Of a stretch of 64,000 bases of DNA, positions 1 to 64,000 are shown piece after piece. Source of the DNA: Ignavibacteriaceae bacterium. Its GTDB lineage: Bacteria > Bacteroidota > Ignavibacteria > Ignavibacteriales > Ignavibacteriaceae. The notes under the pieces are model-generated. The model made no database searches, was not told where the DNA came from, and saw only the letters and a list, made by a program, of their open reading frames with translations. A program made the position numbers and the translations under genes. The DNA lies in NCBI GenBank assembly GCA_036796535.1, contig DAIRCT010000005.1, positions 574-64,573 on the forward strand. The letters run 5' to 3'. The number at the start of each line of letters is the position of its first letter. Position 1 is the stretch's first letter.

Positions 1-11
1 TACGAGAAAAA

Positions 12-1928
12 TTGAAACCAGTATATAAAAATTCCATTTTGATTCTTTTCTTATTTGTTGCTGTATATTTTGCTGCAAACCATTTAAGCAATAAATATTT
101 TATCAATAGAACTTTTAATGGCTGTGTTGATTGTCATGATGAAATGACAGGATTTGAAGAATCGCACTCACCGGGAAAAGTTGGTTGCAATGCTTGTCAT
201 TTAGGAAATCCAAACACATCAATCAAATCGCTTGCTCATAAAGGAATAATTTTAATTCCCGGAAACTTATCTGATGCAAGTAAAACTTGTGGGGTAACAG
301 GTTGTCATCCTGGAATTGCAGAAAGAATTAACAATTCTTTAATGAATACAATGAGCGGAGTAATTTCAGTTAATCGTTTTGCGTTTGATGAATTGGAAAA
401 ACCTGAAGGACACTTTAATGTAAGCGATTTAACTCAATCAAATGCCGATAACCATAACAGAAATCTTTGTGCATCATGTCATCTCGGAAATGAAAAAACT
501 GAATGGGGAGAAATTACTGAATTATCTCGTGGTGGTGGATGCAATGCTTGCCATTTAAATTACAGTGATGAAGCAATTGAACAATTAAAAATTTACAAGA
601 AGACAAAAGACAAAAGTAAAAAGATAAAAGATTTTGAAAATCAAATTGTTCTACCTAGAGTTCACCCCAATTTAAGTTTGAAGATTACTAATAATCATTG
701 TTTTGGATGTCATAGTCGTTCGGGAAGAATTTCTACAAATTATGAGGGCTGGTTTGAAACTCTTGAGGATTGGGATAAAGTCCAACATAATAAGGAATAC
801 AGGCGTTTGATGGATGGGCGGGTGTTTCAAAAAGCAAAAGATGATGTTCATCATCAAGCAGGCATGGAATGTATTGATTGCCACGTTTCGATGGAAATAA
901 TGGGTGATGGAAATTCATATCAACACATGGAAGAAGCAACAAAAGTTCAGTGTATTGATTGTCATTCAAATGAAACCAAATCTATTAGTTATGATGAATT
1001 GGATTTTGAATCAAAAAAAATTGCTGATTTAAGAAATTTGAAAAATGAGGATGAAGAATATTTAGTTACTGAAAAAAATAAAATTCCGATGATCAATACT
1101 TATGTAAATAATGAAAATGAAAAATATTTGATTACAAAATCATCAAATAAAAAACTCTCCTTAAATCCACCTGCAAATATTTGTTCTGAAGGAAAATCTC
1201 ATAAACGATTAAGTTGCAATTCATGCCATACGGAATGGGTTACGCATTGTGTTGGCTGCCATACTGAGTATGATACTAATTTAGAAGGATATGATTTACT
1301 TGATAACAAAGATATTGTTGGAAGCTGGAATGAAGTTCCAAGTGATTTTTATGTTGATTATCCGGTACTTGGGGTTAGAAAAGAAAAATCAGGTAAGGAA
1401 GTTATTGATACTTTTATTCCCGGAATGGTTTTAACAATTGATAAGTTTAAGAATCCACAAAAGAAAATCTTTAAAAGATTATTCGCTCCAACTTTTTCTC
1501 ATACAATCAATAAAGAGGGAAGAAGTTGTAAGTCTTGTCATAATAATCCGCTTGCAATTGGATATGGAAAAGGGAAATTGAGTTATAAAATTGTAAATAA
1601 ACCAATCAACAAACCCAGTTCCTCAAAGGAACTGGGTTTGTCTTCAAATGGTAAGTGGATTTTTGAACCACAATTCTCAAATCACAAAGAAGATAACTTA
1701 CCAAAAGATGCATGGATTGGTTTTCTTAAAACAAGAGATGAATCATCAACTACCAGAACTTATACAAGACCGTTTACAGTTGAAGAGCAGAAACGAATTT
1801 TGTTGGTTGGCGCTTGCTTAACTTGTCATGAGGATGACTCAAAAGTGATGAAAGAAAGTTTATTGGATTTTGGACTGGTACTTCAAAGACTGAGTAAAAA
1901 GTGTTTGTTACCAATAGGACAGTTCTAA
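12..1928 (+). CDS. Membrane-anchored multihaem c-type cytochrome (about 12 haem-binding sites)
   Basis: 638-aa ORF with an N-terminal hydrophobic anchor (ILILFLFVAVYFAA). 11 canonical CxxCH motifs (CVDCH, CNACH x2, CASCH, CFGCH, CIDCH x2, CNSCH, CVGCH, CKSCH, CLTCH) plus one CGVTGCH (CX4CH). TTG start at 12. The frame is open to the window edge, so the true 5' end could lie upstream. Confidence 0.85.
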   Translation: MKPVYKNSILILFLFVAVYFAANHLSNKYFINRTFNGCVDCHDEMTGFEESHSPGKVGCNACHLGNPNTSIKSLAHKGIILIPGNLSDASKTCGVTGCHPGIAERINNSLMNTMSGVISVNRFAFDELEKPEGHFNVSDLTQSNADNHNRNLCASCHLGNEKTEWGEITELSRGGGCNACHLNYSDEAIEQLKIYKKTKDKSKKIKDFENQIVLPRVHPNLSLKITNNHCFGCHSRSGRISTNYEGWFETLEDWDKVQHNKEYRRLMDGRVFQKAKDDVHHQAGMECIDCHVSMEIMGDGNSYQHMEEATKVQCIDCHSNETKSISYDELDFESKKIADLRNLKNEDEEYLVTEKNKIPMINTYVNNENEKYLITKSSNKKLSLNPPANICSEGKSHKRLSCNSCHTEWVTHCVGCHTEYDTNLEGYDLLDNKDIVGSWNEVPSDFYVDYPVLGVRKEKSGKEVIDTFIPGMVLTIDKFKNPQKKIFKRLFAPTFSHTINKEGRSCKSCHNNPLAIGYGKGKLSYKIVNKPINKPSSSKELGLSSNGKWIFEPQFSNHKEDNLPKDAWIGFLKTRDESSTTRTYTRPFTVEEQKRILLVGACLTCHEDDSKVMKESLLDFGLVLQRLSKKCLLPIGQF

Positions 1929-1960
1929 AAATCCAGAAATTAAAAAAAACTACTCCTGCA

Positions 1961-2212
1961 GTTAAGAAACACGCAGACTGAAGTCTGCGCTACGAAATTC
2001 AAATACTATCGTAACTCAGACTTTAGTCTGAGAATAAACTTTAAACATTTAACAAACAAGCAGATTGATGTCTGCGCTACGAAATTCAAATACTAATCGT
2101 AACTCAGACTTTAGCCTGAGAATAAACTTTAAACATTTAACAAACAAGCAGATTGATGTCTGCGCTACGAAATTCAAATACTATCGTAACTCAGACTTTA
2201 GTCTGAGAATGA
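1961..2212. repeat. Tandem repeat, 87-88 bp unit x ~2.8, each unit carrying two CAGAC-N4-GTCTG hairpin palindromes
   Basis: Units at 1973-2059, 2060-2147 and 2148-~2210. About 4 differences between units 1 and 2 by hand alignment. Hairpins are GCAGACtgaaGTCTGC and CTCAGACtttaGTCTGAG. Confidence 0.9.
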
Positions 2213-2394
2213 ACTATTAATTGTTACCACAAAAATATTAAATCAATTCAAGTGTCATTACTATTGATAATTAGATTTATATAAGTATTTCTAATTTATT
2301 AGAAAAAAATCTATCGGTCTCTAAGAAATGAAAAACACAATAATCAAAAACATCAAAAATAAATTAAAATCAAATGATTGATCTGGCAGAAAAG

Positions 2395-2423
2395 TTGGTA
2401 TTTATAAATATCAACATTTTAAT
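2395..2423 (+). promoter_or_regulatory. Candidate sigma70-type promoter (TTGGTA-17 nt-TTTAAT) overlapping a 20-bp near-perfect palindrome, possible MerR-type operator
   Basis: TTGGTATTTA|TAAATATCAA at 2395-2414 has 9/10 half-site symmetry. A -10-like TTTAAT lies at 2418-2423, about 10 nt upstream of ATG 2433. AT-rich palindromes arise easily by chance in this DNA. Confidence 0.3.
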
Positions 2424-2432
2424 TTGCTTTAA

Positions 2433-2882
2433 ATGCACTACGAAATTCCTAAAGATGAACCTGTTTACCCGATAAGAATAGCGGCTAAGCTACTTAATAT
2501 TTCCGTTCATACTTTAAGAATGTACGAGAAAGAAAATCTCATCCTTCCATATAAAAAATCAACAAGCCATAGACTTTACTCCCAGTATGATATAGATAGA
2601 ATTAAATGTATCCGTTCGGCTATAAATGAGTCCAAGATTAGCATAAATGGAATTAAAGCAATTTACTCCATGATGCCTTGTTGGGAAGTGATGCATTGTC
2701 CAATAGAAGATAGAAATAATTGTAATGGTTTCTTAAATCATACTGAACCTTGTTGGGCAGTAAAGGGAAAACAATCAGAATGCACTTCTAATGAATGCAG
2801 AAATTGCACTGTATACAAAGATTATGGTGATTGCGGAAGTATTAAAAATTTTATAAGAACTAAATTATCGAGCTTAAAATGA
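2433..2882 (+). CDS. MerR-family transcriptional regulator with C-terminal Cys-rich (two CW motifs) sensor-like domain
   Basis: 149 aa. The N-terminal MerR-type HTH is YPIRIAAKLLNISVHTLRMYEKENLILP...RLYSQYDIDRIKCIR. The C-terminal 60 aa contain 9 Cys, including PCWEVMHC and PCWAVKG, then C-x5-C-x2-C. 4-nt overlap with the downstream molybdoenzyme gene. Confidence 0.8.
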   Translation: MHYEIPKDEPVYPIRIAAKLLNISVHTLRMYEKENLILPYKKSTSHRLYSQYDIDRIKCIRSAINESKISINGIKAIYSMMPCWEVMHCPIEDRNNCNGFLNHTEPCWAVKGKQSECTSNECRNCTVYKDYGDCGSIKNFIRTKLSSLK

Positions 2883-5077
2883 ATTCAATCTCACGAAGAA
2901 AATTTTTAAAGATATCAGGTGCAACGGTTGTAACTGCGGCTGCTCTTGCCGGATCAGCAAAATCAATTGTTAATGCAGCTGAAAGTTATTCAAAACCAAA
3001 AGGATTACAGATTATTCCGAGCTACTGCGATTTATGTTTTTGGAAATGCGGCTTACTTGCTTATGTAAAAGACGGCGAACTCTGGAAAGTTGAAGGCAAT
3101 CCAAAAGATCCTTTAAGTAATGGCAGACTTTGCCCAAGAGGTACTGGCGGAGTTGGTGCGCACTTTGATAAAGAAAGATTAAAATCACCGTTGATAAGAA
3201 AAAGCGAGCGTGGTGAAGAGAAGTGGGTCGAAGTAACCTGGAATGAAGCTTTCGATTACATAGCCGATAAGATGAATAAAATGAAAGCCACCTATGGACC
3301 AGAAGCAATGGCACTTTTCTCTCACGGTATTGGCGGAAGTTTCATCAAACATCTTTTACGCGCCTATGGATCACCAAATGAAACCGCTCCAAGTTTTGCA
3401 CAATGCAGGGGACCACGGGAAGTTGGATTTGAATTAACTTTTGGAGATGTAGTGGGTTCACCGGAAAGAACTGATATTGAAAACGCTAAGTGTATTGTTC
3501 TTATCGGTTCACATCTTGGTGAAAATATGCACAACACACAAGTGCAGGAGTTTTCCCGTGCGGTAGAAAAACATGCCTCAATCATAGTTGTCGATCCGAG
3601 ATTTTCAGTAGCAGCAAGCAAAGCAAAATATTATTTGCCAATTAAGCCTGGAACCGATTTAGCTTTATTACTTGCATGGATGTCAGTTATAGTAAACGAA
3701 AAACTTTATGATGCTGATTACATTTCAAAATATGGAATTGGCTTTGAACAATTTGCAGCAGAAGTTTCTCAGTACACTCCAGAATGGGCGTATGTTGAAA
3801 CAGGAATTGATCCTGAAATTATTAGAGAAACTGCTCGTGAGATGGCAAGATATAAACCCGCAACTCTTGTTCATCCCGGAAGACACGCAACTTGGTATGG
3901 TGATGATGCTCAGAGAAGCCGTGCTATCGCACTTCTTAATGCGTTGATGGGAAGTTGGGGAAGAAAAGGCGGTTTATATGTACCATACACATTTTCAATT
4001 CCAAAATATCCATATCCGCCTTATCCAGAATTAAAAAAAGAACCACTTGATAATCCAAATAAAAAATATCCTTTTGCAACCGGTGAACAAATATCAACCG
4101 GAATTAGAGAGGCAACAATTACAGGGCAGCCGTATCCAATTAAAGGATGGTTTATTTATGGAACCAATTTAATGCAGGCATTACCAAATAGAGATGAAAC
4201 GATTAAAGCTATACAAAATTTGGATTTAATGGTTGTTGTTGATGTTATACCAAGTGAGATAGCAGGTTGGGCAGATGTCGTTCTTCCGGAATCCGTTTAC
4301 TTAGAAAGGTATGATGATTTGAATGCCTCACCATTCAGAGAAGGATTTGTTGGAATAAGACAACCAGTTGTGGATTCACCGAATGATCAAAAACCAAATT
4401 GGTGGATTGCAAAAAAACTTGCTGAGAAACTTGGTCTTGGAGCATACTTTCCGTGGAAAGATATTGAAGAATATTTGGATACAAGATTAAAACTTGCCGG
4501 CCACTCGCTTGATGAAATTAAAAAAGAAGGAATAATAAAAGGGCCTAAAAAACCGATATACTTTGAGGATGGAGTAGAACCAGAATTCGCAACTCCATCA
4601 GGGAAGATTGAATTTTATTCCTCACAACTTGCAGAAGCTGGTTTTGATCCTGTTCCCAGATACACAAAACATCCAGAACCACCGGCTGGATATTTTAGAT
4701 TGCTTTATGGTCGTGCACCGGTACATACTTTTAGTAAAACACAATCTAATCCAGTTCTTGCTGATATGATGAGTGAAAATGAATTATGGGTTAATGCCGA
4801 TCTTGCAGAAAGATATGGAATAAAAAATGGAGATAGTATAAAATTAAAAAACCAGGATGGCGTGGTCAGTGATCCTATCAAAGTAAAAGCTACTGAAAGA
4901 ATAAGACAGGATTGTGTTTTTATGGTTCACGGCTTCGGGCAAAAATCCAGACAACTGCGAAGCACTTATAAAAAAGGTGCAAGTGATGCAGAGCTTGTTA
5001 CAAAATATAATACTGATCCACTCATGGGAGGAACTGCAATGAATGTGAACTTCGTAACTTTTGAGATGGAGGTGTAA
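2879..5077 (+). CDS. Tat-exported molybdopterin (bis-MGD) oxidoreductase catalytic subunit, PsrA/PhsA-like (polysulfide/thiosulfate reductase family); substrate not determinable from sequence
   Basis: 732 aa. Twin-arginine signal SRRKFLKISGATVVTAAALAGSA. 4Fe-4S motif C50-x2-C53-x3-C57-x27-C85 (CDLCFWKCG...GRLCPRG). Candidate Mo-ligand Cys176 (SFAQCRGPR). Followed by FeS and NrfD-type subunits. Confidence 0.85.
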   Translation: MNSISRRKFLKISGATVVTAAALAGSAKSIVNAAESYSKPKGLQIIPSYCDLCFWKCGLLAYVKDGELWKVEGNPKDPLSNGRLCPRGTGGVGAHFDKERLKSPLIRKSERGEEKWVEVTWNEAFDYIADKMNKMKATYGPEAMALFSHGIGGSFIKHLLRAYGSPNETAPSFAQCRGPREVGFELTFGDVVGSPERTDIENAKCIVLIGSHLGENMHNTQVQEFSRAVEKHASIIVVDPRFSVAASKAKYYLPIKPGTDLALLLAWMSVIVNEKLYDADYISKYGIGFEQFAAEVSQYTPEWAYVETGIDPEIIRETAREMARYKPATLVHPGRHATWYGDDAQRSRAIALLNALMGSWGRKGGLYVPYTFSIPKYPYPPYPELKKEPLDNPNKKYPFATGEQISTGIREATITGQPYPIKGWFIYGTNLMQALPNRDETIKAIQNLDLMVVVDVIPSEIAGWADVVLPESVYLERYDDLNASPFREGFVGIRQPVVDSPNDQKPNWWIAKKLAEKLGLGAYFPWKDIEEYLDTRLKLAGHSLDEIKKEGIIKGPKKPIYFEDGVEPEFATPSGKIEFYSSQLAEAGFDPVPRYTKHPEPPAGYFRLLYGRAPVHTFSKTQSNPVLADMMSENELWVNADLAERYGIKNGDSIKLKNQDGVVSDPIKVKATERIRQDCVFMVHGFGQKSRQLRSTYKKGASDAELVTKYNTDPLMGGTAMNVNFVTFEMEV

Positions 5078-5078
5078 G

Positions 5079-5618
5079 ATGCCAAGATACGGAATGGTAA
5101 TAGATACTCGTAAATGTGTTGGATGCCAGGATTGTGTTATTGCTTGCAAAACTGAGAATCGTATTCCTGAAGGTTACAATAGAGATTGGATCGTTACAGA
5201 ATCACACGGAAAATTTCCTGATATACAATTAGAAATAAGAACCGAAAGATGTAATCATTGTTCTGAAACACCTTGCGTAAGCTGCTGTCCAACAGGTGCA
5301 AGTCATATCCACGATGTTGGCGGAGTTGTGCTAATAACACACGAAAAATGTATTGGATGTAAAGCTTGCGTTGAAGCTTGTCCTTATGATGCAAGATATA
5401 TTCATCCAGATGGTTATGCTGATAAATGTACGTTCTGTATCCACAGAGTTGAAAAGGGTGAGAAGCCCGCTTGTGTAGAAGTTTGTCCAACCTATTGTAT
5501 GCACTTTGGTGATTTAGATGATCCAAACAGTGAAGTGAGCAAGTTGCTTCAATCACGCAAATGGCATGTTAATCTTGCTGATGCTGGAACACAACCAAAT
5601 ATATTTTATTTAGTTTGA
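5079..5618 (+). CDS. 4Fe-4S ferredoxin-type electron-transfer subunit (PsrB/PhsB-like)
   Basis: Four Cys clusters (CVGCQDCVIAC, CNHCSETPCVSCCP, CIGCKACVEACP, CTFC...CVEVCP). ATG at 5079 is preceded by GGAGG. The ORF-track TTG at 5061 lies inside the psrA-like gene. Confidence 0.9.
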   Translation: MPRYGMVIDTRKCVGCQDCVIACKTENRIPEGYNRDWIVTESHGKFPDIQLEIRTERCNHCSETPCVSCCPTGASHIHDVGGVVLITHEKCIGCKACVEACPYDARYIHPDGYADKCTFCIHRVEKGEKPACVEVCPTYCMHFGDLDDPNSEVSKLLQSRKWHVNLADAGTQPNIFYLV

Positions 5619-5629
5619 GGAATTTTTGT

Positions 5630-6586
5630 ATGAATGATTTAATAGAATTAACAACTACACGAAATAATCCTCACGTTGATCCATTTATGGCAATGTGGGA
5701 ATGGCAAATTCCGGTTTATCTTTTCCTTGGCGGAATGGTTGCAGGAATGATGATAATTGCCGGCTACTTTTTATTCAGCGGCAGACACAAAGAATCAAAC
5801 TGTGCTTGCTTTTCTATTCCAACTATAAGTATTGTATTATTAAGCATTGGAATGTTTGCTTTGTTTTTAGATTTAGCTCATAAACTTTATGTGTGGAGGT
5901 TGTACACAACATTTCAATTCAAATCTCCAATGTCCTGGGGTGCCTGGATTTTGATTTTGGTTTACCCCGCACTGATAGCAAACATTTTAATTCGTCCTTC
6001 TGCATGGATGTTAAAAATTTACCCTAAACTTTCTGAGTGGGCGGGCAAAATAAATCAACATCCATTTCTTATTAAGAACATTGGAATTCTAAATATGATC
6101 TTAGGATTGATGCTTGGTGCTTACACAGGCGTATTGCTAAGTTCTATGGGTTCACGTCCGTTATGGAATACGTCTTTATTGTGGGTATTATTTCTTGTAT
6201 CAGGATTATCAGCTGCTGCAGCATTTGTTCATCTCTTTGCAAAAAATAAAGCTGAAAGCGAATTGCTTGCAAAAGCTGATAATGGTTTTCTTATAGTTGA
6301 ACTTTTCATTTTTGTGATGATGTTTCTTGGATTTTTATCGGCACCAAAACCTCATTTTGAAGCTGCTAAACTTCTATTAAGTGGTGCATACGCACCAGTC
6401 TTTTGGGTTTTTGTAATTGGACTTGGAATTGTAATTCCACTAATTATTCAACTGCTTGCAGTTAATCATAAAATTCGTCACACAGCAATCGCACCAACAA
6501 TGGTAATTGTTGGCGGATTGATTTTAAGATTTGTAATTGTTTCGGCAGGGCAATACAGCCACTGGTTTAACGCACATTTTCATTAA
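5630..6586 (+). CDS. NrfD/PsrC-type integral membrane quinol-interacting subunit
   Basis: About 318 aa, roughly 8 hydrophobic helices, third position in a PsrABC-type operon. ATG at 5630; the alternative TTG at 5615 overlaps the psrB-like stop. Confidence 0.8.
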   Translation: MNDLIELTTTRNNPHVDPFMAMWEWQIPVYLFLGGMVAGMMIIAGYFLFSGRHKESNCACFSIPTISIVLLSIGMFALFLDLAHKLYVWRLYTTFQFKSPMSWGAWILILVYPALIANILIRPSAWMLKIYPKLSEWAGKINQHPFLIKNIGILNMILGLMLGAYTGVLLSSMGSRPLWNTSLLWVLFLVSGLSAAAAFVHLFAKNKAESELLAKADNGFLIVELFIFVMMFLGFLSAPKPHFEAAKLLLSGAYAPVFWVFVIGLGIVIPLIIQLLAVNHKIRHTAIAPTMVIVGGLILRFVIVSAGQYSHWFNAHFH

Positions 6587-6601
6587 TGGAGTATTAACAA
6601 A

Positions 6602-7183
6602 ATGACATCTTTAATTAAAAGTATCACTCACATTTTCGAAAAGGATGAAAGTCATGTTCACCTTGAGATTAAAGCTCAACCATACTGGAATCCTTACTTA
6701 ACCGGCATTGGACTTGGCCTGGTGCTTCTTGCTGCTTATGTAATAATGGGCAGAGGACTTGGAGCTTCAGGTGCAGTTTCAACAGTGGTTGCTGTTGGTG
6801 TAAACACAATTGCACCAGAGCACGCCTCTGGAAATCAGTTTTATACTGAATATCTTGGCGATGGAAAAACAAATCCATTAAAAGATTGGTTAGTATTTGA
6901 AGTACTTGGTGTGATTGCCGGTGGATTTTTATCCGGTACACTTGCACATAGAGTAAAAAAGGGAATTGACAAAGGTCCACGTGTTTCAAATCGCACAAGA
7001 TTAATTTATGCTTTTATTGGCGGTGGTTTGATGGGCTTCGGTGCAAAGCTTGCACGTGGATGCACAAGTGGTCAGGCACTATCTGGCGGAGCCATTTTAA
7101 ACCTTGGCAGCTGGGCATTTATGATGATGATTTTTGCCGGCGGATATGCCGCAGCATATTTTATGAGGAGGCAATGGTTATGA
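6602..7183 (+). CDS. YeeE/YedE-family (sulfur/thiosulfate transport component) half-size protein 1
   Basis: 193 aa, polytopic, Gly-rich helices, conserved-looking motif GAKLARGCTSGQALSGG. Confidence 0.75.
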   Translation: MTSLIKSITHIFEKDESHVHLEIKAQPYWNPYLTGIGLGLVLLAAYVIMGRGLGASGAVSTVVAVGVNTIAPEHASGNQFYTEYLGDGKTNPLKDWLVFEVLGVIAGGFLSGTLAHRVKKGIDKGPRVSNRTRLIYAFIGGGLMGFGAKLARGCTSGQALSGGAILNLGSWAFMMMIFAGGYAAAYFMRRQWL

Positions 7184-7785
7184 ACGCACCATTTTTCAAA
7201 TTTGGATTATTTAGTTCAGACGTAAGTCTAATTATCGCATTCATAATTGGAATCGGTTTTGGATTTATGCTAGAACGCGGAGGATTTGGAAGCGCAAAAA
7301 TTCTTGCAGCTCAATTCTACTTCAGTAATATGCGTGTTCTTAAAGTTATGTTCTCGGCAATTGTAACAGCGATGATAGGAATTTATTTTTTGTCTGTAAT
7401 CGGCTTTATGGATTTATCATTAATATATGTTAGTAACACTTACATAATCCCGCAAGTATTAGGCGGATTAATACTCGGTGTTGGATTTGTAATCGGTGGA
7501 TACTGTCCAGGCACATCAATGGTTGCCTTTTCAACAGGTAAGATTGATGGGTTTGTTTATGTGCTTGGATTATTTGCAGGTATTTTTGTTTTTGGTGAGA
7601 TGTTCCCGTTGTTTACAAATTTCTATTACTCCACTGATATGGGCAGTGTAACTATTCCTTCATTCCTTGGATTGTCTTACGGATTAGTTGTTTTCTTGGT
7701 AATATTAATGGCTATCGGAGCATTTGCTGCGGCAGAGTGGAGCGAGAAAAAATTTGCTGATAGAAATCCGGAGAAAAATTTATGA
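7174..7785 (+). CDS. YeeE/YedE-family half-size protein 2
   Basis: Polytopic, motif IGGYCPGTSMVA. Start taken at ATG 7174 or 7180, after GAGGAGG. The ORF-track start 7060 would overlap the upstream gene by 124 nt in another frame. Confidence 0.75.
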   Translation: MVMNAPFFKFGLFSSDVSLIIAFIIGIGFGFMLERGGFGSAKILAAQFYFSNMRVLKVMFSAIVTAMIGIYFLSVIGFMDLSLIYVSNTYIIPQVLGGLILGVGFVIGGYCPGTSMVAFSTGKIDGFVYVLGLFAGIFVFGEMFPLFTNFYYSTDMGSVTIPSFLGLSYGLVVFLVILMAIGAFAAAEWSEKKFADRNPEKNL

Positions 7786-8435
7786 AAAAGTTTTTTTCAA
7801 ATCTTAACCTGAATAAAAAACTTGCAGTGATAGCAATTACACTTGGCGTTATTGCTTTGTTTGCAGGTGATCCTTACGGCGGAACTACAATTAAAGTAAA
7901 TGAAAAAGATATTGCCTTATCAACCGTTGGGAATTCTGATAAAGTATCTGTAACTGAGTTAGCAGATTGGATAATTAAAGATAAATCAGATTTTGAGTTG
8001 GTTGATTTACGAAGCGAAGAAAAGTTTAATGAGTATTCAATTCCAAATGCAATATCTATACCGCTTACACAATTATCTGCATCTGATCTTAGAAGAAACC
8101 AAAAAATAGTTTTATACTCTGATGATAATATTACTGCTTCGCAGGCATGGTTTATTCTTAAATCCAAGAATTATAAAGGCGTATATATACTTGATGGCGG
8201 ATTGAATGCGTGGAAAGAAAAAGTTCTATTTCCCAAAGCTCCTGTTAACGGAAATAAAGAAGATCTCGCTCAATTTGAAAAAATGAAAGAAGTTGCAAAG
8301 TATTTTGGTGGTCAAGCTCAAACAGATTCTTTAGTAACAGAAGCCAAACAAGAAATAAAACTTCCTGTTTCTACTGGAGGAACCACAAAAACAACTGCAC
8401 CGACAGGGAAGAAAAAGAAAAGGGAAGGATGTTAA
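7782..8435 (+). CDS. Membrane-anchored rhodanese-like domain protein lacking the active-site cysteine; single Cys is the C-terminal residue
   Basis: 217 aa. N-terminal TM segment LAVIAITLGVIALFA. Rhodanese-like core (ELVDLRSEEKFNEYSIPNAISIP...IVLYSDDNITASQAWFILK...LDGGLNAWKE). The active-site loop position reads YSDDNITAS. Tail is TGGTTKTTAPTGKKKKREGC-stop. 4-nt overlap with the upstream gene. Confidence 0.7.
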   Translation: MKKFFSNLNLNKKLAVIAITLGVIALFAGDPYGGTTIKVNEKDIALSTVGNSDKVSVTELADWIIKDKSDFELVDLRSEEKFNEYSIPNAISIPLTQLSASDLRRNQKIVLYSDDNITASQAWFILKSKNYKGVYILDGGLNAWKEKVLFPKAPVNGNKEDLAQFEKMKEVAKYFGGQAQTDSLVTEAKQEIKLPVSTGGTTKTTAPTGKKKKREGC

Positions 8436-8498
8436 AAAATTAAAAATTAAAAATGCACAATTAACAATTGAGTGAACTAAATTACTTTTTAATCATCT

Positions 8499-8703
8499 GT
8501 CATCCTGAGCGAAGTCAAAGGATGACCTGAACTAAATTCAGTCACACTTCGACTGAGTTTATCCCGATTTGTATCGGGGCGCTGGGTGACGATAACAGTT
8601 TTGCATAATATCAATTAAAGATGAGACGTCATCTCCGAAGACGGGAGATGAAACAATATAGAAGTTCCTTAAATGGTTGCACTTCGTCAATACTTAGTGT
8701 GAC
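8499..8703. repeat. Cluster of intergenic hairpin/palindrome modules (GTCATCC...GGATGAC type)
   Basis: GTCATCC-N14-GGATGAC at 8499-8526. GTCAC...CCCGATttgtATCGGG...GTGAC at 8541-8590. CATCTCCgaagacgGGAGATG at 8630-8650. Long-range pair GTCACACT 8541-8548 / AGTGTGAC 8696-8703. Confidence 0.8.
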
Positions 8704-8743
8704 ATAGTGTTCTAAATAAAATATATAAAACAGAGGAGTTAGT

Positions 8744-10003
8744 ATGAAAAAAATGTTTCTTGTTCTATTGTTGATGTTTGGATTTGCAATCCAAACTGCA
8801 TTCGCTACTGATGGCTATTATCGCCATGGTTATGGGATCAAATATTCAGCACTAGCAGGATCAGGTGTTGCTGTGTCATTAAGCTCACTTGGTGCAATTA
8901 CAAATCCTGCAGTAATATCCAATCTGAATTCTGGATTTGAAATTAACGTTTCATATTTCAGCCCGAACAGATATTATGAAGTATTTGGAAATCCAAGCGG
9001 CTTCCCCGGCACGTTTGGTTTAATGCCTGGTAAAGTTGAAAGTGAAAAAACATCTTTCTTCTTTCCATCAATAGGTGCAAACCTAAAATTAGCTGATAAT
9101 ATGGCAATAGGTTTATCAATTTATGGTAATGGTGGAATGAATTCTGATTATCCCACAAAAACATTCGGTGATCCCTTTTCACCTTCAACCGGTGTAAATA
9201 TCGAACAAATGTTCGGTAATCTTTCATTTGCGTATAATTTTGCTAATAACCAATCTTTTGGTGTTGCTGCAATTTTGGGCTGGCAAAGATTTGCTGCTAA
9301 AGGTTTAGTTGGATTTAGTAACTTTTCTGCTGATCCTGCAAATTTAACTGGCAATTCCTGGTCATCGGCTTTTGGGTTTGGGTTTAAGGTTGGCTATCAG
9401 GGGCAGTGGTTAAAGGATGTAAGATTCGGTGCTTCATATCAATCAAAATTATATATGGGTGAGTTTGAAAGATATGCAGGACTTTTTGCTCAGCAGGGAG
9501 ATTTTGATGTTCCAGCTAACTGGCAGGCTGGTTTTGCATTTACCCCCGGTGACTGGAAATTTTTAGTTGATGTAAAACAAATTCTTTACAGCGGAATAAA
9601 ATCGGTTGCTAATCCGCTATTGCCAAATTTAATGACTGCTAAACTTGGTACTGATGGCGGAGCAGGATTTGGTTGGAAAGATATTTTTATCTTTAAATAT
9701 GGAATGGTTTATTCAGGATTTTGTGGTTGGGATTTAATGGCAGGATATTCAATCGGTCAAAATCCAATTAGTGATACCGAAGTTCTTTTCAATATACTTG
9801 CCCCAGCAGTTATTGAAAACCAGTTGACTCTTGGTATAACAAAGAAATTAGCAAATAAACAAGAAGTAACAGTTGCATTTATGTATGCATTTGAAAATTC
9901 AGTAAAAGGAAAGAATCCATTAGAGGCACCCAATCAACAATCAATTGAGATTGGTATGAAGCAATGGCAGGTTGAAATTGGTTATGCTTTCGGTAGTTTC
10001 TAA
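8744..10003 (+). CDS. Outer-membrane beta-barrel channel, FadL/OmpP1/TodX-like (hydrophobic compound transport family)
   Basis: 419 aa. Signal peptide ends AFA. Mature N-terminus TDGYYRHGYGIKYSALAGSGVAV is typical of this family as I recall it. Alternating beta-strand pattern and C-terminal Phe. Confidence 0.6.
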   Translation: MKKMFLVLLLMFGFAIQTAFATDGYYRHGYGIKYSALAGSGVAVSLSSLGAITNPAVISNLNSGFEINVSYFSPNRYYEVFGNPSGFPGTFGLMPGKVESEKTSFFFPSIGANLKLADNMAIGLSIYGNGGMNSDYPTKTFGDPFSPSTGVNIEQMFGNLSFAYNFANNQSFGVAAILGWQRFAAKGLVGFSNFSADPANLTGNSWSSAFGFGFKVGYQGQWLKDVRFGASYQSKLYMGEFERYAGLFAQQGDFDVPANWQAGFAFTPGDWKFLVDVKQILYSGIKSVANPLLPNLMTAKLGTDGGAGFGWKDIFIFKYGMVYSGFCGWDLMAGYSIGQNPISDTEVLFNILAPAVIENQLTLGITKKLANKQEVTVAFMYAFENSVKGKNPLEAPNQQSIEIGMKQWQVEIGYAFGSF

Positions 10004-10024
10004 TTAATTCCTTTCAGGTTAGTT

Positions 10025-10056
10025 AAGGGCATCTAAATGATGCCCTTTTATTTTTG
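10025..10056 (+). terminator. Rho-independent terminator
   Basis: AAGGGCATC-taaat-GATGCCCTT followed by TTATTTTTG, 22 nt after the stop at 10003. Confidence 0.75.
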
Positions 10057-10075
10057 ATTTATTCAAAGGAGAATT

Positions 10076-11161
10076 ATGAAAAAATTATTTTCACTTCTAT
10101 TCATTTTAAGTTTACTCACATTTTCTTTCGCTGCCGATCACGGAATGTATATGCTGACTGTAAAAAATATTAAAGGCAATTACTCAAGTGTTTGCGAGCA
10201 GGTAAAACAAACTATTCAATCTGCAGGTTTTAGAATTCTTGCTGATAGAGAAATTACAACACCTGATAGGGTTAAGAAAGATCAAAAAGATCTTTGTGGA
10301 TATAAAGGTAAGTTATTAGTTTTTACAAGTGATGACTATATTAAACTTCTAACATCATTTGGAAATAAATATCTTACAGCATCTATGCTAAGAGTTGGAG
10401 TGCACGAAACAAATGAGGGAATTCAAATTATAATAGCAGATCCGGAAACCATAAATCGTATTATCTTTAATGATTTAAATGATGATCAGTATAACAAAAT
10501 TATTAAAAGCACACTACCTTATAAAAATAAAATTATTGATGCACTTCATTCATTAAAACTTGGTACAAATGTTAAGGAAGCCCGGGAGCCAAAACGAAGT
10601 ACAGATGATTTACGAGATGCATCCAAAGATATGATTATGATGGTTGGTGATATGACATTCTTTGAAGATGAAGATCAGTTTCCAGAAATCTATTCGCAGA
10701 AAAATGATGTAACAATTGAGGGATTAGAAAAACTAAAACAAAAACTTTATGCTAACATTAAAAACTTTTCGCCAAATAAAGAAGATAAAGAATACAGATG
10801 GACAGCAGATCCGAAGGAAGATTTAAAATTGAAAGTTGTTGGTGAAGTTTATTCGCCGGATAAAAAAGCAATTCTTTTTGGACTAACAAGAAATCAAACC
10901 GAAGGAGTTTCATTTTATATTGTTGGAAACTCGACTAAAGAGAATAGTTGTCCCGGTCTCGATCATTTGACTGCTTATCCTATTGAAGTTTTATTAATGA
11001 TTAAAGACGATAAGATTGTCGTACACACTCCAAGAGAAATGTTCAGAATGGATATGTACTTTTGGGATGCAGGTATGGGTGCTTTTATGAATCATATGAG
11101 CATGCCCGGAATACTTGATGAATCAATTTATCGGGCATTGTTTGCGAAGGATAAAGATTAA
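10076..11161 (+). CDS. Exported protein of unknown function
   Basis: 361 aa, signal peptide MKKLFSLLFILSLLTFSFA. No motif I can assign with confidence. Confidence 0.6.
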   Translation: MKKLFSLLFILSLLTFSFAADHGMYMLTVKNIKGNYSSVCEQVKQTIQSAGFRILADREITTPDRVKKDQKDLCGYKGKLLVFTSDDYIKLLTSFGNKYLTASMLRVGVHETNEGIQIIIADPETINRIIFNDLNDDQYNKIIKSTLPYKNKIIDALHSLKLGTNVKEAREPKRSTDDLRDASKDMIMMVGDMTFFEDEDQFPEIYSQKNDVTIEGLEKLKQKLYANIKNFSPNKEDKEYRWTADPKEDLKLKVVGEVYSPDKKAILFGLTRNQTEGVSFYIVGNSTKENSCPGLDHLTAYPIEVLLMIKDDKIVVHTPREMFRMDMYFWDAGMGAFMNHMSMPGILDESIYRALFAKDKD

Positions 11162-11187
11162 AAAGTATTTTTAGTCTTGAATTTTGA

Positions 11188-11217
11188 AGAGCATCATAGT
11201 TCTGATGCTCTTTTTTT
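11188..11217. terminator. Bidirectional rho-independent terminator between convergent genes
   Basis: AGAGCATCA-tagttc-TGATGCTCT, flanked by A/T runs on both sides. It sits between the stops at 11161 (+) and 11216 (-). Confidence 0.7.
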
Positions 11218-11530
11218 ATTTTTTATCAAGCACATCATCAACCCAGCTCATAGCAGCCATTGTTGATGGTAAACCAATTGTTGGCAAAGCAAGTAAAACT
11301 GTTTGTCGTATCTCTTCTTTAGAAATACCTAATTCAATTGCTTTGCGTGTATGTGAATGGACCGCACCTTCCAATCCGGCACCTGCAGATATTGCAAGTT
11401 TTATAAGTGACCTTGTTTTGTCATCAAGAGGGCCTGAACTATGGACTGCATTTCCGAGCTTTTCATAAGCAGATGCAATATCAGGATAATCCTGCTTCAA
11501 TCTTTCAAAACGTTTGGGTAACTGAGGCAT
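11216..11530 (-). CDS. Carboxymuconolactone decarboxylase (CMD/AhpD-like) family protein, Cys-free
   Basis: 104 aa. Motif pattern LDDKTRSLIKLAISAGAGLEGAVHSHTRKAIELGISKEEI is typical of CMD-family proteins. No CxxC. Confidence 0.75.
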   Translation of the reverse strand: MPQLPKRFERLKQDYPDIASAYEKLGNAVHSSGPLDDKTRSLIKLAISAGAGLEGAVHSHTRKAIELGISKEEIRQTVLLALPTIGLPSTMAAMSWVDDVLDKK

Positions 11531-11589
11531 TTGTTTTCTCCTTTTAATTGTTGTTAAAAATTACTTTAATCCAAAAAAATAATTCTCTG

Positions 11590-11657
11590 CTTCCTTTCAG
11601 GATGACCGGATTAGTGAGTTAAATTTGAATGTCAAGTTGAGTGAAGTCAAAGCTGAT
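11590..11657. repeat. Intergenic hairpin-repeat fragments (same vocabulary as the 8499 cluster, partly inverted)
   Basis: TCAGGATGAC at 11597-11606 is the reverse complement of GTCATCCTGA. GTCAAGTTGAGTGAAGTCAAAGCTGAT at 11631-11657 resembles GTCATCCTGAGCGAAGTCAAAGGATGAC at 8499. Confidence 0.6.
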
Positions 11658-11765
11658 AATTTTTATTAACTGTTAATTCTATAAAATAACATTTTCATAT
11701 AATACGTATTTTTTAACATACCGGTCGAGTAAAAAAATATACGAAATATATAAGTAAACTTTTGG

Positions 11766-11792
11766 ATTCCTGCTTTTGCAGGAATGACATAC
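11766..11792. repeat. Short hairpin module ATTCCTGC-tttt-GCAGGAAT + TGACATACC (3' module of the structured repeat family); possible terminator for the minus-strand operon
   Basis: The stem-loop at 11766-11785 lies 12 nt beyond the stop of the 11797..12864 gene. The ATGACATACC end is identical to the end of the 14823-14918 element. Confidence 0.6.
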
Positions 11793-11796
11793 CGGC

Positions 11797-12864
11797 TTAC
11801 TTACTTAACAATAAATAATAAAACGAAGTTGATAAAAAATAACGAATTCTTTTTAATCCTTTTTTTTCAGAAGAGTTTTTCCAGCAATAAGATACTATCT
11901 TTTTAAATGCTGGAAACATATTCATTATCTCATCTATGTCTTTCGCATAAGTTGATTTTTTATCTGCTAAATATTTTTGAAATATTTTTTTTACAATTGG
12001 AGCAAGAAGGGCATACCAAAGCACCGTTAAAATAATTGATCTTAACAGCATTATAATTATTTCAAATGAGGTAATTTCTTTTTCAGCGGGATGAAGATAT
12101 GAAATAATTAAAACCACTAATGAGATTGCTAAAATGGTTAATCCGGTTGGACGAAATATCCAATTTTTCTTTTTCTTCTTTTTATCTCTATTAGGAATAT
12201 CATCCCCGTCTTTAAAAACTATATTGGAGATTTGCTTAGAATAATAATTAATTTTTTGGGGAAGAGTCCCTGCATAAAATCCTATAAAAATCCCGGCAGC
12301 AAAGTGAATTAAAACATATAATCCGATAAGCAAATATCCGTAGTTAATGTCAGGATTCAATCCTAAACTTAAAAATTCATTTGAAACTTGCTTGATAAAA
12401 ATATTTAGCGATTTCCATAGTGTATTTCCAAATAAAACTGTTAACACAACAATTTTTTGCAACCCTGAAAAAAGTAAAGTGAGTATCCCAAGAATTAATG
12501 CAGAGCTTCGGTAAAAATATTTTGTTATGAATAGCAAGTAACCAAGCAAGCCCTGAATACTTACAGCAAGGTAAGCCGTTAACGGTGTATGAGGACTAAC
12601 TAAAGCTTTAATCAAAATTACAATCAATGTTGATTTGAGAATTTCTTTACTACTTTTTGAGAAAAGAGCAATTAGTGAAATGAACAAAACAGCGGCAGAA
12701 CTAATAAATATGCCGCGCAGCGGGATTGTTAATGCGTGCAGTATCCCGCCGAATGCAGATTCACTAAAAGCCCAAAGAGCAGTAATTTTAAAAATAGAGA
12801 TTTGATAATCTTGATCACCACTGTTTGAAATGGATTTATTTTCTATTGCTGAATCTAAAATCAT
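11797..12864 (-). CDS. Polytopic membrane protein of unknown function
   Basis: 355 aa with at least 8 hydrophobic segments split by a Lys-rich loop (RDKKKKKKNW). 4-nt overlap with the upstream rhodanese gene. Confidence 0.65.
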   Translation of the reverse strand: MILDSAIENKSISNSGDQDYQISIFKITALWAFSESAFGGILHALTIPLRGIFISSAAVLFISLIALFSKSSKEILKSTLIVILIKALVSPHTPLTAYLAVSIQGLLGYLLFITKYFYRSSALILGILTLLFSGLQKIVVLTVLFGNTLWKSLNIFIKQVSNEFLSLGLNPDINYGYLLIGLYVLIHFAAGIFIGFYAGTLPQKINYYSKQISNIVFKDGDDIPNRDKKKKKKNWIFRPTGLTILAISLVVLIISYLHPAEKEITSFEIIIMLLRSIILTVLWYALLAPIVKKIFQKYLADKKSTYAKDIDEIMNMFPAFKKIVSYCWKNSSEKKGLKRIRYFLSTSFYYLLLSK

Positions 12865-13178
12865 TTTTCTAATACTTCATTCCAGGATAAAATTCCTTCT
12901 TGAAGATGATGAACTTTTTCGAATCCCATTTGAAGCATAAAATTTCCTGCATGATAACTTCTGTGCCCGCTTCTACAGTAGATATAATAATTTTTACTTT
13001 TATCCAGTTCTTTAATTCTATTTTGAAAATTTGGATGATAAATATCAATCAAAATAGAATTAGGAATATGACCTGCATAAAATTCTTCTGGTGTTCGTAC
13101 ATCAATGATGACAGCTAAACTATCTGTAGAAATTTTATTTAAAAAATCTGTTGAGCTAAGATTTATTACTTTATCCAT
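12861..13178 (-). CDS. Single-domain rhodanese (sulfurtransferase) with intact active-site loop
   Basis: 105 aa, active-site loop YIYCRSGHRS. Confidence 0.85.
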   Translation of the reverse strand: MDKVINLSSTDFLNKISTDSLAVIIDVRTPEEFYAGHIPNSILIDIYHPNFQNRIKELDKSKNYYIYCRSGHRSYHAGNFMLQMGFEKVHHLQEGILSWNEVLEK

Positions 13179-13404
13179 TCTATCTCATAATTGTTTATAT
13201 ATGTGTAAAATTTAAGTGTAAATATAGAATTATTTTGGATTATTACGCTTTAAGTTTTGTCAGCCCTTCAAAATATTGAGAGATATAGATTTGTAAAATC
13301 CGTCTTGACTGATAGGTCATAAATGTGATAACTCTCATTTTTATTTTTTTAGTTACTGCATATATTTCGCACGCAAAATCAACTAATCAAGGTCTAAAAG
13401 GTAA

Positions 13405-14808
13405 ATGTCGAATAAATATCAAATCGCTATTTTAGGCGGTGGTCCTGGAGGTTATGTTGCAGCTATAAGAGCAGCGCAATTAGGATTTAAAACCGTCATC
13501 ATTGATAAGGATAATTTAGGCGGAATTTGTTTGAATTGGGGCTGCATTCCAACAAAATCTCTTTTAAGAAATGTTGAGATTTTTGATAATGTTAAAACTC
13601 ATGGTAAAGAATTCGGGATCTATACAAAAGACCTTTCATTCAACTTTTCTGAGATAATAAAACGAAGCAGAGATATAGCTGATCGAATCAGTAAAAATGT
13701 TGAAATGCTTATTAAGAAAAATAAGGTTGATAGAATTCGTGGATTTGGTAAACTAATCAGTCAGAATGAAATTATTGTCCTAGATAAAGATGGTAAACAA
13801 ATTGAATCTGTCAATGCGGATAATATTATCATAGCTACAGGTGCCAGACCAAAAGTTTTTCCAAATATTCCCGTTGATAGAAAAAATATCATTACAAGTA
13901 CAGAGGCAATGTCTTTATCAGAGCAGCCAAAAGAAATGATTATCATAGGTGCTGGTGCAATCGGAATTGAGTTTGCATATTTCTATTCTGTGTTAGGGAC
14001 AAAAGTAACTGTTATAGAAATGCTTGATAATATTCTTCCTGTTGAAGATGTCGAAGTATCCAAAACACTGGAGAAAAGTTTTAAGAAGCGTGGAATCGAA
14101 ATCTACACTAAGACTATAGTTGAAAAAGCTGAAGTAAAAGAGAATAAAGTTTTGGTTACTATAAATCAAAATGGACAGAGAAAAGAATTAATTGCAGATA
14201 AAGTTTTAAGTGCAATTGGTGTAACAGGAAATGTTGAAGGATTTGGTTTGGAAGAATTGGGTGTTGAACTTTTCAAAAATCACATCAAGGTTGATAAGAA
14301 AACTTATCAGACAAATATTAAAAATATTTATGCAATAGGTGATGTGATTGGTCCGCCCTGGTTAGCACACGTAGCATCTGCAGAAGGAATACATTGTGTT
14401 GAAGGTATTAAAGGAATCAAAAATCCAGAAGTAGATTATGAAAATATTCCCGGCTGTACTTACTGCCAGCCGCAAGTTGCAAGCGTTGGATTAACTGAAT
14501 CAAAAGCAATCGAGCTTGGCTATGAATTGAAGATAGGTAAGTTTCCTTTTATGGCAAGCGGCAAAGCATTTGCAGTTGGTGAACGAGAAGGATTTGTTAA
14601 ATTGATTTTTGATGCAAAATATGGAGAGCTTCTCGGCGGTCATATTATTGGAAGTGAAGCAACAGAACTTATTGCTGAAGTGGTTTTAGCTAGAGCAATG
14701 GAAGCAACTGGGCATTCAATTATTAAAACAGTTCACGCTCATCCAACTTTATCTGAATCAGTTATGGAAGCTGCAGCAAATGCTTATGGTGAGGCAATAC
14801 ATATTTGA
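13405..14808 (+). CDS. lpdA: Dihydrolipoyl dehydrogenase (E3)
   Basis: 467 aa. GGGPGGYVAAIRAAQLG FAD fold, redox-active CLNWGCIPTK, C-terminal HAHPTLSE. Confidence 0.95.
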   Translation: MSNKYQIAILGGGPGGYVAAIRAAQLGFKTVIIDKDNLGGICLNWGCIPTKSLLRNVEIFDNVKTHGKEFGIYTKDLSFNFSEIIKRSRDIADRISKNVEMLIKKNKVDRIRGFGKLISQNEIIVLDKDGKQIESVNADNIIIATGARPKVFPNIPVDRKNIITSTEAMSLSEQPKEMIIIGAGAIGIEFAYFYSVLGTKVTVIEMLDNILPVEDVEVSKTLEKSFKKRGIEIYTKTIVEKAEVKENKVLVTINQNGQRKELIADKVLSAIGVTGNVEGFGLEELGVELFKNHIKVDKKTYQTNIKNIYAIGDVIGPPWLAHVASAEGIHCVEGIKGIKNPEVDYENIPGCTYCQPQVASVGLTESKAIELGYELKIGKFPFMASGKAFAVGEREGFVKLIFDAKYGELLGGHIIGSEATELIAEVVLARAMEATGHSIIKTVHAHPTLSESVMEAAANAYGEAIHI

Positions 14809-14822
14809 GTTTGACGTGAAAA

Positions 14823-14918
14823 CATCATTGCGAAGGATTCGCCGCGGCGAACTCGAGTGAAGCAATCTAAATTTATTTGGCAGATTGCTTCTCCCGATAA
14901 ATCGGGATCGCAATGACA
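14823..14918. repeat. Modular multi-palindromic intergenic repeat element (~95 bp), archetype copy
   Basis: Outer stem TCATTGCGA (14825-14833) / TCGCAATGA (14908-14916). Inner palindromes are TTCGCCGCGGCGAA, GAAGCAATCT-N13-AGATTGCTTC and CCCGATaaATCGGG. Confidence 0.9.
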
Positions 14919-14931
14919 TACCAAGAAGAAT

Positions 14932-15633
14932 ATGAATAAAGAACCAAGAAAATTAGTTTATTGTGATTTAGGTTTAATAGATTACAAAGAAGCATGGGAT
15001 TTGCAAAAATCTGTTCATCAACTTAAAACAGAAAATAAAATTGATGATGTACTTTTCTTGTTAGAACATCCACACACATACACTTTGGGTAAAACTGCGG
15101 ATAAAGAAAATCTTGTTGGTGGCGATGAATATTTAACTGAAAATAATATTTCTGTTTATGACATCGATCGGGGTGGAGATATAACTTATCACGGACCGGG
15201 ACAGATTGTTGGTTATCCGATAATTAGTTTGACAAATTGGAATCAGGATACACATAAATATTTAAGAGCTATCGAAGAAGTAATTATTAAAGTTTGTGAT
15301 GAATATGGTTTGGATGCAAGTCGTGTTGAAAAGTACACCGGCGTTTGGATCGCTGATAGAAAAATTTGTGCAATAGGAATTAAAGTTAGCAGATGGATTA
15401 CAATGCATGGCTTTGCATTTAATGTCAATACCGATCTGAAATTGTTTAAAGGAATTATTCCTTGTGGAATCAGTGATAAAGATGTTACATCATTAAATCT
15501 TGAATTGAAAAAAGAAATAAATTTAGGCGAAGTAAAAGAACGAATTCTTCATCAATTTAGTGTAATATTCAATTATGATCAGATAGAATTAATATCAAAA
15601 AATGAAATATTTAATCTAATTTATAATAGTTAA
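14932..15633 (+). CDS. lipB: Lipoyl(octanoyl) transferase
   Basis: 233 aa. Motifs LLEHPHTYTLGK, RGGDITYHGPGQIVGYP, KICAIGIKV. Confidence 0.9.
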   Translation: MNKEPRKLVYCDLGLIDYKEAWDLQKSVHQLKTENKIDDVLFLLEHPHTYTLGKTADKENLVGGDEYLTENNISVYDIDRGGDITYHGPGQIVGYPIISLTNWNQDTHKYLRAIEEVIIKVCDEYGLDASRVEKYTGVWIADRKICAIGIKVSRWITMHGFAFNVNTDLKLFKGIIPCGISDKDVTSLNLELKKEINLGEVKERILHQFSVIFNYDQIELISKNEIFNLIYNS

Positions 15634-15642
15634 TATATTTTT

Positions 15643-17748
15643 ATGTCGAAGAAAAACACATCAATACAAAATAAATCGAAGGAGAAAACTTCGGTGAGAC
15701 CATCAAACGGAAAAAATATTTCTATCAAAGCTGGTAGTAAAGAGTTTTCAAAAGATGAATTGCTTAATGCTCTTAAGATGATGCTTCGTGCCAGGAATGC
15801 AGATAACAAAGCTATGAACCTATTAAGGCAGGGAAAAACATTTTTTCATATTGCGGCGGCCGGACACGAGGCAGCTCAACTTGCAATAGGTTTATCTTTA
15901 AATCCAAAAAAAGATTGGCTATTTCCTTACTACCGTGATTTAGGCACAGTATTAACTTCGGGCATAACTCCGGAAGAAGTTTTTCTTGGCACATTTGGCA
16001 AAGCAACTGATCCGGCAAGCGGTGGTAGGCAACTGCCTGTGCATTGGGGTTCAACAAGGATTAATATCCCTTCGCAGTCCTCGCCAACGGGCACACAATT
16101 TTTACAGGCAGTTGGAACAGCATTAGCATCTGTAAAACGAGGTGAAAGAAATATTTCCTATGTTAGCAGCGGTGAAGGTACAACTTCGCAAGGGGAATTT
16201 CACGAAGCCGTTAACTGGGCAAGTCGCGAAAAACTTCCGGTATTATTTGTAATTCAAAATAATAAATATGCAATCTCCGTTCCTGTATCTTCCCAAAGTG
16301 GTGGTAAAAATCATTCAATAGCTGAAATGATGGCTGGATACAGCACACTATACAGAATAAGAATCGATGGTACAGATTTTTTTCAATCATATGAAAAAAT
16401 TCAGGAGGCAATTGAATATATAAAATCTGGTAAAGGTCCTGCGTTAATAGAAGCTGATGTTGTAAGATTAGAATCACATTCATCGTCAGATGATCAAAAA
16501 AAATATCGTGATAAAAAAGAACTTGAAGAAGATTTAAAAAATGATCCGATTGAAAAATTTGCTCAGATATTAATTGCAAAAGAATTTCTTACTCAAAATG
16601 ATTTTGATGAGTTGAAGAAAACTATAATTGATGAGATCAACCAAGCTGCTGATAAAGCATTCAATGCACCTGATCCAAAAAGGGATGAAGCTGTAAAATT
16701 TGTTTTTGATGAGAGCGGTTTTAAAGAAAGTTTAGATTATGAATCTTCAACTCCATCCGGTAATAAAATCGTAATGGTTGATGCAATCAATCATGCTTTG
16801 CACGAAGAGATGGAGAAAAATCCTGATATGTATATCTTTGGCGAAGATATTGAAGATGCAAAAGGCGGAGTATTTACTGCTACAAAAGGTTTATCAACCA
16901 GATTTACAAAAAAAAGAGTTTTCAATTCGCCACTTGCAGAAGCCAGTATTATGGGTGTTGCCGTTGGAATGGCTTTGACAGGCATGAAACCGGTTGTTGA
17001 AATCCAATTCGGTGATTATATCTGGCCCGCATTTCAGCAGATGAAAAATGAAATGGCACCTATGAGATATCGCTCAAATAATGCTTGGGCTGCACCTGTT
17101 GTAACTCGTGTTGCCGTTGGCGGATATATTCATGGCGGACTTTGCCATAGCCAAAATATCGAAGCATTCTTTTCTCATATTCCGGGAATTTTAATTGCTT
17201 ATCCAAGCAACGCTGCCGATGCAAAAGGTTTATTAAAAACTGCATGCCGAATAAAAGATCCGGTTTTATTTTTAGAGCACAAAGGATTATACAGACAAAG
17301 TTTTGCAATTACACCCGAGCCGGATGAAAATTATCTTTTGCCATTTGGTAAAGCTAAAGTTGTTAAAGAAGGAACAGATGTTACTGTTGTTTCGTGGGGA
17401 GTTTCGCTGTGGGATTCAATGCTTGCTGCAAAAAAATTAGAGGATGAAAATTTTTCCGTAGAGGTAATTGATTTAAGAACGATAGTTCCTTTAGATGAAG
17501 AAACAATTTATAACTCTGTTAAGAAAACAAATAAAGTAATTATAATTCACGAAGACACTTTGTTCAGTGGTTTTGGGGCTGAGATAGCGGCGCGGATTGC
17601 AGATAAATGTTTTCAATTTTTGGATGCACCGGTAAAAAGAATTGCAGCCAAAGATGCGCATATACCATATTCGCCGATACTAGAAAATGAAGTACTGCCA
17701 AGTCGTGATGGAATTTATAAAGGAATAAAAGATTTATTAATGTATTAA
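15643..17748 (+). CDS. 2-oxoacid dehydrogenase E1 component, fused alpha/beta subunits (branched-chain/pyruvate type)
   Basis: 701 aa. The N-terminal half has a TPP-binding alpha pattern (SGEGTTSQGEFHEAVNWA...VIQNNKYAIS). The C-terminal half is beta-like (IFGEDIEDAKGGVFTATKGL...NSPLAEASIMGVAVGMA). Confidence 0.9.
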   Translation: MSKKNTSIQNKSKEKTSVRPSNGKNISIKAGSKEFSKDELLNALKMMLRARNADNKAMNLLRQGKTFFHIAAAGHEAAQLAIGLSLNPKKDWLFPYYRDLGTVLTSGITPEEVFLGTFGKATDPASGGRQLPVHWGSTRINIPSQSSPTGTQFLQAVGTALASVKRGERNISYVSSGEGTTSQGEFHEAVNWASREKLPVLFVIQNNKYAISVPVSSQSGGKNHSIAEMMAGYSTLYRIRIDGTDFFQSYEKIQEAIEYIKSGKGPALIEADVVRLESHSSSDDQKKYRDKKELEEDLKNDPIEKFAQILIAKEFLTQNDFDELKKTIIDEINQAADKAFNAPDPKRDEAVKFVFDESGFKESLDYESSTPSGNKIVMVDAINHALHEEMEKNPDMYIFGEDIEDAKGGVFTATKGLSTRFTKKRVFNSPLAEASIMGVAVGMALTGMKPVVEIQFGDYIWPAFQQMKNEMAPMRYRSNNAWAAPVVTRVAVGGYIHGGLCHSQNIEAFFSHIPGILIAYPSNAADAKGLLKTACRIKDPVLFLEHKGLYRQSFAITPEPDENYLLPFGKAKVVKEGTDVTVVSWGVSLWDSMLAAKKLEDENFSVEVIDLRTIVPLDEETIYNSVKKTNKVIIIHEDTLFSGFGAEIAARIADKCFQFLDAPVKRIAAKDAHIPYSPILENEVLPSRDGIYKGIKDLLMY

Positions 17749-17761
17749 TCTTCGTGTCTTA

Positions 17762-17825
17762 GTGACTTGGTGGCAGAAAGAAATATGCCACAAAAACTCT
17801 AAGTCACAAAGAAGCACAAAAGAAT
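17762..17825. repeat. Imperfect long hairpin repeat (GTGACTT..GTGGCA-loop-GCCAC..AAGTCAC)
   Basis: Lies in the 213-bp gap between the E1 and E2 genes. Followed by the direct repeat ATTCATTATTC at 17894-17904 and 17908-17918. Confidence 0.55.
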
Positions 17826-17961
17826 ATCGAACAGGGAATGACTATTTAAGGATATTGAAGTTTTTATTTATTTGATTTATCACCTAATTAAAAATTCATT
17901 ATTCGATATTCATTATTCAAATAAAAAGATTAACAAATAGTTTTATAGTATAGGAGATTAT

Positions 17962-19686
17962 ATGGATATCATAATGCCGAAAATGGGTGAGAGTGTTAGT
18001 GAAGGCACTATAATAAAGTGGCACAAAAAAGTTGGTGATGCGGTTAAACAAGATGAAATAATTTTTGAAATCAGTACTGATAAAGTGGATACAGAAATTC
18101 CAGCATCAACATCCGGCATTCTAACTGAGATTTTAGTTAATGAGGGTGAGACTGTGGAAGTAGGAACCGTTGTTGCAAGAATAAACGCATCAAATTCTTC
18201 AAGTAATGAAACTGTTATTTCCAAGTCCGCCGCGGCGGATTCGACTGAGAAATCTTTACAAACCGATGCGAATAAGATTTCTCTCCCGATAAATCGGGAT
18301 CGAAATGACAATGCTATAACTTCAAAATCAGAAACATCAATCAAACAAAATGTTAAAGGAAACATAATTGAAATTACAATGCCCAAAATGGGTGAATCTG
18401 TTATGGAAGGTACGATTATTAAATGGCATAAAAAGGTCGGAGATGCAGTAAAGAAAGATGAAACAATTTTTGAGATCAGTACTGATAAAGTTGATACGGA
18501 AATTCCTTCACCCGAAGCGGGCACTTTAGCAGAAATACTTGTTGGTGAACAGGAAACTGTAGCAGTTGGAACAATCGTTGCAAAGCTTGCTGTTGGAAGT
18601 GATGTTAAAGTTTCCCAACAAGACAAGCAGGAAAAGGTTCAAGAACAAGTTCAGGTTCAGGTAGAAAAATCTATGCACGATAATTTTAACAGAAGTATTG
18701 ATCTGAATTCTTCAGAGAAGGGAAGTGGTTCAGGTTTTTATTCACCTTTGGTTTTAAGTATCGCACAAAAAGAAAATATAAGTTTTGAGGAATTACAATC
18801 AATCGAAGGAAGCGGATTGGAAGGAAGAGTTACTAAGAAAGATATTCTTGCTTATATAGAAAAAAGAAAAGACGTAAAAGTACAAGCTTCTGAAGCCGGA
18901 CAAGCTCAAGTTAAGAAAGAAGTTATATCTGCAACACCGGCATCGGCTTTTGTTCCATCCACATCTCAGACTGTTTATAATGAAGCAGATGTTGAAAAAA
19001 TTCCAATGGATAATATCCGTCAGAGAATTATGGATCATATGGTGCTTAGTCGTGATACTTCGGTTCACGTTACAGAACTGATTGAGGTTGATATGACAAG
19101 AATTCATAATTTTATTTCTGCAAAGAAAGATGAAATTATGAAAAATGAAAATGCTAAGTTAACTTATATGGCATTCATCGCTGATGCAGTTGTGAAAGCA
19201 TTAAAAAAATATCCGCTTGTAAATTCTAGTATCGATGGGAGTACAATACTTCAAAAGAAATTTATAAATCTTGGTATTGCTGTTGCTATTGAACCAAGTG
19301 GTTTAATTGTTCCAAACATTAAAGGGGCAGGGGATAGAAATGTAATCGGTCTTGCAAAAGCAATTGCCGATCTTGCAAATCGTTCACGAACAAAAAAACT
19401 TACTCCGGATGATATTAGTAACGGAACATTTACAATTACAAATTATGGTGTATTCGGAACTATATTTGGGACACCAATAATTAATCAACCTGAAGTTGCA
19501 ATACTTGGAGTTGGAGCAGTACAGAAGAAACCCGTAGTGATTGAAGTGGATGGCTCCGATACATTTGCAGTAAGACACATTATGGCATTAACACTTTCAC
19601 ACGATCATCGTTTGGTTGATGGTATGCTTGGTGGATTGTTTTTAAAGAGTATTAAAGAAACTTTAGAAAATTTTGAAGGAATATAG
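17962..19686 (+). CDS. Dihydrolipoamide acyltransferase (E2) with two N-terminal lipoyl domains
   Basis: 574 aa. AGGAG lies 5 nt upstream of the ATG. Two lipoyl domains each carry EISTDKVDTEIP. Subunit-binding region SPLVLSIAQKENISFEELQSIEGSGLEGRVTKKDI. Catalytic LSHDHRLVDG. Confidence 0.95.
   Translation: MDIIMPKMGESVSEGTIIKWHKKVGDAVKQDEIIFEISTDKVDTEIPASTSGILTEILVNEGETVEVGTVVARINASNSSSNETVISKSAAADSTEKSLQTDANKISLPINRDRNDNAITSKSETSIKQNVKGNIIEITMPKMGESVMEGTIIKWHKKVGDAVKKDETIFEISTDKVDTEIPSPEAGTLAEILVGEQETVAVGTIVAKLAVGSDVKVSQQDKQEKVQEQVQVQVEKSMHDNFNRSIDLNSSEKGSGSGFYSPLVLSIAQKENISFEELQSIEGSGLEGRVTKKDILAYIEKRKDVKVQASEAGQAQVKKEVISATPASAFVPSTSQTVYNEADVEKIPMDNIRQRIMDHMVLSRDTSVHVTELIEVDMTRIHNFISAKKDEIMKNENAKLTYMAFIADAVVKALKKYPLVNSSIDGSTILQKKFINLGIAVAIEPSGLIVPNIKGAGDRNVIGLAKAIADLANRSRTKKLTPDDISNGTFTITNYGVFGTIFGTPIINQPEVAILGVGAVQKKPVVIEVDGSDTFAVRHIMALTLSHDHRLVDGMLGGLFLKSIKETLENFEGI
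18213..18310. repeat. Copy of the modular multi-palindromic repeat element embedded in frame in the E2 inter-lipoyl-domain linker
   Basis: Module-by-module match to 14823-14918: TCCGCCGCGGCGGA (18226-18239), GAGAAATCT-N19-AGATTTCTC (18247-18283), identical TCCCGATAAATCGGGA (18284-18299), TCGAAATGACA (18300-18310). The degenerate left arm TGTTATTTCCA (18213-18223) pairs with the right arm. Confidence 0.85.
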
Positions 19687-19693
19687 AATAAAA

Positions 19694-19752
19694 ATCGTAG
19701 AACAGACTTTAGTCTGTTAATTGCTCAGAATGAATTCTGAACTACGAGAATA
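19694..19752. repeat. REP-like double hairpin related to the 1973-2212 tandem unit
   Basis: cgtagaaCAGACtttaGTCTGtt plus tCAGAAtgaaTTCTGaactacgagaat. Same hairpin cores and the same CTACGA(A/G)AAT tail as the tandem repeat. Lies just after the E2 stop. Confidence 0.75.
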
Positions 19753-19775
19753 TCTGATTAAGTTTGGAAAGATTT

Positions 19776-20693
19776 ATGATAAATCAACATCAACGCGCAT
19801 TTAAAGAAGAAGCTGAAAAAGCAAATAAAGATTTAGGCAAAAGACCTGATTGGCTTAAAGTAAGGTTACCAATCGGAGAAAATTACTCCGATGTAAAAAA
19901 TCTTATGCGCAGACAAAAACTTAATACTGTTTGCGAAGAAGCTAAATGTCCAAATATTTCAGAATGCTGGAACCATCGTACTGCAACATTTATGATTCTT
20001 GGCGATACCTGCACACGAAGCTGCGGTTTTTGCAATATCAAAGTCGGAATACCAAATGAACTTGATGTTGAAGAACCAAAACGTGTTGTTGAATCTGTAG
20101 TGGAATTAAATCTTCGTCACGTTGTAATTACTTCTGTAAACAGAGACGAGTTGAAAGATGGCGGCTCCACAATATTTAAAGAATGTGTTAGATTGATTCG
20201 TGAACAAAAACCTGATTGCACGGTTGAAATTCTAATTCCTGATTTTAAAGGTGATGAAGAAGCATTTAAAATTATAATGCAAAATCCACCTGACATCTTG
20301 AACCACAATATGGAAACTGTTTCAAGACTTTATCATGCTGTTCGTCCACAGGCAAAATATGAAAGAAGTCTTGAACTTATTAGATGGTTTAAATCAAAAG
20401 GACTAAAAACAAAAAGCGGAATAATGGTAGGAATAGGTGAGAAGCCAGAGGAAGTTATAGATTTGATGAAAGATTTAGTCTCCCACGGTTGTGATATTTT
20501 AACAATCGGACAATATCTGCAGCCAACAAAAGAGCATTTACCTGTCGATCGTTTTGTTACTCCTGATGAATTTAAAATGTACAAAGAAGAAGGTTTAAAG
20601 ATTGGTTTTAAGATTGTAGAATCATCTCCACTTGTTCGTAGTTCTTATCATGCCGATGAACACGCAAGAGCAATTTTCAATCAAAAGTTATGA
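19776..20693 (+). CDS. lipA: Lipoyl synthase (radical SAM)
   Basis: CEEAKCPNISECW auxiliary-cluster motif and CTRSCGFCNI radical-SAM motif. ATG at 19776; the ORF-track TTG is at 19764. Confidence 0.95.
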   Translation: MINQHQRAFKEEAEKANKDLGKRPDWLKVRLPIGENYSDVKNLMRRQKLNTVCEEAKCPNISECWNHRTATFMILGDTCTRSCGFCNIKVGIPNELDVEEPKRVVESVVELNLRHVVITSVNRDELKDGGSTIFKECVRLIREQKPDCTVEILIPDFKGDEEAFKIIMQNPPDILNHNMETVSRLYHAVRPQAKYERSLELIRWFKSKGLKTKSGIMVGIGEKPEEVIDLMKDLVSHGCDILTIGQYLQPTKEHLPVDRFVTPDEFKMYKEEGLKIGFKIVESSPLVRSSYHADEHARAIFNQKL

Positions 20694-20792
20694 TAATATT
20701 AATTATCTAAAAAAGTGTTTAATGTTTAGTGAATTATTCCTATTTTTATCACGCAAAAATCAAAAAAGTTTTTATCGAAATAATTATACATA

Positions 20793-22913
20793 ATGAAATT
20801 TAACTCTTTCTTATTTATCCTGCTTCTACAAATCACTTTTTCAAATTTCTTACTTGCACAAGAAAATCAGTACGTCTTACCAAAAATTTCAGTTGATCAA
20901 AGCAGATATACAAATATCGGAAATATTGGTTTTTCTGTAACTAATTTTGGAATGTACGGAAGCGGTTGGGTAAATTGGCCTAACGTTCCTTCTTGCGAGT
21001 ATCCAATCGGCAGCGGAATTGAACATCTTTTTGCCGGTGGACTTTGGGTTGGTGGTTTTACTAAAGATAATTTAAATAGTACAAATAAAAACGGTCCTTT
21101 CGTTTCAACTGGTGCAATTGATGCTTCATCAATTAGTTCCAGCAGAGGTGGTGGATTTGAATTTACAAATTCGACTGAGGACAAAATAATTGAAAGATCC
21201 AGTTTACTTGACTCAAGATATTATAATCCTAATGCAATTTCGCATCAGGATTTTTTAATGGATTTTGCCGATACTAATGTCAGATATTTAAATGGGCAAG
21301 TTATTCCTGAACACGTTCCATTGGGAATTGCAGTTCATCAGGAAACATATGCATGGAATTTTCCGTTTGCAGATTATTTTGTGATTTTAAATTACACTAT
21401 AAAAAATGTTTCTAAAAAATATCTTGATAGTGTTTATGTCGGTTTATGGACTGATGCAGTCGTAAGAAATACAAAACTAACCGGCAGACCGTCAGGTTCG
21501 GCTTTTTATACTCACGGTGGTGATGGTTATTTTGATTCTTTAAACTTAGCATACGAATTTGATGTTGATGGAGATCCCGGTTTTACAGATAGCTATATTG
21601 GTATCACATATCTCGGTTCTACACCTGAGATAAATAATTCATTTGTTATTAATCAGAATGAAATTTTGCCGGCTACTAATTTTAATTCCTGGACACATAA
21701 CAATACCACAGATGCAAACTTTTTTGCGCCACAAGATGATATTTCAAGATATCATAAAATGCAGGGATACTTTGGAAGCACAAATCGTTACGGCGATGGG
21801 ATTGATCCCAATACATTAAAACAAGCTTCCAATAGATCAATTACATTAACTCGTGGTTATTATAAAAATATTGCACCCGGTGATTCCATAAACGTTGTCT
21901 TTGCAGTTGTTTGTGCAAAGAAATTTGGTAATGATCCCGCTGCACTTGATTTACCAATTCAGCGTGCAACATTATACAGTAATGTTGATTGGGCTTTAAG
22001 AGCTTATTATGGAAATGATAGAAACAGAAACGGTATCATTGAACCTATTGAAGATATTTTTGGAGATGGCAAGATTCACCGATATATTCTTCCTGCGCCG
22101 CCAACATCACCCGTTGTTAAAGTTATTCCTGAAAATAATAAAGCGACAATCTATTGGGATAAAAGAGCTGAGTCTTCCATTGATCCAATTTCAGGACTTA
22201 AAGATTTTGCCGGATATAGAGTTTATCGAACACAAACCGGATTTGATCTTACAGATAAACAGGATATTCTTAAGTCATTGGTTTTAATGACACAGTTGGA
22301 CACTGCCGGCACTACTGGATTTAATACAGGATTTAGTATTGCAGAACTTAAGGAGCCGGTTACCTTTCCAAATGACACTACTAAATATTACTACAAAATT
22401 GAAGTCCCTAATCTCTTAAATGGTTGGCAGTATTTATTTACTGTAACTGCATTTGATAAAGGTGATTTAGTAAATAATCTGGAACCTCTTGAGTCGAGTC
22501 TCCTGGCAAATATTAAAAGAATTATTCCGGGAACACCTCCCGATGAAAATGAAGATACCGAAGTTGGTGTTTATCCAAATCCGTACTACGGAACAGCTTT
22601 ATGGGATGGAAGTTCCGAACGATTAAGAAAAATTTATTTTTATAATCTTCCCGCTGAATGTGAAATTACTATTTATACTTTAGCCGGCGATATTGTAAAA
22701 AAAATGGAACATAGTTCATCACAGAATGGAAGTAATATCCGATGGTTTGAACAATATGCCAGTGATGGTAAACAGCAATTTGCCGGTGGTGAGCATGCTT
22801 GGGATCTTATCACTGATAATGATCAAGCTATTGCCACGGGTTTATATTTATTTACTGTTAAAAACAGTAAAACCGGTAATATTAAAACGGGAAAGTTTTT
22901 AGTAATTAAATAA
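20793..22913 (+). CDS. Secreted protein of unknown function with FN3-like segment and T9SS-type C-terminal sorting domain
   Basis: 706 aa. Signal peptide ends LLAQ. The C-terminal ~110 aa (VGVYPNPYYG...GLYLFTVKNSKTGNIKTGKFLVIK) resemble a Por/T9SS CTD. Confidence 0.6.
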   Translation: MKFNSFLFILLLQITFSNFLLAQENQYVLPKISVDQSRYTNIGNIGFSVTNFGMYGSGWVNWPNVPSCEYPIGSGIEHLFAGGLWVGGFTKDNLNSTNKNGPFVSTGAIDASSISSSRGGGFEFTNSTEDKIIERSSLLDSRYYNPNAISHQDFLMDFADTNVRYLNGQVIPEHVPLGIAVHQETYAWNFPFADYFVILNYTIKNVSKKYLDSVYVGLWTDAVVRNTKLTGRPSGSAFYTHGGDGYFDSLNLAYEFDVDGDPGFTDSYIGITYLGSTPEINNSFVINQNEILPATNFNSWTHNNTTDANFFAPQDDISRYHKMQGYFGSTNRYGDGIDPNTLKQASNRSITLTRGYYKNIAPGDSINVVFAVVCAKKFGNDPAALDLPIQRATLYSNVDWALRAYYGNDRNRNGIIEPIEDIFGDGKIHRYILPAPPTSPVVKVIPENNKATIYWDKRAESSIDPISGLKDFAGYRVYRTQTGFDLTDKQDILKSLVLMTQLDTAGTTGFNTGFSIAELKEPVTFPNDTTKYYYKIEVPNLLNGWQYLFTVTAFDKGDLVNNLEPLESSLLANIKRIIPGTPPDENEDTEVGVYPNPYYGTALWDGSSERLRKIYFYNLPAECEITIYTLAGDIVKKMEHSSSQNGSNIRWFEQYASDGKQQFAGGEHAWDLITDNDQAIATGLYLFTVKNSKTGNIKTGKFLVIK

Positions 22914-22934
22914 TTCATATAAATGGAGCACAAT

Positions 22935-25166
22935 ATGAAAAACAAATTATTTTTCACTTCACTAATGGTATGGCTGCCGATTCTATTTTTTGTAATGTTT
23001 ACAAAAATTTCATTTGCACAAAAAACCTATCCTTTAGTGACATTGCATGATATTAATTATATCGCAGATTCTTTACTACCAAGTTTGCCCCCAACTCCAT
23101 TAGCTGGTGATACAGTGCGAGTAAGAGGAGTAGTTACTGTTCGAACTGTCGTTGGTTCTAATCAACCCGGGGTTGGAGATCGAAGACCTGTAATTTGGGC
23201 AGGTGCACGCTGGGCTTGTTATATCCAAGATAAAGATAATCCGGAATGGGGTGGAATCCAGATTTTGCAGAATGATACTACCAGTGCCGCTGCTCAACAA
23301 ACTTTAATTGATCTGGCTGATACTGCAACTGTATATGAATTTACTGGAATTGTAACACAATACTATACAACAACGGAATTAGTTCTCATTACAGCTCCAA
23401 GTCCGATTCCAATTGAAGAAATTGAAACTTTACCTAAAAGACCGGACCCTATTCAGCTAACACTTGACAGTTTGTTTTCCAGTCCAACAAAAGGTAATTA
23501 CTTTATGAGAAAATATCAGGGCGTATATGTTGAAATTAAAGCTGATGAAAATCATGATCTTATAACCTCAGATAGAGTTACTGGGACTTCTTCAACTTCC
23601 GGTAACTTTAAAATAAATGATGGCAATGGTAGATATGTTATGGCTTATGCACAATCAACATATTTTAAAATGAATTCAAATGGTATAAGACCAACTTATC
23701 AATCACCAGTAAATGGAACTTACTTATCATATATCCGCGGCGTTTTAACTATGAGATCTAATGCAACTGTTGGTGTAGATTATTGGATAGTGCCATTGTA
23801 TCCGGAAGATTTAGGCCCAGCACTCGTTACTCCACCTTCTGTAAGTAATGTTGTAAGAAACGTTGCATTAGTTACATCAAATCTTCCTGTAACAGTTAAA
23901 TGCTTAGCAAAAGGTGTTCAGGCAGGGATTAAAAGTGTAAAATTATTTTATAGAGTAAATCAGGGTGCGTTAGATTCCTTAGATATGACGAACACAATAG
24001 CGGATTCAATTTATTCCGCAACAATTCCCGGAGTTGCATTAGATTCCGCATTAGTTGATTATTATGTAAAAGCAACAGATCTAAATGGAACAAGCGTATT
24101 AAATCCGGCAAACATAAATACCAATAGATATTTTTATTTAGTATTAAACAGGCAGTTAACTATTCAGGATGTTCGCTACACACCATTTGTAAGTGCATAC
24201 AGCGCTTATAATAATTTTAGAGTTTCAAATATTGAAGGTGTTGTTATATCGGATACTTCTGATATACCGGGCAGCATAAACAGAGGCGGAACAAATCCAC
24301 CACGTATTTATATTCAAAACGTTGGTGGTCCCTGGAGCGGAATTTTATTAGGAACTATCGGTGCCAACTCTAATGCAATATTAAATCTGCATAGAGGTGA
24401 TCGTGTTTCAGTTTCAGGAACTGTTATGCTTGGTAGTCTTGGAACGAAGATTGACTCTATCACAAACATACAGGTTCTTTCTTCAAATAATACTTTGCCA
24501 GCACCGCAATTATTATCAACGAATGAAATTGGTGTAAATCTACAAGGTGCTTTAACCGCAGAAAAATGGAATGGCACTCTGGTTAAGTATCAAAATATTG
24601 TTATTGATAGTTTAAATGCTGATGGCACAAGTAATTTTGGTGAATCTTATGTAAATGATGGAACGCTGCCGCATACACGTCTTATCTGGTCTGATGGAAA
24701 CACACATTATCATAATGGATGGAATACATCTTTTATTTCTAAACCTAATTATATCTTCGTAGCAAAAGGGGATAGATTTGGTGAAGTTGTTGGAGTTCTT
24801 GGTTATACACACGCTTATTATAAATTAGCTCCCAGAAAAGATGATGATATAACAGGATACGTTTCGAATGTAGATGCTAACAAAGATAAAAATGGTATTC
24901 CTGATAAATTTGTTGTTGAACAGAATTATCCGAATCCATTTAATCCTTCCACAATAATTGCTTATTCTATTCCTCAGGAGGGATTTGTATCTGTAAAAAT
25001 TTACAACCTGCTTGGGCAGGAAGTTGCCACACTTGTAAATGATGTTCAATCACCGGGTAATTACAAAGTTAATTTTGACGCATCAAGACTTTCATCGGGA
25101 GTTTATTTCTATAGCGTTAAAAGTGATAACTTTTCTATAGTTAAAAAGATGATGCTGATGAAATAA
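22935..25166 (+). CDS. Secreted T9SS cargo protein with two OB-like 'GxxVxVxGVVT...YIQD' modules
   Basis: Signal peptide ends SFAQ. Modules GDTVRVRGVVTV...ACYIQD...FTGIVTQYYTTTEL and VSNIEGVVIS...IYIQN...GDRVSVSGTV. C-terminal NYPNPFNPSTIIAYS...GVYFYSVKSDNFSIVKKMMLMK is a T9SS CTD. Confidence 0.65.
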   Translation: MKNKLFFTSLMVWLPILFFVMFTKISFAQKTYPLVTLHDINYIADSLLPSLPPTPLAGDTVRVRGVVTVRTVVGSNQPGVGDRRPVIWAGARWACYIQDKDNPEWGGIQILQNDTTSAAAQQTLIDLADTATVYEFTGIVTQYYTTTELVLITAPSPIPIEEIETLPKRPDPIQLTLDSLFSSPTKGNYFMRKYQGVYVEIKADENHDLITSDRVTGTSSTSGNFKINDGNGRYVMAYAQSTYFKMNSNGIRPTYQSPVNGTYLSYIRGVLTMRSNATVGVDYWIVPLYPEDLGPALVTPPSVSNVVRNVALVTSNLPVTVKCLAKGVQAGIKSVKLFYRVNQGALDSLDMTNTIADSIYSATIPGVALDSALVDYYVKATDLNGTSVLNPANINTNRYFYLVLNRQLTIQDVRYTPFVSAYSAYNNFRVSNIEGVVISDTSDIPGSINRGGTNPPRIYIQNVGGPWSGILLGTIGANSNAILNLHRGDRVSVSGTVMLGSLGTKIDSITNIQVLSSNNTLPAPQLLSTNEIGVNLQGALTAEKWNGTLVKYQNIVIDSLNADGTSNFGESYVNDGTLPHTRLIWSDGNTHYHNGWNTSFISKPNYIFVAKGDRFGEVVGVLGYTHAYYKLAPRKDDDITGYVSNVDANKDKNGIPDKFVVEQNYPNPFNPSTIIAYSIPQEGFVSVKIYNLLGQEVATLVNDVQSPGNYKVNFDASRLSSGVYFYSVKSDNFSIVKKMMLMK

Positions 25167-25197
25167 GGTGTAAAGGGTTTATCTCAAGAGTAAATTT

Positions 25198-25294
25198 GTC
25201 ATCACGAGTCCCGACGTGTCGGGACGAAGTGATCTCAATTAAACTTTAAATTTGAAAGATTACTTCTCCCAACTTTATCGGGATCGCATTGACA
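25198..25294. repeat. Third full copy of the modular multi-palindromic repeat element
   Basis: GTCATCACGAG | TCCCGACgtGTCGGGA | GAAGTGATC...GATTACTTC | TCCCAACTTTATCGGGA | TCGCATTGACA. Same module order as 14823-14918. Confidence 0.8.
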
Positions 25295-25468
25295 TTTTTA
25301 GACTTTTGATACTGCCTCTTAAAAAGAAAGAGCTTAAGAATTAGAAGCGTTTTAAAAGTTTACAATAACAAGCTGTTAACTTGGGTCAATAAAATATTTT
25401 GAAGTTTTTTAGGTAGAATTATTTTGGTCAGAAAAAAAATATTATCGTTTATTCAGAACATTAATTTT

Positions 25469-27010
25469 ATGAATATTAAAGTTGAGCTTCTTAAAAAAGC
25501 TGTTTGGCTGAGTTTAGCGGGACTCGTACTTTTATTTTCATTAGTATCGTGTTATGATGAAATGCCTAATAACCCGGTTGCAAACCAACCACCAACTACT
25601 AAAATATTTCTTCAACCTGATGAAAGTATTACTCAACAACCAAGTAAAATTAGACTACATTGGACAGGAGACGATCCTGATGGAATAGTAATCGGATTTT
25701 ATTTTTCGTTTGATGGAGTTCATTGGGCATTCACAGCAAAGAATGATAGTTTATTCGAATTAAAAATTGGTGCAGTTGATACAACTTTTGATTTTAGAAT
25801 CTCGGCGGTTGATAATAGTGGAAATGGTAAGTACGATACTCAAATTTTTCAGAATAATATCAATTATGGACCCGAACCTTATACAGATAGAAATCATAAC
25901 GGGAAATGGGATGAGGGTGAACCATTTATTGATATTGGTTTAATTGATCCAAATCCAGCAACTCTTTTGCTACCGATTAAAAATTCTGCTCCTGTAATTT
26001 CATGGAATGTACTAAGCACAATTCCCGATACTTCTTTCCCTGCAATGTCTTTTGGTTGGAACGTTACTGATATTGATGGCGATGAAACAATTACAAGAAT
26101 TAAAATTGCTTTAAACGATACAGCTAATGCTATTTATTTAAATGGCGGGGTCAGAACTATTACGGTTAAGACCAAAGATTTTGTAAATGATAATCCATTG
26201 TTAGACATACTGATAGATGGAAATCCGAGTAATTTAGCACCAGTAAAACTACCTGGTTTAATTTACAATTCTAATAACAAGATATTTGTTCAGGCAGAAG
26301 ATATTTCAAGTGCTAAATCCAAATGGATATCCTTGCCGGATTCAACTCATACATGGTATGTTAAAAAGCCAAAAGGCAAATTGCTAATTGTTGATGATTA
26401 TAAGATAGTTGATGATGCCGCAGGTTTTTACCTTCAGATGATGGATAGCTTAGGATTTACTAACAAATATGATATACTAAATTTACAGGTATCAAAATTC
26501 CCTTACTTAAACACAACATTTTTAGAAACAATAAAGTTATACGATGCTGTTTTGTGGTACACTGATAATGATCCTTCATTAAATCTTGCAAACTTTGCAG
26601 TTCAAAATTATAATGCAGCAGGTGGAAAATTATTTTTATCAATGCAATTCCCCCAAACGATTGACTTATTGCAGATAGAAGGATTTTTACCGATTGAAAC
26701 CGATTCAAGTTATTACAGATCCAGTATTTCTTTAAATACCTTAGTTGCTTCAAAGGATTCCTTAAATTATCCTAATCTGATGTCGAACAGATCTTTTGCA
26801 AGAGTAAGAGCATTTAAACTTAAAAGTCTTGGCGTTACTCCACTTTACTATTTCCCAAATGGTGAACTTAAAGGTTACATCGGATTTGAAAATAGTGGTA
26901 AAAATTTATTTTATATCGGTGCACCTTTACAGAGGATTAATGGTAAACCGGGAAGCATTCAGAAATTATTAAGAAAAGTTTTATTTAATGATTTTAATTT
27001 AACTTTATGA
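25469..27010 (+). CDS. Lipoprotein of unknown function
   Basis: Lipobox LVSC after MNIKVELLKKAVWLSLAGLVLLFS. The ORF-track TTG start is at 25424. 4-nt overlap region with the next ORF. Confidence 0.6.
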   Translation: MNIKVELLKKAVWLSLAGLVLLFSLVSCYDEMPNNPVANQPPTTKIFLQPDESITQQPSKIRLHWTGDDPDGIVIGFYFSFDGVHWAFTAKNDSLFELKIGAVDTTFDFRISAVDNSGNGKYDTQIFQNNINYGPEPYTDRNHNGKWDEGEPFIDIGLIDPNPATLLLPIKNSAPVISWNVLSTIPDTSFPAMSFGWNVTDIDGDETITRIKIALNDTANAIYLNGGVRTITVKTKDFVNDNPLLDILIDGNPSNLAPVKLPGLIYNSNNKIFVQAEDISSAKSKWISLPDSTHTWYVKKPKGKLLIVDDYKIVDDAAGFYLQMMDSLGFTNKYDILNLQVSKFPYLNTTFLETIKLYDAVLWYTDNDPSLNLANFAVQNYNAAGGKLFLSMQFPQTIDLLQIEGFLPIETDSSYYRSSISLNTLVASKDSLNYPNLMSNRSFARVRAFKLKSLGVTPLYYFPNGELKGYIGFENSGKNLFYIGAPLQRINGKPGSIQKLLRKVLFNDFNLTL

Positions 27011-27072
27011 ACATCCATTTAAGAATGAATAATTTATACCAATCAGTTTCATCATTTAATTTAATTTTATTG

Positions 27073-29883
27073 ATGAAAAAATTTCATTTAATAATATTTT
27101 TAATTTTAATTTCAATCGTTCAATTAAATGCGCAAACCGGCACAATATCAGGCAAAATTATAGATAAGAAAACCGGAGAAACTTTACCCGGCGTTAATAT
27201 AATTCTTAAAGGCACATATTACGGCGCAGCCACTGATATAAATGGAAAGTTTACTATACCTGCAATCAATCCCGGAACTTATACTATTGAAATTTCCTTA
27301 ATCGGTTATAAATCTGTTCAACTTACCGGATATCAAATTTCTTCAGGTCAAAATAAAAAAATTGATGTTGAACTTGAGGAAACTGTATTAACTCTTGGGC
27401 AGGATGTTATTGTTGTTGGTGAAAAACCATTACTTGATGTTGAGGAAACTCAAAGCAAAAGAACTATCTCGAAAGAAGATATCGCGTCTTCCATCGTTGA
27501 AAACATTACTGATCTTGTTAGTTTGCAGGCAGGTGTAGTCAAATCTGATAATGAAATTCATATTCGCGGTGGCAGATCATACGAGAATGCGTTTTTACTT
27601 GATGGAGTTTCAGTACAAGATCCGCTTGCGGGAACAGGGTTCGGCCTTCAACTCAGTGCTAATTCCATTGAAGAGGTTGAAGTTATAACCGGCGGTTATA
27701 ATGCAGAGTTTGGTCAGGCAACATCAGGCGTTGTAAATGTGCGAACACGTGAAGGTGGAGATAGATATCACGGATCAATTTCATATAAAACTGATCATTT
27801 AAAAGACAGATCATCTTACCATATTTTTAATACAGATATACTTGAAGCTAATTTTAGCGGACCTGAACCGATAACTACTTATATTTTACCGGAGCTTGGA
27901 TTAAAAATTCCCGGAGAGTTATCCTTCTTCGCTAATTTTTATGCTGGCATCAGCGATGGAATTACACAGGGTTATTATAAAGCTACCGCAAATAAAGTTT
28001 ATTCCTCTATTTTTCACGGTTCAAAATTTGCACCACGCGCAGAGAATAACTGGTTTTGGATGGGCAAGTTAACTTATAAATATTCACCAACATTAAAATT
28101 TAATTATTCAGTAAATCAATCAGTAAACATCAATCAAAATTCGCAATCATTACAATCGAATCTTGAGTATGTTGAACCAAGTCCGGGTTATCAATATGCG
28201 TATCAAAGAATACTTGATAGTGCAAATACATATACTCACAGCAATATCTATCAAACTTTTGGTGTAACTCATACATTAAATCCAAAAACATTTTATGAAT
28301 TAAAATTTAATTACTTCTTTACTCATTTAAGAGCTGATGCAAACGGCAAGCAATGGTATCAATATAATGAGCATCTTGATATTCCAAATTTTCCGATTGA
28401 GTACTATAATACAAATCGTGATACAATTGGTATAATTCCAGGTGATGGTTTTTGGGATATTGGTAATCCTGATACCTGGCATGATCATTATGTGCAGGAG
28501 TATTCATTACGCGGTGATTTAACCAGCTTTTTTGATGAGAAAAATAAATTTAAGGCAGGATTTGAAGTTAAGTTTCAGGAAATGCAGTCGATTGATATTT
28601 ATCAACCATGGGTGGGAGAACTTGGATTTAATAATGATATCTACAAAGTTCGGCCTGCACTGGGATCATTTTATGCGCAAGATAACATTAATTTTTCCGG
28701 TATGATATTAAATTTTGGTCTGCGTTTAGATTACTGGTTTCCGGGTAAATATGTTGATGATGCAATAAATAATCCTGATGTAATTACTATTCCGGATGAA
28801 ACAAGAATAAATTATAAAAATGATACTTTTGGTTGGTTCGGTGATAGAAGATTCAAAGCAAGATTAAGCCCTCGTCTTGGTATATCACATCCGGTTTCAG
28901 ATAATCAAACATTATTTTTCTCTTATGGACATTTCAGTAAATGGCCTAATCCGCAATTTGTTTATGCAAAACTGGATCCGGTTAGTGCACAATCATCATT
29001 TCAGAAATTTGGAAATCCAAATCTTAATCCTGAAACAACTGTTGCCTATGAACTTGGATTAAAAACTCAATTTTCTAATGATGATGTTTTAACGATAACA
29101 GCTTATTATAAAGATATTTTTGATTATGTAAGCACAAGGACTGCAATAATTTCTTCCGTAAGACTTTCATCGCGCAGCTTTACAACTTACGTTAATTCTG
29201 ATTATGCACGATCAAGAGGAGTTGAAGTTGAGTACAGAAAACGAATAGGGAAATGGTTTTCGGGTTCAGCTAATTTCACATACTCGATTGTTACCGGTAA
29301 GAGCACTTCACCGGATGAAGGCGTTCTTGTTTTAAGAGGTGATATTAATGAATCTGTAAAAGAATTATATATGAGTTGGGATCGCCCGATTAATGCATCT
29401 GTTTCAACTAATTTTTATGTTGAAAAAAACAATGCATTATTCGGATTTGGCAATGGAATACTTGATGATTACAATCTTTCAATCAGAGGTCAATTTCAAT
29501 CGGGTAAAAGATATACGCCTGTCGTTTTTACAGGAATTTCTTCGCAAACAGGAAGACCGGAATATGAAAGCAGCAAGTATGATCGTAACAGTAAAATAGG
29601 TGATAATTGGTTCTGGATTGATTTGAATTTTGAGAAATATTTTTCAATAAGCCAATTGAAATTTTCTTTCTTTGTCGAAATAAACAACTTACTCGATACT
29701 AAAAATTCAGCTATAATAAATCCGGTAACTGGTAGAGCTTATGAATATGGTGATCCAACTCCTCTGGGCTGGAATGATCCATTATATCCTGATTTACAAG
29801 CACCGATTTCACCTTATCCATACAATCCGGCAAGATATTTAACTCGTAGAAATATAAAAATTGGCGTGAGTTTGAGATTTTAA
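27073..29883 (+). CDS. TonB-dependent receptor-like outer-membrane protein with N-terminal carboxypeptidase-regulatory-like domain
   Basis: Signal MKKFHLIIFLILISIVQLNAQ. The CarbopepD_reg-like segment is GTISGKIIDKKTGETLPGVNIILKGTYYGAATDINGKFTI. Plug-like region (IHIRGGRSYENAFLLDGVSVQDP...GGYNAEFGQATSGVVNV). Large barrel ending ...GVSLRF. Confidence 0.8.
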   Translation: MKKFHLIIFLILISIVQLNAQTGTISGKIIDKKTGETLPGVNIILKGTYYGAATDINGKFTIPAINPGTYTIEISLIGYKSVQLTGYQISSGQNKKIDVELEETVLTLGQDVIVVGEKPLLDVEETQSKRTISKEDIASSIVENITDLVSLQAGVVKSDNEIHIRGGRSYENAFLLDGVSVQDPLAGTGFGLQLSANSIEEVEVITGGYNAEFGQATSGVVNVRTREGGDRYHGSISYKTDHLKDRSSYHIFNTDILEANFSGPEPITTYILPELGLKIPGELSFFANFYAGISDGITQGYYKATANKVYSSIFHGSKFAPRAENNWFWMGKLTYKYSPTLKFNYSVNQSVNINQNSQSLQSNLEYVEPSPGYQYAYQRILDSANTYTHSNIYQTFGVTHTLNPKTFYELKFNYFFTHLRADANGKQWYQYNEHLDIPNFPIEYYNTNRDTIGIIPGDGFWDIGNPDTWHDHYVQEYSLRGDLTSFFDEKNKFKAGFEVKFQEMQSIDIYQPWVGELGFNNDIYKVRPALGSFYAQDNINFSGMILNFGLRLDYWFPGKYVDDAINNPDVITIPDETRINYKNDTFGWFGDRRFKARLSPRLGISHPVSDNQTLFFSYGHFSKWPNPQFVYAKLDPVSAQSSFQKFGNPNLNPETTVAYELGLKTQFSNDDVLTITAYYKDIFDYVSTRTAIISSVRLSSRSFTTYVNSDYARSRGVEVEYRKRIGKWFSGSANFTYSIVTGKSTSPDEGVLVLRGDINESVKELYMSWDRPINASVSTNFYVEKNNALFGFGNGILDDYNLSIRGQFQSGKRYTPVVFTGISSQTGRPEYESSKYDRNSKIGDNWFWIDLNFEKYFSISQLKFSFFVEINNLLDTKNSAIINPVTGRAYEYGDPTPLGWNDPLYPDLQAPISPYPYNPARYLTRRNIKIGVSLRF

Positions 29884-29884
29884 T

Positions 29885-30862
29885 ATGAAATATTTAATAA
29901 CATTTTTATTAGTAATAATTACTTTTGCAGAAATTAAACCCCAACTTTTTCCTATGCTTGGTGGTCAGCGAGCAGGAATATCTACTGCACAGTTTCTAAA
30001 AATTGGAGTTGGCGGAAGAGCAACTGCAATGGGTGATGCCTTCATTGCAGTCGCTAATGATGCATCTGCTTTATATTGGAATCCTGCCGGATTATCACAG
30101 TTTGAAGATAACCAAATTATTTTTTCACATAATAATTGGGTTGTAGATATCAATCATGAATTTTTAGGAGCCGTTTATCACCTTGATGATGCAAATACAT
30201 TTGGAGTTTCTTTAACTTCACTTTCAATGCAAGATATGAAAGTAACGACAGAGTTTGCGCCATTTGGAACCGGCGAATACTTTGGATTCAGTGATCTTGG
30301 TCTGGCAATTTCCTATTCAAGAAAAATGACAGATCAGTTTAGCTTTGGCGGAACAATTCGTTATATCGAAGAAACATTGGACGTTCTAAAAATGCGTGGT
30401 ATTATGATTGATCTTGGTACTTATTATTGGACAGGATTAGGAACAACCCGTTTTGCAGTAACAGTATCAAATTTTGGAAATAATCTTGCACCTGATGGAG
30501 AAGTTGTTCTTATAGGTAAAAGATCTAAATCAGATTGGCAGGCATTTTCACCACCAACAATTTTTAGAATTGGTTTTGCCTTCGAACCTTATCAGGATGA
30601 TGAAAATAAAATAACAACTTCCATACAACTTAATCATCCGAATGATAACAGTGAAAACTTATCTTTAGGTCTTGAATACGTCTGGAACAAAATGTTCTTT
30701 GCCAGAGGCGGATATAAATTTAATGTGGATGAACAAAATTATTCATTCGGCGCAGGAATTAATCTCCCAATTAACATTGCTAATGTTAGTGTTGATTATG
30801 CATTTGCCAACTTTACCAGATTAGGTTCAGCACATCGATTTTCTATTATACTTGGTTTATAA
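29885..30862 (+). CDS. Outer-membrane beta-barrel protein, PorV-like
   Basis: 325 aa with a signal peptide. N-terminal motif GGRATAMGDAFIAVANDASALYWNPAGL resembles the PorV-type motif as I recall it. Alternating strand pattern. Confidence 0.5.
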   Translation: MKYLITFLLVIITFAEIKPQLFPMLGGQRAGISTAQFLKIGVGGRATAMGDAFIAVANDASALYWNPAGLSQFEDNQIIFSHNNWVVDINHEFLGAVYHLDDANTFGVSLTSLSMQDMKVTTEFAPFGTGEYFGFSDLGLAISYSRKMTDQFSFGGTIRYIEETLDVLKMRGIMIDLGTYYWTGLGTTRFAVTVSNFGNNLAPDGEVVLIGKRSKSDWQAFSPPTIFRIGFAFEPYQDDENKITTSIQLNHPNDNSENLSLGLEYVWNKMFFARGGYKFNVDEQNYSFGAGINLPINIANVSVDYAFANFTRLGSAHRFSIILGL

Positions 30863-30933
30863 ATATTATTTAATTCTAATCAACTTTTTTTGATGATATG
30901 AATCTTAATCAATTAATTAAAAAACTTAATCTA

Positions 30934-32016
30934 ATGAAGAAATTTTTTGCAGTATTTCTTATCGCAATTATAATTGCAGGATGTTCTGATAAATTTGATA
31001 TCAATCAGTTTAGCGCATACAATAATAATGTGAATATTGGTGGAGATACACTCTATATTCAAACCGGCGAACCATTAAAAGGTTTCAACAATCCTCAGGC
31101 CATGTTAATGGGTAAGGAACCTTTTATTTATGTATGCGATACTGATAATAATAGAATTGTTATGATTGATATTGCAGGAATAGTTCATGGAAGTCTGCCG
31201 ATTAAAAGACCCATTGCGATTGCACAAGATTATAGATTAAACCTGATTGTTTGCGCCGATTTTGATACTGCAAACGTAACTTATAGTGCAATTTATAAGA
31301 TAGATCTTTTCTCCGCCGGGCATCAGATTCAAAATGCAAAAGTTACCAGAATACTTCCAATCAGAGATGTTGATTTTAATGTCCAAAGACGTTACACTGC
31401 TGTAACGGTATTTTATGATAATTCATTTTTTGTTGCCAGAACAGGACCGAACAACTCGAGTGTTTCTAATCCTGATAATTCTATTTTCAAAATTGCCCCA
31501 AAGAAATTAGCAGCGGGTGGTGATATTTTAGTCCCTTCAGATGGGGATACACTTACCATTGAACGCGTTCCTTTTATTGATCCATTAAGTCAGGGTTTGA
31601 TTTCTGCAAACGGAATAAATTGTATGACATCTTTTAACAAAAATAATATGGATTTTATTGCAACTTTATCAGGTGAATCAAGTTTTAAAGCACAATGGTT
31701 CCATTTTTATTCATCAGGTATTGAAGAAAAATATGTTAGTCAATTTAATCCAAGAGATGGAGTAGATTTTGTTAAACCGAACAGATTTTTGAACCCCGTT
31801 GGTTCTTGTTTAGACCAATCAGGAAATATCTATATAGCAGATGCTGGAAAGGACAGCGTATTTAAATTTAACTCATCGGGTAATGAACTTCAGTCGTTCG
31901 GTGGCTCTGCAATTTTTAACAAGCCCAGCGCAGTAGCGTATTTTAATAGAGTATTATACGTTTTAGATGCTGTAAAAAATCAAATATTAAGATTCAAATT
32001 ATCAACGGATTTATAA
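30934..32016 (+). CDS. Beta-propeller (NHL-repeat-like) lipoprotein
   Basis: Lipobox IAGC. Repeated segments of the type PxGxxxDxxGNIYIADxGxxxVxKF (e.g. PVGSCLDQSGNIYIADAGKDSVFKF, YVCDTDNNRIVMID). Confidence 0.55.
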   Translation: MKKFFAVFLIAIIIAGCSDKFDINQFSAYNNNVNIGGDTLYIQTGEPLKGFNNPQAMLMGKEPFIYVCDTDNNRIVMIDIAGIVHGSLPIKRPIAIAQDYRLNLIVCADFDTANVTYSAIYKIDLFSAGHQIQNAKVTRILPIRDVDFNVQRRYTAVTVFYDNSFFVARTGPNNSSVSNPDNSIFKIAPKKLAAGGDILVPSDGDTLTIERVPFIDPLSQGLISANGINCMTSFNKNNMDFIATLSGESSFKAQWFHFYSSGIEEKYVSQFNPRDGVDFVKPNRFLNPVGSCLDQSGNIYIADAGKDSVFKFNSSGNELQSFGGSAIFNKPSAVAYFNRVLYVLDAVKNQILRFKLSTDL

Positions 32017-35000
32017 TGAAAAATTTAAAAGGTGTACTGTTTGTTTTGATGCTTCTTACAATCTCTATTTATCCACAATCAATAATAATTAATGAAATCT
32101 ATAATTCAAGCGCCAGTGATGAATGGGTTGAATTATTAGTTGTTAATGATGGGGTTGATTTAAGAGGATGGGACATAAGAGATTTTAGTAGTGCTGGAGT
32201 CGCCCAACAGCCGTTGGTATTTACAAATAATTCATTATGGAGTAATCTAAAAAAAGGAACCATCATTGTAGTAGGCAAAGCTGAAAATACATTTTTAGAA
32301 GATCTAGACCCAAGTGATTATTTACTAATAGTTAAATCAAATAATGCACTATATTTTTCAGGGAATGTTTTTTCATTTGCAGGTGCTTCAGATGCTGTTC
32401 AAATTCGTAACAGTTCTCAGACTCACATATTTGGTGTATCCTGGGGCTCAGCTAATGCCAATAGTTTACCAAGCCCTAAAGTCCATTTTACCGGTTCATC
32501 GACAAGCAATACATCTACATTCTTTAAAGAAGATGATGTTTCAAAATTGACTAATACCACGAATTGGACTCAGAATGGAACGCCTACAATGGGTGTTGGT
32601 AATACCACAAATAATATTAACTGGATAACTTCATTAAGAGCACGTGTAGAAGGTTCCGGTAGCGTTACATTAAATCCGAAAGTAGTAACAGGTGATTCCG
32701 TAATCAATCTATCTTTTAGTTATAAAAAAGAATCTCTGTATAATATAAATAAGTTAAAAATTATTATTCCCGCAGGTTTTTCCTGGTCTCAGAATATTTC
32801 GCACGTTGCCATCACAAATTTTACAGCAACAACAGAAGTAAATGCAGATACCATCCTTTTTACAAATATTAATTTTACTAATGACTCAGTTTTGATATCA
32901 ATTTCTGATGTTACTACTCCTTTCTTTACAGGCAAGTATAAATTTTTATTTCAATCCGGTATTGATTCACAAATTGATAATGTAAGTCCCACACCAATTT
33001 TAACAGTTTATGGTGCACCAATACCAATAGCAGATGCAAAAGAAAATTATCCGAATGGTGTGGCTATTCATTTAGGTGAATTAGTTACAATAAGAGGAAT
33101 AGTTACGGTAAGTAATCAATTTGGCAGTCCAAGTTATATACAAGATAATAGTGCAGGCATTTCTATCTATGGATCGGGTTTTTCAAATGCAGTTCAAGTT
33201 GGGGATGAGGTGCTTGTTTCAGGCACAATCACTCAATTCAGTGGATTAAATCAATTAGAACTCCCAACTTTACATTCTATAATTAGCAGTGGCAACACAG
33301 TTGAACCATTGCTTGTAAGTCCTCTAATGTTAAGCGGTGATGGTATAGATGGTATTGAGAATTATGAGGGCAGGCTTGTTCGTGTTAACGCCGTTTTGGT
33401 TAGGGATTTAAATGGAAATGCTGTTAGTAATTGGGCCTATCAAAATTATATGTTAACTGGGTCAAACCTATCTGATACAGTGCAAATTAGAATTGATAAT
33501 GATACTCAAATAATTGGTACAGTTGCTCCTGCCGGTAGGTTTGATATGGTGGGAATTTTAAGCCAATATAAAACTGCACTTCCTTTTATTGGTGGATATC
33601 AATTGATGCCACGATTTTTATCCGATATCATTTCTAAAGGTCCTATTATAGACAGATATCCTGAAGAAGTTGAACTTATGCCAAACTCAATTACATTGGA
33701 ATGGCACACAATTAATCCGGGAACTTCAAGAGTCAGATATGGCAAGACTACTAATTACGAGCTAGGAGTAATTGAACCAGATAATGATTTAACCACTATT
33801 CATAACATTACAGTAAGTGGTCTAAACACTGCAAATATATATAATTTACAAGCTTTTTCAGTAGCTAATTCTGATACAAGTTTTTCAGGGAATATCATCA
33901 GCAGTACAACTTCTGATTTTCCTACAACTGGAGAAATCAATGTATTCTTCAATAAAGATGTAAACTACAGTGTCTCGGCTGGAATTAATGCTGTTGGAAA
34001 TGCTGACTTTACAAGTCTATTAATTCAAAAAATAAATAATGCAAAACGTTCCATCGATTTATCACTTTATAGCTTAAGCGGAACTGTTGGTGCCAATGTT
34101 GCAACAGCTTTATTGAATGCTAAAAATCGTGGTGTTAAGATCAGAGCAATTGGAGAATTTGATAATAAAAATACAGCCCCATGGAATACTTTAAGAAATA
34201 ATGGCATTCCATTTATCGATGATACGTTTGGGAATAATGACGGAAGCGGGCTTAATCATAACAAATTTTTTATTATTGATTACCGTAATGGTGCACCTGA
34301 CAGTGTTTGGGTAATTACAGGTTCATGGAATCCAACTGATCCAGGGACAAATGATGACAGCCAGAATTTACTTTTCATTCAGGATGTAGCATTAGCTGGT
34401 GCATATACTACAGAATTTGAAGAAGAGTGGGGAAGTGATACAGATACACCGAATGCACAAAATTCAAGATTTGGTTCTCGTAAATTGAACAACACACCTC
34501 ACAACTTTGTAATTGGTGGTATCAAGGTCCAAAGTTATTTTAGCCCAAGTGATGGAACAAATTATCAAATTGGTAAAGCATTAGGTAAAGCTGAAAAATC
34601 AATAAATGGGGCAGTAATGACTATTACCCGAAGAGATTTAGCAGATTCAGTTATTGCTGCTAAAAATAGGAATTGTAAAACCAGATTAGTTTTAAGCAAC
34701 GACACTGATACCGGAACTCAATATCCATATTTACTTGCTAATGGTGTTGATATCAGATTAAAAGGATTTTCTACCGGATTGCTTCATCATAAATATGCAG
34801 TAATTGATGCTGAGCCAATCGGATATAAACCATACTTAATTACTGGCTCACATAATTGGTCTTCATCAGCGGAAAATAGTAATAATGAAAACACATTGAT
34901 TATTCAGGATGATAAAATTGCCAATTTATATTTGCAAGAATTCGCAGCCAGATATTATGAAGCCGGCGGTAAAGATTCTATTAAAATTTATACAACGGGT

Positions 35001-35291
35001 GTTGATGAGGATAAGACCAAAATTCCTACAGAATTTATATTACATCAAAATTATCCGAACCCTTTTAATCCAAGCACAACCATAAAATTTGAAATTCCAA
35101 AATCTCAGAAAGTGCGACTTATTTTATTTGATATTTTGGGTAGGGAAGTAAAAACTCTCTATAATGATTTAGCTCCTGCCGGAGTAATTACAATTGATTT
35201 TAAAGCAGATGATTTAGCAAGCGGAATGTATATTTATCGCCTAAAAACAGATAATTTCTCAGTTTCGAAGAAGATGGTACTGCTTAAGTAA
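32016..35291 (+). CDS. Secreted multidomain T9SS cargo: lamin-tail-like domain + OB-like module + FN3 + PLD-superfamily (two HKD motifs) phosphodiesterase/nuclease
   Basis: 1091 aa. LTD-like IIINEIYNSSASDEWVELLVVNDGVDLRGWDIRDFS. OB-like GELVTIRGIVTVSNQFGSPSYIQDNSAGISIYG...GDEVLVSGTITQFSGLNQLE. FN3-like ITLEWHTINPGTSRVRYGKTTNYELG. HKD1 is HNKFFIID...GSWN, HKD2 is HHKYAVID...GSHN. CTD is NYPNPFNPSTTIKFE...GMYIYRLKTDNFSVSKKMVLLK. Confidence 0.8.
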   Translation: MKNLKGVLFVLMLLTISIYPQSIIINEIYNSSASDEWVELLVVNDGVDLRGWDIRDFSSAGVAQQPLVFTNNSLWSNLKKGTIIVVGKAENTFLEDLDPSDYLLIVKSNNALYFSGNVFSFAGASDAVQIRNSSQTHIFGVSWGSANANSLPSPKVHFTGSSTSNTSTFFKEDDVSKLTNTTNWTQNGTPTMGVGNTTNNINWITSLRARVEGSGSVTLNPKVVTGDSVINLSFSYKKESLYNINKLKIIIPAGFSWSQNISHVAITNFTATTEVNADTILFTNINFTNDSVLISISDVTTPFFTGKYKFLFQSGIDSQIDNVSPTPILTVYGAPIPIADAKENYPNGVAIHLGELVTIRGIVTVSNQFGSPSYIQDNSAGISIYGSGFSNAVQVGDEVLVSGTITQFSGLNQLELPTLHSIISSGNTVEPLLVSPLMLSGDGIDGIENYEGRLVRVNAVLVRDLNGNAVSNWAYQNYMLTGSNLSDTVQIRIDNDTQIIGTVAPAGRFDMVGILSQYKTALPFIGGYQLMPRFLSDIISKGPIIDRYPEEVELMPNSITLEWHTINPGTSRVRYGKTTNYELGVIEPDNDLTTIHNITVSGLNTANIYNLQAFSVANSDTSFSGNIISSTTSDFPTTGEINVFFNKDVNYSVSAGINAVGNADFTSLLIQKINNAKRSIDLSLYSLSGTVGANVATALLNAKNRGVKIRAIGEFDNKNTAPWNTLRNNGIPFIDDTFGNNDGSGLNHNKFFIIDYRNGAPDSVWVITGSWNPTDPGTNDDSQNLLFIQDVALAGAYTTEFEEEWGSDTDTPNAQNSRFGSRKLNNTPHNFVIGGIKVQSYFSPSDGTNYQIGKALGKAEKSINGAVMTITRRDLADSVIAAKNRNCKTRLVLSNDTDTGTQYPYLLANGVDIRLKGFSTGLLHHKYAVIDAEPIGYKPYLITGSHNWSSSAENSNNENTLIIQDDKIANLYLQEFAARYYEAGGKDSIKIYTTGVDEDKTKIPTEFILHQNYPNPFNPSTTIKFEIPKSQKVRLILFDILGREVKTLYNDLAPAGVITIDFKADDLASGMYIYRLKTDNFSVSKKMVLLK

Positions 35292-35357
35292 ATAGATTAA
35301 AAGTTTGTTTAAGTAGGGTTGATTCTATAATTTTACACCTCAAAAATCAATAAATAA

Positions 35358-36776
<1,419 letters not shown>

Positions 36777-36778
36777 TA

Positions 36779-37198
36779 ATGATTATGAATGAATTAACTC
36801 TTGATATCGTAACTCCTTCTAAATCTGTCTTTAAAGGTGAGATAAAATCTATTACTGTTCCAGGGACGAAGGGAAGTTTTCAGGTTTTAAAAAATCACGC
36901 ACCTATAGTAAGTACTTTTGAAATTGGAATGATTAAAGTTGAACTGCCTGACTCAAAAAATAATTACTATGCAACTGCAGGCGGTACGATTGAAGTACTT
37001 GATAATGAAATTATTGTTCTGGCAGATTCTATTGAATCAGTTAGTGATATAGATGTTGAAAGGGCAGAAAAAGCAAAACAACGTGCCAAAGAAAGACTGG
37101 CAAATAAAACAAGTGAAACAAATGTTTTACGTGCAAGAGCAGCACTTGCCAGGGCCATAAATAGATTAAACGTTAGGGAAAAATACTCTAATGAATAA
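36779..37198 (+). CDS. atpC: F1 ATP synthase epsilon subunit
   Basis: 139 aa, immediately after atpD. LDIVTPSK...ATAGGTIEVLDNEIIVLAD...RAKERL pattern. Confidence 0.9.
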   Translation: MIMNELTLDIVTPSKSVFKGEIKSITVPGTKGSFQVLKNHAPIVSTFEIGMIKVELPDSKNNYYATAGGTIEVLDNEIIVLADSIESVSDIDVERAEKAKQRAKERLANKTSETNVLRARAALARAINRLNVREKYSNE

Positions 37199-37254
37199 TA
37201 TTTATTAATATATCGGCATGTAACCTATTATAATATTTTGTAAAGTAGATATAA

Positions 37255-37288
37255 AAAATGTCATTCAATAAAAGTTGAATGACATTTT
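37255..37288. terminator. Bidirectional rho-independent terminator between atpC and sod
   Basis: AAAATGTCATTCAA-taaaag-TTGAATGACATTTT, a 14-bp stem with A/T runs on both sides. Confidence 0.8.
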
Positions 37289-37332
37289 ACTTTTTAAATC
37301 ACAAAAAAAGTGATGAAAGAAATTATAATAAA

Positions 37333-38052
37333 TTATACTTTTGAATAAAGCTCATTAACCTTATCCCAGTTCACAACGTTCCACCAGTTTTCAATGTATT
37401 CAGGTCTTCTGTTTTGGTATTTTAAGTAGTAAGCATGTTCCCAAACATCTAATCCTAATATAGGTGTACCTTTTACTTCAGCAACATCCATCAAAGGATT
37501 ATCCTGGTTTGGAGTTGAGGATACAACCAATTTACCATTTTGTACAACTAACCAGGCCCAACCAGAACCAAATCTTGTTGCAGCCGCAGTACTGAATTTA
37601 TTCTTAAATTCATCAAAGTTCCCGAATGTAGAATTAATAGCATCAGCAACTTTACCTGTAGGTTTACCACCGCCATTTTGTTTCATCAGAGTCCAGAAAA
37701 GTGAATGATTCCAGTGTCCGCCGCCATTATTTCTAACTGCTGCAGGAACTTTGGAAGCCATTGCAAATAACTCTTCGAGCGTTTTACCTTCGAGCTCGGT
37801 ACCATCAACAGCTTTGTTGAGATTTGTAACATAAGCATTGTGATGTTTAGTATAATGTATTTCCATTGTCATCTTATCGATGTAAGGTTCCAGCGCATCG
37901 TAAGCATATGGAAGTTTGGGCAATTCAAATTTAGCCATTGTATTTTTACTCCTTATTTTGTTTGAAAAATTTTGTAAGTGATCATCAACTTTACCTAAAG
38001 CAGATACAATAGGAATTGTTCCTAAAGCATAGAGAAATTTTCTTCTTTGCAT
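37333..38052 (-). CDS. Fe/Mn-family superoxide dismutase; long form carries a Tat-like signal, and an internal SD-preceded ATG at 37938 would give the canonical cytoplasmic-length protein
   Basis: The core [21 protein letters not shown]...HHNAYV...DVWEHAYYL is classic Fe/Mn SOD. An upstream in-frame 38 aa reads [20 protein letters not shown].... AGGAG lies 6 nt before ATG 38052, and AAGGAG lies 10 nt before ATG 37938. Confidence 0.85.
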
Positions 38053-38069
38053 AAATATCTCCTGATTTG

Positions 38070-38420
38070 TTAAACACCGAAAGATTCGCCACACCCGCAG
38101 GTTTTGGTTGCGTTGGGGTTATTAAATACAAATCCTTTTCCGTTTAATCCGTTTGAATAATCTAATTGTGTACCTGATAAATAAAAAAGACTTTTTCCAT
38201 CAACAAATAATCTTATACCATCATATTCAATAAGAGTATCACCTTCACGGGTGGAGGGATCAAATCCAAGAGTATAGGTTAAACCTGAACATCCGCCGCC
38301 CTTAACGCCAATTCTTAAGCCATATTCTGATGGCACTTTATTCTCTTCCATTATTTTTTTTATTTCACTAACGGCTTTTTCAGTAATTGTTATTTCCGAA
38401 TCAATTTGTGTGTTGCTCAT
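38070..38420 (-). CDS. Iron-sulfur cluster insertion/carrier protein, IscA/ErpA/HesB family
   Basis: 116 aa. [17 protein letters not shown] and C-terminal CGCGESFGV. Confidence 0.9.
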
Positions 38421-38509
38421 AAAACACCTTTATCAATTTATTAGTTTAACATTTAATTTGCTATAAAATCATAATCTTAATACTGTGCAATAATAAACTA
38501 TTTAACAGA

Positions 38510-38824
38510 TTAATATGAAAATGGATCACCGGGTTTCGAAGTAACAAACTCCGGATAATTTACTTTCCAACCTTGTTGGCTGGTTTTTGTAAAAACACCT
38601 TGATTAACATAATAATCAGAAAGAAGCTTAGAAAGTTCCTCAGCTACTTCATAATTTATACTGATGCCTTTTTTCTCGAAATACCCCATAATTCCGTATT
38701 GTAAATCCTTTGAAAAGAAATTTGAATTGTGGAATAATGGGAACTTAGCTCTTAGGTAATTCAAAAATATCTGATTGTTATTTTTTAGTTCTTCAAAAAG
38801 TTCTGGAATATTTTTATTGCTCAT
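38510..38824 (-). CDS. Hypothetical protein
   Basis: 104-aa ORF, same strand as its neighbours. No recognisable motif. Confidence 0.45.
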   Translation of the reverse strand: MSNKNIPELFEELKNNNQIFLNYLRAKFPLFHNSNFFSKDLQYGIMGYFEKKGISINYEVAEELSKLLSDYYVNQGVFTKTSQQGWKVNYPEFVTSKPGDPFSY

Positions 38825-38920
38825 ATTGTTAGTCTGGTTTTTGATGTTAATGTATTTTGTTAATTAGTTTTGGTTATAAATATAAACATTCTCTGGCTAT
38901 AAATTTATTGCAAATTAAAT

Positions 38921-39328
38921 TCAAATAATCTGCGATAGTTTTGTCTCTTCAAACACTTTGTCTATTTTTTTCTGAACTTCGATCAATGGATCTCTAATTT
39001 CACAACAATTGATACGACTGCAATCTTTTTTAGTTGCATCTGTTTTTAAGCAATCTGTTATCTGATAATTCGGTTCAACTGCCTTAATTAAATCTATAAG
39101 TGAAATCTCAATTGGATTTTTTTTAAGGGTATATCCACCTTTTGCACCTTGAAAAGATATTGCCAAATCACTTTTTACTAAGCTTTGTAAAACTTTAGCA
39201 ACCAGTTCAAACGAAATCTTATAGCTTTCCGAAATTTCTTTAGCAGTTACATAACTGCCATGATTATTTATAGCCATATATTTGGCTGCCATAAATGCAT
39301 ATTCTGATTTTTTGGATAACTTAAGCAT
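38921..39328 (-). CDS. Rrf2-family transcriptional regulator (IscR/NsrR-like, Cys-containing)
   Basis: 135 aa. N-terminal MLKLSKKSEYAFMAAKYMA...AKEISESYKISFELVAKVLQSL winged helix. The Cys cluster C-x9-C-x4-CC (CLKTDATKKDCSRINCC) is a candidate Fe-S ligand set. Confidence 0.8.
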   Translation of the reverse strand: MLKLSKKSEYAFMAAKYMAINNHGSYVTAKEISESYKISFELVAKVLQSLVKSDLAISFQGAKGGYTLKKNPIEISLIDLIKAVEPNYQITDCLKTDATKKDCSRINCCEIRDPLIEVQKKIDKVFEETKLSQII

Positions 39329-39396
39329 AAATAAGACTAAATTAGTCGTGTATAAACTTAAGAATTACAAAAGATAATTGCAACATCAGAATAATT

Positions 39397-40905
39397 CTAA
39401 AAACCTAATAGCTGAATAGATTCTTTAGCTAGATTTATAAGAGGAGTAAAATAAACACCCAATAACAAAGTTGGAGCGAGAAGAACTAAGACTATTACAA
39501 AATTAAGTGGAGATATTTCAATCTCTACATGCTTATCGGTCCTAACCAAAAACAATGCTCTTAGCACACGGATGTAATAATATAGAGCAACAACGGTATT
39601 CAATAAGGCAATGATTGCAACTACAATCATTTTTGCATCAACAAGTGCAATGAATAAATATAATTTGCCGATAAATCCTGCAGTAGGCGGTAATCCGGTA
39701 AGTGATACTAAAAATATTCCAAGTGCGGTTCCGAGGAAGGGTATTGAATAACCCAGTCCCTTGTAATCATCAATATTTTCCGAATCAATTTTATTTGCGA
39801 TCAACATAACAATAAAGAAAGCGCCAAGATTCATAAACAAGTAGATTGAGAAATAAACCAATACTGCAATCAATCCCTGATCTGATAATACAGCAACACC
39901 AAGCATTAAATATCCTGCGTGTGCGATACTTGAATAAGCTAACATTCTCTTTAAATTATCCTGCCAGAGTGCAGCAAAATTTCCAAAAGTCATTGTTATG
40001 ATCGAGAATACTACTAAAAGTGCCCGCCAATCAATATAAGGGATAAGCTGCCAGTAACCGGCTTTGCTTAGACTTTCTGCAAAAGTGATTTTAATAAATC
40101 TTATAAGAACTGCAAATCCGGCAGCTTTACTTGCAACACTAAGAAAAGCAGTAATAGAAATAGGAGCTCCTTCATAAACATCAGGTGTCCAGAAATGGAA
40201 TGGTACAATTGAGATTTTAAATCCAATGCCAGCAAAAATCATTATGACCGAAATTAAAAATGTAATGTCGGGAATATCAGGAAACCGGAGAACTGAATTA
40301 ATTTCGAAAAGATTTGTACTGCCTGTTATTCCATAAAGAATAGAAATTCCAAATAACATTATACCTGATGAAGCAGAACCATAAATAACATATTTTAAAG
40401 ATGCTTCACTATTACGTACAGAGTTTTTAACAAATCCGGCAAGCACATAAGATGATAAAGAAAGTAATTCAATTGATAAATAAATTAAGATTAAATCATT
40501 TGCTGAAACAAGAAAGAACATCCCGATGATCATTCCAAGCATAAGGGAATAATATTCGCCATGTCTATCAGGACAGGATTCCACTTCTTTTGAAGACATT
40601 GAAAACAGAACAATAAAAACTGATGCGATTAGAATTAATATTTTAAAGAATGCAGAAAAACTATCAACGGAAAGAAATGATTTAGTTTCAGAAAATGAAA
40701 ATGCCGCTCTGGAAGTTCCAAACTCAAACAGTACAAAAATAAAAGTTATAGCTAATCCGATTATTGATATAAATGGTAGAAACTTCTTTTGCTTATTAAA
40801 AATTAAATCGAAAATTACTAATGCAATAAGAGTAAAAGATAAAATTATCTCAGGATAGATTGCCTGAATGTTTTCGAATAAATTATTTAATATCAATGTA
40901 ATCAC
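39397..40905 (-). CDS. nuoN: NADH-quinone oxidoreductase subunit N
   Basis: 502 aa, antiporter-like polytopic subunit, last gene of the nuo cluster. Confidence 0.9.
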   Translation of the reverse strand: MITLILNNLFENIQAIYPEIILSFTLIALVIFDLIFNKQKKFLPFISIIGLAITFIFVLFEFGTSRAAFSFSETKSFLSVDSFSAFFKILILIASVFIVLFSMSSKEVESCPDRHGEYYSLMLGMIIGMFFLVSANDLILIYLSIELLSLSSYVLAGFVKNSVRNSEASLKYVIYGSASSGIMLFGISILYGITGSTNLFEINSVLRFPDIPDITFLISVIMIFAGIGFKISIVPFHFWTPDVYEGAPISITAFLSVASKAAGFAVLIRFIKITFAESLSKAGYWQLIPYIDWRALLVVFSIITMTFGNFAALWQDNLKRMLAYSSIAHAGYLMLGVAVLSDQGLIAVLVYFSIYLFMNLGAFFIVMLIANKIDSENIDDYKGLGYSIPFLGTALGIFLVSLTGLPPTAGFIGKLYLFIALVDAKMIVVAIIALLNTVVALYYYIRVLRALFLVRTDKHVEIEISPLNFVIVLVLLAPTLLLGVYFTPLINLAKESIQLLGF

Positions 40906-40920
40906 TTTAAGAAATAAAAA

Positions 40921-42525
40921 TTAAAAAGGTTTAATTGAACTATAAATAACCTGCGCATCACTAATAAATTTTACCATTTGATTAACGGATGCATTCATCA
41001 GGTTTAACATTGGTGAAGGATAAACTCCTAAAAATATTACAATCGCTGAAAGCGGCACTAACATAAAATATTCACGTGCAGTTAAATCAGTAAGAGATTT
41101 CCATTTCTCATTAAACGGACCTAAATAAACTCTCTGAAGTGTCCAGAGCATATAGCCGGCACCCAATAAAATTCCTAGTGTAGAAATAACAGCTAAAATT
41201 CTTGTTGTTCCCGATCCAAATCCACCGAGGAAAACTAGTGCCTCGGAAATAAACCCGCTTAATCCGGGTAAACCAATTGCAGCGAAAAAGGCAACTGTAA
41301 CAAAGCCGGTATATATTGGCATTTGTTTTCCTAATCCACCAAATGCATCCAGATCTCTGGTATGTGCACGATCGTAAACAACTCCAACAATTAAGAAGAG
41401 CATTGCTGTTATTGTACCATGGTTAAACATTTGCAGCACTGCACCTGAAATTCCCATCGTATTAAGTGCTGACATACCAAGCAGCACGTAACCCATATGA
41501 GAAATGGAAGAATAAGCTATCAACTTTTTAAAATCCTTTTGAGCCATAGCTGCCAAAGCACCATAAATAATATTTATCATTCCAAAGAGTGCAATAAACC
41601 AGCTTAACTGATATGTAAGTTCAGGAAATATTGGATATGATACTCTCAATATTCCATAAGTTCCCATTTTAAGTAAAACGCCGGCAAGAATAACGCTTAT
41701 TGCTGTCGGAGCTTCAACGTGTGCATCTGGTAGCCAGGTGTGGAAAGGGAACATTGGTATTTTAATTGCGAACCCAACAAACAATGCAATGAATGCTATA
41801 AATCGAAGATTATTGGGATTCAGCGGGGATAAAATTCCATACTGAGTATAATTATGTGGATTCATCAATTCCAGTAAATTAAATGTAAATACTCTTGACC
41901 CATCTGCCAAGGTTTCCATCGAACTGAAATATAATCCAATCATTACTAATAGAATAAAAATACTTCCAAACAAAGTGTAAAGGAAAAACTTAATCGCTGC
42001 ATATTCTCTTCTTGGTCCGCCCCAAATACCAATTAAGAAGTACATTGGAAGTAACATCAATTCCCAGAAAATGTAGAACAGAAAGAAATCAAGCGCAACA
42101 AAAACGCCCATCATTCCGGTATCAAGAAGAAGGAACATGATAAAATAACCTTTAATGGATTTATCTATACTCCAGGATGAGATAGTTGCGATAAAAGTTA
42201 CAATAGCTGTTAATAGTACAAGTGGTGTACTTAATCCATCAACACCTAAGAAATAATCTATTTTTATTTTTCCAATCCAGGCAAAACCCGGTATTTCAAT
42301 CCATCTGAATTTTTCTATGAACTGAAAAGAATTTGGATCGTTAATTCCACCAGCGGAGTAGTTAAAATTCATCAAAAGAATTATTGATAAAATAACCTGT
42401 AATCCGGTTATAACAAGAGTTGTAACCTTTATAGACAACTCCTGTTTTTTTGGTATGAATAAAACGATTATCATTCCTAAAATGGGAAGGAATGCTAAGA
42501 ACGAAAGTATTGGAAAATTATTCAT
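40921..42525 (-). CDS. nuoM: NADH-quinone oxidoreductase subunit M
   Basis: 534 aa, antiporter-like. Motif FPFHTWLPDAHVEAPTA. Confidence 0.9.
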   Translation of the reverse strand: MNNFPILSFLAFLPILGMIIVLFIPKKQELSIKVTTLVITGLQVILSIILLMNFNYSAGGINDPNSFQFIEKFRWIEIPGFAWIGKIKIDYFLGVDGLSTPLVLLTAIVTFIATISSWSIDKSIKGYFIMFLLLDTGMMGVFVALDFFLFYIFWELMLLPMYFLIGIWGGPRREYAAIKFFLYTLFGSIFILLVMIGLYFSSMETLADGSRVFTFNLLELMNPHNYTQYGILSPLNPNNLRFIAFIALFVGFAIKIPMFPFHTWLPDAHVEAPTAISVILAGVLLKMGTYGILRVSYPIFPELTYQLSWFIALFGMINIIYGALAAMAQKDFKKLIAYSSISHMGYVLLGMSALNTMGISGAVLQMFNHGTITAMLFLIVGVVYDRAHTRDLDAFGGLGKQMPIYTGFVTVAFFAAIGLPGLSGFISEALVFLGGFGSGTTRILAVISTLGILLGAGYMLWTLQRVYLGPFNEKWKSLTDLTAREYFMLVPLSAIVIFLGVYPSPMLNLMNASVNQMVKFISDAQVIYSSIKPF

Positions 42526-42550
42526 TGTACTGATACCTGTTTTTCAAACT

Positions 42551-44626
42551 TTAAGCTTTAAATAAAAAGAGCAGAATTATTATCGAAAAAACTACAAGAA
42601 CAAGATAGGTTTGCACCTTGCCTGTCTGTATTCTTCTAAAAATTAAACCAACAAAACCACTTACATAAGCAGTTAGATTTACAAATCCGTCAATAACGAT
42701 TCTATCAAATCCGCCAATGAAGAATGCAAACATTCTTGTCAATTCAGCGGATCCGTTAACAACCCCATCAATTATTTTCAGATCAAACCACGCGATGAAT
42801 TTGCTCAAACCAATTGTACCTGCAACAAAGGTTTTATCGTATAATTCATCAAAATACCATTTGTTTAATGAGAAAGTGTAGAGAGGTTTGATTGAATTTG
42901 TAAGTTTATCAACATCCACTTTCTTCCATTGATAAAATATGAATGCTACAAAGATTCCGGTTAGGGCTACAATTAAAGATAAAATCATAGCCGGATAATG
43001 AGCAGCGTGCATTGCTTCTGTGTAAACTTCTGAATAAGTAATCTCACCATGGGAAGGATTCGTAATTTCAGAAGCCGTGCTTCTCATAAAATCAAATCGT
43101 GTTTCATTTGGAGCAGATAGAACTGGTGAATTTATCCATTTACTAAAAAACCAACCTTGATCTGCATTGAAAGGATTTGGAGTATAAAAAATAAATATTG
43201 AAAGTATTGCTAAGACAGCTAAAGGCATTGCCATAACAAACGGAGATTCGTGTGCATTCTCAAATTTATGATGATCTTTTGGTTCGCCATGGAATGTAAT
43301 TATAATCAATCGGAACATATAAAATGCTGTCATCAAAGCAACTAAAAATCCAACAGCCGGGAATATCCAATTACCTGTTAATGATGCAAACGCATATGAG
43401 CTTGCAAGAATTCCATCCTTACTTAAAAAGCCCGATGTTAATGGAATACCGGAAATGGCAAGTGAAGCAATTAAAAATGTTGCATAAGTTAATGGTAATT
43501 TTTTTCTTAGTCCGCCCATATTCCTAATATCTTGTTCGTGATGCATGGCATGAATGACTGATCCAGAACCGAGGAATAAGCAAGCTTTGAAAAAGGCATG
43601 TGTTACAAGGTGAAAGAAAGCAAATTTATAAGCTCCAACACCGAGTGCCATAACCATGTATCCGAGTTGAGATACTGTAGAATAAGCTAAAACTTTTTTG
43701 ATATCATTTTGTGTAAGTGCAATCGTGGCAGGTATAAAGGCGGATAACATTCCTATTATAGCCACAAACATCATTGCATCAGCAGTAAGCAAACCGAAAA
43801 TTCTAATGGTTAAATAAACACCAGCGGCAACCATTGTAGCTGCATGGATTAGTGCGCTAACTGGTGTTGGACCTTCCATAGCATCCGGCAGCCAAACATG
43901 AAGAGGGAACTGGGCTGATTTACCAATAGCACCCATAAATAATAAAATACCGGTCATCGTTAACCAAAAATCGGAATTGAAAGGAAGTTTACCGGCAGAA
44001 ATTGAAGTGAATATTTGTTCAAAAGAAAAAGTATGATAAGTTAAATACAAAATCAAAATGCCTGCAAACATTCCGATATCACCGACTCTGTTTACTATGA
44101 ATGCTTTTTTACCAGCATCTGAAGCGGATTTTTTTTCGAACCAAAATCCAATTAAGAGATATGATGATAAGCCAACTAGCTCCCAGAAAATATACATCAT
44201 CAAAATGTTGTGAGTAAGTACAATTCCATTCATTGAAAAAGTAAAAATACCCAGATAAGCAAAATACCTGTTATATCTTTCATCGCCTTTCATATAAGCG
44301 ATTGAAAAATAATGTACAAGTGCACTGATAAGTGCAACTACAAACAACATCAAGACAGTTATATTATCAATTAAAAATCCAAGCTTAATTGAAATTGTAT
44401 CGCTTAATCTAAACCATTCGATTTCAGTAATAATTTTATCATCTATAAAGTAGGAGAGTTTAGCAAATACAACGACGATTGATGCAATTAAAGTTAAGGT
44501 TAAAACTAAAACTTCGAATAGATAGATTGATTTAACTTTTTTACCAAGTAAAAGAGTTACAACAAATCCAAGTAATGGAAGAAATAGAATTGCAAGTGAA
44601 ATATTTATAATTCCGGTTTCAGTCAT
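42551..44626 (-). CDS. nuoL: NADH-quinone oxidoreductase subunit L
   Basis: 691 aa. Motif QFPLHVWLPDAMEGPTPVSALIHAATMV plus the long C-terminal extension typical of NuoL. Confidence 0.9.
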   Translation of the reverse strand: MTETGIINISLAILFLPLLGFVVTLLLGKKVKSIYLFEVLVLTLTLIASIVVVFAKLSYFIDDKIITEIEWFRLSDTISIKLGFLIDNITVLMLFVVALISALVHYFSIAYMKGDERYNRYFAYLGIFTFSMNGIVLTHNILMMYIFWELVGLSSYLLIGFWFEKKSASDAGKKAFIVNRVGDIGMFAGILILYLTYHTFSFEQIFTSISAGKLPFNSDFWLTMTGILLFMGAIGKSAQFPLHVWLPDAMEGPTPVSALIHAATMVAAGVYLTIRIFGLLTADAMMFVAIIGMLSAFIPATIALTQNDIKKVLAYSTVSQLGYMVMALGVGAYKFAFFHLVTHAFFKACLFLGSGSVIHAMHHEQDIRNMGGLRKKLPLTYATFLIASLAISGIPLTSGFLSKDGILASSYAFASLTGNWIFPAVGFLVALMTAFYMFRLIIITFHGEPKDHHKFENAHESPFVMAMPLAVLAILSIFIFYTPNPFNADQGWFFSKWINSPVLSAPNETRFDFMRSTASEITNPSHGEITYSEVYTEAMHAAHYPAMILSLIVALTGIFVAFIFYQWKKVDVDKLTNSIKPLYTFSLNKWYFDELYDKTFVAGTIGLSKFIAWFDLKIIDGVVNGSAELTRMFAFFIGGFDRIVIDGFVNLTAYVSGFVGLIFRRIQTGKVQTYLVLVVFSIIILLFLFKA

Positions 44627-44628
44627 AT

Positions 44629-44940
44629 TTAATCTTTCAAACTATCCACTTCATCGATATTTACAGTTGCTAATGTTTTATAGATGTTCAATACAATTGC
44701 TAAAGCTATTGCTGCCTCTGCGGCGGCAAGAACTATAACAAATAATGCAATCAAATGTCCCTCTAACCCAAAGTTACCGTAACGTGTAAATGCAATAAAA
44801 TTAATGTTTGCAGAATTCAGAACAAGCTCAACACCCATTAAAACCATAATAGCATTTTTACGTGTTACTATTCCATAAATTCCCATAGAAAAAAGAAATG
44901 TACTTACGAAAAGAAAATGATTTAATCCAACCTCAAGCAT
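44629..44940 (-). CDS. nuoK: NADH-quinone oxidoreductase subunit K
   Basis: About 103 aa with 3 TM segments. Start taken at MLEVGLNHFL. The ORF-track start 44958 would overlap nuoJ by 26 nt. Confidence 0.85.
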   Translation of the reverse strand: MLEVGLNHFLFVSTFLFSMGIYGIVTRKNAIMVLMGVELVLNSANINFIAFTRYGNFGLEGHLIALFVIVLAAAEAAIALAIVLNIYKTLATVNIDEVDSLKD

Positions 44941-45433
44941 TTTTTCCTCTCCTTGCAATTGATGCTGCGCCTATCAGTGCAATCAAAAGTATTATTCCAA
45001 GTAATTCAAAAATTAAAAGGTATTCATTAATCAACATATTACCAAGAAGTGCTGTAGTTGGAACCGGCGCTGCTGTTGGCAATGTTTTCCAATTTGAATT
45101 TATCAGTGCTGCCAGTAATGAACCTGTTAAAAGTGCAACTCCAATCGATGCAGGTAAAATATTAATAGTACCAGTTTTAATTTCAACGTTGGTAATTTTG
45201 TTTGTTAGCATCACACCAAAAAGAAGTAAAATTAAAATACCACCTACATAGATTATAAGCTGTACAACTGCAACAAAGTCAGCCCCAAGCAAAACATAGA
45301 TACCTGCGACGCCAAAAAAAGTAAAAAGTAAAAAGAAAGCAGAGTAAACAATGTTTTTGTTAGTTACTACAAAAAATGCAGATATAAGTGTAACCAGAGC
45401 AAACAAATAAAATATTATATCATACATATTCAA
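44933..45433 (-). CDS. nuoJ: NADH-quinone oxidoreductase subunit J
   Basis: 166 aa, hydrophobic, positioned between nuoI and nuoK. Confidence 0.85.
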   Translation of the reverse strand: MNMYDIIFYLFALVTLISAFFVVTNKNIVYSAFFLLFTFFGVAGIYVLLGADFVAVVQLIIYVGGILILLLFGVMLTNKITNVEIKTGTINILPASIGVALLTGSLLAALINSNWKTLPTAAPVPTTALLGNMLINEYLLIFELLGIILLIALIGAASIARRGKNA

Positions 45434-45434
45434 T

Positions 45435-46001
45435 TTATTTTTCCTCTTGCTGATCTTTTTTAATTTCAGGTTTTGGAGTAGAAGCTGCTTTTAGTTTCTC
45501 AGCTTCTTTTTCCGCTGTAAATTTTGCAAAGTTATCTCTTTTCTGCTGTCTTTCTTCAGGAGTAAGATTTGAAAAATCGTAGATAAGATTTTCTCTGTGC
45601 AATTCAGAAAATTCATAAACATCAGTCATATAAATACACTCTGTGGGGCAGGGGAAAACGCAAAGTTGACAGTAACAGCATTTAGCAAAATCAATTGTAA
45701 ATGTTGGAACCCAAAGTGCTTTCTTTTTTCCATTAGATGTTTTACCAAGATCTTCACCAGGTAAAGATTTTACAGTTTCTATAGTAATACAACTAACCGG
45801 GCAAGCCCTTGAACATTGATCGCAGCCAATACAATCATCAATGTTAACATAAAGCCGGTTACGTTCACGTTCAGGCAATTCCGGTTTTATGGATGGGTAT
45901 TGTATTGTAACCGCAGGAGTGAAGAGATGTTTAAAGGTAATCTTCATTCCAATAAAAATTGTAGAAAGTGCAGTAAATATATTTCCGAAATATTCTTTCA
46001 T
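45435..46001 (-). CDS. nuoI: NADH-quinone oxidoreductase subunit I (2x[4Fe-4S])
   Basis: CIGCDQCSRACP and CCYCQLCVFPCP motifs. Charged C-terminal extension. Confidence 0.9.
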   Translation of the reverse strand: MKEYFGNIFTALSTIFIGMKITFKHLFTPAVTIQYPSIKPELPERERNRLYVNIDDCIGCDQCSRACPVSCITIETVKSLPGEDLGKTSNGKKKALWVPTFTIDFAKCCYCQLCVFPCPTECIYMTDVYEFSELHRENLIYDFSNLTPEERQQKRDNFAKFTAEKEAEKLKAASTPKPEIKKDQQEEK

Positions 46002-47068
46002 TATAAAAGTGTTATCAATCCGATTATTAAAAGATTAACGAATGCAATAGGAATTAAATATTTCCAGCTTGTGGTCATAAGCTGATCAACTCTTAACCTT
46101 GGCAAGGTCCATCGCAACCACATTTGAACTGAAACAAAAAATAAACCTTTAATCGCAAACCAGAAAAATTGTTCGATAGGTATCAACCAGTGTGCATTGA
46201 TAAGATTGCCTAAATATCCAAAAGGTGATTGATATCCACCAAAGAACAAAGCAACAACGATTGCCGATACGATAAACATATTTGCATATTCTGATAAAAA
46301 GAACATAGCGAATTTCATCCCGGAATATTCAGTATGATAACCCGATACCAATTCTGATTCAGCTTCAGGAATGTCAAAAGGTGTTCTGTTAACTTCTGCC
46401 AGAGTGCTGATATAAATAACTAAGAAGCCAATAAACATAAAAGGAATCAAAAGAAATTTTGTAAGAGAGGTTCCTGGCCCACCAAAGATAAGCCAATTCC
46501 AAAAATAACCGGTTTGCATTTCGCTTAATGTAGTTAGGTTCATTGTACCGGTTATCATTACGATACTTAAAATGATAAGCAAAGTTGGAATCTCGTAACT
46601 TATAATCTGGGCTACTGAGCGCATTGAGCCAAGTAAAGAATATTTATTGTTAGAAGCCCAGCCAGCCATTAAAATTCCAATTACTCCCAATCCTGATATA
46701 GCAATAATGTAGATAATTCCTAAATCAATATTGGATCCAATTAAATAACTACTAAGTGGAATAGCAGCAAGGGCTGCAAAAGAGCCGGTAAAGACAACTA
46801 TTGGTGCAAGATTAAAAAGTGGTTTATCATTTTCTTTTGCAACAATGTCTTCTTTTTGAATAAGCTTTAACATATCTGCAAAGAGTTGAAGAGTTCCATG
46901 ATAACCAACTCTCATTGGTCCAAGTCGATCTTGCATGTGTCCGGAAATTTTTCTCTCGAGATATACAGCAAGGATTACATAAAGCAAAATAAAAGTAAGC
47001 GGGAATAAGCTGATTATTATTGTGGAAATTATTCCGCTGCCAGTGAGATTATATAAGTAATCGTACAT
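46001..47068 (-). CDS. nuoH: NADH-quinone oxidoreductase subunit H
   Basis: 355 aa. ERKISGHMQDRLGPMRVG and NRTPFDIPEAESELVSGYHTEYSG motifs. Confidence 0.92.
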   Translation of the reverse strand: MYDYLYNLTGSGIISTIIISLFPLTFILLYVILAVYLERKISGHMQDRLGPMRVGYHGTLQLFADMLKLIQKEDIVAKENDKPLFNLAPIVVFTGSFAALAAIPLSSYLIGSNIDLGIIYIIAISGLGVIGILMAGWASNNKYSLLGSMRSVAQIISYEIPTLLIILSIVMITGTMNLTTLSEMQTGYFWNWLIFGGPGTSLTKFLLIPFMFIGFLVIYISTLAEVNRTPFDIPEAESELVSGYHTEYSGMKFAMFFLSEYANMFIVSAIVVALFFGGYQSPFGYLGNLINAHWLIPIEQFFWFAIKGLFFVSVQMWLRWTLPRLRVDQLMTTSWKYLIPIAFVNLLIIGLITLL

Positions 47069-48186
47069 TATCTGTCAATCTCCCCTAAAACAATATCAAT
47101 ACTTCCGAGGATAGCAACAACATCGGCGACCATATAACCTTTACAAAGTTCATTCAAAACTTGTAATGAAACAAATGAAGGTGCCCTAACTTTTACTCGG
47201 TAAGGACTTGTTGAACCGTCACTTATAATAAAGTATCCTAATTCACCTTTAGGATTTTCAACTCGTCCGTAAACATGTCCAACAGGAGGTTTAATTCTTT
47301 TTGGAATAGCTGACGTTACATCACCTTCCGGAAGTTGATCTAATGCTTGTTCTATTATTCTGCAGCTTTGTTCCATTTCTAAAACGCGAACAAAATATCT
47401 ATCCCAGCTATCGCCAACCGAACCATTTCTGCCATCACCAACAGGAATATCAAAATCAAATTTATGATAAACAGAATATGGATCATCTTTTCTGATATCC
47501 CACTTCATGCCTGAAGCTCTTAAGTTTGGCCCGCTAACACCATAATTGATCGCCGTTTCAATTGGCAAAACTCCAACATTACCCGTTCTATCGATAAAAA
47601 TTTTATTATAGCTTAATAATTCATTAACCTCTTTTATCGTTGGTCTGAATTCCTTAATAAACTCACGGGTTTTTCTAACAAAATCCGGATGGATATCATG
47701 CGATAGACCACCAACCCATATGTAATTATATAAAAGTCTTGCACCGCAAGTGATTTCAAAAAGATTAAGAATCTTTTCACGATCCCTAAAGCAATATAGA
47801 AATGGAGTAAACGCACCGATATCGATACCATAAGTACCAATCGCAACAAGGTGAGAAGCTATCCTTTGAAGTTCAGCCATTATTACTCGGATGTAATCGA
47901 CTCTTTCAGGCACTTCAATTCCAAGCAATTTTTCCATAGCTACGGCGTAACCAAATTCATTAGCCATAGACGCAAGATAATCCATACGATCTGTATAAGG
48001 AACTACTTGTGGGTAAGTCATTGCTTCACAATGCTTTTCAAAACATCTGTGCAAGTATCCTATATGTGGGACAACCTTTGTAACTATTTCACCTTCAAGG
48101 GTAAGCTCAAGCCGCAGCACGCCGTGTGTTGACGGATGCTGAGGTCCCATATTCAAAATCATTTCTTCTGTTTTTACTGCTGCCAT
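47068..48186 (-). CDS. nuoD: NADH-quinone oxidoreductase subunit D
   Basis: 372 aa. [14 protein letters not shown] and C-terminal [14 protein letters not shown]. Confidence 0.92.
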
Positions 48187-48198
48187 AGTTTTGGTGAA

Positions 48199-48687
48199 TT
48201 AGTATGGAACTTTCATTCCGTGATAAAATTCTGGATTTTCATAATCTTTTCTTAAAGGATATCCGGCTTCCCAATCGTAAGGCATAAGAATTCTTCTTAA
48301 GTCCGGATGATTAATAAAAATAATACCGAACATATCATAAGCTTCGCGTTCATGCCAATTAGCGCCTTGCCAAATTTCAACTACTGATGGAACTTCTGGA
48401 TTTTCACGTGATGTAGAAACTTTTAATAATATCTTATGTCTCAGGTTAGTTGATTCAAGATGGTAGTAAACACTTAATTTGTTTTCTTTAATTTCATCTA
48501 CTCCGGATAGATTGACAAGTGAATTAAATTGTAATTCATTTTCTGAACTTAAAAAATTACAAACTTTATCAATCTCCATTGCTTGAATTATTATAACGGG
48601 TTCAGTTGGCTGATCTGTTTTAAATTCAAGAATAGAATCCTGAAATTTATTTTTTAGTATTTGATAAATTTCTTCAGCGTTTTTCAT
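48199..48687 (-). CDS. nuoC: NADH-quinone oxidoreductase subunit C
   Basis: 162 aa. [17 protein letters not shown] motif. Confidence 0.9.
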
Positions 48688-49175
48688 ACAGATTTTTTTA
48701 CCATACTTTCATTTCTAATCTTCTCCTGAAGTTTTAATAAACCTTCAAGCAGTGCTTCTGGTCTTGGAGGGCAGCCGGGCACATAAACATCAACGGGAAT
48801 AACTCTATCAACACCTTTTAATACATGGTAACCATGTTCCCAATATGGACCGCCGCAATTAGAACAACTTCCCATTGAAATTACATATTTAGGTTCTGGC
48901 ATTTGTTCATATAATCTTTTTATACGTGTTGCCATTTTAAGAGTAACTGTGCCTGAAATTATTATCACATCAGCTTGCCTGGGAGAAGGGCGTGGAATTA
49001 CACCGAAACGATCAAAATCATAGTGTGATGCAGATGTAGCCATCATTTCAATGGCGCAGCAAGCTAACCCGAAACTAACTTGCCATAAAGAAGATAACCT
49101 TGCCCAATTAAGTAAATCTTCAGTTGTTGTAATTACTATGTTACTATCAGAAAATTCTTTATCAAGTAAACCCAT
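48684..49175 (-). CDS. nuoB: NADH-quinone oxidoreductase subunit B
   Basis: 163 aa. [28 protein letters not shown] motifs. Confidence 0.93.
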
Positions 49176-49179
49176 TATT

Positions 49180-49611
49180 TCAAACCTTTGCCATCTCTTT
49201 GTTTACAACAGAAATATTTTCAGTTTTCTTAAGGACAGGCGGAGTAACTTTAGGTTTTTCCCATTCAAGATCACCTTTTCGCCATTCGTAAGCCATTCCG
49301 AGTCCTAAAAGAATCAAGAATATTGCACCAACAGAAAATCCTGCAAATCCAAAATTTTTATAAGCTAAAGCCCAGGGAATTAGAACAACAACTTCAACAT
49401 CAAATATCAAGAAGATAAGTGCTACCACATAGAATCTGATATTAAATTTAACCCAGGGAGATCCTTCAGGGTTTTCACCGCATTCATAGGTTTTAAGCTT
49501 CTCAGTGGTTGGACGAGCAGGGCGAATTAACTTTGCAAAGTATATGATAAATATAACAAAGAGAATTGCGATTAGGATAAAAATGAAAACTTTTCCGAAT
49601 TCTGTCAGCAT
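49180..49611 (-). CDS. nuoA: NADH-quinone oxidoreductase subunit A
   Basis: 143 aa. YECGENP motif. First gene of the cluster. Confidence 0.88.
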
Positions 49612-49791
49612 TATTTTTCAAAAATTTTGAACCAAAATTAACATAGCTAAACTGGAATGTCAAGAATTTCTAAATAAAAACATTTTAAATAGTAATATGA
49701 TTGGATATTATTTAATTTTAAAAAGCAAAAAAAATTATTCCATATTCAATACTTATTTGTACAGATTGTCTAACAAATTTTTAAAAAGTTT

Positions 49792-50910
49792 ATGCGTCTA
49801 ACAAAAGCAGTAATTAATCTTAAAAATCTAAAACAGAATTATTTAAACATCAGAAAAAAAGTTTCAGGTTCAAAAGTAATGGCTGTTGTTAAAGCCGATG
49901 CTTATGGTCATAATGTAAAATTTGTTACAGATTTCTTGAACTCGTTGGGTAAACTAAAACCTGAGTATTATGCAGTTGCAACAGCTGATGAAGGAGTTGA
50001 ATTAAGAAGATTAGGAATTGATCAGCCAATTTTAATTTTTGATCCGATAGATAAATATCAAGTAGATAAATTTTTTAAGTATGATTTAATTCCTTCGGTT
50101 TTTACTTCGGATCATCTTAAAATTATTCTAAAAGAAAAAAAGAGAATTAAATCAAACAAGAAAGTTTTGGTTCACGTTAAGATTGATACAGGAATGAACC
50201 GATTAGGTGTTGATTATTATAACGCTGTGGAATTCATTCGTAATTTAAGTTTAAATAATAATTTTACCATTGATGGTATATTTACACACTTCGCAACCTC
50301 TGATGTTAAAGGAAGCAGTTTTACAAAACTTCAGATTAATAGATTTAATTCTGTTATTAAAACTCTTAAATCACTCAACATAAATTACGGATTAGCGCAC
50401 GCTGCAAATAGTGGTGCAATTATAGATTTTCCAGAAGCTTATTATGATATGGTGAGACCGGGAATTTCTTTATATGGATATTATCCTTCGCATCAAACAT
50501 CAGAATCTATTAAATTGTATCCCGTATTATCTTTAGTTTCTAAAGTTTCAACTGTTAAACAAATTCGTAAAGGTGATACTGTTAGTTACAGCAGAAGATT
50601 TAAAGCGAAAGAGAAAACAAAAATTATCTCTGTACCTTTGGGCTATGCTGATGGATTTCCAAGAGCTTTAACAAACAAATCAAAGGGAATTATAAAAGGG
50701 AAAATTTATAATCAGGTTGGAACTGTAACTATGGATAGGATTATGTTTGATGTGGGAAATGATAATATTTCAGTCGGCGATAAAATAATTCTTTTGGGAA
50801 GTTCAGGTAAAATAAAAATTGATGCGTGGGATTGGTCTGATATACTAGGCACAATCCCATATGAAATTACTTGCGGAATTAGTAAACGTGTTCCTAGAAC
50901 AATTAAATAA
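49792..50910 (+). CDS. alr: Alanine racemase
   Basis: 372 aa. PLP-lysine motif AVVKADAYGHN. C-terminal YEITCGISKRVPR. Confidence 0.9.
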   Translation: MRLTKAVINLKNLKQNYLNIRKKVSGSKVMAVVKADAYGHNVKFVTDFLNSLGKLKPEYYAVATADEGVELRRLGIDQPILIFDPIDKYQVDKFFKYDLIPSVFTSDHLKIILKEKKRIKSNKKVLVHVKIDTGMNRLGVDYYNAVEFIRNLSLNNNFTIDGIFTHFATSDVKGSSFTKLQINRFNSVIKTLKSLNINYGLAHAANSGAIIDFPEAYYDMVRPGISLYGYYPSHQTSESIKLYPVLSLVSKVSTVKQIRKGDTVSYSRRFKAKEKTKIISVPLGYADGFPRALTNKSKGIIKGKIYNQVGTVTMDRIMFDVGNDNISVGDKIILLGSSGKIKIDAWDWSDILGTIPYEITCGISKRVPRTIK

Positions 50911-50912
50911 TT

Positions 50913-51779
50913 ATGGATTTAGTAAAACAATATATTAATCAAAGTATCACAATTGCTGCTAACAATCTAAGATTAAACAATCAGCAGATTGAAGTTGTTG
51001 CGTTATTAAAAGAAGCAATAAATAAATCGGAAAATCTTAGCGATGACTTGATTAACATGAAGAAGATTACGGAATTATCACTACTCGCAATCCGACTTAA
51101 TGAGATATATAATTTTCTGACTCAAACTCCAATTGATTTATTAAAAGTATCAGATCAATTTAAAGAACATAGCAGGCAGTTAATTAAAGATCTTGGGCAC
51201 ATGCTTGATATAAGCACTCCGGCTTCATTTAAGATAGCCATTGATAAATTAAAAACGGGTCTAAGTTTTACTAAAGAAGAAATCAAAGTTGATCTTTCGA
51301 AAAGAATTCCTGAAGATGAACCTTTCATTAAGAGTGATACAGAAAGGATTAAAGAAAAAATTATTCTTGAGGATGAAAAGGATGATATTGATGATGATGA
51401 GTTAATCCAAAAATTTGAATCAACTATAATTAACCCAATCAAACCATTAGATAATCTTTTTAAAAAATTATCAACTGAAGAAGTTGATTATGAAGAGCTG
51501 ATTAGATTTGCAAAAATTATGAAAACAAATGGTGAACTTTCAAGAAGGATTGGATTTGAAATTTTATCTAATATGCACTCCATTATTTCCAAAGCACTTT
51601 TACTTATAAGAAACAGGGATTTAATGCCCGGCAAAGAGGTTATTGAAAGTCTCCGGGCTTGTCTTATTGTAATTGTTGCTGTGGTAAGAGGTAAAGAAGT
51701 TGATATAAGTAATTATCTAAATAAAGCAGAAGATTTTGGTAATAAATTAGCAACCATCAAATTAAAGGAAATAGATTAA
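50913..51779 (+). CDS. Hypothetical protein (acidic, predicted helical), translationally coupled to both neighbours
   Basis: 288 aa. Starts 2 nt after the alr stop, and its stop overlaps the next ATG (TAATG). No recognisable motif. Confidence 0.5.
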   Translation: MDLVKQYINQSITIAANNLRLNNQQIEVVALLKEAINKSENLSDDLINMKKITELSLLAIRLNEIYNFLTQTPIDLLKVSDQFKEHSRQLIKDLGHMLDISTPASFKIAIDKLKTGLSFTKEEIKVDLSKRIPEDEPFIKSDTERIKEKIILEDEKDDIDDDELIQKFESTIINPIKPLDNLFKKLSTEEVDYEELIRFAKIMKTNGELSRRIGFEILSNMHSIISKALLLIRNRDLMPGKEVIESLRACLIVIVAVVRGKEVDISNYLNKAEDFGNKLATIKLKEID

Positions 51780-52846
51780 TGAAATTATACGCTGTTATAA
51801 TGGCAGGAGGTGTGGGTTCACGCTTTTGGCCACGAAGCAAAAAAAAATTGCCTAAACAGTTGATTAAAATTTTTGGCGACATGACGATGATTCAAGCCAC
51901 AGTTGATAGATTATCAGGATTAGTTGATAATGAAAATATTTATATAATAACCAATGAACTCCAGCGACCTGAAGTAATTAAACAATTAAATAATGTTCCA
52001 GTTGAAAACATAATTGAAGAACCTTTCGGAAGAAATACTGCTGCTTGTATTGGATTAGCATCAGTTATTATTAAAGCTAAAGATTCTGAAGCTGTAACTA
52101 TTGTTTTACCTGCCGACCATATTATAAGAGAGAAAGATAAATTTTTAGATACTATAAAAAATGCTGCCCAGTTTGCATACGACTCGAAAGGGTTAGTAAC
52201 TATCGGTATAAATCCAACACGACCTGAAACTGGTTATGGTTACATTCAGATTGATGATAAAGAAGTTTCAAAAAATATTTTTAAAGTTTACACATTTGCT
52301 GAAAAACCAAATTATGCAACTGCACTGCGATTTCTTGAAAGTGGTGATTTTTTCTGGAACAGTGGCTTGTTTATCTGGCGTGTTGATGTAATTCTTGATG
52401 AAATTAAAAACTTAATGCCCGATTTATACGAAGGATTAATTAAAATTCAGGATTCTCTTACTCAACCAAATTTTAAGCAGGAGCTTAAAAATGTTTATGG
52501 TCAGTTAAAAAAAGTTTCAATCGATTACGGTATAATGGAAAAATCATCTAAAGTTTTTCTAACCAAAGGCATGTTTACCTGGAGTGATGTAGGCAGTTGG
52601 GAAGAGGTTTATCAATTATCTGAAAAGAATAATGAAGGCAATGCTATTATTGGAAAAGTTTTTACTGATATGGTTGTTGATTCATATATTTATTCGCCGG
52701 ATAAAATGACAGCAGTTATCGGATTGGATAATATTATTGTGATAAATCATGATGATACAGTTTTGGTATGCAGAAGAGATAAAGCACAAAACGTTAAAGA
52801 GGTTGTTGATTTTCTTAAAATGAATAAGATGGAAGACTATCTTTAA
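51779..52846 (+). CDS. Mannose-1-phosphate guanylyltransferase-like nucleotidyltransferase
   Basis: 355 aa. N-terminal AVIMAGGVGSRFWPRSKKKLPKQL, GYGYIQ, VSIDYGIMEK. Confidence 0.85.
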   Translation: MKLYAVIMAGGVGSRFWPRSKKKLPKQLIKIFGDMTMIQATVDRLSGLVDNENIYIITNELQRPEVIKQLNNVPVENIIEEPFGRNTAACIGLASVIIKAKDSEAVTIVLPADHIIREKDKFLDTIKNAAQFAYDSKGLVTIGINPTRPETGYGYIQIDDKEVSKNIFKVYTFAEKPNYATALRFLESGDFFWNSGLFIWRVDVILDEIKNLMPDLYEGLIKIQDSLTQPNFKQELKNVYGQLKKVSIDYGIMEKSSKVFLTKGMFTWSDVGSWEEVYQLSEKNNEGNAIIGKVFTDMVVDSYIYSPDKMTAVIGLDNIIVINHDDTVLVCRRDKAQNVKEVVDFLKMNKMEDYL

Positions 52847-52979
52847 TCAAGTAAATTTTAGTTCGGAAATTATTTATTAACATTTTATTTTTGTGAGGCA
52901 GTTATTGACTCAAAATTTAATCAACCTGCCTTAGTTCATCTATGAATCAATTCTCAGAAAACCTAAAAAGGGATTCAAT

Positions 52980-53741
52980 TTGTTTATTATAAATTCTCCC
53001 GTAGTAGAAACTAAACAAGTTCATAAGAATATTTTTATACAAAAAATTTATTCTCCGGAAATTGCAAGTGTTATAAAACCTGGTCAATTTCTGAATATAC
53101 GAGTTTCTGAAAATGTTTTTCCTCTGCTGCGCAGACCTTTTAGCATTTGTGATGTTGAAGGGGATAATATTTATTTAATGTTTAATATAATGGGAGAAGG
53201 AACTAAAATTCTTGCTCATAAAAACGAAGGTGGTTTAGTTGATATTCTTGGTCCTTTAGGTAATGGATTTAATTTGGATGGTAATTATCAAAATGCTTTA
53301 ATTGTTGCTGGCGGATTAGGATCGGCTCCTTTTCCATTTGTTACCAGATATCTGAAGGATAAAAAAAATATATTAAGCTTTGTTGGCGGTAGAACAGAAG
53401 ATGATGTGATTACTTATGGTATGCAAAATGTTTTAACCTCTACAGATAATGGATCAGTTGGATTTAAAGGAAATGTTGTTCAACTTCTCGAAGAAAACAT
53501 TAATAAAATAAATATTGCCTCGTCCAAAGTATTTGCGTGTGGACCAAATATAATGCTGCGAGCTTTAAAAGAATTCTGCATTAATAATAATTTAGATTGT
53601 GAAGTATCTACAGAATCCGCTATGGCTTGTGGATTTGGTATTTGTCAGGGTTGCCCGATTGAATCAACATCACAAAAAGATAAGTATCTCTTAGTTTGTA
53701 AAGACGGTCCTGTATTTAATGTTAAGGATGTGGTTATATGA
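52980..53741 (+). CDS. pyrK: Dihydroorotate dehydrogenase (class 1B) electron-transfer subunit
   Basis: 253 aa. RRPFSI FAD motif. C-terminal 2Fe-2S ligands CGFGICQGCP...CKDGPVF. TTG start. Overlaps pyrD by 4 nt. Confidence 0.88.
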   Translation: MFIINSPVVETKQVHKNIFIQKIYSPEIASVIKPGQFLNIRVSENVFPLLRRPFSICDVEGDNIYLMFNIMGEGTKILAHKNEGGLVDILGPLGNGFNLDGNYQNALIVAGGLGSAPFPFVTRYLKDKKNILSFVGGRTEDDVITYGMQNVLTSTDNGSVGFKGNVVQLLEENINKINIASSKVFACGPNIMLRALKEFCINNNLDCEVSTESAMACGFGICQGCPIESTSQKDKYLLVCKDGPVFNVKDVVI

Positions 53742-54655
53742 GCTATATAGATTTATCAGTTAACATTGGCTCATTAAGACTTCGTAATCCAATAATGCTT
53801 GCGTCTGGTACTGTTGGATATGGTAATGAAATATCAGAATTTTCAAATCTTAATAAACTTGGAGCAATAGTTACAAAATCTTTAAGTTTAAAACCAAGAA
53901 AAGGAAATCCACCGCAACGAATTGTTGAAACACCTGCAGGAATGCTTAATGCAATTGGGCTTGCAAATGTTGGTGTGGAAGAATTTATAAAAGAAAAAAT
54001 TCCTTTTCTAAAAAAGTTCGATGTTCCTTTGATTTGTAATATTGCTGCCAGCAGCGTTGAAGAATATGTAGAGTGCACAAAAATTCTGAACGAAGAAGAA
54101 ACTATTAAAGCTTTTGAAATAAATGTTTCTTGCCCAAATGTTAAAGATGGTGGATTGCAATTTGGTAATAATTTATCAGCCGTTGGTAATGTTACTTCTA
54201 AAGTAAGAGCAGTTACAAATAAACCTTTAATAATTAAATTATCGCCAAATGTTTCTTACATCTCCGAGTTTGCTAAAATTGTAAAAGACGAAGGCGGTGA
54301 TGCTGTTTCAGCTATCAATACATTAGTTGGTACAGCATTTAACATCTTTACAAGAAAGCCAAAAATATTTAATATTAACGGCGGACTTTCGGGTCCTGCG
54401 ATAAAACCAGTTGCTCTGGCAAAAGTTCTGGAGATTTCAAGAAACGTTAATATCCCTATAATTGGTATTGGTGGAATAATGAATTGGAAAGATGTAATTG
54501 AGTTTATGATTGTTGGTGCATCTGCAGTGCAAATTGGCACACTTAATTTTATTGATCCATCTGCACCTGAAAGAATGATTAAAGAACTTGAAGATTACTG
54601 CTTAACGGTTGGAATAGAAAAACTTTCGAATATTACAGCATCTTATATAATCTAA
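53738..54655 (+). CDS. pyrD: Dihydroorotate dehydrogenase (class 1B) catalytic subunit
   Basis: 305 aa. NPIMLASGT, EINVSCPNV, GGLSGPAIKP, IGIGGI motifs. Confidence 0.93.
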   Translation: MSYIDLSVNIGSLRLRNPIMLASGTVGYGNEISEFSNLNKLGAIVTKSLSLKPRKGNPPQRIVETPAGMLNAIGLANVGVEEFIKEKIPFLKKFDVPLICNIAASSVEEYVECTKILNEEETIKAFEINVSCPNVKDGGLQFGNNLSAVGNVTSKVRAVTNKPLIIKLSPNVSYISEFAKIVKDEGGDAVSAINTLVGTAFNIFTRKPKIFNINGGLSGPAIKPVALAKVLEISRNVNIPIIGIGGIMNWKDVIEFMIVGASAVQIGTLNFIDPSAPERMIKELEDYCLTVGIEKLSNITASYII

Positions 54656-54656
54656 A

Positions 54657-55919
54657 ATGGATATACAGGAATCATTAAATAAACTTTTTGCACTTCATAC
54701 TTTTGGTGTTAAATTAGGATTAGATAATATCACTAACTTCCTAAATCACATTGGTGATCCTCAGAAAAAATTAAAAACTCTTCACATTGCCGGATCAAAT
54801 GGAAAGGGAAGTACGGCATCATTTATTGCAAGCATTCTTATCGAAAGTGGTTATAAAGTCGGGTTATATACTTCACCGCATTTTGTTAGATTTAATGAAA
54901 GAATAATGATTAATGGAAAATATATCACTGATGATTTTGTGGCTGAGTTTATAAATAAGCATTCAAATTGGATTGATCAGCATCAACTTACATTTTTTGA
55001 AGTTACTACCGCAATGGCTTTCGAATATTTCAAACAATTAGAAGTTGATTACGCAGTTATTGAAACCGGACTGGGCGGAAGATTAGACGCAACAAATGTT
55101 ATAAATCCACTTGCTTGCGTAATTACCTCTATCAGTCTTGAGCACACAAATATTCTTGGGAATAAGATTGAAGAGATAGCGTTTGAAAAAGCTGAAATCA
55201 TTAAACACGGTGCAAAAACATTTATCGGTTTACTGCCGGAAACTGCAATTAAAGTAATTGAAAAAAAATGTCTTGAGGTTAAATCTGAGCTATTTTGTTT
55301 GGAAGAATATATTATTGAAAAGAATGATCATGTAGAACTTTACACAGAAGAACTTGAATTTGATAATTGGGAGGTTCCGTTAAGAGGTAAATATCAAAAG
55401 TATAACGCTGCTTTAGCTTCTTTAACGGTTGCAAAAACTTTTGATATTGATGATCCTTCAATTATCACAAAGGGTATTAAAAACGTAATTAAGAATACAC
55501 ACCTTCAGGGCAGATATGAAACAGTTAGAACAAGTCCCAAAATCATTCTTGATTCCGCTCATAATCCTGAAGGAATAAAATGTTTTATTGAGGAGTTCCA
55601 TAAAGAAAGACATAGTTACAATAAATCATTATTACTTTTCGGGGTAATGAAGGATAAAAATATTGAAGAGATGCTTTTTTTATTGGAAGATGATTTTGAT
55701 GAGATCTATTTTACAGAAGTGTCAAATGAGCGATCAGCTTCTATGAACCTTCTTAAAGAAAATGCAAATAAAGCAAATATGAAATTTTCTGAAGTAAAGG
55801 ATATTGAGAAATTTTTAAGAAACTTTATTTCAGGGGAAAAGAATGATTGTCTTGTTATTACAGGAAGTATGTATTTACTTGGGGAAGTAAAATTAATTTT
55901 ATCACAAATTGAATCTTGA
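54657..55919 (+). CDS. folC: Bifunctional folylpolyglutamate synthase/dihydrofolate synthase
   Basis: 420 aa. P-loop HIAGSNGKGST, ETGLGGRLDATNV, LDSAHNPEG. Confidence 0.9.
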   Translation: MDIQESLNKLFALHTFGVKLGLDNITNFLNHIGDPQKKLKTLHIAGSNGKGSTASFIASILIESGYKVGLYTSPHFVRFNERIMINGKYITDDFVAEFINKHSNWIDQHQLTFFEVTTAMAFEYFKQLEVDYAVIETGLGGRLDATNVINPLACVITSISLEHTNILGNKIEEIAFEKAEIIKHGAKTFIGLLPETAIKVIEKKCLEVKSELFCLEEYIIEKNDHVELYTEELEFDNWEVPLRGKYQKYNAALASLTVAKTFDIDDPSIITKGIKNVIKNTHLQGRYETVRTSPKIILDSAHNPEGIKCFIEEFHKERHSYNKSLLLFGVMKDKNIEEMLFLLEDDFDEIYFTEVSNERSASMNLLKENANKANMKFSEVKDIEKFLRNFISGEKNDCLVITGSMYLLGEVKLILSQIES

Positions 55920-56063
55920 CAATTTTATTGCTATGATGTAAGTTTGGTTAAGACTTCGAATTCATTTCATAAAAAATTAGAGTACCCCGAGATCTTATCA
56001 GGTTTTAACCATTTTGAAAAGTATTATTCACAAAATTTAAATTAACAAATTATAGGTCCTAAA

Positions 56064-57317
56064 ATGCCCATGGATATTTCTGAACTCAAATCGAAGAAGA
56101 TTGTTGAACTTAATGATATTGCAAAAGATCTGAACATTGCTGGTTACAGTGATCTTAGAAAACAGGAGCTAATCTTCAAGATATTAGAAGCTCAGACTGC
56201 TAAAGATGGTCTAACATTTTCTAAAGGAGTGTTAGAAGTTTTACCCGATGGATATGGTTTTCTGCGTTCGGCTGATTACAATTACCTGCCATCACCCGAT
56301 GATATTTACGTTTCACCATCACAAATAAAAAAATTCAGTTTAAGAACAGGTGATTTTGTTAGCGGGCAGGTAAGACCGCCAAAAGAAGGTGAACGGTTTT
56401 TCGCATTGCTGAGAGTTGAAGCAGTTAATAATCTTCCGCCGGAAAATATTAGAGAGAGAACTTTATTTGATAACCTAACGCCTGTTTACCCGACTAAAAA
56501 AATTACATTAGAATCTGTGCCGGGTGAATATTCGATGAGAATAATGGATATGCTTGCCCCGATTGGTAAAGGGCAAAGAGGTTTAATAGTATCACCACCT
56601 AAAAGCGGAAAAACAGTTCTGCTTCAAAAAATAGCTAACTCTATCACAAGAAATCATCCCGAAGTAAAATTACTTATCTTATTAATTGATGAACGACCCG
56701 AAGAAGTAACTGATATGGAAAGATCCGTTAAAGCAGAAGTAATTAGTTCTACTTTTGATGAACCGGCTGATAGACATGTTCAGGTTGCTGATATGGTTAT
56801 TGAAAAAGCAAAAAGACTTGTAGAAGCCAAAGAGGATGTTGTTATTCTTTTAGATAGTATTACAAGATTGGCACGTGCACATAATATTGTTGTTCCGCAT
56901 AGTGGAAGAATTTTATCAGGCGGTGTCGATTCAAATGCACTTCACAAACCAAAGAGATTTTTTGGTGCTGCAAGAAATACTGAAGATGGCGGAAGTCTTA
57001 CCATCATTGCAACTGCTCTTATTGATACAGGCAGTCGTATGGATGATGTTATCTTCGAGGAATTTAAAGGTACTGGAAATATGGAGCTTGTGCTTAATAG
57101 AGATCTTAGTGATCGAAGAATTTTCCCGGCTATTGATGTTAATCGCTCCGGTACACGTAGAGAAGATTTGCTGATGAAAGAAGAAGATCTTGCTAAAGTG
57201 TGGATACTAAGAAAAATACTAAGTGATTTTAATTCTGTTGAAGCAATGGAATTTTTATTGGATAAAATCAGAGGGACAAAAAACAACAAAGAATTCCTCA
57301 ATAACATGAATAACTAA
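56064..57317 (+). CDS. rho: Transcription termination factor Rho
   Basis: 417 aa. Rho N-terminal and CSD-like region ([15 protein letters not shown]). Walker [44 protein letters not shown]. Confidence 0.97.
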
Positions 57318-57403
57318 ATTCCAATCGCTGCTTTTAGGGGTTTTAAAGGATGTTTAATTAAGTTGAATTTAATCTTGCTTATTAACAGATTGAAAATAAA
57401 AAA

Positions 57404-58684
57404 TTGAAGAAAATAATTTTTTATTCGCTACTATTAGCATCCCAGCTATTAGCTCAACAGCGTGAATTTCGTATTAACCGTGATTTAATTCAAGCCGGAA
57501 ATTTTTTTAATTCCGAATTACATTATTTCCCAACCACAGATGGGTTTAATGTTTACTACATTTATAAAATCCCTTACTCGCAGCTTTTTTTCGAAAAGGT
57601 TGACGATGAATTTTCCTCGGGCTTGATAATAAACATTGAAATTCGGGATTCAGTCGATAATGTTATCAAACGAGCTTTTGATGAGAAAAATATTTCAGTA
57701 AAAGATTTTGATGTTACTAATTCCAGATCAATTTATTTACAAGGATTTATTAACATTAAACTTAATCAGGGGAAATATAAATTATCCGCTATCATTTCCG
57801 AAAAAACATCCAGACGAGAAAGAAAACTTCCCCCAAAAGAATTTACATTATCCAACTCTGAGAAGATCTTTGATCCCATTTTATTAGAACCAAATACAAT
57901 ATTATGTGAAGGAGTAGATTCATATATTCTTTCAAATAATTCATCTTCTATTCCTTTTAATATGCCTGAAGATATTTTGGCAGTGCCTGTTAGTGATTCA
58001 ACAATTAATTCTTTAACAATTAATGTTAAACGAGGCGATACTACTATCTTATCTAATAAAGCAAATACACAATTAATTATTTGTAATCCTGTCTTCAATG
58101 TTTGTGACGGCAAAATAACAATTAGTACGACTAAGGAATCACCGGATATTAAATATTTTTTGTTTAGTAATTTTTCTTCCGAACTAACCGAAGGTCCTAT
58201 CAATCTGGAAATAATTCCTGACAAAAACATCAGCAAAAAGAAAACATTTAATCTTGATGTTATATGGATAGGCAAACCTTTTTCATTAAGAGATCCTGAG
58301 GGTGCGATTAAGTATCTCAAAATAATTGAAACTGATGATAAGGTTTCAGAGTTATTAAAAAAAGATGATCTTCAAAAAGCGCTTTATGATTATTGGCAGA
58401 AAAATGATCCAACTCCAAATACAAAATACAACGAATTGATGAATGAATTTTATCAACGTATTGATTATGCAGATAAACACTTTCAAACGATTAGCGGAAA
58501 TGATGGATTAAAAACAGATCGTGGTAAAACTTATATCAAATATGGGCAACCGGATAAAATAGAACGTGATACAAATAATGATGATCACGTTGTTGAAAGC
58601 TGGTACTATAATAATCCGAAAAGAACTTTTGTATTTATAGATATTGATGGTACGGGTAAATTTAATCTGGCTAATCAAAAATGA
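57404..58684 (+). CDS. GWxTD-domain secreted protein of unknown function
   Basis: 426 aa, TTG start, signal peptide ends LLAQQ. C-terminal GLKTDRGKTYIKYGQPD...WYY pattern. Confidence 0.7.
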   Translation: MKKIIFYSLLLASQLLAQQREFRINRDLIQAGNFFNSELHYFPTTDGFNVYYIYKIPYSQLFFEKVDDEFSSGLIINIEIRDSVDNVIKRAFDEKNISVKDFDVTNSRSIYLQGFINIKLNQGKYKLSAIISEKTSRRERKLPPKEFTLSNSEKIFDPILLEPNTILCEGVDSYILSNNSSSIPFNMPEDILAVPVSDSTINSLTINVKRGDTTILSNKANTQLIICNPVFNVCDGKITISTTKESPDIKYFLFSNFSSELTEGPINLEIIPDKNISKKKTFNLDVIWIGKPFSLRDPEGAIKYLKIIETDDKVSELLKKDDLQKALYDYWQKNDPTPNTKYNELMNEFYQRIDYADKHFQTISGNDGLKTDRGKTYIKYGQPDKIERDTNNDDHVVESWYYNNPKRTFVFIDIDGTGKFNLANQK

Positions 58685-59685
58685 TACGCGCTGTTTTTAC
58701 TTGTGGAGATGTAAATGGAATTGGTCCCGAAATATCCTTAAAGGTATTTGACAGAATATTCTCTTCTAAAAATAATAATCAGATAACATTTGTCTGTCCC
58801 AAAAATGTTTTCCAATTTTATTATAATCAGATAAACGCAAAAATTGATTATCATTTTGTTGATGACCCGGAGCATTTCTCTAATTCATATCTTAATGTCG
58901 TTCCTTTGCCGGATGTTAAAGTTAATCCAGGTAAGATAACTGTTCAATCTGGCAGAACTTCCTATCAATCAATTTTAAAGTCGATCGGATTTATAAAAAA
59001 TAATTCTGCTGATGTTCTAATTACTTCTCCTATATCCAAAGAAGCAATTAACAAAAGTGGAGTTAGTTTTATCGGGCATACTGAATTACTTGCAAGCTCT
59101 GAAAAAAACAAAAATTATTTGATGATGTTTTTATCCAAAAAACTAAATGCGGCTTTACTTTCTATTCACGAACCAATTAAAAAAGTATCAGCACTCATTT
59201 CATCTGAAAAAATTATTTCTGCAATTGAATTATTAAACTTAACTGCTGTTAAAGATTTAGGAATTACAAATCCAAGAATCGCTGTCTTAGGATTGAATCC
59301 TCATGCTGGAGAAAATGGATTAATTGGTGATGAGGAAATCAAAATAATTATTCCTGCCATTAAAAAGTTAAAGGATAAATATTTTATTGATGGTCCATTC
59401 GTGCCTGATGCTTTCTGGGGAAATAAAACCTATAAGCATTTTGATATAATTTTAGGAATGTATCACGATCAGGTTCTTATTCCTTTTAAGCTGATGAATT
59501 TCAATTCCGGTGTTAACTTTACTGCCGGATTAAATTTAATCCGCACGTCACCCGATCACGGAACTGCATTTGATATCGCAGGAAAAAACATTGCAGATGA
59601 TTCAAGTTTATACCAGTCGTATAAATACGCTGTAAAAATTTTTAGAAACAGGGAAAAATATTTTGCTTCAACCAATAATAGTTGA
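58681..59685 (+). CDS. pdxA: 4-hydroxythreonine-4-phosphate dehydrogenase
   Basis: 334 aa. GHTELLA, GLNPHAGENG, SPDHGTAFDIAGK motifs. Confidence 0.9.
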   Translation: MIRAVFTCGDVNGIGPEISLKVFDRIFSSKNNNQITFVCPKNVFQFYYNQINAKIDYHFVDDPEHFSNSYLNVVPLPDVKVNPGKITVQSGRTSYQSILKSIGFIKNNSADVLITSPISKEAINKSGVSFIGHTELLASSEKNKNYLMMFLSKKLNAALLSIHEPIKKVSALISSEKIISAIELLNLTAVKDLGITNPRIAVLGLNPHAGENGLIGDEEIKIIIPAIKKLKDKYFIDGPFVPDAFWGNKTYKHFDIILGMYHDQVLIPFKLMNFNSGVNFTAGLNLIRTSPDHGTAFDIAGKNIADDSSLYQSYKYAVKIFRNREKYFASTNNS

Positions 59686-60397
59686 TCCATATCTTCATGT
59701 TTCAAACATTTATGCTCATTTAATGGATTTTGTAAGCTATAAATGGTGGGCACGATATTTATTTACAATCACAAGAAATAAAACAATAAAAAATCCGGTG
59801 GTACTTGAATTAGCTGCCGGTAGTTGTCTGATGGCTAAACATCTATCAAGATTTTATAAGAATTATATTGCTACTGATATTTCTTTAAGCATGCTAAAAC
59901 ACTCTGATAAAAATATTAAAAGAATTTGTTGTGATATGAGCTGCCTTCCGTTCAGCAAAAAGTTTGATTTGATTATTTCTTCATTCGATAGTATAAATTA
60001 TCTTACAAACAAAAATATTTTGTTAAAATCATTTAAGGGAATAAGTGATTCACTAACTCCAAAAGGTATTTTTACTTTTGATGCGGCTCTTGAGAATAAT
60101 AGTTATAAGCACGAAAAAACTGCGAATCAAAAAGGGAAATCTGCTGGTTTTATTTATACTCGTAAAAGCAAATTTTTAGCCGGCAGCAAAATCCACAAAA
60201 ATATTTTTACTATTCAATATCCGGATGGTAAAATCGTAACTGAAATTCATAGACAAAAAATATATCCACTCCAGACATTTTATGAGATGGCAGAAAAATC
60301 AGGATTAGAAGTTGTAAATTGCTATAAAGCTTTTTCACTAAAGAAAGGAAACGCTGATTCTGATCGGGTACAATTTATTATGAGAAGGAAAAATTAA
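59663..60397 (+). CDS. Class I SAM-dependent methyltransferase
   Basis: VLELAAGSCLMA motif I, and DLIISSFDSINYL. The start is uncertain: TTG 59663 overlaps pdxA by 23 nt, and the first ATG is at 59723. Confidence 0.7.
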   Translation: MLQPIIVDPYLHVSNIYAHLMDFVSYKWWARYLFTITRNKTIKNPVVLELAAGSCLMAKHLSRFYKNYIATDISLSMLKHSDKNIKRICCDMSCLPFSKKFDLIISSFDSINYLTNKNILLKSFKGISDSLTPKGIFTFDAALENNSYKHEKTANQKGKSAGFIYTRKSKFLAGSKIHKNIFTIQYPDGKIVTEIHRQKIYPLQTFYEMAEKSGLEVVNCYKAFSLKKGNADSDRVQFIMRRKN

Positions 60398-61071
60398 TGC
60401 TATCATTACAGAACATAAATTTTCATTACGCAAATCAACCTCTATTTGAAAATGTTAACCTCGAACTGGGTGCAGGTGAGTTTGCATTTTTAATCGGCAA
60501 AAGTGGATCAGGCAAAACTACTTTGTTGCAGATGATTTATATGAATGTTCAACCTCAGTCCGGAACTGTTACTGTAGGCAATTTTAATTCTAAGACTATT
60601 AAAAAGTCCGAGTTACCATTATTACGAAGAAAAATTGGTGTAGTATTCCAGGACTTTAAATTACTAAGTGACCGCAATGTATTTGAGAACTTATCTTTTA
60701 TACTTGAGGTTACTGCAACACCCAAAAAAGAAATTAAGAAAAAAGTTAATGATGCGTTGAATGAAGTTGGCTTATCCCATAAAAGATTAAATATGCCTGA
60801 TCAACTTTCCGGCGGAGAAAAACAGCGTGTTGCAATCGCACGCGCAATTTTAAATCAACCGCTGATAATTCTTGCTGATGAACCTACAGGTAATCTTGAT
60901 CCGGAAACTTCAAATGAGATTTTAGATTTGCTTCAGAAGATAAATAAGAGAGGTACAGCAGTTTTATGTGCAACACATAATTATGATATTGTGAGGAAAG
61001 GGAATACAAGAATCTTCAAAATTGAAAATGGCAAAGTTTTAAAAGGTTTTCTCAAACAAAAAGATCAATGA
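60397..61071 (+). CDS. ftsE: Cell-division ABC ATPase FtsE-like
   Basis: 224 aa. GKSGSGKTT, LSGGEKQRVAIARA, ILADEPTGNLD. Size and pattern are typical of FtsE. No ftsX is adjacent. Confidence 0.75.
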   Translation: MLSLQNINFHYANQPLFENVNLELGAGEFAFLIGKSGSGKTTLLQMIYMNVQPQSGTVTVGNFNSKTIKKSELPLLRRKIGVVFQDFKLLSDRNVFENLSFILEVTATPKKEIKKKVNDALNEVGLSHKRLNMPDQLSGGEKQRVAIARAILNQPLIILADEPTGNLDPETSNEILDLLQKINKRGTAVLCATHNYDIVRKGNTRIFKIENGKVLKGFLKQKDQ

Positions 61072-61724
61072 TATAAATTTTTTGCCTTTAATGATTCAAC
61101 AATCTGCTTATTTACATTTTCAATTGTGTCAAATCCATTAACATTAATTACTCTGCCTCTATTTTCATAATAACCAAGCACAGGTTCTGTAGTGGTTTTG
61201 AAAATATCCAATCTTTTTTTAATCACTTCTTCTTTATCATCATTTCTTAAATAAAAACTATCCTTTGCACCGCAAACAGGACAAGTATCCAATCCTTCGA
61301 TATCCTTAAGTGCAAAAATAGTTCCGCATACTTTACAAGCTCTGCGATTATTCAATCGTTTAATAATTTCATTTTCATCAGCAGTGATATTTATTAAAAT
61401 GACATTCTCAATTCCAATTTGGGCAAATAATTTGTCCAATGCTTCCGCCTGAATTGTGGTTCTGGGAAAACCATCGAGTATAAACCCTTTTTTACAATCA
61501 TCGCTTGTAAGAACATCTTTAATAAGCTCAATCATTAATTCATCAGGCACGAGCTGTCCCTTTGACATAATTTCGCCGGCTTTTTTACCAAGTTCAGTTT
61601 GATCTTTAACAGCTTTCCTTAAAATATCGCCTGTGGAAATATGAGGAATGTTAAAATTCTTTGAGATAATTTTTGCCTGGGTGCCTTTTCCAACCCCTGG
61701 TGAACCAAATAGTATTAATCGCAT
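61065..61724 (-). CDS. adk: Adenylate kinase (zinc-lid type)
   Basis: 219 aa. GSPGVGKGTQ P-loop. Lid is CKVCG...CPVCG. Confidence 0.95.
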   Translation of the reverse strand: MRLILFGSPGVGKGTQAKIISKNFNIPHISTGDILRKAVKDQTELGKKAGEIMSKGQLVPDELMIELIKDVLTSDDCKKGFILDGFPRTTIQAEALDKLFAQIGIENVILINITADENEIIKRLNNRRACKVCGTIFALKDIEGLDTCPVCGAKDSFYLRNDDKEEVIKKRLDIFKTTTEPVLGYYENRGRVINVNGFDTIENVNKQIVESLKAKNLYH

Positions 61725-61880
61725 AATCTATAAATTTTTTATTGCAAGTTAGAAGTAAAACATCTTTTTAGCAACTTTAGAATGCATGATTGTATGGATG
61801 CATGGTTAAGAGATATAAATTTATTTTTTCACCCATTCATTCTTGCAGTCATTCATGCATGCAACCAATCTTTGATATAA

Positions 61881-62020
61881 TAAGTCACCTTACTTAGTTG
61901 TCATGCTGTTCGCCGGGGCGAATCATTTCAGCATCTCAATGTCAAAGGGAACACAGATTCTGAAACAAGTTCAGAATGACAATTAGTGTTTTTTCCATAT
62001 TTTCTGCGTAAGGTGACTTA
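61881..62020. mobile_element. 140-bp MITE-like non-autonomous element with perfect 13-bp terminal inverted repeats enclosing a structured-repeat core
   Basis: TAAGTCACCTTAC at 61881-61893 and its exact reverse complement GTAAGGTGACTTA at 62008-62020. ATAA is present on both flanks. The core contains GTCATGCTG, TTCGCCGGGGCGAA and ATTCTGAAacaagTTCAGAAT, ending TGACA. No coding capacity. Confidence 0.6.
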
Positions 62021-62041
62021 ATAAAATTTCATTCACAAATT

Positions 62042-62506
62042 TTATTTATTTCGTTTCCTTTGAAAAAATAACTGAAGTAAATCTTCGCTTTCTTTAGAGA
62101 GAAGTCCTGAAAAAACTTTAATCTGATGGTTTGCTTTATTTTCTTCAGCAAGATTATAAATACTTCCGCATGCTCCAAATTTTAAGTCACTAGCAGCGAA
62201 ATATAATTCATTTATTCGGGCAGATAATAAAGCGCCTGTACACATAATGCATGGCTCCAGGGTAACATAGATTTCGCATTCATTAAGTCGCCAATTCCCC
62301 AAGTGATTTGATGCCGCAGTAATTGCAATCATTTCAGCATGTGCAGTAGGATCATTTAATTTTTCAACTTGATTATAACCGCGTCCAATAATTTTGTTAT
62401 TATGTACCACAACCGCACCAACGGGAACTTCATCTTCTTCAAAAGCTTTTTCAGCTTCCTGCAGAGCAGCATACATAAAACGATATTTATCTTCTGAGAA
62501 TAGCAA
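62042..62506 (-). CDS. tadA: tRNA adenosine(34) deaminase
   Basis: 154 aa. HAEMIAI and PCIMCTGAL zinc-binding deaminase motifs. Confidence 0.92.
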   Translation of the reverse strand: MLFSEDKYRFMYAALQEAEKAFEEDEVPVGAVVVHNNKIIGRGYNQVEKLNDPTAHAEMIAITAASNHLGNWRLNECEIYVTLEPCIMCTGALLSARINELYFAASDLKFGACGSIYNLAEENKANHQIKVFSGLLSKESEDLLQLFFQRKRNK

Positions 62507-62717
62507 AATATTTTAAGTTAATTATTTGTAAAAATTGAATTACCTGTAATGTCTTTTTTTGAGCACTGATTAGAGATTCTTTGAGTTCTGGTGAAATATC
62601 AATTACAAGAATTTCTATGTGAAAATTGTCTTTCCCCATAGTGACGAAAGAGAGTTTTGAATACCAGGACTCGCCACCGGAGAAAATTTTTAATGCTTCT
62701 TCAACTGTTAATTTCAT
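62487..62717 (-). CDS. Small hypothetical protein
   Basis: 76-aa ORF preceded by a strong AAGGAGG SD. Its 3' end overlaps tadA by 20 nt. No motif recognised. Confidence 0.4.
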   Translation of the reverse strand: MKLTVEEALKIFSGGESWYSKLSFVTMGKDNFHIEILVIDISPELKESLISAQKKTLQVIQFLQIINLKYFAILRR

Positions 62718-62731
62718 AACCCCTCCTTAAT

Positions 62732-62877
62732 CCTCCCCTTTCACTAAAAGGGGAGGAGATAGGGCTAATTGCTGTTCTGTTGAGCCTGCCTTTCCGGCAA
62801 GGCAGGTCTGATGGATAAAATTGTTTTGTATTAGCATAGTAATAATAGTAAAAATGCGTCACGGAATGGTCCGTGAC
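62732..62877. repeat. Three GC-rich intergenic hairpins (REP-like); the rightmost may terminate the upstream minus-strand gene
   Basis: CCTCCCCTTTcactaAAAGGGGAGG at 62732-62756. CCTGCCTTtccggcAAGGCAGG at 62785-62806. GTCACGGAatggTCCGTGAC at 62858-62877. Confidence 0.7.
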
Positions 62878-62904
62878 AACCGAGAAAAGACTAAAACAAT
62901 ATTG

Positions 62905-63969
62905 TTATAATTCATAATACTTAACAAAACTAACATTCCAGATACAATGGTATGCTTCTATATTTCCTCTTTGAGATACGAAATAAAGGGAATTGCCGTC
63001 ATTAGACCACTCTGGGCAATAATCATTCCCTGGATGAAATGTGATTTGCCTTTTATTTTTTCCATTTATATTTACAACATAAATATCAAAGTTATTTCCG
63101 TAAACTGGATTAATTGTTCGAGCAGTATATGCTATTTTTTCCCCATCTGGTGATACAGATGGTTGCACCAATCCTGTGCTATCATCTTTTAAAATTAATC
63201 TTTCTTCTCCAGTTTTTAAGTTTCTATACCACAATTCAGCCCATTTATAATTTTTTCTACAAAATACAATTTGATTTCTATCATTAGGGAAAAAAGTTAC
63301 ATTATATCCGCTGCATATTTTTGTTTCAATTTTCGTTCTCAGGTTTAATTTATAAATAAAAAAACATTTGTTTGTTTTCTTGTTGTCATCCGAACTTAAA
63401 TATTCATTTTTAGTATCTTCTAAATAAGCATAAAATATTAAAGTATCACCCGGAGCGAATATAGGATTGATAGGATAGGATTTGCCATTTGTTATATTTA
63501 TCGATTTTAGATCTTTTTCTTTAAGATTTACTAACCATATTTTTGGCAATCCAGAATCTGTATGAATATAAGCTATTTTTTCTCCATCGTTTGAGTAAAC
63601 GCCATCCCAGCTTATATATTTACTTACAATTCTAAAATCTTCTTTGTCACAGATTTTTCTCTCATATATATAATTTCCAAGTCGATCTAGTGAATTCCGT
63701 GGCTGTTTTCCAATCATTGCTTGGAAAATAAATTTTTGCCCATCATTCGATATATCATATACCCTGTCTAACAAGTCATAAAATGTCATTTTTTTATTCT
63801 TAATTGTTGCATTTATATAATCAAAATCATTTGTAATTTTTTTGAATGTGTACTTTTCTTCTTCACCCACTTTGATCTTCACCATTATGTACTTGCCTGA
63901 TAATCTAAGCTGACTGCATCCACTGAAAATTAATAATAAGACTATTATAGATAGGAATATTTTTTTCAT
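62905..63969 (-). CDS. TolB-like / WD40-like beta-propeller lipoprotein
   Basis: 354 aa. Lipobox FSGC. PD40-like repeats (SPDGEKIAYTA, PEWSNDGNSLYFVSQRG, NDGEKIAYIH). Confidence 0.65.
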   Translation of the reverse strand: MKKIFLSIIVLLLIFSGCSQLRLSGKYIMVKIKVGEEEKYTFKKITNDFDYINATIKNKKMTFYDLLDRVYDISNDGQKFIFQAMIGKQPRNSLDRLGNYIYERKICDKEDFRIVSKYISWDGVYSNDGEKIAYIHTDSGLPKIWLVNLKEKDLKSINITNGKSYPINPIFAPGDTLIFYAYLEDTKNEYLSSDDNKKTNKCFFIYKLNLRTKIETKICSGYNVTFFPNDRNQIVFCRKNYKWAELWYRNLKTGEERLILKDDSTGLVQPSVSPDGEKIAYTARTINPVYGNNFDIYVVNINGKNKRQITFHPGNDYCPEWSNDGNSLYFVSQRGNIEAYHCIWNVSFVKYYEL

Positions 63970-64000
63970 AACAAGCCCTTAGTTAATATATTTATTTAAT

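Follow-up and report, generated by a model that had tools for sequence, protein, structure and literature searches.

The E2 gene and the repeat in its first linker

The window, which denotes the whole 64-kb stretch of Ignavibacteriaceae DNA analysed here, contains a 2-oxoacid dehydrogenase operon with the genes lpdA, lipB, E1, E2, and lipA. The E2 gene (17962..19686, forward strand) is an uninterrupted open reading frame (ORF) encoding a dihydrolipoamide acyltransferase of 574 amino acids. Its Pfam domains comprise two Biotin_lipoyl domains (best stretch, residues 2-74), E3_binding (residues 259-296), and 2-oxoacid_dh (residues 343-572), and the predicted strands of the second lipoyl domain start at residue 134. 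The translation contains the lipoyl-lysine motif TDKVD twice and SHDHRLVDG once. The protein has the two-lipoyl E2 architecture, with the lipoyl, E3-binding, and catalytic (DHRxxDG motif) domains all intact around an insert in the first linker.

The insert is a REP dimer of 98 bases (18213..18310, forward strand), whose in-frame translation gives 33 amino acids (residues 85-117, VISKSAAADSTEKSLQTDANKISLPINRDRNDN). A sequence-only reading of the window had claimed that the ORF stays open through a repeat lying between the two lipoyl domains and that more than half of this linker derives from it; both points held, as the element encodes 33 of the 65 inter-domain residues (75-139). Across 18213-18310, the E2 frame is the only one of the three forward-strand frames without a stop codon. 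In the AlphaFold model, which has a low overall confidence (mean pLDDT of 49.5), residues 81-130 have pLDDT values of 26-29 and no secondary structure, lending weak support to the view that the inter-lipoyl linker is probably disordered.

The E2 element is REPIN-like: two REP units, each with a (C/T)GTC tag, form a dimer whose tags face outward. Unit 1 (18213..18255, forward strand), delimited from the sequence and a covariation-supported unit model (AT-NN-C ... G-NN-AT), consists of a degenerate tag TGTT (consensus TGTC), a 5' stem ATTTC (18217-18221), a GC tip hairpin TCCGCCGCGGCGGA (18226-18239), a 3' stem GAAAT (18249-18253), and a tail CT. Its left arm, starting at 18213, reads TGTTATTTCCA and is degenerate, and orthologous E2 copies keep the tag and stem of this unit intact (GTCATTTCGAAG). 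A 19-nt spacer (18256..18274, forward strand), defined by comparison of nine DNA copies, encodes LQTDAN, its last base beginning the codon that follows. Unit 2 (18275..18310, forward strand) is inverted and runs AG, 5' stem ATTTC, TC, GC tip hairpin TCCCGATAAATCGGGA (18284-18299), TCGAAAT (which holds the 3' stem GAAAT), and inverted tag GACA.

A related intergenic REP dimer occupies the lpdA-lipB spacer (14823..14918, forward strand), with the core ATTGC/GCAAT, a 13-nt spacer, and the tips TTCGCCGCGGCGAA and TCCCGATAAATCGGGA. The modules of the two copies correspond one by one. The GC hairpin TTCGCCGCGGCGAA (14838-14851) matches TCCGCCGCGGCGGA in E2, with both arms altered and the palindrome preserved; the central arms GAAGCAATCT-N13-AGATTGCTTC (14859-14891) match GAGAAATCT-N19-AGATTTCTC (18247-18283); and the right ends are TCGCAATGACA (14908-14918) and TCGAAATGACA (18300-18310). 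The 16-mer TCCCGATAAATCGGGA is identical at 14892-14907 and 18284-18299 and has no other exact copy in the window. The similarity extends beyond this 16-mer, since a shared 29-nt block showed 28/29 identity (E=6e-9, blastn-short), and the full-length Smith-Waterman score of the two copies was 61, compared with 13.8±2.2 for shuffled sequences (maximum 29; z≈21) and with a best score of 30 when 3000 other segments of the window were aligned. The resemblance is thus far above chance. Both copies also beat shuffled sequences when folded as RNA, with predictions of -36.8 kcal/mol (z=-5.2) for the E2 element and -39 kcal/mol (z=-5.0) for the intergenic dimer. The module-by-module recurrence that the sequence-only reading had described was confirmed, and all the modules it named lie at the positions it gave.

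An identical E2 protein is recorded in four contigs, and the element occupies the same site in nine further independent assemblies (L081-84, L086-88, L090, and, in degenerate form, L212). With the same structure in 10 independent assemblies, the E2 element is not an assembly artefact.

A family of tagged REP units

The window contains at least seven tagged units or dimers. An intergenic dimer at 25197..25294 (forward strand) is composed of TGTCATCACGA, the tip TCCCGACGTGTCGGGA, internal sequence, a second tip hairpin, and TCGCATTGACA, and its predicted fold has z=-5.6 on the forward strand and z=-6.8 on the reverse strand. An intergenic heterodimer lies at 61899..61981 (forward strand); its first unit reads TGTC, ATGCTG, TTCGCCGGGGCGAA ... 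CAGCAT, and its second unit, AG ATTCTGAA ACAAG TTCAGAAT GACA, has an 8-bp stem and a 5-nt loop. A single canonical unit at 11763..11789 (reverse strand), TGTC ATTCCTGC AAAA GCAGGAAT CCA, carries the tag, an 8-bp stem starting with AT, a 4-nt loop, and a CCA tail, and fits CGTC family 1 as described in PMC3733652. Two more tagged units, TGTCATCCTGAGCGAAGTCAAAGGATGAC (8498-8527) and CGTCATCTCCGAAGACGGGAGATGA (8627-8651), share one intergenic spacer (8498..8651, forward strand).

The analysis covered the 64-kb window and loci of ±10 kb. Family copies were found in the intergenic spacers of the E2 operon, both in the window and in 15 or more related genomes, in keeping with the earlier description of the element as an intergenic-type repeat. 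The lpdA-lipB and E2-lipA spacers hold copies at many Ignavibacteria loci, and orthologues of the 14823-14918 dimer with differing tips are present in the lpdA-lipB spacer of nine of them (L082-L086, L088, L089, L091, and L036). A scan of metagenomes with the unit pattern matched at least 120 stretches; among the matches listed, about 9 of 95 lay within long open frames, and none was an E2 copy, because the unit is so common that unrelated intergenic copies took up the list. The family is mainly intergenic, and the (C/T)GTC-tagged REP-type repeat is widespread in environmental bacteria. REP-like units were also observed in many T9SS sorting domains of Ignavibacteria, within the loop between β1 and β2.

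Candidate stem pairs had complementary variable dinucleotides in 285 of 366 cases, against about 23 expected, and 10 complementary types were represented; without the TT/AA type, for which the pattern itself selects, 102 of 183 pairs were complementary. Across the family, 69 dimers had their tags outward and 14 inward. The covariation favours AT-NN-C pairing with G-NN-AT inside one unit, and not primarily a pairing of the outer arms. The sequence-only reading had a degenerate left arm pairing with the right arm; the degeneracy stood, and outer-arm pairing as the main anatomy did not. A cloverleaf (four-way junction) predicted for the homodimer was likewise downgraded as a functional structure, because family covariation and frequent heterodimers favour hairpins within units.

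The tag preceding ATTTC is TGTC or AGTC in E2 orthologues, and CGTC or TGTC tags occur in intergenic copies. E2-type units have the tail CT(C/T); the unit at 11763-11789 ends in CCA. Spacers between intergenic units range from 12 to 26 nt and have unrelated sequences. The outer tags and stems of the dimers serve as terminal inverted repeats when compared with MITEs, and no direct repeats flanking the copies were seen by eye at 14823-14918, at 25197-25294, or at 6424-6516 of L004. A strict inverted-repeat scan overlooked known copies, and a 10-mer scan allowing one mismatch was swamped by chance matches. Rfam returned zero matches for the whole window at gathering thresholds and for 14700-18500 at E≤1, so no described RNA family fits. 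In published full texts, the terminal 10-mers of the element matched only primers and unrelated sequences, and a keyword search of the literature on Ignavibacteria repeats yielded nothing specific.

Linker alleles and sequence evolution

A total of 8000 homologues of the E2 protein were scored, and those with names come from Ignavibacteria. Among the 120 closest Ignavibacteria E2 orthologues, 46 clearly carried the element and about seven more carried it in degenerate form. The non-carriers had an ordinary Ala/Pro/Val/Glu/Lys linker, and the linker windows (region of residues 70-140) had median lengths of 74 amino acids in carriers and 56 in non-carriers. The element was missing from E2 proteins of other phyla and of Ignavibacteria that are less closely related. 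As further explanations, the resemblance might be due to chance, the segment might be ancestral linker sequence, or the assembly might be chimeric; no point in favour of any of them was found, and the alignment z≈21, the occurrence of the family at many loci, the missing element in distant E2 proteins, and the structure shared by 10 independent assemblies leave them with practically no credibility.

All nine E2 DNA copies had the 19-nt spacer and sat at one site, which points to a single origin of the E2 copies. The genomes L088 and L089 had flanks of 99-100% identity and E1-E2 surroundings of 92-97% identity, with a completely different linker 1. Similarly, the proteins P0026 and P0088 had catalytic domains that were 100% identical, yet only one of them carried the element. 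Carriers and non-carriers were interleaved in a tree of the domains. Because near-identical genomes differ by exactly linker 1, the comparison shows that element-bearing and element-free linkers behave as alleles exchanged by recombination.

Absence of the segment from E2 orthologues had been proposed as a sign of insertion. Many orthologues do lack it, but presence and absence are not cleanly separated, as the linkers differ throughout. No clean empty site was found, and insertion boundaries or a target duplication cannot be shown because the element-free alleles differ over the entire linker; the insertion of the element is something we infer from its family membership. A simple insertion/deletion model was rejected since the two linker alleles were unalignable along their full length. 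The element has decayed in some lineages, in the right unit in L084 and in the left unit in L212, and the operon spacers of L212 were without family copies.

It is conceivable that different REP dimers invaded the E2 linker several times, making it a hot spot, which would explain both the tip differences among orthologues and the patchy, interleaved distribution of carriers on the tree. A clade including P0017 and P0047 also has the element after a retained stretch of native linker (AKEEPK), with a junction unlike that of the clade of the window. However, all E2 copies have the ATTTC/GAAAT core type, irrespective of which core the intergenic copy nearby has, and the exact 19-nt spacer is found throughout and is alignable between clades (ttacaaaccgatgcgaata vs gaacaatctgaaaccaata), whereas intergenic spacers vary in length and are unrelated. 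Recombination between near-identical genomes was moreover directly seen. We therefore regard repeated insertion as improbable and retain a single entry followed by recombination.

Different parts of the element evolve at very different rates. In the nine E2 DNA copies, nucleotide diversity (π) was 0.067 across the 43 sites of the REP cores. At third codon positions, π was 0.104 in the cores (n=15) and 0.376 in the lipoyl domains (n=140), and none of 20000 resamples was as low. The spacer had a π of 0.456 and the flanking linker a π of 0.46-0.51 (a value that unaligned indels may inflate), suggesting that both evolve near-neutrally at about the synonymous rate. Because the cores are strongly conserved at the nucleotide level, third codon positions included, the element is not a purely neutral passenger.

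The GC tips vary in another way. The left tip slot of the E2 copies measured 12, 21, 33, or 42 nt and the right 7, 16, or 37 nt, and all differences were multiples of three. The right tip was missing (CCTCTGG-type) in L083, L084, L086, and L088, and L087 had a nested extra hairpin. Tips were also swapped among orthologous intergenic copies whose cores and spacers were otherwise identical.

Two further explanations bear on this pattern of conservation. The peptide VISK..EKS..KIS..RNDN might itself be under selection, perhaps as a motif for interaction or regulation within the swinging arm, since its core-encoded residues are conserved across carriers and the remaining linker is variable. Selection on the peptide alone, however, does not predict the conservation of third codon positions (rounded π 0.10 vs 0.38), the residues that are conserved match the REP stems exactly, disorder is predicted for the region, and many orthologues lack the peptide altogether. 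A function at the protein level is accordingly very improbable.

Alternatively, the element may have been exapted as a nucleic acid and kept for its DNA or RNA structure, through ribosome pausing between the lipoyl domains, stability or processing of the operon mRNA, or a REP-recognising protein, with the peptide as a by-product. Cores far more conserved than the neighbouring linker and the lipoyl third codon positions, folding of both window copies well beyond shuffles, and same-orientation copies in the spacers of the E2 operon are all in line with this, and many REPs have been argued to act as RNA elements (Di Nocera et al., PMC3733652). Against it, about half of the close orthologues are without the element, its presence differs between very close relatives, one unit decays in several lineages, and no Rfam family matches; gene conversion with other REP copies or palindrome-templated repair could equally give the conservation. 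This reading seems to us rather unlikely.

We consider it likely that a non-autonomous tagged REP dimer entered E2 linker 1 in an Ignavibacteriaceae ancestor and persists as a tolerated, translated, recombining linker allele. A dimer with a 19-nt spacer would have got into linker 1 in the ancestor of one Ignavibacteriaceae group, taking up the sole forward-strand frame without stop codons and adding a hydrophilic, probably disordered peptide of 33 residues. Translation of the segment is suggested by the intact ORF conserved in dozens of orthologues. The inter-lipoyl tether presumably tolerates the element because it needs length and flexibility and not a particular sequence. The two linker alleles have since coexisted, and the comparison shows that homologous recombination shuttles both between closely related lineages. 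Within the ORF, the element keeps its REP-like behaviour, with the four core segments conserved while the spacer and adjacent linker drift, and with the small GC-rich tip hairpins gained, lost, and exchanged as cassettes. The tip changes seen in the ORF are all multiples of three, presumably because selection removes frame-breaking ones. The conservation of the cores itself is evident from the compared copies, and its candidate causes are selection on DNA or RNA structure, concerted evolution with genomic REPs, and palindrome-templated repair. More tentatively, the E2 coding stretch could be governed by the rules of the REP family, with cores maintained by structure selection or concerted evolution, in-frame tip cassettes, and a recombining allele; taken with the units in T9SS sorting domains, it would mean that Ignavibacteria show a free-living equivalent of what is known from the Rickettsia palindromic elements (RPEs). 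If true, the locus would also provide a natural setting in which to study REP maintenance.

Comparison with known systems

In-frame REP and RPE insertions are already documented in other bacteria, E2 genes included, and the Ignavibacteria case is a real instance of them. It adds Ignavibacteria, and a TGTC-tagged repeat that is very widespread, to the range of such insertions, and once more E2 inter-domain linkers are seen to tolerate almost any hydrophilic sequence. With both alleles present in nearly identical genomes and orthologous copies available by the dozen, the case provides an unusually clean natural comparison, in which the constraints of the repeat (conserved cores, cassette-like tips) can be separated from those of the protein. 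Such segments give odd low-complexity peptides in protein databases, and recognizing them is useful to annotators.

Di Nocera, De Gregorio and Rocco (2013, PMC3733652) reported the CGTC/TGTC-tagged REP superfamily from Chlorobi and Bacteroidetes; the genomes they listed did not include Ignavibacteria. The family described here has in common with that superfamily an unpaired (C/T)GTC tag at one end (CGTC, with TGTC or CCTC allowed), complementary A-T at stem positions 1 and 2, a distal part rich in GC, and a short tail. It is likewise multi-copy and mostly extragenic, with one kind of inverted dimer predominant (spacers of 20-100 bp in PMC3733652), common heterodimers, and occasional intragenic in-frame dimers, which encode 20-30 amino acids in PMC3733652. 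However, E2-type units have a 5-bp AT-rich stem, an internal loop, and a separate exchangeable GC tip, whereas the described families have an 8-9-bp stem and a 4-5-nt loop, as do the unit at 11763-11789 (8 bp and 4 nt) and unit 2 of 61899-61981 (8 bp and 5 nt). The E2-type tail also differs, being CT(C/T) where the described tail is mostly CCA.

RPEs, which the sequence-only reading had named as the closest precedent, are in-frame palindromic repeats in many genes, with peptides tolerated at fold-compatible positions (PMC10969869). The comparison is apt, since the elements behave alike and RPE-4 and RPE-6 are classed as CGTC-tagged REPs (PMC3733652), a likeness set by description. RPEs, however, come from an alphaproteobacterium with an obligate intracellular life, and the RPE-1 type is ~150 bp, whereas the lineage of the E2 element is free-living and also has an allele without the element.

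A closer precedent is found in Opitutus terrae, in which GTAG-17 REP dimers are read in frame within two dihydrolipoamide acyltransferase genes (Oter_4191, residues 190-204; Oter_4192, residues 127-142; PMC3733652, supplementary file 4). These presumably lie in inter-domain linkers, judging by their positions and Ala/Pro/Gly-rich peptides. They differ from the Ignavibacteria element in belonging to the GTAG-tag superfamily, in occurring in Verrucomicrobia, and in their shorter inserts (15-16 amino acids), and they were tabulated only, without analysis of alleles, conservation, or tip exchange (PMC3733652).

In REPINs, the repeated unit is a doublet of inverted REPs with a short spacer and not a single REP (Bertels and Rainey 2011, PMC3116915; PMC3337134). 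The E2 element also consists of two inverted REPs separated by a short spacer. However, REPINs are of the GTAG type and tied to the RAYT transposase, whereas the tag of the E2 family is (C/T)GTC, its covariation favours within-unit hairpins over a single long hairpin, and its heterodimers are frequent.

The repeat dimer in the E2 reading frame

The E2 acyltransferase gene (ORF 17962-19686) is part of an lpdA-lipB-E1-E2-lipA operon in an Ignavibacteria MAG and encodes an intact protein of 574 aa with two lipoyl domains, an E3-binding domain and a catalytic domain. The REP dimer at 18213-18310 encodes aa 85-117, in the stretch that separates lipoyl domain 1 (aa 2-74) from lipoyl domain 2 (~aa 134 onward). 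The E2 frame alone is open on the + strand across the element. The sequence-only reading had put forward the translation as aa ~85-117. In an AlphaFold model of E2, which had low overall confidence, this segment had the lowest pLDDT (26-29) and lacked secondary structure.

That reading had also traced the segment, module by module, to the intergenic element at 14823-14918 in the lpdA-lipB spacer. When both regions were read directly and aligned, every listed module recurred in the E2 copy at the position assigned to it. The GC hairpin is TTCGCCGCGGCGAA at 14838-14851 and TCCGCCGCGGCGGA at 18226-18239, the central arms are GAAGCAATCT/AGATTGCTTC in the intergenic copy and GAGAAATCT/AGATTTCTC in the E2 copy, and the right ends are TCGCAATGACA and TCGAAATGACA, respectively. 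Both copies share the 16-mer TCCCGATAAATCGGGA without a mismatch, and it has no further exact copy in the window. A 29-nt block was 28/29 identical (E=6e-9), and the full-length Smith-Waterman score was 61; shuffles scored 13.8 ± 2.2 (maximum 29), and other pieces of the window reached at most 30. The in-frame, intergenic-type repeat in the E2 linker is real and was read correctly.

Anatomy and relatives of the repeat family

Further intergenic copies in the window comprise a dimer at 25197-25294, a heterodimer at 61899-61981 and single units at 8498-8527, 8627-8651 and 11763-11789; the lpdA-lipB and E2-lipA spacers of related Ignavibacteria loci also hold copies. All are built alike: a (C/T)GTC tag and a 5-bp stem AT-NN-C, then a GC-rich tip, then the complementary G-NN-AT with a CT tail. 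In dimers, two units face each other with their tags outward. Across all DNA fetched, the variable dinucleotide was complementary in 285 of 366 candidate stem pairs (~23 expected), spread over 10 types, and in 102 of 183 after leaving out the type selected by the search pattern. Tags-outward dimers numbered 69 (40 of them heterodimers) versus 14 tags-inward. These counts indicate pairing within units; the cloverleaf predicted for the two window copies can form only in homodimers, which both of them are.

No Rfam family matched the element. Its anatomy fits the CGTC/TGTC-tagged REP superfamily known from Chlorobi and Bacteroidetes, with a tag, an AT-starting stem, inverted dimers and frequent heterodimers (Di Nocera et al. 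2013, PMC3733652). The unit at 11763-11789 (TGTC ATTCCTGC AAAA GCAGGAAT CCA) fully matches the family-1 description in that study, whereas the E2-type units form a variant in which the stem is short and the tip hairpin separate. The heterodimer at 61899-61981 is flanked by a 16-nt inverted repeat, TAATAAGTCACCTTAC / GTAAGGTGACTTAATA (61878-61893 / 62008-62023, 94% complementary), an arrangement that may reflect its nested insertion into a different palindrome.

A scan of metagenomes for one unit type recovered at least 120 stretches, from contigs across the whole range of GC content; among the matches listed, nearly all lay outside long open frames. Many units at metagenome loci L092-L171 have a GCGAAGC tip between tandem G·A mismatches (ATTTC-GA-GCGAAGC-GA-GAAAT). 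The d(GCGAAGC) sequence has been described to form an unusually stable DNA mini-hairpin, and such tips would fit a putative single-stranded-DNA stage of these repeats. In IMG/VR, the unit AGATTTCTC..TCGAAATGACA was found on 60 stretches from contigs that are classified as viral (L213-L272, e.g., L234, L235, L252), with up to 7 copies per stretch; these may be true phages, prophage flanks or misclassified cellular DNA.

A second palindrome family with a GTAG-type tag occurs at window 1972-2210 and 19695-19750 and in the E2-lipA spacers of loci L081-L084 and L088-L091. One array, ...CGCAGACTGAAGTCTGCGCTAC... / CTCAGACTTTAGTCTGAG, repeats with a period of ~88 nt, and a composite, CGTAGAACAGACTTTAGTCTGTT..CTCAGAATGAATTCTGA.CTACG, directly follows the E2 stop codon; in L083, the second hairpin loop of the composite has a TCCGCCGCGACGGA tip, the same as in the E2 element.

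In-frame single REP-like units (e.g., ...IKFTIPSVIASEAKQSQIVTLKVYD...) also occur in Ignavibacteria T9SS C-terminal sorting domains, in the loop between the first two strands (L031 ~144-172, L004 ~9802-9830, proteins P0121-P0144). Among 100 domains retrieved with both anchor motifs, 76 had the canonical 15-aa spacing and ~20 had 20-24 aa, a proportion biased because the query itself had the insert. The extra residues include peptides resembling several REP types (VIASxxKQS, VISNEERSL, VTLSGVEGS, VETHRDASL, QARNDN). Since many matches are short ORFs and a stop lies just upstream in the L004 gene, some may be pseudogenes.

Linker alleles among E2 orthologues

The sequence-only reading had raised the question of whether related E2 proteins lack the segment, and many do: the 120 closest homologues (72-100% identity) included 46 clear and ~7 degenerate carriers, and the remainder had an Ala/Pro/Val/Glu/Lys-rich linker. 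The element occupied the same E2 site in DNA from ten assemblies. In the nine copies analyzed segment by segment (the L212 copy, too decayed, was left out), the core type was invariably ATTTC/GAAAT and the spacer invariably 19 nt and alignable, while the spacers of intergenic copies differed from it; together with the shared site, this argues for a single origin.

In a tree of the structured domains, carriers were interleaved with non-carriers, and E2 pairs with 99-100% identical catalytic domains differed in having the element. Between loci L088 and L089, the flanks were 99-100% identical and the E1-E2 surroundings 92-97%, with linker 1 wholly different. From this pattern, element-bearing and element-free linkers behave as alleles exchanged through homologous recombination. 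The alleles do not align over the linker, so neither a clean empty site nor a target duplication can be demonstrated.

The E1-E2 spacer (window 17749-17961, L081-L087) likewise has two unrelated forms, one of ~130 nt in L081-L084, containing a degenerate palindrome that ends ...CGATATGACA, and one of ~195-234 nt in the window, L085 and L087. Spacer forms and linker alleles together suggest mosaic recombination across the operon.

Conservation within the ORF and known precedents

Among the nine E2 copies, the four core segments (43 nt) had a π of 0.067, and their third codon positions (n=15) 0.104, compared with 0.376 at lipoyl-domain third positions (n=140), 0.456 in the spacer (19 nt) and 0.46-0.51 in the 30 nt of linker on each side of the element. 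When 15 lipoyl third positions were resampled 20,000 times, no draw fell as low as the core third-position value. This core conservation may stem from structural selection, from gene conversion with other copies or from palindrome-templated repair.

The tips of the E2 copies change blockwise, with length differences in multiples of three throughout. The left slot is either empty or occupied by TCCGCCGCGGCGGA, by TCCCGAAAGYTTTCGGGA, by a different insert or by a pair of hairpins, and the right slot is either empty or occupied by TCCCGATAAATCGGGA, alone or with a hairpin nested in it. One unit is decaying in some lineages (L084, L212). Orthologous intergenic copies show the same tip exchange with identical cores and spacer, e.g., CCCCGATGAATCGGGG versus CCGACTGAAGTCGG. 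In the orthologous lpdA-lipB dimers (window 14809-14931, L082-L086, L088, L089, L091, L036), cores and often the spacer are kept and GC tips are wholly replaced, symmetrically on both arms; TTCGCCNNGGCGAA is the tip of the left unit in the window but of the right unit in L085. Such lpdA-lipB tip swaps suggest either correction templated by the palindrome or short-patch conversion from other copies.

The main rival explanation is exaptation, in which the conserved E2 element would be under structural selection as an RNA or DNA element; however, half of the close relatives dispense with the insert. The best-supported reading is that a REP dimer landed, or recombined, into the sequence-tolerant E2 tether, where it would be translated as a passenger and still be subject to the repeat family's own maintenance.

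Palindromic repeats within reading frames are an established phenomenon, both as Rickettsia RPEs (PMC10969869) and as REPs in several phyla. Intragenic REP inserts are mostly dimers encoding 20-30 aa (Di Nocera et al., PMC3733652), and the supplementary table of that study lists GTAG-17 dimers in Opitutus terrae Oter_4191 (2-oxoglutarate dehydrogenase E2) and Oter_4192 (dihydrolipoamide acetyltransferase). Given these precedents, the E2 element is not categorically new; its novelty relative to them lies in the phylum and the REP variant, in the allelic polymorphism with recombination, in the nucleotide-level conservation measured within an ORF and in the cassette-like tip exchange.
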